A DNA stretch of 58,998 bases, the filler included, from Sphacelaria rigidula (lineage: Eukaryota), in NCBI GenBank assembly GCA_964200075.2. It is 10 parts of 10 records of this genome, joined end to end, with 100 filler letters (N's around TTAATTAATTAA, not from the genome) between each part and the next. Parts side by side here need not be neighbours in the genome. Positions count along the whole stretch, not along the records: positions 47,281 to 53,089 come from CAXNAA020024286.1; 9 more parts are not named here. One strand, written 5' to 3'. A program made the position numbers and the translations under genes. Shown piece by piece: positions 1-58,998 of this stretch. The notes beneath the pieces were generated by a model. It had not been told where the DNA came from. It ran no database searches and saw nothing but the letters and a program-made list of their open reading frames with translations. The first letter of the stretch is position 1, and the number at the start of each line of letters is the position of its first letter.

Positions 1-43
<43 letters not shown>
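1..43. repeat. (CA)n microsatellite at contig start
   Basis: About 21 CA units read directly. Confidence 0.95.
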
Positions 44-45
<2 letters not shown>

Positions 46-706
46 CTCCCCCCAGAAAAGTGGCTGATTTGAGGAGACAAATCTACGTGTTGATCAACAT
101 GACAAGAGTCGAGCACACGGAGCAGCTGAGAACTCCCACCCTTGAGATCGTTTTTGCCCATGTCGCCCATATGAGAGGGTTCATGCAGTCTAAGACCAGC
201 TATCACGTGCTATGACCGACCGTTCTCTTTGTGACAGTTTTAGGGCTGGCCCTGGGGGGGGGGAGGGGGCGGGGGGGTCGCGGCATTACTCTGAGATGAC
301 TGCTGGTGTGCGTCTGGTGTGCGGTCAACGCCACCCTCAACCCCGTCCTTCACCTTCACCTTCACCTTCCCCTGGCCGCATGTCTTCGTTCCCGTGTTGA
401 TTTGATCGATTCTCACTCCTCGATTCACACCGTTTTTTCTTCTTTTTTTTCCCTGCCGCCCCCCGGCAACCTAAGGCGTGACCAACGAGCGAGGTGAAAA
501 CACTCCGCGCCCTGGATGATGACTGACGATAGACAAGCATTGTCGAAAAAGTGTACTCTTTATAGTGTCAAATGTATTGTCCACTATTGGCGTAGATAAT
601 AGTTCTCGATACCGTACGCAATACACTTCTTGGCAATTTTGTATGTTGCCATTATCCAGGTGTGAACCACTCATCTCCCGCTGCTTCTGCTGTGTCTCGT
701 ACAAAC

Positions 707-739
<33 letters not shown>

Positions 740-840
740 CGTTGAAAATAAATAAATAATTTCGACCTTCTGTACGTACATACCCTTCCCAGAGCATATC
801 AGAGTGTTCGGGACAGGGCTCGATATTTCTCTGAACCATA

Positions 841-1164
841 CTGGAATATCCCGCACGTCGGACAGCTCATGAGGCACCTGAATGCTACTTACTGTTAGTG
901 TACTGATCTAGATCATGAGCTATCTGAACGCTACTTATTATCATTGTACTGATCTAGATCATGAGCTACCTCAGTTGCCCCCTTTTACCTTATTTCCTTC
1001 CCTGTAGCGCTGGACGCCGAGCTCGCGAAGTATCGCAAAAGTACCGCTTTGGCTTCTATGACCCCTCCGTCATGCACTTGGTGTTCTTGTACAAGGAATC
1101 CGAGAGTCACCTTCGACTTGCTTTCTGAGGTAGCTCATGAGCGGTCGACGTGTGGAATATTCGG
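841..1164. mobile_element. MITE with ~30-bp TIRs and TA TSD (Tc1/mariner-type)
   Basis: Left end CTGGAATATCCCGCACGTCGGACAGCTCATGAG; reverse complement of right end CCGAATATTCCACACGTCGACCGCTCATGAG. TA at 839-840 and 1165-1166. Inverted relative at ~15120-15345; TIR-like fragment at ~11548-11572. Confidence 0.7.
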
Positions 1165-1763
1165 TATACATTTCATATATTCGGTATGGTCAAGTATGCC
1201 AAGCAATGCCTCTCCCTCCGCCCACTTTCGGGTATCACCCTACAGAACACTACCTTGGAAATACCTGTGAAGCCTGCGAGTGTTGTCATTTTCCAAACTG
1301 ACTCCAGGGGAAAATTTAACTCACCCCACCCCAGCGTGTCGTTCGTTGGTGATACGTATTACCCCAGATTGAGCCCTTTATGTCGTATCGTGTGTGTGTA
1401 ATGCGAAAGGGGACGTGAAATAGTTGCCACACTTGAGCTGTTCTTGATTTTTTTGTTCGCTTTTTTTTTTTCTTATCGTCCCATTTTCATTATTTTGTCT
1501 CGGTAAGGGCGTGTCTTAGAGCTCATTATTTTTCGATCGAAAATGTGCGGTGGGAAAGGAAAGGGCTTATCCGATGGGTCGTGATTATTAACGATCTATC
1601 GGATCGGAAATTCTCGCGATCCATCACAATTTTTCGATCGACAAATTATGTGCGAAGGCACGTGCATAAGGAAAAAAGTGGGTTGATTTCAAAAGCGAAG
1701 TGTGACTTCACGAAAGCTTCAAAAGGTTTAGCGGGGGCCTGATAATGATGGGGGAGAAAGCAC

Positions 1764-1959
1764 CAGGGGTCTACACGTTACACGTGCCACAACGTTACAC
1801 GTTCTGTTTTGGCCGAAAACGTAACATGAACGTTATTTTTTTTTTCTCACGTGATGGACGTAACGTTGAATTTTTAAATGAAACGTGATGCGAAGGTTCA
1901 AATTTACAAACGTGATGAACGTAACTTGTAACGTGTAACGTGTAACGTGTATAACCCTA
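1764..1959. mobile_element. hAT-type MITE with AACGT-rich subterminal repeats
   Basis: TIRs CAGGGGTCTACACGTTACACG and (rc) TAGGGTTATACACGTTACACG. The 8-bp flanks GAAAGCAC and GAAAGAAT match 6/8, consistent with a decayed 8-bp TSD. Confidence 0.65.
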
Positions 1960-2038
1960 GAAAGAATGAAGTGATCATGAATGAGTCAACGTTTTGTTGT
2001 GTTTGATTTTTGTCGTTTGTTGTTGTTGTTCCCGGCAG

Positions 2039-4875
2039 TCATACGTGCTGGGCTCTGAGCCATCTTTGCGACGGGCTGTCTACGCACATACGAGCGGTCG
2101 TGGACGCCGATATCTGCTGGCGGCTGGTGGAGTTGCTCATGCACCGAAGGTATGGGGATGTCAAAGACATCAAAGTGTCCACGTGTCTGATTGGGTGGTG
2201 GTGGCACCAGAGCCGATTGGAGGAAAACATGTCCTACGCATATGCTGACGAGCACTTGACCCTGTGAGCTCCTCTCCGTCCTTCCCCCCCCACCCCCCCA
2301 AAAAAAAGGAGACCCGAATGTATGCATGGAGCTTTTTGACCACTCGAGTGTACACGAGGATTGGTGGAAAGATCGCAACATCTCAGTCAAAATGCAGGTG
2401 GATGGGGTATAACGCGGTGAATATGTAACAGAACCCTTGCTGCCTTCCGCGCGCGCGTGTATGCTCTCCCTCATTTTTTTTCTCCCAATACATGTATGTT
2501 CATTCATGGTTGGCTCTTTCTACAGCTGGCGAGTAACGAAGCCTGCGTTACGCACTATCGGCAACATGGTGTGTGCGGAGGACGACACGGACTACACGCA
2601 GCACATTATTGACGCCGGGGCGGTGCCCTGCCTGCAGAGACTCATCGCACACAGCAACCGGGAGATCCAGAAGGAGGTGCGTATGTCATACTCCAATGTG
2701 TTTGTATGTCATGCTCCAATGTGCTTGTGTGGTACACTCTAATGTGTGTTTGTGTGGGCGCGCGTGTGCTGTATACATCTGTGTGTGTGCACATGTGTTT
2801 CGTTATGTATTGGTTTGTGCCTCTGCTCGCGCCGTGTGTGTGTGGTTTCCAGTCTTCCGGTCTTCCTGTCTTCCCGTTGTCCGTGTGTCGTCTTTGTTCC
2901 GTGATCCGCGGGCTGGCTTTCAGTTCACCTGACTGACTTTTTTTCCAGTGTTTTTCTCGCAGATTTTTTTCTTTTACCCTTTTCTCTCTTCCCCCCCCCC
3001 CCCGTCAATCGATGTCGGTTTGCACGATGGTTACAAAAAAGCTCGTTGAGTGTACTTCGTTCAGGTTGTGTTGTTGGTATTGTTGTTGTTGGTTTTGCCT
3101 TGTGCTTTCTAGTGTTTGCTTTTGGCTTGCCGAACACGGGGTGAGTGTAACACCCACTGCCACGTGTTGACCCAGTATTCTATATGCTTGAATGTCATCA
3201 TGTTCCTCCCCTATTTTTGAAATATTGATACATTCTGCTTTTTTTCTGCGCGCGCGCGCGCGCGTGAAAACATTTTTTGTTGTCTCGTCTATCTGTATGT
3301 GTGTCTACAGGCTTGCTGGACGCTGTCCAACATCGCAGCGGGCACTGTGGAACAGATCCAGACCGTGTTGGACAGCGGAGCATTGCCCTCCCTCGTGCAA
3401 CTTGCCTCGTCTCATCCGGCAGACCCCACAGGTACGATACCGTAGGTTACGGTAATGGAGGTTACGGTGCCAAAGATTACGGTGCCAAAGGTTACGATGC
3501 ATGGTGCCTCCCCCCCCCCCCCCCCGGATGATGAGATTCGGCAAAAACCCATTTGATGTCGGCTGAATAGGCTCTTGGCTGATCGGTTCTTCGGCTGGTG
3601 AGGTGGTTGATTCATTGGTTGAATGATTGTCACCACTCGTGAGTTGGTTGATTTTTTGGTTGAATAATCGTCAACTCTTCCTTATCGATAGTTTTTTCTC
3701 GTTCCACTGTTCCTATTCGTTGCATGCACGAATACGCGAGGTACTCGGGATATATTCGGTGGGGTTGACAGTCCCGAGTGCTTTCTTCCTAGCGTGCGCG
3801 AGGACGCGTTTTCTTTGTTCAAATTGGCGCCTTGGGAGCCGATCTGAGATCTGCCAGCGCACTCTTTACCTACTGAAGGGTGCCCTTTGCACCCCCGCCC
3901 CCCTTGCCCGAGGCGTTCTCGGTATGCCCTGGGTTAGCGCTAGCGTTAGCGTCAGCGCTAGCGTAATTTTGAAAGGTTTTCAAGGGCAGGTCGAGTAGAG
4001 TATACTCAATCGCGGGAGATATTGAAAGTCGCACTTGAAATACACAGATGGGGGGTAGGGTTTTGGGGATCAGTTTCCAGTTATTTTTGGGTACGACTCC
4101 TAACACTCTACCCTAATTTGAGTACTTCAGGTGCGCCTTTCAAAATACCCCGCAATTGAGTATACTTTACTCGACCTACCCTCGAAGTTTTTTCACCATG
4201 GACAATTTGGAGGCGAGCTGCGGTAAACCCACCTCCTTGCCGTACACGGAGCTGCGAATTGTGCACACCTATGACACCGCGATACCAGCACAGGAGTCAC
4301 GGCTGTAACCGTCAGTACTGTGGCGTTTGACAGTGAACAACAGCCCATGGCCGACGCCTGAAGACAAAAAATATCTTCATCACGTGGCCCGGTTTATGGG
4401 GGTTACGATATCTCAGGCTGAGATCACCTGAACTTCTGGGGGCACGGAAAAATTGAGCAATAAGCCCAAAAGTGTTGAGGTATCGGACGGATTCTCCTTC
4501 TCATGCGCGAGGACTGGTAGAAGTAAATCGGGTGGAGCATTAAAATTTTGTGTCCAGATCACCTGCTATAGAGGGTTGATTTTCATTGATGGATTGAGTA
4601 GTTGATTGACTTGAGTAACTGATGAGTTGATTGGCTGGTTGATCGCTTGTACGAACTGTCGGCCCGCTTTTTTTTTTTCAGATCCCGATGGCGGAGGAGC
4701 TGATCCGGAGGTTCGAAGCGAGGCGAGCTGGGCAGTGTTGAACGCCACGAGCTGCGGGTCGGATCATCAGATCGAATATTTGGTCCAGGAGGGAGGCATC
4801 AAGGTGCTGGGAGAGCTGCTCAAACAGAGCAGCATGGTCATGATGGCTCTCGAGGGTTTGGAGCGAATTCTCCAG
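2039..4875 (+). CDS. Importin subunit alpha (karyopherin alpha), internal fragment; exons 2039-2149, 2526-2676, 3311-3431, 4682-4875
   Basis: Every exon has AG/GT boundaries with compatible phases. Translation gives ARM-repeat signatures [12 protein letters not shown]...[52 protein letters not shown] and [10 protein letters not shown]. The 5' and 3' exons were not found on this contig. Confidence 0.93.
3970..4195. mobile_element. Fold-back MITE with ~65-75 bp inverted arms in importin intron 3
   Basis: TCAAGGGCAGGTCGAGTAGAGTATACTCAATCGCGGG...GAAATAC pairs with GTACTTCAGG...GAGTATACTTTACTCGACCTACCCTCGA. The arm core is shared with the element at 10869-11280. Confidence 0.7.
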
Positions 4876-4954
4876 GTCCGTTTTCTCCTGGTGTTTCGTG
4901 TTTCGTGTTTCGTGTTTCGTGTTTCGTGTGTATGTCGATCAAAACCCAGTGGAG

Positions 4955-5243
4955 AACGTTCGTCCAGTGCTGTGCCGTGGCTGTCTCTGGGAGTGGCGAT
5001 ACCAGAAGATGAAGGAACTCGTTCGAGGCTGTGCACATGCAAGATATTTGGTACGCTTCGGGTCGAACAACCCCTCATGCAACTCGCCGAACACATCACG
5101 GCGCTTCGCGCTTGGTGATTGAGTGCGAGCCTGGTCCGGCGAAAACCCGGCGTGCTCCCCGTCCCGGCTTTGTAGGGGTACGAGGTCAACGGTAATGCAA
5201 CTATAGTATGCGAGGTCATGAGTACACCCCCCCCCCCCCCCCC
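4955..5243 (+). mobile_element. Non-LTR retroelement 3' fragment or SINE ending ATGAGTACA-(C)17
   Basis: Reverse-strand copy at ~20712-21005; partial copies at ~21248-21281 (-) and ~29385-29451 (+). The terminal ~60 nt resemble the 3' end of the LINE at 50338-51582. Confidence 0.7.
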
Positions 5244-5741
5244 ATCTCCCGGTGGGTTCCACTACTCGTATAAGGGCAAGTGAGGATTGATGTGAACCCT
5301 GGTTGGTTTCACTTCCCCTGTACGTCCTGTATCACTTTTTGTCATCCGCCCCCTGGAAAGTGGATAAGCGTTGGTGGTGAAAATTGTAATGCGTATAGTA
5401 TCGAATGTGACAGCATGTCTACTGCGAATTTAGGCAAAAAATTCGATACTGTACGTAGTAAGTTTTTTTTTTCCCTCACGCTTAGAACCCATCTCTCCCC
5501 CGGTTCGTGCCTTTCCTTTTGGTCTCGCGGATGGGGTCAGCACTCCCGCACCGCGTCAACTCACGTCACCCAAACCCAGTCGACTACTTTTGTTTACTCA
5601 CGTTCTCACGCTGTCCACGGTGGAAATCATACGTTACGAAGAAAAAACCCCTACGCATCGGGGATCGAACCGCCGTTCTCTCCACCCTAATGGCGACAGT
5701 CGGACCATGACATCACTAATATATTGTCGTTCTTTACAGCT

Positions 5742-5811
5742 GGGGGGGGGGGGGGGCGTACTCATTTGTTGCTTTCCTTAGCCATTTAACCATTGACCAC
5801 CCATCCCTTGG
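5742..5811 (-). mobile_element. LINE 3' end with (C)15 tail, cut by contig end
   Basis: Reverse complement AAGGGATGGGTGGTCAATGG...AAGGAAAGCAACAAATGAGTACG(C)15 matches 51509-51562. Confidence 0.8.
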
Positions 5812-5911
5812 NNNNNNNNNNNNNNNNNNNNNNNNNNNNNNNNNNNNNNNNNNNNTTAATTAATTAANNNNNNNNNNNNNNNNNNNNNNNNNNNNNNNNN
5901 NNNNNNNNNNN
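5812..5911. other. Synthetic contig-joining spacer (44 N + TTAATTAATTAA + 44 N), repeated at 11722-11821, 17632-17731, 23542-23641, 29452-29551, 35362-35461, 41272-41371, 47181-47280 and 53090-53189
   Basis: The same 100-nt spacer, with stops in all six frames, occurs nine times. Segment lengths are 5811, 6x5810 and 3x5809 bp, i.e. size-sorted contigs. Confidence 0.98.
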
Positions 5912-6084
5912 GAATAGGTTAGTATGAGGGGGGGAGATGAAGTTATGGGGGGGGAAGTCCCTGGCGTGCAGTCGTATAAGGGACAGGAAAGCCCCCCCCC
6001 CCCCCCCCCCAGAACTGTGCTTGTAGATGTGTGATGCTCACTCAGACAGTACCCATGCCTGTGCCGTGTGTTCTCCCACCCCAG

Positions 6085-8127
6085 GACGGTGAAAGTAATT
6101 CTGAGGGAGGATCTGGAGGGGAGGGGTTACAAAGGAGAAGAGATAACGGTCAAGGGGGGCTACATGCGAAACTTGTTATTTCCTGCCCAGAAGGCTGTGT
6201 ACGCTACGGAGGAAAACAGGGCAATCTACCAGTCCGTACAGAAGGTGCAGCTCGTTCGAGGACCCGCTTGTTTTCACCACGATGTGACGTAGTTTGTGCC
6301 TTGGTGGTATTTTTTTTGCTTTTCGATCCCCGTGGTCGTTTTAAGAACCCAACAGCTTTGAGTATTGGCCTGTAATGTGTTGTGCTAGTAAAGCATAAAT
6401 TGTTGCGCTCCTTTTTTCTTCGGCGCTCTTAGCAGTACTCTGATAACAACCTCCCTGACTCAAGGAAGCCCTGGCGAGGGCTTGTTGGGGTGCTTTCGGA
6501 ACCGGTGATAAATGTTAGCCTGGCGTCTTTGTCTCTTCTTCTTTTTCTTTCCTTCAGCTAATCACGTTTTTTTGTTTCTTCATCCTGATTTGCCCTTCAT
6601 CTCGAGTTGCCTTGATCAAGTACAATCGTTCTTATACTTCGCGTACGTCCATTTCGTAGCCGCGGCTGGATTCGTAGGGGATCAGACCAAGTGCGATAAT
6701 CAACCGAGCAATCTGAGCGCCACCTGGGCTGATTTTGTGCGACAGGTGCCACTGTAGTGTGCCACAAATTAGAGCTACTGTGGATATAATGAACCATTTT
6801 GTATTTGTCCCGAATAGATATCCATGCGTTTTTTTTTTCTTTTTCTTTCAATGCTTCTACGAGGTAGATCGAGGTAGGTTCTCGGCGTTTTTTTTACATT
6901 CCCAGCCTTTACGTCAGTCCAGAGTGGCGCCAGTCATGCTGCACCCGCATAGTCTGGAGAATACTGGCCGGTGCTTTGATCCAAAAACTCAGTCGACACA
7001 TGCGTATTGCAGAATCCGTCGTTTCCAGCGCCACGATCCGCGGCTAGGCATGTCGTCTGTTCTGCTACCCGTCCTTATTGCCCTTTACCGCCGTTTGTTC
7101 GCACTAACACCTCTTCGTGTGTGTCTGTGCGTGTCTGTGTGTTTTGTGGATTAGACGGAGGACTCGGCGAAAATCAATGCGCTGAAAGCACTGAAGCGCG
7201 GCCGGAGCACGCTTTCCAAGGTCCCGATTGTCTTCAAGCGCCACGTAGAACGCGCTGGGGCGCCGACGAGAGAAGTCACGTGAGTGAAGAAATTGATCGC
7301 GTGGAGATGTCTGAGAACATTGCCAAGCGATCATCAGTATTAACCCTTCTCCCGCCAAAAAGTACATCCGGACGAAAAAGTTGTGCACGCGTACCCCCAG
7401 CACTGTACGTGCATGCCATATATACTCAACACACGCGTTTGGTGGTCGCGAGTCTGTCTGCCTTGGGTAACGGTGGAACTGCTGGCTCCGCCTGCTATCT
7501 TTTTTCGTTTTTTGATGGCAAGGTTGCCATCCGTTCTGCCATTGCTCGTGTCATTCTTTGCGACTGCACGGTTATCTGCATGGTTGAGACCTGAAATAGC
7601 GCCAGATCAGCACGCTGTGAAACCTGCAGTCTACAATGGTGGCCTCACAGCAAAGTCGGCCGAACATACACTGGACGCTTCGAATGATGTATTTGCAAGT
7701 ATAAATGGTGAAAAAAAAAAAGTCGCCACTCGTGTACGAGAAATGCCCCGTTTGCTCCGAGTATGGTGTGAAACTTGGGTGCGGTTTGTATCTTGCGAGT
7801 GTGATACAAGTGTGGTGGGTTCTTTGTCTAGTCTCCGGACTCGCTCGGCGTTATCAACTCTAAATTCGTGTCGAAACGTACATCTCAAACCGTCCACGAA
7901 CGAGCAGGGCGCAAAACGTGAGCGACTTCCTCGTGAAATCTAGGCGGCTTCACATCCCGGCGGAAAATATGGAAATGAAACCCATCACGTCTCTTGGGGT
8001 CCACAACATCCGGATTCAAATCGCTTTCACCGACGAAATAAAGGATTTGCTGCGAGAAGAACTCGGCGCCGCGGAGTTTGACGAACAGTCGTGGGTGGAA
8101 ACAACGTTGACGGTCATCAAAAGATGA
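6085..8127 (+). CDS. Ribosomal protein bL9, nucleus-encoded organellar (probably mitochondrial); exons 6085-6244, 7155-7279, 7908-8127 (stop)
   Basis: N-domain motif VKVILREDLEGRGYKGEEITVKGGYMRNLLFP and C-domain motif VTAQNVSDFL...KPITSLGVHNIRI. Splice sites are AG/GT with matching phases. The first exon was not found. Confidence 0.9.
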
Positions 8128-8559
8128 CGGCCCTGCTTGAGTCCTTCATCGTTTGGTTGAGAGACGAAAGATACGGAAAAAATAGAGCGGCTACTGTTGG
8201 TATGACCTCCTTTCCCGCGCTCTTCACGCGTGCGTTCGTTCAACGGTATACGCGGCAACAGTATCCCATCCATAACATGTACAATGCATTGTTTTGGTTC
8301 GACCACTACTGTGGAGTGCGTACCTTCGGCATCTTCTTGTGCATGGTAAGGACTTCGAAGGGTGGAAGGTTTTAGTCGTCCCGTCGAGTGAGGCGGGGGG
8401 GCATCCAAGACCGAGACAGGATATCTTGCCGCTATCGACCGTCTTCTTTTGTAGAGCAGTTGTTCCGATGCAAGGGTAGGTTATATCAGGCGGGCGGTCA
8501 GGTTCGCGTGAGTCCTCTCTTGAGTCATCCCGTCCGTTTTTCGGCCGTTTGCTGTGGTA

Positions 8560-10660
8560 CATAAGTAGAAAGATGCAGTTTTGCAAGTTCTCAACCTTCG
8601 GACAGGAATCAGGCGTTGACGAATTTTCTGTGAGAATATGGTCCTCGTACACAGCGGGTTTGGTTTCCTTCAGGCAGGGTCAGATTGCGGATTGCGCTGC
8701 CATTTTCCAAAAGTCGTTTATGTTTACACGGGCCCTTGATGCGTTGTAGTAGGCGATCTTTAGTAATTTTGTTGTGTTTTCTGAAAATAAAATCTCCGCG
8801 CATTGCCACACGTAGGCAAAGGGTCGAAAAAAACCAGTCGACCCGAAAATGGACGTTCCTCGCCCCTATTCCGAGGGGGGGAAACGTGAAGAATAAAAAG
8901 TTGGTCGTCCTCGCCGGGGCTTTATGCTAGGTAGTCCCGGGCCTTGGTGAAGGCCCCAATATCATATTTTACCACCCTGTCCAATGTTCCCCCCCCCTGC
9001 CGCGCCGGGTACTTGGGACCAACACCGTAGCGCTCGATGAGCGAACCTACAGTGCCCCTCGTTACCCTTGAGCTGGCTGGCGGAATGGGCAGCGCCACCT
9101 CCACCGACATGGCGTAACGGCGGCCCATTGATCCTTCGGCACCCAGGTCATGACCTGGGTGTGTGTGACCGAGAGAGTTCATCGCGGTTGTGGGACGAGC
9201 TGGGCCAGCCTAGAAGCGACTAAAAGTTGCTCACACCACAGCTATCCCAGTCTCCCGAATGAACACGATGTAAGCATATCACTGTGAACTGCAGACCCAC
9301 CTGATGGCAAGGGGCTGCGTCGCTGTTCGATTGGCGTCGTGGTGCAGATGACGTTATTGTACTGCATAGAGTACGGGGTGCGCCTCATATCGTTGAGCGA
9401 TAGCGTGTCGGAGTGTTTTTTTTTCAATGTGGTGGGTTCACGTCGCCAATCACCCCGCACTTGGTATTAGTGGGGTGCAGCAGCGTCACGCAAAACGTTG
9501 CACGTACGGCCCAATTCCATGACTCTTGAGCTAAAAATTCACGAAGACCTTCTGTACCCAAGGAAATAGTACGTCCCGTGAGCAGCTGCAGATTCTTATT
9601 TTTTCCTGAACTTATGACATTATCTTGTTTTTGCTGAAATTCAAATCCCCATAACTTCCTGTTTTTTTTTCTTTGCTGCTCTCGTGATATTCTGCATGTC
9701 GATCATAAAAAGCTGCTGTCAAAATTCTCAGCGTTCAACTCCCAACATCGCGCCGTGCGTCGCCTGAGCGAGAAAACTACCCACTGTTGGCTGGCCCAGC
9801 TCGTACGCAGTGGCCATTTTTACGTCGAAATTCCATATAAAAGCAGACAACTCTTGGAAGAATTGAGACACCACACAAGCTACAAGCTCAGCGGTGCCCC
9901 ATGTCGTGTCAGCAAGGATATTCTCATAACTCCAACCGTGCCACCGTCATCAAAACGAAATTATTACAAAGTGTCGATCAGTCGTACGAGGCTTTTCGGG
10001 AGAGATACACCGCGCCCGACGGTTGTTTGCCGAACGACCCCACAGCTTTCTTGTCTTGTTTATGACCGTGCGTCTCCAGCGATTTGCGTACTTGAAAAAC
10101 ATATTGCTTTCTCCCAGTATCTCAATCGTGGTTGCCGAGGCTCTCTCGAAGAACGATGTTGCCTCATCGGCGTTTCCTGCGGACGTGTCAGGGTCAGGTT
10201 GAGGGTTGAGACTACTAGAGGAACGCAAACGTAAGCATCGCAGTTGGCTATCGCGGGCCCGCAGACTAACGTGACAAATTCAATGTTGACGAATGTAGTG
10301 ACAGGCACGTTCGAAACGAAATAAATACAGGTGAGGTGAACAAGAAGTATCTCGTCAGTGTCACCAGCTCCCAATGAGAGGGTTCCGCCTCTGGGGTTTT
10401 GTGTATTGGCGCATGTAGCACGAAGATACTTGACCATGGCACGAGTACCCTCAGTTCGGTATATACCGTACTTGAAAGGGTATTGAGCGGATATTTTCTT
10501 GTGCCTCGTTGCACGTTTACTGTGAAGGTGTGGACTTTAATCTTCAGCAGAACTGTCAGCATCAAACTTGGTTTGATGACGGATTCGTTGATCAAGGGAT
10601 TCTGTCAACAACACGCGACGATCTGTGGGATTGAAGCACACGACCAAGCAGCAGCTTTCT
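8560..10660 (-). pseudogene. Heavily decayed hAT-like transposase remnant
   Basis: Fragments in different frames occur in hAT order: LTCIYFVSNVPVTTFVNIEF, TQIAGDARS (DxWS-like), HGTAELVACVVSQFFQEL (HTAE-like), ESWNW...LLHP, then SAIRNLTLP...CVR and HILTEN...KVENL (dimerisation-domain-like). Many stops and frameshifts. Confidence 0.5.
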
Positions 10661-10868
10661 ACTAGGTCTCCGCTCTCGCGTTCTTAGGTGAACGATCCCC
10701 GCGCCATTGAGAACGAGTGTCTTCGAATATGTCACTCTTGTTGCCCGATGTCCACCATTTACCGAGACGTTGTTCAGAAGCAAACATAAAAAAGTACCAC
10801 CCACACTTCGCTTCTTTCCCGTCGACGGAATTTAGGGGCGGGACATTTCGTTCTGTGGACACCCATGA

Positions 10869-11280
10869 TGAATATTCCAAGGGCAGGTCGAGTAGAGTAT
10901 GTACTATTGATGGAGTAATCGAGTAAAATTCCCGAGTATAGAGCATCACTTCGGTATGACCTCAATACTCTTTTACTCAAATTTTGAGTCGGTTGAGTAC
11001 GCGGCCTCAAATATACTCTACGCAATGTTTGAGTAGATCGAGTACGATCTCCAAATAATCTACTCAAATATTGAGGAAGCACTCCCAATAAAGTATTGAG
11101 TATCACTTGGGTATGACCTCAATACTCAAATACTCCAATTTTGTGTAGGACGAGTACGGCCTCAAATACTCTACTCAAAATTTGAGTACTAATCGTATTA
11201 TAAAAGTATGACTCTCCTTGGACTCTTCGAAAATACTGAGTATTGAGTATGCTTTACTCGACGTGCCCTTGGAATATTCA
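10869..11280. mobile_element. MITE with ~31-bp TIRs and internal GAGTA/TACTC repeats
   Basis: TGAATATTCCAAGGGCAGGTCGAGTAGAGTA versus rc of right end TGAATATTCCAAGGGCACGTCGAGTAAAGCA. No clear TSD. Confidence 0.7.
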
Positions 11281-11565
11281 ATCGCTGTACACAACGCCCA
11301 GACAGTAATAGTTGGTCCAGGTAAAGTCGTGGAGTACTGCTATGAGATAGCCTTGTGCGACCTCCACGTTATTCGTGTTGTACTGTTGATTTACCGTTTC
11401 ATTTGTGCTCTGTTTGATCACGTATGTTCCCTGTATACAACGAGGGAACCATTTTTTGAGAACCCCTCCCCAGTCTTGGGCCGTTTCTTCCCGTTCGTAT
11501 TTTGTTTGGCTCGTATTTTCCACTTGTAGGACATTTGACAAGGTTTCACACGTCGGACAACTCGT

Positions 11566-11721
11566 GAGTTAACTTAGTTATGCTCTATAACTCACCTGGC
11601 TAGAATGTGCATAACTGAGTTATAGGTTAGTTCTCACCCGGCCAGAATGTCCATAACTGAGTTATAGTTCATCACTCACCCGGACAGAATGTGCATAACT
11701 GAGTTATGTATTATAACCCAT
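11566..11721. repeat. Minisatellite with ~41-43 bp unit (CTCACCCGGCCAGAATGTGCATAACTGAGTTATAG...)
   Basis: At least three tandem diverged units running to the contig end. Confidence 0.8.
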
Positions 11722-11854
11722 NNNNNNNNNNNNNNNNNNNNNNNNNNNNNNNNNNNNNNNNNNNNTTAATTAATTAANNNNNNNNNNNNNNNNNNNNNNN
11801 NNNNNNNNNNNNNNNNNNNNNGTAAGTCTTGTATTGTTTGGTGTGGGGTGGTGT

Positions 11855-11887
<33 letters not shown>

Positions 11888-11960
11888 CTGGGTACTCATT
11901 TGTTGATCTCCTTAGTCGTTTGGCCCTTACCGCGCATCCCTTTCAAGACGGAGCACGGTC
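11855..11960 (-). mobile_element. LINE 3'-end fragment with (C)32 tail
   Basis: Reverse complement GTGCTCCGTCTTGAAAGGGATGCGCGG...AAGGAGATCAACAAATGAGTACCCAGA(C)32 aligns with 51496-51562. Confidence 0.75.
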
Positions 11961-12080
11961 GGGGGAGTTCGACGTTTTCTTTTCGCTTCGTTCCATTTGT
12001 TTTTCCCTTTTGGGGGTGCATGCATGCGGCCACCTCCGTGATTTGAGCGCGGCTGGGTTATGATATATTCCGAGGACCAG

Positions 12081-14610
12081 CGCCCGAGTGGGCGGGGTGA
12101 TCGATGTAGAGAGTCGGGCCGGGGAGAAACACCGCAAGGATGTTTGCGCGGCGATAATGATTTATCATTTCTGGACGGGTGAGCATCCCTGCTTTAGTGC
12201 CTACCCGTACACAGGGCCGCCTTGATAACCCATCGCTGTGTGGACCCAATATTGAAGTTGCGGCGATGTGGAGCCAGTAGAGTCAACCTGCGTTGAGCTA
12301 TAAATGTTCATGGTTGATATTACTTTATTTGAGTGTGTACAACGAGAATCGGAGATCTAGTAGGTCTGACAGTCCCGCGTGCTCCTCTCGTGCGCAGAAC
12401 GCGTTTTTTGTTGAAATCGGCGCCACAGGCGCCGATATGGGGTCCACCAAGGCCGCACTTTGCCCAGGGAATGTATGTACCGCCCTTGCCCGAGAGTTTT
12501 CGGTATGCGGCGGATTCGGGTTAGGGTTTGGGGGGGGGGGTAGCGATAGTTGTAAAATTGTGTCAACCATGGACATTTGTAGCCCATCGCCGGTAAACTA
12601 GCTCCTGTGTAGCGTGCCGAAAAGCGCTGTACGAAAACGAGGAACAGCAAATTACACGGTAAAAAGGTTCTCACCTGTGTGTGTCCTGGGGATGAGATGA
12701 AAAAATATAAAGTGGCGATATTTCTTCGTGGCGAAGAAAGTTATGTAGGACGATCGATCAACCCATGCCTTGATATATGTGTAGTATTTTTTTCAACATA
12801 TTGGTAAAATATTTTTGATGTTTTTCGGCAGCTCGGTGGACATGGTGGAGCTCGCAAAGATAATGGAGATGGTTCTCGACGTGGTTAAGCGGCACTCCTC
12901 CCATTCAAGCGAAGTCTTCTGGAGGGATATCGGTGACCTCGGGGCCATGCTTTTCGGAGAAGGGTGAGTACCCCCTCGCCCTACCTCCCGTTCTTTCTCT
13001 ATTAGAATCATTTTCGTCTTCTTTCCTTGTCGTTCTTCTTGTGCTTTCTCTTCTCTTTTGTCTTCTTTCGATTTCCCTGCTTTCATTTTCTCGTTCATCT
13101 ACCGCAATTCGTCCTCCCCCCCTTTTTTTTTCTTCTCATGTTCACCTCACTTGTTCGTGCATTCGGTCTCCTTCTGTTGAGTTTTTTAGCGTCGTTTTTA
13201 TGCTAGTTTTTTCTTCTTCTTTTCCTCCTCTCCTCCCTCTTTTTGTCTCCCCCCCCTCCACCCCGTTACTTTCCCCTCCTTTATCCCTCATGTTTTTTTT
13301 CAAATTTTATATGTAGTCAAGTCGAATACCCAGAAGTGATTGATGAAACTTGTTCCAAGATGTCATGTCTGGGTTTTTTCTTTGCACATCCTATGAGAGT
13401 TTCGGAAAACGCTTTTTTGTCATTTCAGAGTGCAAATATCTCAGGATCAGAGTGTAACGAAACATTATTTCGCCCACGGTCAATAATAGTATCCCCTTAA
13501 CTTTTTGTCGATAAGTTTTATTTGATTTATTCTGCACTCTGATTCTGAGATATTTGCCCTTTGAAATAACAAAAAAATAGCGTTTCCCAAAACTCTATTA
13601 TCTCCCTTTCATAGATTTCATGTGTCGGAGGTCCCTGATCCCAAGCGGAAGCATGGTAAAAGCATGGTAGTGGACGTTCTCACACGAATTCGTAGGGTTA
13701 CAGTCTATCTCTCCCTCAGCAGTCAATTCCTTTCCCTCCTTTGCTTTCCTGTTTCAATCGTCTTTGGGTTGAAGCATATCGGATGGGTAAACGGCTGCGT
13801 TCGCAATATGAATCTTTCATGAGCGACGATCAACCAAAGCATCATTGAAAATTGTCGGTATCTACAGTACTACGACATTGAGGCACGTTGTCCACGCCCC
13901 CTCCCCCCCTAATCACACCTCCGGGTGATGACTGTTCGGATCCCTGAAGGGTTACTCCGTGTTGGATACGGTAACAATCAAATATTTTCAATTGTCGGAC
14001 GAATCATCGCTGGTTCGAAGCACCAATTCTACGAATTCTGAGGTCTGATTGATCGAAAGAGAGGAAAAAGTTGACCGCCGGTCAGAAAAATCCCTACGCA
14101 AATTTTGCGCTATTTCATACGCCTGGAATGAGCTGCGCGTATCTGGGGTGCAACGCCCAAACAGAAGCCCAAGGAATGATACGTACGGTACGGTCGATAC
14201 GTACGGTACGAATATATTATTAGTTGGTAAGGGGGTATAAATTAAATCAATCAATTAATTAAAGATTGTTTGAGGATGGATGGTTGGATTCTATTTTTTG
14301 GACAAGGGAAAGACATATTATACTTGAAAGCGAGAATTTTCAGACGAATGAAAGTGAATTCGTCCCACCCTCGAAAAAGGTTCCTTTTACGGTGCAATCC
14401 ATCAACCGGAAGTTTCTAATGTTTTTTTTGCATGTAATCATATATTCATATTTGTGTGTGTTTTTTTGTGTCACGTGTGTTTTTGGTGCACGCAGCAAGC
14501 AAGCGCACGTTAGCGTGTTTGTCATGCTGGCCGCCCTCTGCAAGATGGCCACCGGCATGCTGAGGACCCAGTCCGACGGAGAACTCGTTGCCCGAGATCT
14601 GGGTAATAAG
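12081..14610 (+). CDS. Gene fragment, probably Sec7/BIG/GBF-type ARF-GEF (or MON2-like) N-terminal region; exons ?-12178 (start uncertain), 12832-12963, 14496-14610
   Basis: Donor and acceptor sites with compatible phases. The last exon, VSVFVMLAALCKMATGMLRTQSDGELVARDLGNK, resembles the AFLVFRALCKLS...DxRxK segment upstream of the Sec7 domain. The contig starts with a GTAAGT donor. The exon structure is better supported than the family call. Confidence 0.55.
13395..13595. mobile_element. Fold-back repeat (MITE-like) with ~60-bp inverted arms
   Basis: CAAATATCTCAGGATCAGAGTG and CACTCTGATTCTGAGATATTTG arms. Inverted copy at ~58620-58830. Confidence 0.65.
13990..14225 (+). repeat. Dispersed repeat with a second copy at ~16465-16665
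   Basis: Shared blocks AAAAAGTTGACCG, CTACGCAA and GCTGCGCGTATCTGGG...GCAACGC in the same order. Confidence 0.7.
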
Positions 14611-15827
14611 GTACGCAAGAGAACAAGGTCTACGGTAAAAAGGGGTATATGCCGTAGGAACGCCCGAACTAGTGGTGGGTTCGTCGGAGATGAGACATGC
14701 GGAGATGAACTCGTAAATCACGAGCTGGAGTGTCGCAATCGGCATCGTAATGCGAGATAACCATCTTGGTGTGTTGTTTGTGCTTGTATTTGTGTGTATT
14801 TGTTGTTGTTCTTGCTGCTCTTCTTGTTCTTGCCTTGCTCTTGCTCTTGCTCTTGCTCTTGTTGTTATTGTTATTGTGTGTTTGTTGTCGCTGCTTCCTT
14901 TCTTGTTTCCTTTCTGTGGCTGGTTGCTTCTGTCTTTTTTCTGTTTCTTTCTTGCCTTCTTTTCTTTTTCTTATTATGTTTTTTTTTTTTTCTGCTCCTG
15001 GCCATGGGTTGGATTGTTGCAATCAGCTAAGGCGAGATATTCAATCAACCAATCAACCGATCAATGTCCTGGTTCGACAGAATGTTCTGACAAGGCATAG
15101 GTCGCATGCACTCATTTTTGCACACGTCGGACAGCTCATGAGCTAGCTACCTAAAATCACAAATCGAAGAGTACTTTCAGATCACGTGTCCGAGAACACT
15201 CAACATATGTGAGCGGAGTCCGAGACGCCAAAACGCTATCCTTGGGGTACTCCGGATGCCCGGCGTCTAGCGCTGCAGGGAGTGAATATGGGAAGAAAAA
15301 TGGATCAAATGAGCTACTGTAGCTCATGAGCTGTCCGGCTTGAGTATTTTCATCTCCAGCGCTGTTGGTTAGGGTTAGGCTCACGTAACCGTGGGTAGTT
15401 GAACTTAACCCCAACTCTGACCCTAGCCCATCCCCCGCACCCCCGCGCTTTTGTTGTTCTAGAGTTAGGATGGTTGTTCATTATGTCCAATATTCTGTTC
15501 CTGCTGTAACCCATTGAGCTAACTCAAGGATAGGTCGATCATCTGTTAGTATTCATGTCACTCGGAGAATCGCTACATGACCAGCAGATGACCTACCTTC
15601 GCGGTCCAAGGGAGTGGATTGCGTCCGTGTGATTCCGTTGATTTGATTCATTGTTACTTGTGTGTGTCCTCGTGTCGTGTGTGCGTTTGTGTTTTGTTTT
15701 GTACTCGTGGTATTTTGGGGCCGTTAGATTCTGGCGTTGGAGCTAATTCACGAGATGCTCAGGGCTACGGGTGATTATTTCCGCTACAGTCGGATCTTCG
15801 GGTACCAGGTATGGAGTATAGATCTTC

Positions 15828-15935
15828 ATGACTGACTGATTGATTGATTGTCGCACTTTGACTGACCTCCCAGGGGTCCAGCCGTGGTGTCATGATGGAC
15901 GTATCCAAGAAGAACGAAACTGAAACACGCTCCGA
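15828..15935 (-). mobile_element. Retroposon 3'-end family with (AATC)n tail
   Basis: Consensus ...CATCATG...GCTGGA...GGTCA..NAAGTGCGACAATCAATCAATC. Diverged copies at ~6645-6715 (+), ~15000-15065 (+), ~16800-16905 (-), ~17222-17300 (+) and ~48690-48765 (+). Confidence 0.65.
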
Positions 15936-16010
15936 AGAAGAGAAGGAAAATAAGAAAACAAAAAATATGACAGCCCGCTTTGTGCTCATGAACGAGGTGG
16001 ATTAGCTTAA

Positions 16011-16110
16011 CCCTTTGGCCACGATGGTGGGTCGCCTGCTGAATTGGCATCAATTTTACTCGAAAAAGTATGCGTGATCCAGATGGACTGCCCGCAGCGA
16101 GGCCCAAGGG
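16011..16110. mobile_element. piggyBac-type MITE (100 bp, CCC...GGG ends, TTAA TSD)
   Basis: TTAA|CCCTTTGGCC...GGCCCAAGGG|TTAA. Further copies at 16184-16288, 16293-~16381, 30898-31002 (inverted), 41530-41630 (inverted) and a fragment at ~15580-15612. Confidence 0.85.
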
Positions 16111-18404
16111 TTAACCTGATTCAAGTATTATTTTAGGTGAAGTGCAGAATAAGCTGCTGATGCACTCACTCCCTGCCGCTTAACCCTTTGACCGCGAGGG
16201 TAGATCACCTGCTGAATCGGCATCAAGATTCGCTCGAAAAATGAAGTATGCGTGATCCTGATGGACTACCCGCACCGCGGTCCAAGGGTCAACCCTTACA
16301 CAGCGAGAGTAGGTAATGTGTTGTATCGGCATCAATTTCACTTGAACAAAGCATGCACGGTGCAGATGGACTACCCTCGCCGTATGTTTGTGACACTTTC
16401 CCCACAATCGTGTGTTATCGGCAGGTGTCCATTTGTGTTGTTTTCGAGTCAAAATGATGTACGGGTCAGATGAATCACGGCCGGTTCAAATCACCAAATC
16501 CACGAATTTTCAGGCCTGGTTGCGCGAAAGACAGAAAAAAGTTGACCGTTGGTGAAAAAGGGCTCTACGCAATTTTCCCGCCATTCCGCGTGCCTGGGCT
16601 GCGCGTATCTGGGTTGCAACGCTGAAAACAAAGCCTAAGGATTGATCCGTACGGTACGAATCAATTACACTAAAATCAAGTAATTTCCTGACGAATCATT
16701 GTGGGGTGGAGAGTCCCAAGAGTGTTAAGATGAGGGTAGGGTACACAATATCCATGGGTACCGTGGTATACAGCACATGTTTCAATCGATACTCCGGTGG
16801 ATTGATCTGATTTGATTTGAATGTGGCACTTTAATTGACCCCTCAGGGATATAGGCGTGGTCACATGATCGATGCATCCGAGACAAGATAAAACTGAAAC
16901 ACTCGCTGAAGAAAAGAGACACAGAATAATAGAACAGACCAACAGAAAAGACTCAGACAGAAGAAAAAAATTGAAGGTTGAAAACAAGAAGAGAAGAAAA
17001 GAGGGTGTTCTGGGACTTGGATCCTATTGGCAGTCGACAATACTCGGATCCTACTGGTATGAGTGTGGCTCTGCGCAAGACGTTTTCCACCGAAGCCATG
17101 TGGCAGAGGCCGACTATTTTTCTTCTTTTTCTTTTGGTCTACTCTGTTCTTCTGCTGTACCTTTTCTGTTTGTTTTTTGGAGCGAGTGAGTGTTTCTTTT
17201 TTTTTTTTTTCTCGGGTACTTCCTATCATGTGGATAATGACAACGGCTGGATCATGACTCCTGGGGGGTCAATTGAAGTACGACAATCAATCAACCAAGT
17301 CAGACTGTCCTTCAGCTTTCGCCTTGCATCGTGTTGACTTGTTCTGTCCTGACTTGGTTCCGTATGCCGACCTGTGCAGTTCCCCCGACTTGGCTTTTTT
17401 TTTCTTTGACCTCTTCCCGCCCGCGTACCATGTAGCCGACGATTCATTTCTCACTTTATTTCACTCCGTTCTTCGGGCCGTACGCATGTGTTTGCTCTTC
17501 CTTTTTTTCCTTCTCTTCCTTGCGTGTTTGTAGAAGCTCGTCCTGCAGAGCGCCGTATTTTTGGTTTTCGGTTTTCCGTGTCCCCCGTGGGGGGATTGTC
17601 CCCCCCCCCTGCCCCCCCCCCCCCCTCCCCCNNNNNNNNNNNNNNNNNNNNNNNNNNNNNNNNNNNNNNNNNNNNTTAATTAATTAANNNNNNNNNNNNN
17701 NNNNNNNNNNNNNNNNNNNNNNNNNNNNNNNTTGCAGTCTGTAGCGTACTGGATCTTACTGTGTTGAACGTGCCGAGTGTACGCAGCGTGCGTCTGGATA
17801 TCGCACCATGACTACCGCCGCGAACGCCCCTGGCTACCGTAGAGCAATTGTTCGGCAATGGCGGTCGCCTCACCGTTGAAGTACTTGTCTACGTCTACGT
17901 GTGTAGGATACTTGTGGCCGCCGCTTGCGTGTTGCGCCATGACGTTTTATACCAGATGGAGGTGTGGAGCTAGTAGGACGCTCAGACAGTACTGAACAGA
18001 CAGGCACAGCGTACCGAAGATGCTCAAACACCTGTTTTTGGGTTATATAATCCATGGTTGATTTGTGATTATCAAAATGATATTTGAGGGTAGACGGCGA
18101 GTGTGTTTACCAGGTGTCTACCTCTACCGGAACAAAAGTGCTCCTTTTGACGACCGTGATTGGTCAGAATGGTCATCCCACGCCACTTGGGCCTCGTGCA
18201 TGGCTCATAATTTTCCGCGAGACACTTTCCCACACACATGGTTGACTCCGTGGGCTTCTCCGATGCTCCGCGGAGAGACCCCCCCCCCCCCCTAAACCAC
18301 CCCACCCGAGCCCTGGAAACCCCCGGATGTCTCGGGACTATCAGCCTGTACAACTATTCCGAGGCGACGCTCGCTGTCTAAGGAGTTCTGTTGATTTTCA
18401 TTTG

Positions 18405-18610
18405 TTTTTAGTTTTCCACCTTCCTTCTGCGGTGGTCGCCTTTATTTTTGATCGCGAGAGGGGTCCAGTAGTCCCTTTCCCCAGTCGACCATGAAGGCGA
18501 ATTTTGTGTACCCACGGCATAGTCGCTCTCCACTGTTGGGCATGGTGTGAGGAAAAATCCCAGACGACCGAACGGTCAAAAGGTTTCGAGGTTACCGACT
18601 GGGCGACCGG
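18405..18610 (-). mobile_element. tRNA-derived SINE family 1, decayed copy
   Basis: The reverse complement aligns over its length with 22058-22285. Confidence 0.75.
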
Positions 18611-19150
18611 CTTCTTCTAAACTTCTCTAAATGCCTCAATTTCAGCAGGTATATCCTATCGAACACAACCTTGCAATTTTGACTTCCAAAATCTCCCGCC
18701 GCGATCCAGTGTTCTCATGGCCCGACTGTCACCATTAAGCATTCAGATAACGTAGGTTTGGTTCTTGCCAGATGCGGTTGGTTTTTTTTCCCGGAGTATC
18801 CGATTTCCATAATCGAAAGCGTGCGTTCGTGGGTGAAGAGATAGAGAGATAGAGAGAGATTATTCATCGAGTTTTGTTTGACGAGAGTTGAGGCGGTGCG
18901 GAATTAGTGCTGACCCAGTCCACAAAATCAAAATGCATGGCGTGTGCCGCGGAGAGATGACTTCATTCTTTGAGACGACGGACTCGTGGCGCGGAAGTTT
19001 AGGAGTTCAAAGTGTGACATAACACAGAATCACACACACAGACACAAATCCATTCGAGATCCGAATCAGACTCTCGTTTCAAAAGCCCGAGATCCACGTC
19101 CAGTGCGTAAACTGCATTCACGTGAGTTCACACGAAGCACTTCCTCTTAC

Positions 19151-20219
19151 CGGCCGAATGGACACGATGCAAAGGTGAAACGGACGCATACGGGTTTGCC
19201 GCGACCATGCTATGGTAATATTGCCCCGCGGCCGTTGTTAGCCCCGCACTCGCTCCTCCATTCACACCTCCACCAGCCTCTCGACCACTGGCGCCGCTCC
19301 CACCTTCAGCATCCCTTTCAGCATTCATGTCTCCTGTGGGCATGTTAGGTATACGTGATTTCCATCGTCGTTGAAAACGTGGGGATGTGAATAGCAAAAC
19401 AAATTTACTACCGTAACCACAGTCAGTCGACGCGGTGCAGAAGGACGCTGAGCGCTGAACCGATCCGCGATACGTGTACCGACGCAAGATTCGAAGGCTC
19501 GCACAGGTCGGCAACTTCGAATCGATCTCTGCTATTTTCGTGCTGGACAGAAATGATAACACGACAAAAGTTATTTAGGACAAGGCGTAACTAGCTTCTG
19601 TACAGCAAGGTGAAACGAAACGTTTTGGCGGGCTGTTTTTTTTTCTTTGCCATTTTCCACGCATTTTCATTTCATTTTTCGCCGAAGGAAGAGGAGCCGG
19701 AATACGGCCATTTTCGGGCCGAGTGATCTTTTTCAACTGTTCGGCCGCACGAAGTAAGCAAGCGACATCTACAACGAAAAACAGAAAGTTGGTTTCAACT
19801 GAAAAAAACGCCGAAGAATGCGTTAAAATAAACGGGAAAATTGCCGGACACGGTTACGAGTCCGTGCAAAGTCAACTAACCTAATTTTTGGGAAGTCAGA
19901 GGAAGCACGTGCTCTGTGACCGCACTGTGGCACCCGCAGTTCAGAGGATCACACTGTAGGAGGACCCACACTCAGGAGGGGCTCGTACTCTACAGGACCG
20001 CACTATAGAGGGATCCGCACTAAACACGGCCTCACCAGGCTCACCAGTAGTTGTAGCCCCGCTACCGCCACCGGCATTTCCATACTGACCGCTAGACTGC
20101 TCGCTGTATCCTCCTCCCCCAGAGGCAGCAGCAGCGGCCGCAGCCGCTGCAGCAGCATGGTGCGGCGATAGGTGTTGATGTGGCGGAGATAAGTGGTGCA
20201 GACCATGGGACCCCGGATA
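19151..20219 (-). CDS. Two exons (20219-20045, 19333-19151) of a His/Ala/Gly-rich low-complexity protein, function unknown
   Basis: Boundaries TTTTGCAG|TAT...ACTG|GTGAG and CACAG|GA...GCCG|GTAAG with matching phase 1. Translation YPGSHGLHHLSPPHQHLSPHH(A)11SGGGG...GDMNAERDAEGG...YYHSMVAANPY. Confidence 0.7.
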
Positions 20220-22057
20220 CTGCAAAAGCAAAGAGAAAAAAGATCAAGACAAAAAAAAAGCGGAAAAATGCAAAATGAGACAAATGTGTTCAGTATCAGG
20301 AAAGCAGGGAAGCCATCGTGCAGAGGGTGTGGAGAATAGGAGTGCGGTACGGAAAATTGATGGATTGTTCGTGGTTGGTTGGTTGACTGATTTGTGGTTT
20401 GATTTGGCCCATGAGGTGATCGATTTAGTGGAAGATCACAGCGCTCTTGTGGCGGGATGTGAGGTTTGTGGATTGGGATGAATCGTTACCCATATGCAGC
20501 TGCTAGCGACCGGATTGCAGTAAAGTACAAATCGGATGACGGATAAATCGAATATTTATGATGGCAACGGTCGGTGGAGGAAAGAGATAGCAGTCCAAAA
20601 AAATAAGATAGAACCTGTGGTACAGTACAGGACAGTACAGTATCGTCGAGTGTTCTCAGTAAAGCAGCATACGCAGCACTTTTGCTCCCCTCTCGCCCAT
20701 CTAGCACGGTGGAGGGGTGTGTGTACTTGTGAGCTTGCATGCCGAAGTCATAAAGATCACTGATCTCGCATCCCTACAAAGCCAAAAAAAAACGGAGCAC
20801 GCCGGGTTTTCGCCGGACCGAGCTCGCAATCAATCACCAAGCGCGAAGCGCCGTGATGCGTTCGGCGAATCGCATGAAGGGTGAGATGCACCCTGCTGAG
20901 ATTGTTCGGTCTCAAGCGTACTGTTCATCTTGCATTTGGACAGCAGCCTCCAATGAGTTGCTTCATTTTCTGGTATCGCCACTTCTAGAGACAGCCACGG
21001 CTCACACACCGCCTCATGGGTGTCACCATTTAAACACTACGTGGCACGATCATCCCCTTCGCGAGGTTTTCCCACCACCCCGCACAATATGACCTAGCTC
21101 GGGCATCATGGTTACCGGAAAAAAAAAACGCAAGAGCGCGAAAAAATCCGGGAATCTGGTTGCCTAGCTGACGCAGTGAGTGGCGTGTTCTACGACGTCG
21201 TTGCCAGCCGACGTCAACCCCATAGGAGTTCCGTTCCAACAAAGCTCGGACGGAGCACGCCGGGTTTTCGCCGGACCAGGCTAAGGGAGAGAGGGGGGGG
21301 AATATTAGTATAAAGTAAGGAAGGTATTATCGCTTACGTAAGTCGACCATGACAGTGGGTTGCATTTTTCATTTCTCCTGTGCCTGTGGTGTACCATTGG
21401 CACCAGAATAGAGAAATTGTACGCGAGGTGAAACGGTACAGACCTTGTTCATATTTTCGAGTACATGCTTGTTCGCGTCTGCGCTTTGCTTTGCACGTCT
21501 TGCTGCTGAGTAAATTTATCTCAACACCCTGGATGATGACAGGAGAACACATAGTCCAAAAGCGTACTGCGTACAGTACGTATGGAAATAAATCTCTTGT
21601 TTATTGCAATAGACGCGATACTACACGCCGTACTCTTTTTTGAAAATGATATCTTTTGTCCAGATGTCTTGAATTAAAAAATATTCCAGCTTCACGAGGA
21701 GAAAATTGGTCGTTCGTTGCACATCAACCGACTCTCCACGAATTTGACCGTGGCCGCTAGATAGATGTATGCACTCAAAGGTAAAATAAACCGAACGTGT
21801 GAAAAAAAACGCGAGGCCGATACGAGTACTCCAAGAGCCCGGTGTTTTGTCTCATGTTGTGCGAGACAGTTTTGTATCCATTTTTCTCCATATCAGGGCA
21901 GAGGCAGGCATGAATGCTTGGATTGCACGCTCTAAATGATGATATTGGATTCCAGTGAGGGAATGTGCTGCGTACAGTATCCACTATGCGTGTATTGCAA
22001 TAGACAATGTATTCCATACTGTAACCAGTCCACTTTTTGACGATGCCATCTGTTGAT

Positions 22058-22285
22058 CGGTCGCCCCGGTGGCTAAGCTGGTAACCTCGAAACCGTCTCG
22101 CGGCGCGGTCGTGGGTTCGAACAGGCATTTTTCCTCACAAATTGCCCAACAGTGGAGAGCGACCATGTCATGGGTACACAAAAATCGACTTAACGGTCGA
22201 CGAGGGAAAGGGAATACTGAACCCCTCTCGCGAAAAAAAAAAGAAGGCAAGCACCGCAGAGGGAAGGGAAGTGGAGTACTAAAAT
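22058..22285 (+). mobile_element. tRNA-derived SINE family 1, near full length
   Basis: Pol III A-box TGGCTAAGCTGG (22070-22081), B-box-like GGTTCGAAC (22114-22122), a ~160-bp body and a TA-rich tail. Copies at 18405-18610 (-) and 41205-41271 (+). Confidence 0.8.
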
Positions 22286-23703
22286 ATATATATATGTATA
22301 TTTTGTCATTATCCAGGGTGTGTTGGATAATGGCAATAGATCGATCGATTTGATTCTGACTCTGATTTTGACTTTGACCTTGATTGGATTAAAAACCATT
22401 GATAGACGTTTGCTTCTTAATATATGCTTTATATAATTTTAGCTCGCATATATTATGCGTTCTTCTTTTTCGGTCTTGCACACTAAATAAAATCAAGTAA
22501 CTGAAACGCGTCGGCGGGGTTTCCGCTTCAAGATGACCTCATTTTGAACAAGATGGATATTATTTTTGGAAGGAACACGCATAAGAAGCAAAAGCCCAGC
22601 GATTGGGTATATCGATCACGGATTTATCCGGTGCGGTCGGGATCGATTCCAGGTAGCCGTAGTCTGTCTGCACGTAATTCTTCTACATGAACACATGGCG
22701 AACTGACGATATTTGGGCCAACCTTTATACAGTCGAAAACGCCCAGAAAATACAAGTGAAGCAAAAAACGCGTAGCGTCGGTTCCCCTCACAGAGAGAGC
22801 GAGCGAGCGAGCGAGCGAGTTTCAAGGCCGTGCTGAATGTCTACTCGGATGAGCGCACTGGAGCCCCTCCCCAACCCAAGAAATAAAACAGGAACAAACT
22901 AGATCAAATTCGACATGAAAAAATCATTGAACAGATAGAAAAACATGTATATATATATGAATAAATAAGTAAAAACATATGGAGCAGAAAAAAAAAGAAG
23001 TGGGACACGTAGTCAGACGATACACGTACATGCAGGCAGTATATATATATACATACATGCCTACGGAAAAACAGACGGTAAGACACTCACGCACCACGGC
23101 ACAGTTTTGAGAGGGACTTTGAGCAGGAAAAAGAAAAAAATGAAAAAGAAAAAGGCAAAGCAAACACATTGCCTTCCTCTTCCTTTCAGAGAGATGGAAT
23201 CAAATTCCAGTCAAGTCATCCCGAGCAAGCAAGTGGTGGTGATGCAAAAATGCAGAGCAAATCAACAAATCCATCCTCACTTCAACGTCTAACCCCTAGA
23301 GTTGGGTACTGGCTGCGGTCAGCAGCCAGTATACTGGGTCCAAACAGTACACTGGTGCCGCGGCGAAGCCGCGACCACCGCCCCCCCCCCCGACTGGTAA
23401 GGGGGCCCCGCCGGAGGCGCCCCGCCGGAGGCGCCCCGCCGGAGGCGTGTTTTTACGCGATTTGGCTTTTTTTGGGTGATTTTGGGCCACTCTGATACTG
23501 CCCGACTCGGGTATAAATAGTAAGTACATGGAAACACTTTGNNNNNNNNNNNNNNNNNNNNNNNNNNNNNNNNNNNNNNNNNNNNTTAATTAATTAANNN
23601 NNNNNNNNNNNNNNNNNNNNNNNNNNNNNNNNNNNNNNNNNTGTTTGTCTTTTGTGTTTTTTGTTTTTTTTGGTTTGTTTTTTTTGGGGGTTGGGGTTGG
23701 GGG

Positions 23704-23737
<34 letters not shown>

Positions 23738-24860
23738 TTCTCGATTTGCCTGCCTCGTTTTTTCGGATCATAACTTCCTCCTTAGGTCCTCATTTTTGTT
23801 GCTTCTGTTCGGTTTTCTAGTGTGGATTCCATTTATTTGTTCTTTTCCCCTCAACCGTTTTGATTTCTCTTGATTTCATAGGACCTGATCCTTTGTCTCG
23901 TGTCAGTCCTTTTTACTAGTTTTTTATTACATTTAACTGTTTTCATGTTTCATGAATTGTTTTTTTTCGTACTAGGGACGTGGTATGTCCTTCCTTGGTT
24001 CCCTTCATGCTGTGGGCCTGATTTCTTCCAGCACTATTTTTCGGTTTCTCTTTTCCTCTCCATCTTTTCGCGGAGTTGATGTTACTCCGCTCTTTGTTTT
24101 CATTTTCCCGGTCTTGCATTACATGGAGATTATATATTTCTTGGTTTTGTCAGACCTGATCCTACCCTTTGTTTCATGTACCCGGTTCGTTCATCACGTT
24201 TCTTCGTCCTCGAAGAACGTTGATCCGATTTTAGGGTGCCCCACCTCTTTCGAGTTGAGCAATTCATGTCGTGGAGTAAGCATTGTACAAAAAGGGTGGG
24301 CACCGAGTATCTGCTTGGACATTGTATCATGACGGAACTGTTACTCTAATATATAGGAGTCCCCCGGTGTCCAGTAGGTCAGTTGCTACTGGTCGGTGAG
24401 AGAAAGTCTACGCATTCCCACCAACCAGTAAGCGCTTTCTTTTTTCCTAGTGGGTCAGCTTTTTGCGAGTCCCACACTACCCAGGATCGATCTAATCGAT
24501 CACGGGTGTCTAAGCGCCGTTACCACCTGAGGATAAATTTTGACTATTTTCAGTGGTTTCTGTTTCCAGTGTAACTGGGATACAGGGACGACATAGCACG
24601 TGCGAAAGCACTCGCTATGATCCGAAAGGGCGGGAGAGATTTTTTCCCCAAACGATGAGGCATTTTCCCCGAATACCAGGTTCGGCCCATCTTTTCATTT
24701 CATGACGAGTTTTTTCCGTGGTCATCGCTAGCCTTGAAAATCCGCGGTTTTCTCGTCGATTTAAGGCTGATGGCATGTATTTGAGTGGATCTTTTTCGGT
24801 ATGAAGTGAAGTGACATCCCCTACTTTGCAGTACAGCGTACACAAAGCAAGAGAGGGGGG

Positions 24861-25461
24861 TGTGACAGCGGATATCAGTCGCTTATATAGAAGGCGTTCT
24901 CGATGTGCGTGATATGGGCGATAGGTCGTATTCCAGCCGTACGTTAGTCACGTTATATTTCAGTCTAGTCTTGCAGTATCGCCCCAGGCTGGTCACTCGT
25001 TTAGCTACTTAGCTAAGACTTCTTAATAACAGAGCTATCAGCCACCACTTGGAGACATCTCGCTTGCAAGCAGGTCAAGAGCACCTCCTCTGCACGTGAA
25101 AGTGAGGCTCTACTTGGCCTTGCGGTGCAGTGCTTATCGGACTCGATGGTCTGTTACTCACGAGCTCAAGGGTCATTCCTCTCGGCTGCGATCGTTCAAT
25201 GTGGCCAGCCGCTGACCTCGTGTCACCCCTGGCCGGGCGTGTTCTTTGAGAGTGGCGCCAGTATCACCTCGTGATCAGACCACGACATAACACCCCCTTA
25301 GCTAGCAATCTCCGTCGTAGAAACGGCGCTTACAATGACTAGGTTACACACCGAAAACTGAGCTCACGACATCAGCCCATCCTGGGAACATAATGTTTGG
25401 CTCGTGAAGTGGCCTAACTTTGTGCGAACAACATCGTCAAAGCTGAGCTCACTTAGTAACC
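24861..25461. repeat. Candidate LTR (~600 bp), likely the 3' LTR of the minus-strand Ty3 element
   Basis: Ends TGTGAC...GTAAC(C), lies ~700 bp downstream of the pol stop and has purine-rich tracts abutting both ends. No partner LTR on this contig. Confidence 0.45.
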
Positions 25462-26171
25462 CCCCCACAGCCCCCTGCCCATTATGTCTTTTGATTTCAC
25501 TCAGCTACACACGCAGTCCCGATCCCGGAAAGCTCGACTGACTCCTGATACGTCCGCCTCCAAGGAGTGGGGAATATCGAAGAAGACGGCGACTTACGCT
25601 CCGATATCCAACCACGACGAAATCAAAAGAGAAGACAGCGCTCGACGAGAGTACGGTCACCCCGGCTAAAGCCTACTTGAAATAACCGAAAGACAAGGAC
25701 AACAAAAATAAAACAAAAATCATAATATTCCGGGAACAGAGACACATATCATGTTGCTAACTACTATCCAGAGTCATCACCTCCGGAAACAACCGCTCGC
25801 GAGGAGTGGGGAAATCTGAAAACCAGCGGTAACTCCGGCTCCAAATTTCAATCCACCAAGAAAAAGTTCACGCGAAAACTACCAATGGACATGAGTCAGA
25901 TTTTCTCCTAGCTCCAGCCATTACATCAGTCATTCGCGGCGTCCTCCTGCTCGTTCTTTCATGCAGCTCCACGGTGCTCCTCCCATTCCATTCCAGGATG
26001 ACCAGATTCCAAGCATCCCAAACCTCCGTCCACCCTAGCTCCTCCTCGACTCACCCCGCCCTGTCCCATACATGCGCGCAATATTTGATGCTTTCTCGCA
26101 GCATGTGGATCGGCCAACACCCGACATGAACCACCACAACTAGTTCCATCACGAAGACGCCCCGCCCCATC

Positions 26172-29100
26172 ACCAGCCATGCGCGAAATGTTTGACGGAT
26201 TTCCGCAGGATGTGGATGTGCCAACATCAGTCCCCTGCCCGACCCCGGCTCTCATCAAGGGCTGCCCACTTGAGGTGTACCGCGTATTTGCGACCCAAGT
26301 TCATCATGCGGAGGGTGTGCGGCCGCTCTTGCTGACCGGGGCTCTCCTCCATCTCACCACCTGGGACAACTGCCAACCTGCGGTGGCCGTTTTAAAATAC
26401 ACATAGGAGCTAACAATGTCAGGGTCGTACACGTCCGGCCCATCTTTTCGGCGCCCACACACCTTATACCCTGGCGCCATGTAATATCCACCACGCTCGT
26501 GCGCCGTTATGCGCCTCGACAAATGGATGCGTATTTACGATACTGCGCATTGTCACATTTCACCTGAATTGGTTCCCCCAACCAATATTTCAGAATTACC
26601 TTCCGGGCGTACTACTTAAGGTCGGCTTCATGCTCCCACCGAGGAACATCCAAGCCGGAGGTATTGTACCACCAACTCATCACCCACACCCGGCGACAAC
26701 CTGTGTTTTACCCATTTTTCAGGGAGTATTCGATGCGTGTCCAACTCCCTCGTCACATCCTCCGCTGTTAAATGTAGAGGAGGCGACAGTTCGGAGTATT
26801 TGTTCAGCACGTACTGACTCAACCCCCAAGGCAAAAATCTCGGCTTGTCCGGCCCCTCATGAGGATTATAGCACCGCTCACACCTTGCCATCGACAGCGT
26901 GGAGTTCATGTTGACTCCTGGTTCGTTTCGACGAAGCTCCAGCTAAAACAAATTTTTACCCACCTGTTCACCCTCCGAGGTTGCCCCCGGCCCTACCAAT
27001 AAAATGTTGAATGGCCCCGTCCAACACTGAGTCAGCTTCGCCGACAGAGCCAAAGACGTCCGGGCTGAACTCGCCACCACCTGCACTGCCTTACCTCCCG
27101 CGGCGATGGTGCTTTTATTATCGACTCATGCCGAGATAGCCCCTCCACAAAAAGTGCACGTGAGACGGTGCGACAAAACGNNNNNNNNNNGACAAAACGG
27201 CTGCGATCCCACTATTGGACTCGTTCCCAGCAATTTCGCCCACATGAGAGGCGTGGAGCGGTTCGAAATTAGCTATTGCGCCCAAATAAGTCGCGTCGTG
27301 CAGCACGAAACCAGCTTTAACGGCATCTATGATCATCACCTCCGTGCACTTTCTTGGCCGGTTCGGGGGGGGGGCTATCTCGGCAGCAGTCTATCGCACA
27401 CAAACACTCACTGCCCCGCTTCCCATTTGGGCCAGCGGTTGGCCATTTCCTCAATATCCTGGTTCTTGGCCTCATGTTTCGCTCTGAAGAAAAATCATCT
27501 TGCCTCACCAACTCGCACGCCTTTACCTGCCGGTCTCTCATCAGCTGAAGATAGTCCAACTGGTCGGCTTCCAAACCCTGATGCCCCCGCACCCCCCTAC
27601 CTTCTAGAATGGTCATGGGCATGCGCGGGTAGCGTCCAATCTGTACCTCGTTTGGAGATAACCCGGTGCCCCTACTGATATTATTGTTGTGGGCAGAGAT
27701 CGCGTGCATTAGAGACTCATCGCAGTTGCTCTGATCGTCCACCACCCAATAAGACACCATTTGACATAACGTTTGATTCAACCGCTCTACCATCCCATTC
27801 GTCTGAGAGTGATAAGAACTCGTGAACCATTTCACCGCACCCATCATTTCATAGACCGACTTACACCCGGTGGAAGCGAACTCCGATCCCCGATCCGACA
27901 AGAACGTGTGCGGGCAATCCTATCGTGGTACGTAATCTCCCACTATGATGGTAGCACACCCCGTAACCGAGTGCTATTTAGCTGTAATCGCGTACGCTTC
28001 CGCGTGCCTACTAAACAGATCCACCATGAGGAAGATGTGTCTGCTGCCCCGCTTTGTTTTAGGCAACGCGCCCAGACAATCGAACGCCACCATTTACCTC
28101 GGCCGACTGGGTAGTGGCAGCGAGACCAAAGGTCAACGCACCTCATAAAGACCCGATTTCTTGGCCTGGCGTGAATAGCAGCGTCGAATCCAGAATTTCA
28201 CACTCTCCTTCATACCGATCTACCAATAAAACCTTCGCATCAAAGAGAGGGTAAATGTTTCCCCAAGGTGCACCGCCTCTTTGTGCGTCTGGTCCATCAC
28301 CCAAGGCCTCAGCATCAACGGGATATACGTTCGCACACGTTCGTCTCCCAGGTATCGCTCAAATACCCCCGGGTTACGGTCATCTGAATCCAAAGGCGCA
28401 GGAGTCCATTTTTTCACCAACAGTTTGCTACCGTTCGCTAGCTCAAACAGTTGTCCTTGTTTCAGCAAAGCCCTCAGTTCCTTCACATCGATACTACTAT
28501 CCACTGACTGTTTTTCTCCCTTCGAGAGTACCGTTGTCCCCTGTGAGAGGTACACAGTAGTCGTACGAGCGGTCAGATTAGTCTCTTGGATGTGCACCCA
28601 GTCACCCGCTGACTTGGCGCACAAACGCTCACCAAAATTACATGCCTCCGCCGCCTCTAAAGTGGGCGCGGGGGTACCACAACCGTCCTCTTCGGCTGAT
28701 CCAGCCTCACCGTCCGTGATTACCAAAACGTCCCGACCCGCCATCTCGTGCAACAAATATTTCCCCACTTCAGTCACCGGGCAAGCATGTAAGCACAAAC
28801 CCGGTTCCCACTGCCCACACACCACATCCGTAACCTTCGGGGAAAGAAGGCGCGAGTCATCTCTCACAACTTTTGGTCCCTTCCAGACTGCCATCGGTTG
28901 TCTTTGCATGGTTTCATTTTGGATTTGGTCCCATCGGTCGTGCGCAACTTCTGAAAGTGTCAACGGTATGTCCGAGTGTTCTCTCCCCCCCCTTTGAACT
29001 ACACCCTGAGGAGGAAGCCCATCCAAACTAGAACCCTGGGGAGAGCCAGACCCGCCGAGGAGCCCATCCAAGCCCGCATCATGGTGACGTTCAAAGCCAC

Positions 29101-29380
29101 GAGGCACGATACCGCTTGCTCCAATAAAATAAACATCCACATCAGCCGGGTCGGTGATTTGGAACCACCCGCTAACATCTTCAGGGCTATGGGCTAGCGG
29201 CAGACGGGACAACATGTCAGCGTTGGAATTAGAAACGCCCGGTTTGTAGAAACTTTCATACGTGTATGCGCTGAGACAATCCTGCCACCGGTGAACCCGC
29301 GGCACCTTCTCTGCCAAGCTAAAAAGACTGCGCAGAGGTTGGTGGTCACAATAAATTTGGAAAGGCACCCCATAGAACAA
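26172..29380 (-). pseudogene. Ty3/gypsy pol, decayed: end of RNase H, long insert, integrase (Zn finger, DDE core, GPF), chromodomain and C-terminal extension
   Basis: Motifs YCDHQPL...NSNADMLSRLP; THKEAVHLG...RRFYW; SDRGSEF...YHSQTNGMVERLNQTL; CWTGPF; PEKWVKHR...VQYL and WEHEADL. Several stops and frameshifts plus a MITE insertion. Confidence 0.9.
27123..27391. mobile_element. MITE with ~20-bp TIRs and 4-bp TATC TSD inserted in the integrase
   Basis: GACTCATGCCGAGATAGCCC versus rc GACTGCTGCCGAGATAGCCC. TATC at 27119-27122 and 27392-27395. Removal restores the frame KWEAGQ*VFVCDNKSTI. Contains a 10-N gap. Confidence 0.85.
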
Positions 29381-32300
29381 AGACCTGATCCGGTGAGAAC
29401 CCGGCGTGCTCCGTCCCGGCTTTGTAGGGACGCGCGGCCAGTGGGCTGATGNNNNNNNNNNNNNNNNNNNNNNNNNNNNNNNNNNNNNNNNNNNNTTAAT
29501 TAATTAANNNNNNNNNNNNNNNNNNNNNNNNNNNNNNNNNNNNNNNNNNNNCCCAATTCTGAGTTCTCTAGTCCAATACGCTAGATCTACGGCAGCACCA
29601 CAGGACAATGGAGCCGGGGCCGAAGATACTGCAGATGAAGCATGGGGGTTGCATAGCCTCAGGGCAGTGCCGCAACAGCCTGTTGGCAGACTTGGTCCAC
29701 GGCAGCAGTTATTGAGGATATCACTAATAATGCGGCGAAAACGCAGGCATCCACACAGCAGCAGGGTTGTTCGTTCACCGTTGCGCATGATTGCGGCTTC
29801 ACAAATACAATCCTGAGGACTGAATAAGCTATGTGGGTGTCCTAGGGGCGTACCAGAGCCTTCAACTTCCTAGAGAGGGCTCGTAGTCCCTATATTGTCG
29901 GGTTTCGAATGTGCCTTTACACGGTCCCGGTGAAAGCCTCCGGCACACCCAAACGCACGCAGAGAGACCGACACACGTGTACCCGAGGCCAATCAGGGCA
30001 TATAAGGATGGTGAACACATATACTGAGTGAGTTTGTGCTCCAACGAGCGTCAGGGGGAAAATAAACTGTCGCGATCCTAGGATCGACCCGAAAATAGGA
30101 TTTCTAGTGATACGTGTGCGTTTTTCGACCTCATGACGCCAGTATCGCACTATGGCATAGGGACAGAAAGGCGGCCCGGAATATGGCCTGTCGTACAAAG
30201 CTTTTAGGTTGGATGTACGCCAAAATTTGAATGAGTAATGCCACTTTCCGTGGGCGGCACAAGTTTACACGGGGGCAAAAAATTCCTCTCTCGTTGATAC
30301 TGCTCTAAAGTGCCTTTTGTCTCTAGTAAAGGTCGCACCCAGAGTGCGTCGGTCGGCACCCCACTGAAATACTAGCGAGAAATGTCCGCTGCAACCTGCT
30401 TTCTGTGTGTGTCTGTACCTTACCCGTGCCCCCCTGAAGGACGCATCGATTTGACCGTTTCAGCCCCCCCCAAATCCTGCTCATCAACCACTACTCCCCG
30501 TCTACGTCTTGGAGCAGACCATTGAAACGGGGGGGAGTGGTGTCATTGATGCTGGATGATCACGTCGCCGCTTGTGCTCAAAGTGCTGTAGAGCATGAAG
30601 TGTGAGGTCATTGGGAAGATGGGTGCTATACCGTTGCTCCTGATATATCAGCCTGTGCGGCCCAAACGTTTGTGCTGTGATTTTTGTTCAACCCTTGAGA
30701 TTCGTCACCAATACCCTTTAACTCACCGACCGGGGCATTGGGGTCCTCGTCAGCGCATCTCTACATGGACGAATTTCCTTGGGTTCGATTGCCCGCAGTC
30801 AACTTGAAGTACGCATTTGCGGTTGGTTTCGTTTGCTCATGGTTTTCACGAAATTGGCCGCATTTCACGGACGACTAACAGTTGAACAGGCACTCAACCC
30901 TTTGACCGCGGTGCAGGTGGTCCACCTGGATTACTCATACTTTTTTCAAGTGAAAATTGACGCCGATTCAGCAGGTGACCTACCCTCCTCGCGGTCTACA
31001 GGTTGAAGGGTTATTTTTTCGGCAGGAGTATGGAATAAGTATGTTTCCCATCCCATTTTGTACTCTTTCCGGGATGCACTACTTGGGGAAGGCTAAGGAG
31101 TTGCAGACAGCGCATGGCCACGTCGGGTATGCCCTCCTTCATCCATTTTTATTTCTTTGGATTCCTTGCCTGCTGTACGAAAGATCCGAATATCTGTGTC
31201 AAGACTTGAATCGAATATGTTCAACCGTGGATATGGGGGTAAGAAGTGGGGTATGCTCTGCTGCTCAACTGGTACAAACACTGACCTCGTGGTTCATTCA
31301 TGAATATCCGCGTGAAAAAGTGTTCACTGGCTCTTACCGCATACGGTCTGGGCAATGGGAGATGATGCGAACGGGAAGATGTTGCGAAATTGTGGGGGGG
31401 CACATGGTGAGGATGCCGCTAGGAAGTTGTACATTTCTTCGGTGGAAAACGACACTATGTGTGCGTACAAACTCCTCTTGCCTCTTCTCAGGATATCTTC
31501 TCAACTTTCGTCTGGGCCGCGGAGCGTGCTCCGCTCTTACTGTGGCTTTGTACGTGACGCACACAACTGTTCCCGGTGCACCCAGTGCAAACATGCGGCG
31601 CATCTACGATAACATCACCCAGATCCAGCGGCGTAATTAACTGATTTTCGGAGATTTCCCCACACTAGCCTCTCCGTTTCGCACGCCCCTAACGACCCAT
31701 CACGGCCCAGCACCAACGAAGGACCCGCGTCACCTTCTTCCCTACATCCCAAGGAGCATCACCATGCTTTTATTCGTCTGAATTTGCTTCATGTACATGG
31801 GGGAAATTGTCAGCCGAGAAAAAATGGGGGTTTCTTCATCGGACTAGCCTGTACAACTACTGACTGAGATGGTCATCCAAACCCCAGCCCTGTAACCGTT
31901 ACGCGCTGGATCAAAAGACACTGTTACGAACATGACCTCAAATCCATAGACTGTACAACAAACAAGGCACCAACACCACCACGGTCTTGTACCTCCGGAA
32001 ACCTGCGGATTGGATGAGTGTGTGTGTGTCCTCGCCATCAATGCCCACCGCGAACTCTTGACCCAGTGTCGCCTGCGCGAACATTCGTGACATTCGGCGG
32101 CAGCGACGTTCAGTCGGGTGTAAGTCGGCGCGTTCTGTACTGGGTGCGAGATATTCGGACGATCTTAGATCCCTGCGGCGATGATTAGGCTGCCGATGTG
32201 CATGTTCCCTAAATGCTCAGCTGTGTAGGTGTTCGCCTATGCTTTGTTTGCGCAAAAGCTATGGTTGAGATGGGTGTCCTCCAGAACTTTGGGTGTGCGT

Positions 32301-32593
32301 GATGATCAACTACTCAGCATTTCAACATCACCGCGTACTTTGAAGTCCCGTTGTCTTGGTTGGGAAAGCGTGGAGCACGCGTCGCGTCGCCTGCTTCGGT
32401 GTTCGTGTATGTCAGAGTCTGGCGTACATGTTGGGCTCACACAGAGGACATTCTCTTTCCCATTTGTTTTCGGGTGATACGTAAAGGAACAGCAAGGCCA
32501 ATAGTGCTGGCAGTTCTACAATAGAGCTGACAGTTCTACAGTGCTGGGGAACTGAGAATTGTAGCTACTTGTGATCTTCAAATAACGCGTCAC

Positions 32594-34110
32594 GTGTGCC
32601 GTGAAGACTTCGGGTACCGGCGGGTACCGAGGGAGTTCCATGAGGCTGGTCTGTCTACTCATCTACGAGTCCTGATTCCTGTGGAGGTAGCAATATGGGT
32701 TCAGGCGCATCGACACAGAAATCAGCCGCCGGTAATGAGGCTGCGCATGATGGCCCGTCGGAATTTGCAACTGCTCGCCAGCATTTCCACAAGGTACGGC
32801 GTATGCAGACTAATGGCACAGCACAGTGCTCAGAGTGGTCAGCAGTGGCCTCGAGGGTTGTTGTGCAACATTTACTTTAGTTTGCTAGTGTGTACTGGTT
32901 TTTATCGACACAGGTCACATGTAGGAATGCCTTCTCTACCAAATCGTCGCCTGACTGCGCTCTCGACAGCGAGTGTCGAGCAGTCGTACGAGGCGGTTGA
33001 AGCCAATAGCGCTTCAGTAGAAGATGACCCTAGGCAAGGTATGGTCTTACAGTACAGTGAGACCTCAAATATAAATATGACCGTTGCGTACTTACTTACT
33101 GGACAACTACGCAATACAGTACTGATGGCGTTGCGTCGGCATGTTTGACGTGTCCACTGGAATACCCCGTTCATGGATGTCATAGTTCAACGCGAAACCC
33201 GTGGCTCAGCACATCGACGAATTACAAGTGAAACAATTGACAACCTTGTTCGTTCTGTTCGAGACGTTTCTCTTCAGGCAAAGGGGGAGGGCATCTCCAA
33301 TCATGAGATTTTCGAGAAACTGTCGATGGCGCGAGTGGATCTTGATGGTCCTGTACCCAACACCGACAAACACACCCCATCGAGCCCAGGACGAGCCAAG
33401 GGGAAAAGAACGGTCAGCCATACTTGCGTTTCGCCGCAAGGTAACCGGAATGCGGACAACGTGTTTGCTCTACGAAGCATGCTCGCGTTTCGATCCTTGG
33501 AACCAAACATTGGAACTGAGGACGTAGTACACTATTGTGTAGGTAGGGTCAGAACATGTCACCAGTCGTTGTATGGTGTAGTCGAGATCAGCAATCGTTT
33601 GCTGACAGATTCTTGGTGTGAGCATCCTCAGTCCCTCGCTTGCTGGCGGCCATCATCCCCCCTCGCAACTATGCCGCCCACTCGCCAGTCCCGATGAGTT
33701 CGTGGTATCCCTTTTCAAAGTTTATATATCCAGCTTTGCTTTAAACGACCAAGTACGTTTCTCTTCGACAACAGTTCATCATCGTCCGACGCAACCCCTA
33801 CTCCACCTCGTCACCCTACGTAAAACCTCCGCAGCGAAACCACTGTCTGATGCGAAAGGGATCGACGAGTTCCGAAGAAAATCAGCTCTCGGGGTCGTTT
33901 CTCACGACACCAAAAGGCACAGGAGGAACCAGATATTTGAGGATGGGTTTGATTTCACCCTTGCGACTGCCAAGAAGGAGATGGATAAGCTGAAGGGTGG
34001 ATTCGACAAGAGTAAGGCGAGGCGAACGATGGGGGGAACAGGGTGGGGGCTATAGAGCGAGCTTGCGCACGAGACGGGGGAGGAGGTTAAGCTCTCAAAG
34101 TAGCTCAAGG
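32594..34110 (+). pseudogene. Decayed intronless reading frame of unknown identity
   Basis: ORFs 32594-33148 and 33173-33697 share a frame and are separated by one TGA; an overlapping ORF 33618-34055 continues after a frameshift. No family motif was confidently recognised. Confidence 0.35.
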
Positions 34111-37100
34111 GGGGGGGTGGAGGATAGTTGTGTTGTGGTCCTCATTTATTCACTGTTTGACTATAAAACACGCGTCCTTAATAGGCGCATGGTCTTAAAA
34201 TTCCCAGGTCAACTCCTGCTGCTACAGGTTGTTGAACGTTTCACCATCGCATCCATTTTATCGGGGGGGAAGGGGGAAGGTAAGCACAAGGGGGGGAAGG
34301 CACTCCGCAGCAAGGACGCGGGAATTGGGAAACTATCGCAAGTAGGCAAAGGTCCCTTTCGTAGATTCCGGACACGGATTTAACTTCGATAATGCAGTGT
34401 AAGAGACAAGCATAATGGTACAGTGTGCGCTGCCCCCCCCAATATCGCATTTTTGGTAAACCTGGACGATATCGCTAGGGTCCGGCTGAGTTTCAACTAT
34501 GCCCGAGTTATTCCGCTATTTTCGAAAGCCAACAACTTCACGTGTTCGCATGAATTATACAACAGGAGGTTTTCCGAGACGGCAACGACAAGCTTATTCT
34601 CGAGGCGCTGGTGAATTTTTTCTTCATCGGAGAGGACGACGAAGACCAGGTTCGGTTGTGGGAGGGGAAGCGACGGCGTCCCATTGGTGTAGCAGTGTCG
34701 CGCCCACGAGTGACATTATCTTCCACGTCGACTTCCTTCCTCGTAGAGTAAAAACCCGCACACTCATACGATGTGACTCTTGGCGATATCGTTGAAACGA
34801 CGATGCGTGTGTTGGCGTAGTCCCCGGTTTTAGGGGCACTTGGCGTCGAAGAACTTACCACTCCACGTTTTCATCCTCAGTCACTTACGATATACCGGTA
34901 AGCGTTGATTCCTCCTTGGTAAGGTTTAGGGGTAGTCTTGTTTATCTTCACCTTCACAGGGTCCATCGCACGCTGTGTCGTCAAATTAGCCTATTTGCTC
35001 AGGAAAAAGGAACGCGTTAATCTCTTGTTCCTGCAAAGATTGACGAAGACCGTGAAAGAAGGAGCGCAGGGGACCCCTACTATCCTTCGCCTCAAGCCTT
35101 CCATGTCTCAAGTTATTCTCCCGTTCAGTGTTTCTGTCCTGATACGTGAAATTTCCGCTCTGCCGATGGCGTTTCTCATGTCGAGAACAGCGCACACAGG
35201 GTCCTTTTGACCGTGCAATGTCCGCACACTAGTTCGCAGATACTTGACTCCTCACACCCTTCCCGCAAGGTACAAGAACCCTCTCGAACCCCCCCCCCCC
35301 CCCCCCCCCCTGCTGCGGGGCGGGGGAGGCACTTTACTTTTTGTGACGGCGGGGGAAGGAANNNNNNNNNNNNNNNNNNNNNNNNNNNNNNNNNNNNNNN
35401 NNNNNTTAATTAATTAANNNNNNNNNNNNNNNNNNNNNNNNNNNNNNNNNNNNNNNNNNNNAGAAGTGAAGGATCTCTTTGCGTGAGAACTATCGTCCTG
35501 TATTGAGCCAAGCCGTGTGTAGGACCGCAAGCTGTGCCAGCTTGACTGTTGTCCACTTGCCTGCCAAGCTTGTGCCTTGGGCTGCAAGTTTTGTCCTTGC
35601 ATTATACTGCCGCTTGCTCTTCATTACATTGGCGTTTGACGAAGGAGCTTCTTATTTGGCTATTGTGTTTCTTTCTTGTACCGATTTGCATCCCTGGCTG
35701 CCAGCTGTGTACTCCAGTTTTTGGATCAGTTGCCCCTTTCCCTTCAGGACAGTTTTAGTCAAATCTACCGCCCAGGTAGTCAGTAGCCCTAAAAGCTTCT
35801 GCTCCGCGTATCTCTCGGTAAAGTGTATTCGTGCCCCGCTACTTGCAACTGCTGTAGCGTTCGACGGCACATCTTGTGTGGCCAACGTGGGGTCAACACG
35901 CGCTGCTTGCTATTCTTGCCGTGCTGTCAATTTGACATCACCTGCACAAGGCCCCACGGTATCAGTTCCGCCTGCACGACTGTGAATCTTTTCGTGATTC
36001 ACCAGCCCGGCACGACCACCGCACCAAGCCATCGTTGGCTCGGGTATTTGGTCTTGTGACCCCCTTTCCTTCTGCAGAATATGTCTTCTACTACAGGTTT
36101 GTACAGAACACCAGTGCACAAAGGCGCACTGTTGTTCATAGCCAGCCGCTGTTCCTGAACTGAGCTCCTACCAAGCCGGCACGCTGCTGCTATTATTTTT
36201 CAGTATCGATTGTACGCGACTGTTGTATCTTTCCTTGACGAAATTACTGAACAAGTACAAACCATGCTCACACAGTGTGATGACGGACATCTGTACACGA
36301 ACTTTGGATTGTTCCGGCACTTTACCTTCGTTGCTCGTGGCTACCTTGTTGTTGTAGCTTTAGCTTCGTTGCTTGTGGCTACTTTGTTCTTGTTGTCCTC
36401 TTGTGTACTTCGCACAACCGTAAGGCAACGCGATACATCACCGTGGTAAGTAACAATACACAGTATAACGTACGGTGAGTTGTTTTTTCTCCTTTGACCC
36501 CTTCTCGAACGAACAAATGTATGGTCCCGAGACGGTTATGTTGAAATACTACTAGTTGAAACATTTCAACCTCCGTTACGTGCTCATTTGAACAGACAGC
36601 ACTCGAAATTGGTGCCCCTTGCCTGTGCACTACAAATGTTTCGGCACCCGCTCCCAGCGTTGCCCCTGTTGCGCAGCACATCACCTTTGTTCCACATACA
36701 TACGTTGTCTCAACTTCGTTGGATAACAAGCCTTCGCTCTGCACTACGCAGTCCGATTTCGCGGTTTATAACCCAAGCTTTGTAAAAGCTTTTGTGCTGC
36801 CTTACGCCGCACAGGTTTTGTGCGCATTTGAGAATATATATATATATAAATATTTTCATTTGCACACAGCCAGTCGTCCCTCAACTTGTGCTGGGATCAT
36901 ACAGTTATAGTCTGCCCGTGACGCTACACCCGGAACACGTGTAAGTTGTTCTCCCACGTACCAACGCTGCCACAGACAATCGGGTCTTCTCTTGTCTTCG
37001 ACGACACACGTCTGATCTGTGCACAACCCCGTGCTAGCTATTACCGCCACAACTTGAATAAAGTTGTATTAATCAGATCCCGGACATAGTTGGTACAAAC

Positions 37101-37304
37101 CGCGATTCGCTTGATCAAATTACTCAAGTAAAGCAGGTCCCACGGTCCCCTCAGGCGCTATTAGGCTTCCTTATCCAGCATTTCCGGATACAAGCTTCGG
37201 CTTTTGCACTTAGCATCTCTTGGTGTCACGCTCCTTTGATTAGAGCCCGCAGATCAGACATACTGCACCTTCCTTTTTAAGCTCAAAGGCTGCGTACGAT
37301 TATC

Positions 37305-40300
37305 ATGCCGCACAGAAATAACGCTGGCTCTTCCCCTCAATTGGGAAACCAACCGCTTCGCCGGACCCGGAGTCGAACTACTGGCGGTTCGAAATCTTTC
37401 AAGAAGGGTGGCACGTCACCTTCAACTCATCGCCGCACGTATGCGAGCGCTGTTCGATCTTCGGGATCTGAAGACCACATTTCGAGCGAATCTCGTTCTT
37501 CAAGGCTTGAAGACAAGACTTTGATGCGGAGACCTGTTCTCTCATGTTCCGACCCGGACTCAGAGAACATGGTAGTGCAACCGGCCGAGTCATTGGTTCC
37601 TGACGAACATGTCAGCGAGCCCATAACGGTGGATTCCATCGCACACCCCTCGCTGGCCCCTGCTCTCCCGAATCCCAATGTGGAATCGGGAGTTAGGATC
37701 GCGCCCTCAGTCGAGTCGTTGCCCCTGGACACACGTGTCCAGCTTGGCCCTGTTCCGGTTGCTTCAACCGTGGCACCCCGTCGCTTGACGGCTGCCCACT
37801 CTCGAGATGATTCTGTCCCGACGAAGCGCATCGCTTCTGGAGCAAGGGACTTTGTCACACGGGCTGCTTCCGTTACGGACCCCCTTTGCACGACTCTCGA
37901 TAGTCCCATGCGCCCTACTGCACAGTCCAATGTCGGACCGGCAGTTGCAGCCATGCATGCTGCCATGCAATCTCTGCATCGAACCTCCTCGGCGTCGTCG
38001 CCGTCGCCAGCGCCAGCCCTCATCGAGGCATTTACGGCTTTTTGCCACGCAACGCTCCAAAATCAATCGGCGTCTGCTCATGTGCAATTCGATGATGATT
38101 CTGCACCTGCCACGCCCAAACCCGTACGTTTGGCGTCCCGTTCGGCGACATCACGCCCCCCGTCCGGCACTCATGATAAATTCAATGAACATGAGTCCAG
38201 CCCTTCCTCAACGTCGGAGCAGAGCCTTACTCGCGCTTCTGACCGGCGCCGCACACCAAGACTTGGCCACGACCACGTCTCCCGTTCTGGCAGTCATAAG
38301 GGCAACTCCCAGCAAAGCTTGACTTCATCACGCGTTTCTACACACCCGAAAAGCGTCACTCATGGATACACTTACGACGGTAGTTCACGTCATAGCTCCA
38401 ACTCACCACGCGCTCCGCAGCGCCAGGTGGATGCTAATCATGAACATACTCACGAGGATGCCTTGCGGCACAGATCACGGTCTTCGCGCGTTCACTCACG
38501 CTCGAAAAACACCGATCATGGACCCTCGCGCATTTCTCCTGCTCAGTAATTGCCACACAGCCGTCATGTACGCAATGATTACACTGTACATGCTGATGAT
38601 ATACAAGATATTTTTTCGGACATGTCACCGGCTCTGAAACCCTCAATTGAGGGATCTGGCCGCACCTCATCGCACAAGCGACGACCACGCACTGACCGCG
38701 AACCACCGTCCCGTGCCGACGCTGCGCTTATTCGTTCTCTGCAACAACGTTTGACAGAGTTTGAACGACAACTCGCAACAGCAACTATGGACACCAAGTG
38801 CACTACCGCTGCTGCTAAGCCTACGAGGGAGACCACCAACGCCGCTCCCACCACCGCCGCAGCCGCCACTACCGTGGTCACTGCGCCTTCTGCCGCAGCC
38901 ACTGCAGCCACGGTCCCAACTCCTGCCGCCGCCCAGCCTGCAGTAGACACAGATGCGGATAGTGGTCCCACCACTGGCCCTGTCGGGGACGTCTCCGTGC
39001 GCTCGCCTCCTTCGGTGGAGGATCTTCCTCCGCTCGGCGACGAGCATTGCCCCACCGGGCTTCTGTTGAGGTTATTCAAGGGCCGCCTCCGCGCGGAACA
39101 AGAAAAGCTCATTCATGACTGCGTACCAAGCCCCGGCACTAGCCCGCAACATACTAGACCAGCAACGCAATGCTGACGGGGCTTCCGCCCGCCTCCGTTT
39201 GGAGGAACATGCTGCCAAGCTGAAGGATTTTCAGCGACAGGCTTCAATCGCCCAAACCACCAAGAGGGCGGCGCACAGGGCGTTGCAGGAAGGGCAGACT
39301 GCAGTTTTGACGGCACAAAGGAGGGTTCGCGAGCTACAAGATCATGTTCGGCGCACTACGCAAGAAGCAGATTCGTCGATGGCGCGGGTGACTCACCATC
39401 AAGCCTCCCCGCCGCCTTCCGCAGACCACTTGCTTGACGCTCGACCTCCTCGACAGCCCACGCCCACCAGGTCGGACTACGTGATACCACGTAAGTCCGA
39501 TAGGGCGTCATCTGTCGCGGCCACCGCCGCCCCCACGCCGCCTCGTGCACCTGGTCCGGCGGTCACTGCCAGCCACACCACAGGCTTGCAACTTGCATCA
39601 CACGAACGAGTGTGGCTTTCTCGGTCTGCGGCCGACTATACCGGTCCCTTCCACCGAAACAATCACCTGCACTGTTCCCGCCACGCTTGGAACGCCATAT
39701 CCCAACGCATGTTAGCCGTTATTGGTGACTACGTGGAACAGGGCGGCTTCTTTCCGGACGACGGCGTGTCGGCGATCACCTTGGGCTAACTGGTCCTCCA
39801 GGCGACAATCGGCGATAGTCCGCATCTCCACCGGTACGTCGACACTGTCACCAACCTTTTTGCGGCGCTACGCGCCGCTTCTAACTCTGATCCCGCCGCG
39901 ACTCTCCCCGACGATAACGAAGATAAAGATGGGTGGACCACCACGACCTCCGATTGCCGGGGCCACAAGAAGAATCACCGTCGCGATGACGATGACAACA
40001 ATGGCGGGAATTCACGCTGCCGCCATGGCGGTGGAGGACCCTCTTCGGGCGGTTCCGGACCAAACCGCCCGCCCCGCAAGCCGAAAGGCAAGGACACCGG
40101 AGGTAACTCGTCCGGATCATCCGCATCGGCCTGGAACCGGTCCGGTGCAGATCTTCCCGCCTCGGGCTCGGAAACCCCCAGGCAAGCGGTTCCCAAGTTA
40201 GCTGATGTTTCGGCTCGCATTTTAGGTTTGTCCGATACGGATACACCTGACCGCCCTTTGTCTTCTACTGCAGCCCGCGCCTTAGCGACGGCTGCGGCTG

Positions 40301-41204
40301 ACAAAGACCGTTCCGAAGCTAGAAAAAAAGCAGCTTCCGATAGAGCTGAGTCTACCCGAGTAGCTGCAATACAGACACAGTATATTCAGATGGATGTGAA
40401 AAAACTCTGGCACATCAAAACCATGCCTGCCGCGGATAACGAAGATTCGGGCCAGTTTATTTCTGCCCTTATCACGTCCATCCGCCGTACTGTTTGTCAC
40501 ATCCTTCACTTGGTGGATGTGACTGGCACACAACGTTTCGAAAATTCCGACTGGGTAGAGGGCTGGCAGACGCCCTTGCACAAAGTAATGCATCGATCGA
40601 TCAGCCGCCGCTCTCCCGACCTCTCTGCTTCTTTGACGCAGGTTCTCGACGGATTCTTCGCGGAGATGGATCAGGATCGTTCCCAAGGGAAGACAGGCCC
40701 GCAATTACTCTCTGATTTGGAAAGGCGTCTCATAGGCTACTTTGACAAAAGCGATCAAGCCAGCATCACCCAGAGGCTGAATTCTTTTGTCGTCGCATCT
40801 GATGTCCCCTTCGCGGATTATCTTCGCGAATTTAAGCTTTTGGTTTCGGGTACGACGGGTGTCGGAGGCCAGAATGGACCGAGCGATGCAACGTGTCAGT
40901 CTTATGTCCGCAATAGCGTTGCTCAACAGTATCCGGCTCTGATGCTGTCGTTGTTTCCGGGTGTCTTGGCGCATCGCGAGGTGCCTTACGCCTCCGTCGA
41001 TACTATGCGATCTCCTTTTGTACGCCAAGAGAGTAATCTCACGCCTGTCATACGTGGCAAACCTTCAACGTCTGTGCGTTCACGACCTACGGTTGTGTCC
41101 TCCGCTCATGCCCATGGGGCTCGTGGCAGGAATTTGAGCTCGTCTCGCGCTTCATAGACCCCCGACCCAGTCGCCGGTTCAATAATTCATGTTCAGAGTA
41201 CGAA
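37305..41204 (+). pseudogene. Very long gag-like ORF of a retrotransposon (~1,300 codons; stops at 38547, 39787 and 41155; one frameshift near 39130)
   Basis: ORFs 37305 and 38550 share a frame, as do 39115, 39790 and 40228. Intronless. A disordered S/P/T/R/H-rich N-terminus and a coiled-coil-like segment precede a helical capsid-like block, ITQRLNSF...FADYLREFKLLV...YVRNSVAQQYPALM. Confidence 0.65.
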
Positions 41205-41271
41205 CCGGTCGCCCCGGTGGCTCAGTTGGTAACCTCGTAACCTTCTGATGGTTGAGTTGGGGGGTTCGATT
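41205..41271 (+). mobile_element. tRNA-derived SINE family 1 head, interrupting the gag-like ORF
   Basis: CCGGTCGCCCCGGTGGCTCAGTTGGTAACCTCG...GGTTCGAT with A and B boxes; cut by the contig end. Confidence 0.75.
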
Positions 41272-41371
41272 NNNNNNNNNNNNNNNNNNNNNNNNNNNNN
41301 NNNNNNNNNNNNNNNTTAATTAATTAANNNNNNNNNNNNNNNNNNNNNNNNNNNNNNNNNNNNNNNNNNNN

Positions 41372-41468
41372 GATGAAAAAAAAAAAAAAAAATCATGAGT
41401 GATCCTACGATAGTGCCCCCCCCCGCACTATCGTAGGATCACTCATGATTTTTTTTTTTTTTTTCATC
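41372..41468. repeat. Near-perfect hairpin: GATG-A17-24 bp stem, C8 loop, stem-T16-CATC
   Basis: TCATGAGTGATCCTACGATAGTGC and GCACTATCGTAGGATCACTCATGA are exact reverse complements. Confidence 0.9.
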
Positions 41469-44400
41469 TCCTGTTTCCGCCGTTCGACGTGGATGTACAA
41501 CGTGAGGAACGTGCAAGGGGTGTTACTAACCGTTAGACCGCGATGCGGGTAGTCCATCTGGATCACACATACTTTTTTCAAGTGAAATTGATGCCGATTC
41601 AGCAGGTGACCTACCCTCGCGGTCCAAGGGTTGACGGGCCTCATTTTTCAGACTTTCCCAGAGAAATTCTAACTTCTTCTCCATCTCCTAATAAAAGAGT
41701 ATGCTAAAAGGAACGTCGACGTTGGAACTTCCGAATCAGCTGCAATCAGTCTTGAGTTCATATATATTGCCTGACCTGATTGGGAACCCTTCTCTCCCAA
41801 TTTTCGGGGGGAATAGTGTAGAACCTGTTGTCCAAGATTTTGTCTGAAAGACAAGTCTCATTAGTTGGACCCCCCTGAAGAAGTAATGCCCCAGGGTTAG
41901 TCGTGGTGATGCAAATGGGTGGCGAGCTCACCTGATCATTTTCATGATCAGATGAACACCATGACAAAACGTGATAAAAGCTATCCACATCTATAGGACA
42001 ACACAAACTACATACGTCATCACGCGCTGTCGTCATGTTTCGGCTGGCCCGAGCAATATGACGAGATGGGCTCGAATCGTATACTGATAAAAGTATTCGA
42101 GGATAGTGTTCCGTATCGAAGCTAACATCATATTCGTGACATCAGGAAGAGTGATACTACGGTAGGGATACAGAAATATTTTTTGGGTTTAGAACTGTTA
42201 GGAGCCCTTTATTTCATCCAAAACACGACCTTTGAAAATATGCGAGAGTACACCAAGATTACTATTCCAAAGTGCGGGGGATATCCCGAATAAATCTACA
42301 AACGGGGATGCCCTGACCTATATTCTTGTGCATCTAGAATCGTTAGAAGCCCCTGAACAAGACAAAATTTCGCGAAAAAAGTGCACCCCTACCTACCGTA
42401 CAGCATTGCTCGGAACGGATTTGTTTTTTTGGGCATCGAGTATCTCATGGTTCACATCAAGACGGTCAAACCATCTAAGACGGCGTTCACCCCTCTGAAG
42501 GCCCGTGATCTCACCGGAAGCAACAATGTTGTCGTGAGATGTGAGAGTAAAGCAGTCATTGAGGGTGGGTTTCATCGTTCGCTCTATCTGGCCACAAAGT
42601 TTCATTCCGTGTGTGCTTTTCTCGTCTGAATCACTGGCGTATGCTTACAGCTACACATAGATATCCTACTCAGGGATATCAAGGGCTTCAGCACCAAGCT
42701 ACTACTGCAGAAAGCCTATCGGGTCTCGTGGAAGGGCATTTCGGAACTGAACGGTTGATATTTCACCATCTGACCGCCTCTCACTCTCAATATATTGCGA
42801 CAACATTCGTCAAAAGTTTTGTGCACGAAGGCGCTAAATAATCGACGTGGTCAGAAGACAAGGAAAAAATGCACATGCTCTTTGCCATATCGCATGGAAG
42901 GCGCCGCGGATTTTGAATCTGATTGCGCCAATATTCCCGTCGTATCACGGGCTTTTACGGGGGTCATGACTATTTCGGACGATTCAAACCGTCTTGGATG
43001 TCAATGTCGAACAACCTCCGCGGTTCCGCAAAACAAATCCATTCCTACTCAAAGTCACGAACATATGATAAGTCATATATCTCCGTCTCATGGGAGAAAT
43101 TGGGGTATACTGCCACATATGGGATGTGGGAAAATGGACTTGAATAAAAGGGGCGCAACACATCATCTTACTTGAGGATGCGCAGTTCGATCGTGAACGT
43201 GACATACCGCAACCGTAATCGAACCCTTCATTCATGACGGGTGAGTGGGCCGATTACTGGTCGCACGACCCCGAGCCACCCCCTCGATGGTGGTCAACGT
43301 GATCGGGTCGACAATCATTCGATTACTCCCGTGTATTTTCCCTCATACCCCCCATCGTACGCGGCGAACGCGTCATGGAGCACCTTCGGGAATATCCTCC
43401 GCCGCTTCTTAGAGGCGAGGGAGCGGGCGTACTCAGACGGGGTGATCATTTGCGTCCTCCCGCCCCCATGATCCCGAACAAATTGTCATATTGGAATCAA
43501 CCATTTATGCTGATATCCAAGTGTTCTGGTACTTGGATGCATTTCCAACCAATCGGTCGACATCATTACAGCATATTCAAACATTTTTTATTAGTATCAG
43601 TGCTTTTGCTACTGAAAATATATATATTCAAAACAATCGCTCAATCTGTAAAGTACCGACACTACCACACCTACCACATATAGAAGGGGCGCGAAAATAC
43701 ACAGAAACTTGCACACCACACTCGACCCGAGGCACTGTACCCTGAAACACAAAAAAGTAACAAATGCTGGAAGAATATCACCACTCAAGCCATATCCTAC
43801 GGGCGATACTGTAGTTACTCGCGCGGTGTAGAAGCCATGTAGACCGCGCTTGCCGAGTGAAAATATCGCGACTCCAAGCGAAATAATCTTGAAAAAAAAA
43901 TACCCTACCGGTATCTCACAATACACATTTGCCATCGGACTTTGCCCTCCACTATACAGTACCTGATCTCAAAAGTCTCTGACCCGCAACGCCGTGCTTA
44001 GACGCACGGTTGCACTGTTGTCGAGTATGCAGGCAGATATCCGTATGCACACACCATATCATACCGGACACGGTTAACTCACCCGTCTTTTCGATCTCAG
44101 CAGATCTACAAATATGTTGGGCCAGGCCCACTCATTTTTCGCTCTTCTTTCTTCACCTCCCTATTTCCCTTTTTTTCCATCTCTATGAATCTTCCCTCCG
44201 TGCTTACGGGGAGTAACAGCAAACATCGTTACAACAGTAGTGTGGCAACACTCTTTCTTCAGATTTTGGAACAGGAAGAAAATCTCAACCTCTTTTTTTC
44301 ACAGTAGTATGCTGTCTTCGGTTCTCTCGTACGCGAAAATAAACACATCCACATCCACAAAATCAAAAATCGTCTTCAATCAAAGACGAAACGAAATGCT

Positions 44401-44747
44401 CAACGGCATTAAAATGTAACCGCCAAACTTGATTGTCACTTGACTTCAGGACAACAAAGCCTCGCGTCTTCATGCTGAAGGCATCATTCTGTCGAGGGCC
44501 CCAGCGCTGAAGGTGGTGCGGGGTATGTTGTGCGTCCGCACATCAGGCTCACTTTTCAAAGCCCAATCCCTTCCACGCTTACCGCCATCCTCGCCCCGCA
44601 CCGGGAACTTACATTCGATACAAATCATAAAAGCGAACAACTTTTTGCCGCAAAAGCAGCGAAGAAAAATCGATAAAAAAAGCATCAAAACTGTAGCCGT
44701 TTGTACGAAAAAAGGGTTCACTCAACAACACTCTCTCCGCTCCGCTT

Positions 44748-44980
44748 TCTCTCCCTCTCCTCCATTTCTTGGCAGCAACGCACGAATTTGACAAGGACGA
44801 AGAACTAGAGGGGCACAGCAGAAGAGTCCCAAACTGTTACACAGAATGAGGAAATATCACCGCTCACTTGAAAGACTGTCCTCTCTCCCTCCTCTACATC
44901 TCGGCAGCAACGCGCGATCAAGAACTAAAGGCGCACAAAATAAAGCCCCAAACTGCTACACACGAGGAAATATCACCGAC
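44748..44980. repeat. Diverged tandem duplication (~130-bp period)
   Basis: GGCAGCAACGC...AAGAACTA...CCCAAACTG...GAGGAAATATCACCG occurs twice. Confidence 0.7.
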
Positions 44981-46046
44981 ATTTTTTCTTTGCCACACTT
45001 TTTGCTTAGATCATCGCAGTTGCCTCTCTCCTCCCTCATCTTTCGCCGTTGCTATTTTTAGAGCAGACGAAAAAAAGCCCCAAATCTTGGGAGTTGAGAA
45101 TTTTGAGTCAGCTTGCAAATAGTTTCCAGCGCACCCGGAAATATCGGCATCAACCATTCCTCCTTACTTGTACATCAGTTAACTGGACAATGCCGACCCT
45201 CCACTTAGTGCTATTCTCTCCAGGTAGCTATTCTACTCAATCTAACGTCAAGACCGAATGTTAACACACCAAATACAGTCCCTTCAATTCCTCCCTCTGC
45301 TCCCCCCCCCCCCCGCGCGTCAAAGTCAATCCGGTGCTACCAAATCGTGCTCGTTTTCCTCCACCCAAAAGNNNNNNNNNNATTCTACCGCCAAAACCTA
45401 ATTTTAACACCCCAAATACCGTCCCTTCAATTCCCCCCCCCCCCCCCCCCCCCCCCCCGGCGCGTCAAAGTCAATCCGGTGCTACAAAATCGTGCTCGTT
45501 TTCATCACCCAAAATGCTCTCAACGCGTCCTGTTTTCGTCCTCGCGCGTTCCCGAAGAACTTGACGTTGATTCCCCTCCTCGTGAGATGAACATCAGCGG
45601 CGGATGCTTGCGATGGCATTGTTGTAGGCGGGGACGGCCCTGTGTTGCAGTGTCGAGACGTGATCAGAAGCATGAATAATGAGGGGAGTGGCGGAGGGTA
45701 AGTTCTCAGGATAGTTGAATCGTAGAGACGGGCCGATGGTGGCGGTGGGGCGTGAGACAGACGACCAATCTCCACACTCCTTGGCGGGTTTGACATGAAC
45801 TGCCTGACCAATGACATCCGCCATCAAATTTGAACGCTATCAAATTTGAACGCCTTTGTACGTGACAGGCCAGTAGGGAAACCAGTCCATGACTGCATGA
45901 GGGCGTATTTTTAGTGCACTTTTTTTCATGTTTTGCGTTGTAGAGAGTGTGTGCTAGCCGAGCTTTCACTCGAGTGAGGTTATACAAAGTTCTCTCCCTC
46001 GATAGACCAAGGGCATCTACTTGTTTTGCCCGACCGTTTCCTCCAA

Positions 46047-46275
46047 GTGAAAAGGCTGGCCCGATTTTGTCAGCTCTCCCATGTGGGACACAAAGCCAAG
46101 AAAGAGCGCTGATGGAACAAGAAATCTTTGAAACCCCGTGACTGCGTACAGCATAAAATCTAGGTGAAAAGGCTGACCAAATTTTGTTAGCTCTTCCATG
46201 TGAAACACAAGCCAACAACGAGCGCTGATGCAAGAGACTTTTGGAATTATGCGACCGTGTTCAGCATAAACCTAG
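46047..46275. repeat. Diverged tandem duplication (~118-bp unit)
   Basis: GTGAAAAGGCTG...ATTTTGT.AGCTCT.CCATGTG...GAGCGCTGATG...CAGCATAAA occurs twice. Confidence 0.75.
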
Positions 46276-48485
46276 ACTCCCAGGACTTGCACCTCAAGGA
46301 CATCCGCCATGCTAGTGCTCGTTACTGTTGTACTCCACGTCACATCTGTGTCTGCACAGGATCACCTGTGAATTGAAGCCGACAAAATCGTAGCGTTGAA
46401 GATCAACATCGCGTTCGTTTTCTTTTTCCGTTGGTTTAATTTTGTGGGGGGGTGTACTCATGATCATGCATGATTTTGTCGGGGGGGGGGGGGGGGGGAG
46501 GGTCGCGGTCATTTTAAAAAATATCAAGATTGAAAATACCACAGAGCAGGGGTNNNNNNNNNNTTTTTTTTGTTTTTTTGTGTTGTGGTGTGTGGGTTTG
46601 TATTTGTTGTTGTTTGTGATTTTGGGTGGGGGGGGGGGGAGTGTTGTCCTCGTATCTCTTAAATATGTTCATATTCGATATACTCCAGTATCGAGGTGTT
46701 CGGGTAGCAACATTCAAGTAAGTGCAGCAGATGGAGATGAAAGCACCCGAGCCTGTCACTTGCTCGTCGGAAGATGCACCGTTGAAGACCTGGCGGGCGG
46801 CTCAAGTATCTCTCATCATGAGTACCATCAGCTCTTCTGATACTGACGATGTGATTACTTGGAGACGCCAGGGTCTCCAACGGTGCAGCTTCCAATGACG
46901 AAAGTTGCAGGCTCGGGCGCTTTCATATCTATTCTTCATGCCATGTTGCTGCCTTGCCATCGTAGCATCAACAAATGCACCCATGGGTGGGACGACATTG
47001 TACACCCCTCCCTCTTCCCCCGCCTCTACTGAAAAAACGAATCAAATTCCAACTTTCGAGAATATGGTGTGCGGCTACGGAGGCGCGCGCGGGGGGGGGG
47101 GGGGGGGGGGGGGGAGTGGGGTCCAAAGGACCGGCGGGGGTTTTTGGGGAAACCGCGTTTCAAAAAAAGCTTGGGGAAAANNNNNNNNNNNNNNNNNNNN
47201 NNNNNNNNNNNNNNNNNNNNNNNNTTAATTAATTAANNNNNNNNNNNNNNNNNNNNNNNNNNNNNNNNNNNNNNNNNNNNGTGGGGAAAGCACTGTTTCA
47301 GGCTTGAGCCTCATCTCGAAGTTAAACCTCAATTCTCACAATTTGTTGTTATACGCTTCTCAGTGTCAGTTGGCATCGAAGCATTAGGGTCCAGGACGGC
47401 AGGATCGCTAACGGCAATATTATTAGAAAAAAATCTAGAATTTGATAAATCAAGATAGATATGCTTTCGTGAGTACTCTAATATAATACTATTGAGTTCC
47501 GATGTGTCGCAGAAAACTACGCAAAACATGCAACAATATCTTTTTCACAAGTCCCATACGGGCACGACAAAAAGCGGGGACGCTTCGCACGAAATCGAGG
47601 TTTAAAAGAACACACGGGTCCCGAGGAAGGAAGGGGGTTGAGCATATATATGGCGAAACTAATCATGCCACGGTACGGGTTGCACATTTGGGCCCAGACT
47701 TTTCTCATTAAGGGGCTCCTAAAGCTACCGTCTGCACGAGAATATGGGCCAGGATATTTTCGTTTCCAAACTTCATGCGAGAAATAGCCAACCCCACTGG
47801 AACGCTAATCGTGGCGTGCTGTCACGTATTCCGTAATAAATCTCTCTTTTTTGGATGAGATGAGTTCCTGACCATTGAAACCTTGGGGATATTGCGTGCA
47901 ATCCTGCCGTGGCATGACTCAAAGATCTATAGAATGAATCTATAGGATATTAGCGTGAAGACAATAGTTCAGCCCACTTTCCCAGGCCAAATTTTCGTAT
48001 TGGTGAAAAAATAAGCCTGGATTTTGTGAGAAACGGGAAAACAAATTCCCGTTCACGTGTCGCTTCTGCCTTCGTCTCACTCGCCGCCAAGACAATCGCG
48101 GCCCTATTTTGCCTTCCCCAAAACGCTTCGTTCGGTACAGACTATCAATAATGGGCCTGCAAATGCGACTGCATAGTGACAAGCTTGAGCCCCTCGCCTG
48201 ATGCTGCTGAACGCTCCCCTCCTCCCGGTGTATACAAGTCGCGGTTTGGTACCCCGCTTCCCTAACGTTCATGAGTGAGAGTTCATGCCCAAAGTACTGT
48301 TGTAGTGTGGCCGAAGTAGACAAGCCGCAATCTCTCCCCGCGACTTTTTTTTTTCGGTTCTCGATTGGGGTAGGAATGAGCGTGCTGTTGCGCAAGACCT
48401 TTTCCACCTAAAGCTTTATTTAAATAGGCCGGCTATTTCTAGTCTTGGTTTGTAGTGTTTTCGTTTGGTTTGATTTTGTTCTGGT

Positions 48486-48603
48486 TCGTTTTCGCTTCGC
48501 TTCGTTTCGTTTCGTTTCGTTTCGTTTCGTTTCGTTCCGTTTCATTTTTTCTTGTGTTCTTGTTTTGTTTCGTGTTGCTTTGTTTTGTTTCGTTTCGTTT
48601 CGC
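48486..48603. repeat. (TTTCG)n microsatellite
   Basis: Tandem TTTCG pentamers read directly. Confidence 0.85.
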
Positions 48604-50337
48604 TTGCTTAACAGCTTATGTTATGTGTCTGTTCCACTCTCGTGTTTTCTTTCCTTTCCTTCATCGAACATTTCCGTTTCGTTCTATCTCGGGTTCGTCT
48701 ATCATGTGACCCCAGCTGGTTCCTTGGATGATGAGTCAACGTGCGACAACCAATCGATCAGTCAATGTCGTCTTACCACGAGCAACAATCTCGCTCATAT
48801 TCTACTTGTAAGCCTAATGAAACGACAAGCACGTAATAAAGCCACAAAAACACCCGCTTTGGTGCTTCTCCCACCTCAACTGGCCCCGACTTAAATTCCG
48901 GTTACCTACTGTATGAGGTATTTCTCTTGGTGTCACGTCCATCATCCAATCGGCCTGGCGTCGCGGATACGCTCCCCCTTCCATCGAAAGGAAACGCGTA
49001 AGTACCAGAACGCCACGCACACAATTAGTTGTTGGGGGTCTAAAACAACGAAAAATAATATGAAAACGCAGAACATGAACACGAGAAAACGAAGAAAAAA
49101 CTTGCCTGCTGAAATGCCACGACCTATGATCACGTCATGCTCCATGCTGTCACTTACGCGCGAGAACGGAAAAAGACACAAGAAAGGTCAGATTGCCGTA
49201 CTATCATGACCTCAAAGAAGAGGTCAGTGCTGGAAATGCTACGGATGGATATCGATCACGTCATGCATCATGCAGCCAACGCCCGAATTTGCGAAAAATC
49301 GCCGACAAGACAGACTTATACGATAACGATACCCCAAAGGAGGCGTACTTGACAAGGTTCAGTAACACTGCTGGTAACATGGCGAAACTATACGTGTAAC
49401 TGCTCGTGTTTCCCCCCCCTTTTGCTATCTTGTATGCACAGAACAAAGAAGGGGCGCCAGGAACTCCCGAGGAAATACGCCCGGTTGTCGTCAAAGCCGC
49501 AACACATCTTCAAGGCAGGCCACCAGCCGGGTAATAACGAAGGCTGCCGTAGATACCGAAGATATAGATTAGGGAGTAATCCCGAGATAGGAAGGGGGGG
49601 GGCTGTTCGGTTCCACGAAACAGGAGGAATCGTGGGTGTGTTGTGCGATCCTACTCAGTCGACGTGCGCCTTTACGCAGCTGAAATGTCGTGGGGCGATG
49701 CTAATGTGTGCGTTGTGTTGACACAAAAAGAAACGGCCTCATGAAAATTGCTTGTTGCAGCGGCACCTTGAAGTGATGTGGACTCCTTCGTGCAAGATGT
49801 GGGTCATGACCCCCCCCCCCCCCCTTGCCCCCAATCGGGAGATTACTTCAGCTAAGAACGGAATACCGCAGCAGCTTACTGGGTTCAAAATTCCCCGAAG
49901 GCAAGCTTTGGCCCCCGGATACTCACCCCTAGAGGGTGCTATTAAGAACGGGCTGGGGGGGGGGGGGGGGGTATATCCGGGATACAATATGTTTCGTTAG
50001 TCTCAAGCGGTAGCCGAATGATATATGTGTCATTTCTTCGACGTTCTCCGTAACAGTATCTTATTTGGCGATATGGTGCAGAAATGAACGCCGGGGCCGA
50101 AAAGGGGGGTACCATGAAAGCAGGGTTGGGGTGCAAGGTAGCGGTGTTACACTGCTTAACTCTCGGTTTGTATTTCTTCCCCCCCTTCGGCGGAGCAGGT
50201 CGGCAGCAGATCTTCGAATCGAATGCAGCGGTTCTTGTCCCTCTCCGGAACATTCACGCTACGGCTGCTACTGTCTCTGTATTTTTCGCCATGACGGGAC
50301 TTTGGTTTTATAGCCCCTCCCCTACACATGCGCGGTA

Positions 50338-51582
50338 CAACTGCGCAGTACTCGTCTGTGACGAATATGAGAAAAATCCGGTAGAGCTTAAATGGAAGTG
50401 GGGAGAAGAGGAACTGCCGATCGCAGACCAGTATACGTACATTGGCGTAGGGATCTCAAGCAACTGTTCTTGGGATGCACACATAAACAAAGTTATAGAA
50501 AAGGGTAAGGCACGGATAGGCAGGATAGGACGTGATCCTCAGAGACTCGCACGTAGACACTAGGTTTAAGAGATGTATCCTGATGAACGTGATTGTACCA
50601 AAACTGGAATATGCAGGAGAAGTATGAGGGGGGAACGTCAAGTTGGTGGAGAAGTTGGAAACAGTACAGATGGCAACAGCTACGGAAATATTTCGATGCT
50701 CGAAAACGACGAGTGATACAGTTTTGAGAGCAGAGTTGGGAATGTACTCACTTAAAACAAACATAGACATGAGGAAATTGCGATGGCAATGTACGGAAGC
50801 TTCAAGAACATGCAGAGGAACAGATTGCCAGCTATAGTTGATAAGGCTGTATTGAAGAACAGTACGAAAGGGAGGCCTGGAATAAGGTGGGATACAGAAG
50901 TCGAGAAAGTATGAAAGGAGATAGGACGAAATCAAGACGAAATACTGTCCAGAGGTGAAGGTGAGGGGTACAAGACAACACTAAGAGACATGGTAGAAGT
51001 AAGGGAGAAAAGGAGCGCTCAGACGCAAAGTAGACGAGAAAGAACGTCTGAAGATATACGGGGAGTTGAGAGAGAGGATGGGGATGAAAACATATTTGCA
51101 TGATCCAATGGACGCTGCGAAATAACTGAAACTGCGATTTCGGGTGGGGAACCTGGACCTGCCAGAAAGAAGAAAGAGATATACCACACAGAACTGCCCC
51201 TGTTGCAAAGCAATAGAGAGCAGAAGTCATGTAGTGGCAGAATGTGAACTATACAAGGGGAAACGAGACGTGCTAGAGAGGGAAATGCGGGGTGTGAACG
51301 AAGGTGGCATGAAATCGTTTGATGCATTAGACAGTATAGCCAAAAAACGAAGGTTGTACTAGGAGATGGATGGTGGCCACAGACGGCGAAACAGGACGGG
51401 GATAAGATGTGTAAAAGACCGTTGTGTAACGCACGGAGGAGACGTAATGAGCATCCAAATATTGGACGTGTCTCTATTTGAGAGGAGTAGAAACGGTGCT
51501 TTGTCTCGAAAGGGATGCGTGGTCAATGGTCACACGACCAAGGCAAGCAACAAATGAGTACGCTCCCCTCCTCCCTCTCCCA
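50338..51582 (+). pseudogene. 5'-truncated LINE (RT thumb and C-terminal region with Cys/His knuckle; RTEX-like by inference), ending TGAGTACG plus a C-rich tail
   Basis: Motifs YTYIGV...WDAHINKVIEKG, VIVPKLEYAGEV, KLETVQM...VLRAELG and CPCCKAIESRSHVVAECELY. Frameshifts and stops present. The last frame ends ...TKASNK*, with the TGA inside TGAGTAC. Confidence 0.9.
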
Positions 51583-51769
51583 CTAGTACAGAATGAGGGC
51601 ATTATAGATATGAAAACAGCTGCAAGATAAACATAAGCACGGTCCGAGTCAAACCATCGTCTGTCTCTTGAGGTGAGAGATCGATGAAGTCACAGCCGCA
51701 GAACGGGGTGCGCGATATGGATCAAACCCACGGTTCATACATCTGATTTCAACAAGCTGAACCACCCAC

Positions 51770-51880
51770 CACCAGCCCTATAGCCTTAACCCAAACCGCA
51801 ACCCTGACTCCTAAGCCCAAGCCTAACCCTAGGCGTTTTCCCTAGTCTCACAATAACCTCAGCCCTTGCCCTAATCCTCC
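51770..51880. repeat. Degenerate (CCCTAA)n-like interstitial repeat
   Basis: Run of CCCTAA/CCCAAA/CCTAAC/CCCTAG-like hexamers. Confidence 0.55.
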
Positions 51881-51904
51881 GTTGTCATCCCGTCGCTCGT
51901 GCAG

Positions 51905-52214
51905 TAAGCACGCCTCCCGGTGGGAGCAGGCACGGTTGCGCGGCGCATCACGAGATAAACAGGGAGACGGAGAATTGCAACAAGCTCCTGCTGATGCGCC
52001 TGACGTCATTCAACGCCCGGCTATTGACGGAGCGGATACTGATGGTACCGGCGGTAGTGGCGGAGGGGGTAATGGGGCTGACGGCGGTGCCCATGGGGGA
52101 GAGACTCGCGGCAAGGGTGGCGGAAATTGCCGGTTGGCGGGTCGTGTTGAGAACTGGGAACCTCCGGCAACGGCGGACCTGCGATCTTCGTACCGGTGGA
52201 ATGACGAGAGGAAG
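51905..52214 (+). CDS. Single candidate exon of a Gly-rich protein of unknown function
   Basis: GTGCAG| acceptor, AAG|GTAAGC donor and a 310-nt open frame (KHASRWEQARLRG...SSYRWNDERK). No partner exon identified. Confidence 0.5.
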
Positions 52215-53051
52215 GTAAGCCGGATAGATCGGAAGAATTCATTGCAGTCGACGTCCCCCGTCTTTTGAACGGAAGCTTCTAACCTGGAACATCCCGAAAG
52301 AGGGTTGTTCAGAGCGGGTAGGAACAGTCGTGTATAACAAACCGTTATTATGCGTTGATTTTAACATCCCAGAGTAGTTCGTAGAGAATAGTAGTATTAT
52401 AGCAGTTTTGTATGAAAGATTTAGAACAATAGGGACACGCGATTATGCGTTCGCATTTATACATGAGACCTACAATAATAGAAAGGGGTTGACGGCTACG
52501 AGGCCGAAGGATTGATCTCTTAGCTGCACGCGTGGGTTCAATTGTCCGTGTATAAACGCATGCGTGCCCGCCGCAGACGTTCATGTTGATTATTTCATAC
52601 AAATCAACACTCTTTTAGTATCGTAAGATCCGAGAAATATCTAGCATTTCAGAGGGGTTGATCGATTAACCATTCGGCTGCGAGGTATTTCGGAATCTTG
52701 AGGAATATCTGCAGATGAATCCACGCATGGAAATCAAATCCCAGCAGAAGGAGCTGGCATTGGTTAGTATACAAAATTGCTGTATATATTATTGTACGAA
52801 ATAAAAAGTAGCACCATTCGGTTACCGTCCGAATCTGCAGCGAAGCAGTAGAACAGGTAACCGGCAGGTATTGTCGACCTGGATACGTTTTTTTTGTTGA
52901 CTGTGTCTAGGGCTTTCTCAGTCACATCTTATGGACACAATAATGCACAGGGATATAGCGGTAAGATATGACGCCACGGAAGCACTTGAACATGAATAGT
53001 AGCCATTAATAGCAGTTTAGGACCTTTTTCTCCCAGGAGTCATCCTGCGAT

Positions 53052-53089
53052 GGGGGAGGGGGGGGGCGTACTCATTTGTTGCTTGCCTT
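53052..53089 (-). mobile_element. LINE 3' end with C-run tail, cut by contig end
   Basis: Reverse complement AAGGCAAGCAACAAATGAGTACG-C9-T-C5; the first 23 nt are identical to 51540-51562. Confidence 0.8.
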
Positions 53090-53189
53090 NNNNNNNNNNN
53101 NNNNNNNNNNNNNNNNNNNNNNNNNNNNNNNNNTTAATTAATTAANNNNNNNNNNNNNNNNNNNNNNNNNNNNNNNNNNNNNNNNNNNN

Positions 53190-56090
53190 TCAACGGTCAT
53201 CATCCTGCTGATCACTACATAGCACATCATGTAGGCGATATTTCGTCACAAGCCCATTACTTTCGCTGTCATGCCCGGTAGGGACAACGTTGTTCTGTTT
53301 GGGATGGCGACGATGAAGGAGCACGGTATCAATTCGTATCCGCTGGCGTTGGATAAGTCACACCCGCGTGCTGTGCCGGTGCAAACCGGCGTGGAAAACC
53401 CCAGCTATCTTGCTGCGAGGCGTGTGATCGTATCCATTATAACATTCCAGAGCGCCAATGAGGAGGAGGCTCCCGCGGATGAAGCGGTGGAGCGCTTGGT
53501 CGATCGGGGGCCCGACATGTTTATGAACCCAGCGGAGGAGAGAGGTGCAAGAGAACGTGCGCTAGAGGATAGCGTGCAGCAGACCGAAGAGGGGGGCCTG
53601 AGCGCCGATGGCGCACATTGTCTGCATGATATTTTGGCTCGTCGCGTGGATACATTTCGTCGTGCGTTGCGTAGTGACCCGCCAGGGCGCGTAGAGCTCA
53701 CGACGGTGCACCTCAAGCCACAGGCAAAGACTGTGAAGGCCAAACCCCGACACTACGATCCGGTGAAGGCCGGGTGGCTTGCCTCATGCATTGAAGCGTT
53801 GGTGGCGTTTGGTTTAGTGCTCAGGAACATCTAGGCTGTGTGAGCGAATCCAGCGATGGCGGTGCCGAAGAGGCACACATTCCGTTTCGTCAGTGACTAT
53901 CAGGCGGTGAACGAGCAAGTGGAACAGTCTCCGGGGGTGATGCCAAGCCAAGAAGACATGCGGGAGTTGCTGGGAGCCCAATGCTTCGGCAAGTTGGACC
54001 TGCTACAGGGGTATTGGCCGATGCCTTTGGCGCCGGAGGCTCAGGGGATCTTCACGATCGTCACGCCTGACGGTTTGTTACGTCTACTTGTGTCCCGCAG
54101 GGCGTGTTGAACGCCACGGCGTATTCACAAGGTGGGCTGACTGACACTTTGCGAGGGCTTCACTGTAAAGTGTGGGTGGATGGCGTTTTTTATTTGCTGA
54201 AACCGAAGAAGCACTGTTTGCTTTGCTTGACGAAATTCTTGGCCACTTGGAGAGTGTTGGTCTGTTCGTCGCTGCGCATAAGTGCACATTTTTTGCCCGC
54301 GAAGTGGTTTGGTGTGGTAACGTGTACTCCAAGGGGACTGTTTAACATGGTCCCGTCCGCCTCCAAGGTTTGAGCAATATGCGACGTCCTCAAACCACTA
54401 GTGAGCTGATGCAGTTTCTGCAGGCGGTGAATTGGTTCCGGACTTCGCTCCCGCGCATGGTGGACGTAGTTGCGCCGCTTCGTGTGTTTTTGGAACAACC
54501 TATGGTCGGGGCTTCGCGTTGAATCAAGCGGGTGGCGCGTAGTCGTACCATCCCAAAGGACGTTTGGACGGAGGAATGTGTACGGACATGGCGTGCTGGG
54601 CAAGATTTGGTGGCGCAAGCGGTGCCGCTGTATCATCCTTGTCCAGGGTGCATTGTTCTGATGTTCCCAGATGCTTCGGATTTCCACTGGGGTGGTTTTT
54701 CAACGCAGGTACCTGTAGCCGAGTTTAGTGGTGGCATTGCGCTAGAAAACATGTCACACGAACCGTTGGCTTTTCTGAGTGGTAGTTTCAAGGATTCACA
54801 GTCGCGGTGGGCGACAGTTGACAAAGAAAGTTTCGCGATGGTCGATACATTTCGAAGGCTAGAGTACTTGCTTTGGGGTGGTGTTCGCATTTTCACGGAT
54901 CATCGCAATTTGAAATACATGTTTAACTGCGAAGAGTGTGTCACATCGGCGACGAATGGCATGGACAACGGCTTGAAAATTGGAAAGGAATGCTCGGCCA
55001 ATATCGGTACGCCATCAAACATGTTTCTGGAGGGCGCAATTGTTGGGGAGATCTGTTGTCTCGCCGGGTGAAGGTTTCTACCGGGCCTCTTCGTTCTGTT
55101 GCCGTGTACAACCCGTGTGATGTCGATGATTCGCTGCCCTCGTTAGATGTCCTTCTTACCGCGCAATGCAAAACACTCGGCGACGGTGTTCATCCTTTTC
55201 CTACGACTTTCGGTCAAGCTGCTTTGGCTGACGATGATTTGATTCGCTTGCGTGTTGGCAGTAGTGATTTTCTGCGGATTCCGTCGGATGATAAGGCTCT
55301 ACAAACTCGCTTGATGGTGTGNNNNNNNNNNCACGTGCGGTCGGCTGGTCACCGTGGTGTGGCGCCAACTCTGTTTCGTTTGAAAGAATACTGTGTGTGG
55401 CCTCACATGGATTCCCACGTTCGCGAGTTCGTTTGCCAGTGTTTGCATTGTGTAGACACTCGTGCTGGTGAGATTGTACCTCCTCCGTATGGAGATACTG
55501 TGCATGGCACAGCGTCAGGTGAAGTTGTTCACTTGGATTTTCTGTGCGTCGGAAGTAGCGGACCTGAAGGCGCTAATGGTTTGCCCGATGAGGATGGTTT
55601 TCGGTACGTTCTTGTCAATCATGGATGATTTGTCCAATTTCGTTTCGTTGGAGCCGACCGAGGCTTGCACCGCCGAAGTTACGGCTAAGCACTTCCTCCA
55701 TTGGTGCAAGACTTTGGGGGTGCCGCGTGTGTGGGTTAGTGATACCGCCACGCACTTAAAAAATCGAGTGATCGCGCAGCTGAGCGACGCGCTCAAGGTG
55801 CAACACCAATTTGCTGTTGCATATACCCCTCGGACGAATGGTGCTTGTGAACGCATGGTAAAAGAGGGTATTCGTGCGTTGCGGTCCATTTTGTCGGAAC
55901 AGAGACGGCCGGTGTCTGAATGGGTTGATGTTTTCCCACCTGCTTAGTGGGCGTTGAATACTTCTTTTTGTGAACGCTACCGTAACACTCCGTATTGAGT
56001 GATGTTGGAGCGTGCGCCGCGTACCGCGTTTTCCGCGCTGGCGTCTGTCACTGGCGGCGAGTAGAACGTCGATGTCATGGATGCTGTGAT
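53190..56090 (+). pseudogene. Ty3/gypsy pol, decayed (protease end, RT, RNase H, integrase)
   Basis: RT motifs FGKLDLLQGYW and VWVDG (degenerate YxDD); RNase H DASDFHWGG...KESFAMV...TDHRNL; integrase AGHRGV...CLHC, SDTATHLKN, NGACERM. The RT-RH-INT order defines Ty3/gypsy. Multiple stops and frameshifts. Confidence 0.93.
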
Positions 56091-56213
56091 CAGGGGATCA
56101 CCAGGTGTGTGCTCCAACAACCTCCATTAATAATCTATATAATCCATGGTGGTGTTCAGAAAAGGGAGAATGTCGTTTGCCGATACTATATCGGCTAAAG
56201 TGCAGGGTGAAAA

Positions 56214-56345
56214 CGCGCGGTCTAATGGGCACACTGTCACCGCATCAGGGTGTACAGAACGTGGGTTCGATTCTCTCTAGATGCACCCCCCTTTAGCCTT
56301 CCGAAATATATTATTTCCACCGTCGAAACCTTGAGGACGCAAGGA
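56214..56345 (+). mobile_element. tRNA-derived SINE family 2
   Basis: A-box-like CGGTCTAATGG and B-box GGTTCGATTC. Related copies at ~5600-5712 (-) and ~18712-18825 (+). Confidence 0.55.
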
Positions 56346-57387
56346 GAGGTGAGTTGATCTCTTGAGACCACGGACTCGTCCGCAGAAAGGGAGGGTTTAG
56401 GGCGTGAAAAAAAACGTGTGCCGATAGAGAGATGAATACAAATAGCTCGTGTGCCGATAAAATACTTGGTCAAGTACAGCACGTCCCAAACATTCGGCAG
56501 GAATTGTATGCTGCGATTCTGCCATGTATGATCATTGTGATGGGGCGATGAAGTATGTTGACGTCTACGCAGCGTGAGGTTACCCGCTGGGTGACCGGTA
56601 TCCGCATGCACAAGTCCCACACTCTTACCAGGTGCGTTGTATTTTCTGTGCTACGCGCAGCACTACCTCGGCTTCCACGCCTCCTTTCAGAATAATACTT
56701 TGTGGGAACCTCATTATTCTATCAACGTTGTCGTACTACGTGAAAAAATCACCCGCACTATCCTCTGCAGTGTACATTATCGGAAAATGAGTTACGCAGT
56801 ACAACTCAACCTATCGGAAACATGTGAACAAGGGCTCAACGCTAGTCATTTGTGTAAGGGGGGGCATTTTAACGAACTAAGAAAAGTGGGGACGCGCCGT
56901 GAGATCGAGAGTGATTCTGGCGATTTCGGTTTTTTTGTCTTTTCAATTGGTTGAGAGTTGATGATGGGCAACCAATTGGAGGGACAAAGGAAAAAACCAA
57001 ACAGAGCTAAAAGCGCTGCCAGAATCGCTCTTACTCTCACGGCGCGTCCTCACTTGTCTTGTCTCGTTTTAATACACAGCGAGTGATGCTACGGTATAGG
57101 GGTGCACAAGTATGTTTTGAGGTTGGAATTATTAGGATCCCTTTATCTCATCCAAGACACGACTTATGAAATATAGATCGCTCTGCTTCGCATCACAGTT
57201 CCAATTTTTCTATCCTTTCTCACATTGGAATGAAATGGAAAAGGGACAGAAGAGACAGACACCCTCAATGAAGAGAAGCAAGAACGGCATTCAAGCAGAA
57301 GGAGGGACGGGGAAAAAGTAAGGGCCATAGATTGACGATGACAATTCTTTCGCGCATCGCACCACGCAAATTTCAGACATTATCGTT

Positions 57388-58496
57388 CTAGTCCGAGTGA
57401 CATCCTTCCACGTGCGCGAGGCTGCGGAGGAAGGCGGAGCTGAGACCGGAGTCGTCGCTCGGCAAGTTCCCGCTAGGTTCTCTCGATCTATCCCTGGCCA
57501 CTACTTGGAGATCCGTCTTGACGTACGCGTACAACACGTGTGTCCCGGAATGCCAGTGGGCATCGAACGAGGCAAACGCGCTAGTGCCACCCCCAGTAGT
57601 GCAATCGTACTTGAGCCATTTCCACTGCAAACGGAACTGCGTGACGTAGTGGGCGCCCACCCAGATGAGTTACGCAACCGAGATCAAGGAGTACTCTACG
57701 CCTAAAGAGAGAGTCTCGGACGCGTCGGGGGAAAAGCCAACGACTGCGTCGACGGCAGCAACACTCGACTAAATAAATAGGCGGTCGGGGGCAGGAAATT
57801 CCAAAAACACATGTCCGATGGGATGACCCCGCATGAAGGACAAAATCCCGCCCCGGGGTAAGAAAAGTCAAGACAACTACATCCCAACAATAAATTAACC
57901 ACGGCGGCTTGCAGAGTTCTACTATTTCCGTGAGGAACCATGAAGATAACTGGGTCACGCAACGCCGCAGATTGCTCGGGTGTTATCGTCCGCAGGCTAT
58001 GGTCGTCTACGGAGCAAGTAGCGTGGCGCCTCCACGAGATCCCAACAGATTCTCGCGTAAGCAAAACCAGTTCGAGATTGCTGGCGCGTGTGCGGCCAGT
58101 TCGCTGGCACGTGAGGCTTGCGTCTTTGGCAAATGGCTTCGAACACGCTCGCCGTGTCGCCTATTTGATCACCGCTTCGGGGTAAACCGCCGTCTGACAC
58201 GACGAAGTCGCGCGCTTCCGCCAGCTTCACCTGGTGAAGGTTAGTTGGCATTTGGGAGAGTTAGACGATGAAAGAGAGCTACGTAGCCGAATCAGTCCCA
58301 GGGTGGTTGAATTCAGGAAGTGCGGTTTAGTGGAAAATCTACCCGGCTAGTCAGAAACGAAGGATTTGTCCGGTCAGTCAGAATAGAACCGCAGAATTGC
58401 ATAAGGTCATCTGCAGAAGGCCTTCGGTGCACCTTTCCTAGCTCTGCTGCCTCTTTAGGGTCAAGCACCTTTGATCCATCGACTCTTTGGGGCTCT
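57388..58496 (-). pseudogene. Decayed ubiquitin-specific-protease (peptidase C19)-like domain; putative intron 58342-58231
   Basis: Ordered motifs DQIGDTASVFEAI, GISWRRHATCS, TLQAAVVNLL, CPSC, LPPTAYLF, FPPT and a His-box-like VEYSLISVA*LIWVGAHYVTQFRLQWKWLKYD...VLYAYVK. GT...CTAAC...CAG intron. The Cys box was not seen. Confidence 0.5.
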
Positions 58497-58615
58497 GAGG
58501 GCGTGTCTTAGCACTTTCGTTTTCGATCGAAAAATTGCGGTCAAACTTGTTTTTGCCGATCTCATAAGCCCACCGCATTCACGTGCCTTGAAGGCTTCAA
58601 CTCAAAATAATAAAC
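58497..58615 (+). repeat. Dispersed repeat also found at ~1504-1735
   Basis: Shared AGGGCGTGTCTTAG...TTTTCGATCGAAAA..TGCGGT. Confidence 0.6.
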
Positions 58616-58998
58616 TAACGCTTGTTTTTTATTTCAGAGCGCAAATATCTCAGGAGCAGAGTGCAGAAAAATGAAAACAACTCATCGAAAAGAAGTCAAG
58701 GGGATACCACATTTGACGAATGGGGGAACTGATTTTTCGTTACTCTCTGATCCTGAGATATTTGAACTCCGAAATGACAAAAAAGGGTTTCCGAAAATCT
58801 CCAATATCACCAAAAATAATACTCGTAAAGTGGACTTTATGCTCGATTGATGCTCGCATGTTCGAAACAATCATGCTCGATACATGCTCGTAATATCCAA
58901 CAAGGATGGCATTCTCGACCGGATACAGAGCCACCGATCACTGTAAACAGTAGTTTCGTGAGATTGAGAGTCTACGATACGATTGAGAGTAGGCTTTT

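Follow-up and report, generated by a model that had tools for sequence, protein, structure and literature searches.

The window, a stretch of 58,998 nt of Sphacelaria rigidula DNA made up of several contigs joined by spacers, carries truncated retroelement copies that end in runs of C (Table 1). The long copy among them is a decayed LINE that is about 82% identical to other copies in the genome and is interrupted by stops and frameshifts. Its reading frame closes ...VVNGHTTKASNK, and its terminal motif, at 51548-51561 on the plus strand, is followed by a G and then by CTCCCCTCCTCCCTCTCCC (51563-51581). As the initial annotation had stated, the stop falls inside TGAGTAC, leaving almost no 3' untranslated region (UTR), and the four copy ends that it had named were all recovered in place, on three contigs of the window. 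The 3' module of the long copy is mutated and folds differently from those of the L029, L019 and L121 copies, on which its delineation is based.

Table 1. Retroelement copies and associated features in the window
Feature	Position	Strand	Basis
LINE copy, 5'-truncated and decayed: end of the reverse transcriptase (RT) region and C-terminal domain with CxC..H..C motif	50338..51562	+	tblastn of full-length relatives P0003/P0112 spans 50342-51554
C-rich tract, probably the target run, adjoining the long copy on its 5' side; clear target-site duplication (TSD) no longer visible	50314..50322	+	sequence, junction
3' RNA module, 66-67 nt: two hairpins inside a GTGCTY..GAGTAC closing stem; codes for the last ORF residues	51496..51562	+	folds of L029/L019/L121 copies
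Bulged stem-loop, kept across the wider clade; putative RT recognition site	51522..51544	+	
TGA stop, 5 nt ahead of the C tract	51555..51557	+	likewise in intact relatives L121 and L123
C tail, decayed	51563..51581	+	sequence
Copy 3' end, cut by the contig end	5757..5811	-	92% to L121 3' end
C15 tail	5742..5756	-	sequence
Short copy (~66 nt class); C5 immediately 5' at 11961-11965	11892..11959	-	
Tail CCAGA + C32, length possibly inflated	11855..11891	-	sequence
Copy 3' end, cut by the contig end	53067..53089	-	
C9TC5 tail	53052..53066	-	sequence
Sister family (non-autonomous), truncated copy ending CATGAGTACA + C17	4974..5243	+	
Sister-family copy, ~570 nt; C8 on the 5' side, decayed C-rich end	20722..21300	-	
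Sister-family end, 20 nt, flanked by C18+GACAAAAT and C7+ACAAAAT; the C run is part of this target duplication	46439..46498	-	

Elsewhere in the window, decayed Ty3/Gypsy-like pol pieces with RT-, RNase H- and integrase-like frames (a by-eye assignment based on the ORF list) lie at 27317-29503 on the minus strand and at 53235-55947 on the plus strand. An open frame of 455 aa at 39790-41157 (plus strand), which comes after several low-complexity frames, may represent a retroelement's gag-like gene.

The (C)n end across the genome

Tabulation of the bases that follow the terminal motif over the whole genome, a check proposed in the initial annotation, gave counts far beyond chance. The exact 14-mer end motif has 5,265 matches in 244 Mb (2,671 forward and 2,594 reverse), as against 4 for a reversed-pattern control in the same 244 Mb. 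At least six C lie within 0-6 nt downstream in 1,880 of the 2,671 forward matches, to which this count is confined, the reverse ones being multiply counted. A sample of ends was taken from the first 100 listed matches, from which 8 at contig edges and 1 inside another locus were excluded. Among the remaining 91, the base that directly follows the motif is G (71 ends), C (11) or A (9); beyond that base the first 10 nt are 76% C, and a C tract of at least four is present in 83 ends, the other 8 having under four C. A6 was seen in none of the 91, so that the poly(A) tail by which the L1 clade is recognized is absent from these ends. The reading of this family as a LINE that ends in (C)n in place of poly(A) is thus upheld. 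That the C run might instead be internal, with shared sequence or poly(A) beyond it, is ruled out by the absence of A6 and by the flanks past the C tract, which differ among the 91 ends except in insertions adjoining other repeats. A CCA-type tail was likewise rejected: the interruptions in the tails are T (49), A (19) and G (18), and no CCA rhythm is present in them.

Runs of at least 12 C number 29,113 in the genome, and 1,014 of these stand directly after the exact terminal motif (TGAGTAC plus one base). A recognizable copy adjoins 4 of 18 sampled window runs and 4 of 30 sampled genomic runs, one of the latter by an automatic match to an internal part of the element (L250), where by eye a decayed terminal motif precedes the run. 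On these numbers, the suggestion that many of the long C/G runs might be due to the element mostly fails, and it is not supported as the main source of the genomic C runs, most of which have no adjoining copy; the element uses an abundant target and adds to that target. Two arrangements in the window also involve C runs. At the start of a contig (41397-41467), a near-perfect inverted repeat with arms of A17 and T16 surrounds C9 and is possibly an assembly or library artefact. At 45250-45500, a 10-N gap is flanked by near-duplicate sequence with C13 and C26, and gap-flanking duplicates such as these may inflate C-run counts.

Proteins, relatives and the shared 3' end

An RVT_1 domain was found in three of the four genomic pieces scanned, with R2 and L1 ORF2 as the closest PDB structures. 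An RT of the non-LTR type, a fixed 3' end, variable 5' truncation and TSDs of variable length are all hallmarks of non-LTR elements, and all are seen here. The genomic copies are old, being about 82% alike, and the 86 that were measured range from 18 to 1,147 nt. At three extended loci of this genome, no intact or full-length copy was found; only RT pieces and, in L042, an endonuclease-like piece that has no Pfam match were seen. Using a 324-aa RT piece as the query, we recovered full-length relatives at 70-73% identity, in which one ORF of 1,328-1,360 aa has its APE endonuclease at the N terminus and closes on the same residues as the element here; Exo_endo_phos and RVT_1 were both detected in the relatives P0003, P0004 and P0112. 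Ectocarpus proteins are found in the clusters of two relatives, and two protein subfamilies with Ectocarpus members (CAB1110456.1 and CAB1109165.1) match both of the C-tailed ends seen here.

A scan of metagenome contigs yielded 79 loci. The distant relatives have (TC)n, (TTTCTC)n or (ATTT)n shortly past the stop, and in one a long 3' region precedes (AAT)n. The initial annotation's premise of poly(A) or AT-rich repeats at LINE ends is too narrow: the tails of close relatives are (TC)n and (TTTCTC)n, and poly(C) is the variable tail in its one-letter form. A quick tree was built of 95 rows, which cover 75 of the 79 loci (L128, L136, L183 and L192, with <250 aligned residues, were left out), with tails labelled by eye. 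In it, the C-tailed elements group with the Ectocarpus proteins in a single clade (SH-aLRT 100), and the relatives around this clade have (TC)n, (ATTT)n, (TTTCTC)n and (AAT)n ends. The placement of the RT in a clade tree, as had been recommended, thus extends to this grouping and no further; the probable RTE-X-type assignment draws on the Ectocarpus annotation and on the grouping with Ectocarpus proteins. The Ectocarpus RTE and CRE elements do not match, as the ends here are (C)n rather than (CAA)n or (CA)n and the endonuclease is N-terminal rather than in RT-EN order. Related LINEs on metagenome contigs (L131-L140, L155 and L192) have long (TC)n/(TTTCTC)n tails, mostly within about 20 nt of the stop, and most of them share the bulged stem-loop described below.

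The initial annotation could not tell whether such an end had been described before. A (C)n end with a C-rich target is already on record for Ectocarpus RTE-X elements, and the trait is hence not a discovery of this work. In the supplementary table MOESM3 of PMC12477816, RTEX-1_Ec32 is entered as 'single EN-RT ORF; (C)n 3'' and RTEX-2_Ec32 as '(C)n termini/TSD', both with the TSD given as 'C-rich'; they are Ectocarpus RTE-X LINEs with thousands of copies and a full length of 5.5-5.9 kb. As far as these entries go, they agree with our element in copy numbers in the thousands, in the (C)n 3' end, in the C-rich TSD and in a ~600-bp partner with ~60 bp of the 3' end at ~83%, and they agree with P0003, P0004 and P0112 in the single ORF with an N-terminal APE endonuclease and RT. 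The likeness is one of annotated traits, and the priming geometry, the stem-loop and the variety of tails are absent from these entries. The Sphacelaria copies, moreover, come from another genome, are older and decayed (~82% alike) and are dominated by copies of ~65 nt. We found no discussion of the (C)n trait in the main text of PMC12477816, whose FASTA supplements, like Repbase, may say more, and no report of a poly(C)-tailed LINE among titles and the openings of abstracts. What is added here is a description at the level of mechanism and the presence of one conserved stem-loop in a clade with differing tails, (C)n, (TC)n and (ATTT)n.

The non-autonomous sister family ends TCATGAGTACA(C)n, with 4,343 exact end-motif matches. 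It is ~570+ nt long, shows no ORF similarity and has 52 bp at 82.7% in common with the LINE 3' end. RTEX-N1_Ec32, listed in PMC12477816 as a non-autonomous element of ~605 bp with a '60 bp 3' end 83%' to RTEX-1/2 and a C-rich TSD, is alike in its size and in its sharing of the 3' end, the two having been compared by the table description.

Of the 18 ends inspected for the bulged stem-loop, 16 have it, and in all but one of these it lies 15-19 nt ahead of the tail. Over 14 aligned ends, 96.9% of the cells are paired, with 13 compensatory cells, as against 18-49% in slid controls; the pattern was derived from these same sequences and is absent in 2 of the 18 ends, and the shuffle numbers are therefore no independent test. 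Single-sequence folds of the module are no better than those of shuffles, and the folding z-scores are not significant. The relatives with (TC)n or (ATTT)n tails have the same stem-loop. A 3' stem-loop followed by a repeat tail is described for the 'stringent' LINEs, the repeat being (TGTAA)n in UnaL2, (TAA)n in I and (TTG)n in plant RTE (PMC3747384). By that description, the element resembles the stringent LINEs in having a conserved, covarying 3' stem-loop, common to its non-autonomous partner and followed by a simple repeat, and differs from them in its repeat unit, a single C, and in the position of the stem-loop within the coding sequence.

Insertion junctions and proposed priming

At 56 of 76 readable junctions, a run of at least five C lies within 30 nt 5' of the copy, as against 6.4% of random 30-mers. 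A TSD with at least four non-C letters was recovered at 32 of the 76 (mean 3.8, maximum 8, in 12 permutations) and none at the other 44 by this threshold; a few of the 32 are due to chance, and the copies are old (~82% alike). In the typical duplication, some C precede about 4-12 other bases, and the proposed check of where the TSDs lie relative to the run has thus been answered by duplications that include it. Copies are also nested in one another's tails (e.g., L212, L205 and L209), and in the tailless L008, L027 and second L034 copy GAGTAC meets the duplication directly at a short microhomology that contains C. More C are present on the 3' than on the 5' side in L096 and L098 (13-14 versus 3) and in L072 (7 versus 3), and L026 and L030 have 3' counts far above those of the 5' target copy, while L008 (17 versus 0) and L112 (26 versus 10) have more on the 5' side; run lengths drift after insertion, so that such counts are suggestive only. 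Given the 3 C at the 5' side and 13-14 at the 3' side of L096 and L098, we take the RNA to bring C as well. The initial annotation had offered tail and target as alternatives. Both parts of that choice are retained and the choice itself is not: the TSDs include the C run, some copies have an excess of C at the 3' side, and the C run is tail and target at once.

Taking these findings together, we consider it likely that the element is an RTE-X-type LINE of a brown alga, with one ORF comprising an APE endonuclease, an RT and a C-terminal domain, that inserts by target-primed reverse transcription at C/G homopolymers. Its copies end ...GAGTACG(C)n, are located in pre-existing C runs and are accompanied by a duplication of a few C and about 4-12 following bases. 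We propose that the endonuclease would nick the G strand within a G run, and that the freed 3'-G primer would pair with the GUACG(C)n end of the RNA, with the bulged stem-loop 15-19 nt upstream probably holding the RT at the priming site. A staggered nick on the C strand would then give rise to the duplication. As the duplication adds C behind each new copy, each daughter would receive C from both the RNA and the target, and the tail could be renewed in DNA with no need of a C-adding enzyme; slippage in the pairing might account for its variable length. The non-autonomous sister family of ~570-600 nt, with its homologous 3' end, is likely to be moved by the same machinery.

A parallel is suggested by mammalian L1, in which the poly(A) tail pairs with a T-tract primer. 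The L1 endonuclease is described as nicking 5'-TTTTT/AA-3' (PMC8565326), and the priming proposed above might be seen as the G/C mirror of that of L1. The two are alike in a homopolymer tail that matches a homopolymer target, a TSD that starts in the run, 5' truncation and, in one instance (L012), a 5' inversion; the element here differs in having C/G for A/T, a stem-loop of the stringent type, a 3' UTR of 5 nt and one ORF. Under the proposed priming, the APE endonuclease would be expected to have a preference for G runs, and the system is suited to ask whether base pairing between tail and target or a poly(A)-specific protein contact sets the target choice of LINEs.

Several junctions show further features. 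At the 5' junction of L008, some 61 nt ahead of the end of the motif, and in L011, a telomere-like TTAGGG separates the copy's 5' end from the target duplication, which suggests the addition or capture of telomere repeats. In L012:250-300, the 5' junction carries an inverted piece of the element's own 3' end within a perfect 17-nt duplication, as in the twin priming of L1. At L008, L043, L080, L088, L092, L123, L201 and L232 and at 53035-53051 in the window, C runs are followed by a common flank, (T)ATCGTAGGATGACTC or similar, which is another repeat starting at a C run and a recurrent target.

Alternative accounts of the C run and the 66-nt module

The C run could instead be contributed by the target only, the RNA ending GAGUACG(CC) and the 3' C runs being duplicated target that was lengthened later by replication slippage. 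Such an origin would suit the 5' runs that often equal or exceed the 3' ones (L009 17/14, L029 14/12, L112 26/10), as well as the eight sampled ends with short tracts; however, it is at odds with the far higher 3' than 5' target counts of L096, L098, L072, L026 and L030 and with the long repeat tails of the relatives, and we consider it unlikely. That the runs are artefacts of sequencing or assembly, of the two-colour poly-G kind, is scarcely credible. A few very long runs do stop at gaps or noisy sequence (11855-11886; L022 and L060), sequencing noise may have added to the length of the longest (C32, C60+), and the sequence past the C32 run looks like post-homopolymer noise. Nevertheless, the runs lead to unique flanks that are duplicated on the 5' side, the matches are equal in both orientations, and the (C)n end is annotated in Ectocarpus. 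Moreover, the same end with C8-10 is found on three contigs of other assemblies (L121, L123 and L128), and Logan contigs from four runs of three studies, one of these runs being maybe the window's own source, have loose ends in C runs to either side of the module. Because C runs are shared by these assemblies and studies, an artefact, which the initial annotation had named as a possible refutation, is rejected for the existence of the runs but not for the length of the longest.

As for the tail as a product of priming on C/G runs, a different origin is suggested by the shortest class of copies. Among the 86 measured copies, 43 are 56-71 nt long and 22 begin at base 1 or 2 of GTGCTC, the arm of the closing stem opposite the terminal GAGTAC, a pairing that is retained in both LINE subfamilies and in the sister family. 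With its 6-bp closing stem, one unpaired G/A and then CC..., the 66-nt module has the look of a tRNA, and it could be a tRNA-like RNA: excised at the foot of the closing stem, it would receive C from a host nucleotidyltransferase and, as the main template, be retrotransposed alone. If so, no class of mobile RNA derived from LINEs would be smaller, and the LINE tail would be an enzymatic poly(C). The starts at the closing stem, the excess of copies of this length and the preservation of GTGCTC/GAGTAC are what such processing would leave, but the sister family, in 27 measured copies, has no peak at 56-71 nt. An enzymatic origin of the C is further opposed by the lack of a CCA rhythm in the interruptions and by the (TC)n/(ATTT)n tails that relatives carry on the same stem-loop, which would not be products of such an enzyme. 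We accordingly regard this account as improbable, more so than a C run drawn from the target only, and retain target-primed insertion of a LINE RNA whose copies are truncated to varying degrees. A separate family of ~65-nt copies was also rejected: their majority sequence is that of 35 longer copies, with one site shifted (12/40 versus 2/35), and since the sequence is the same we treat them as truncations. On a plain reading, the excess at 56-71 nt, with its start at the base of the terminal stem, would be due to stopping of the RT, or to a hot spot of joining, at the edge of the module.
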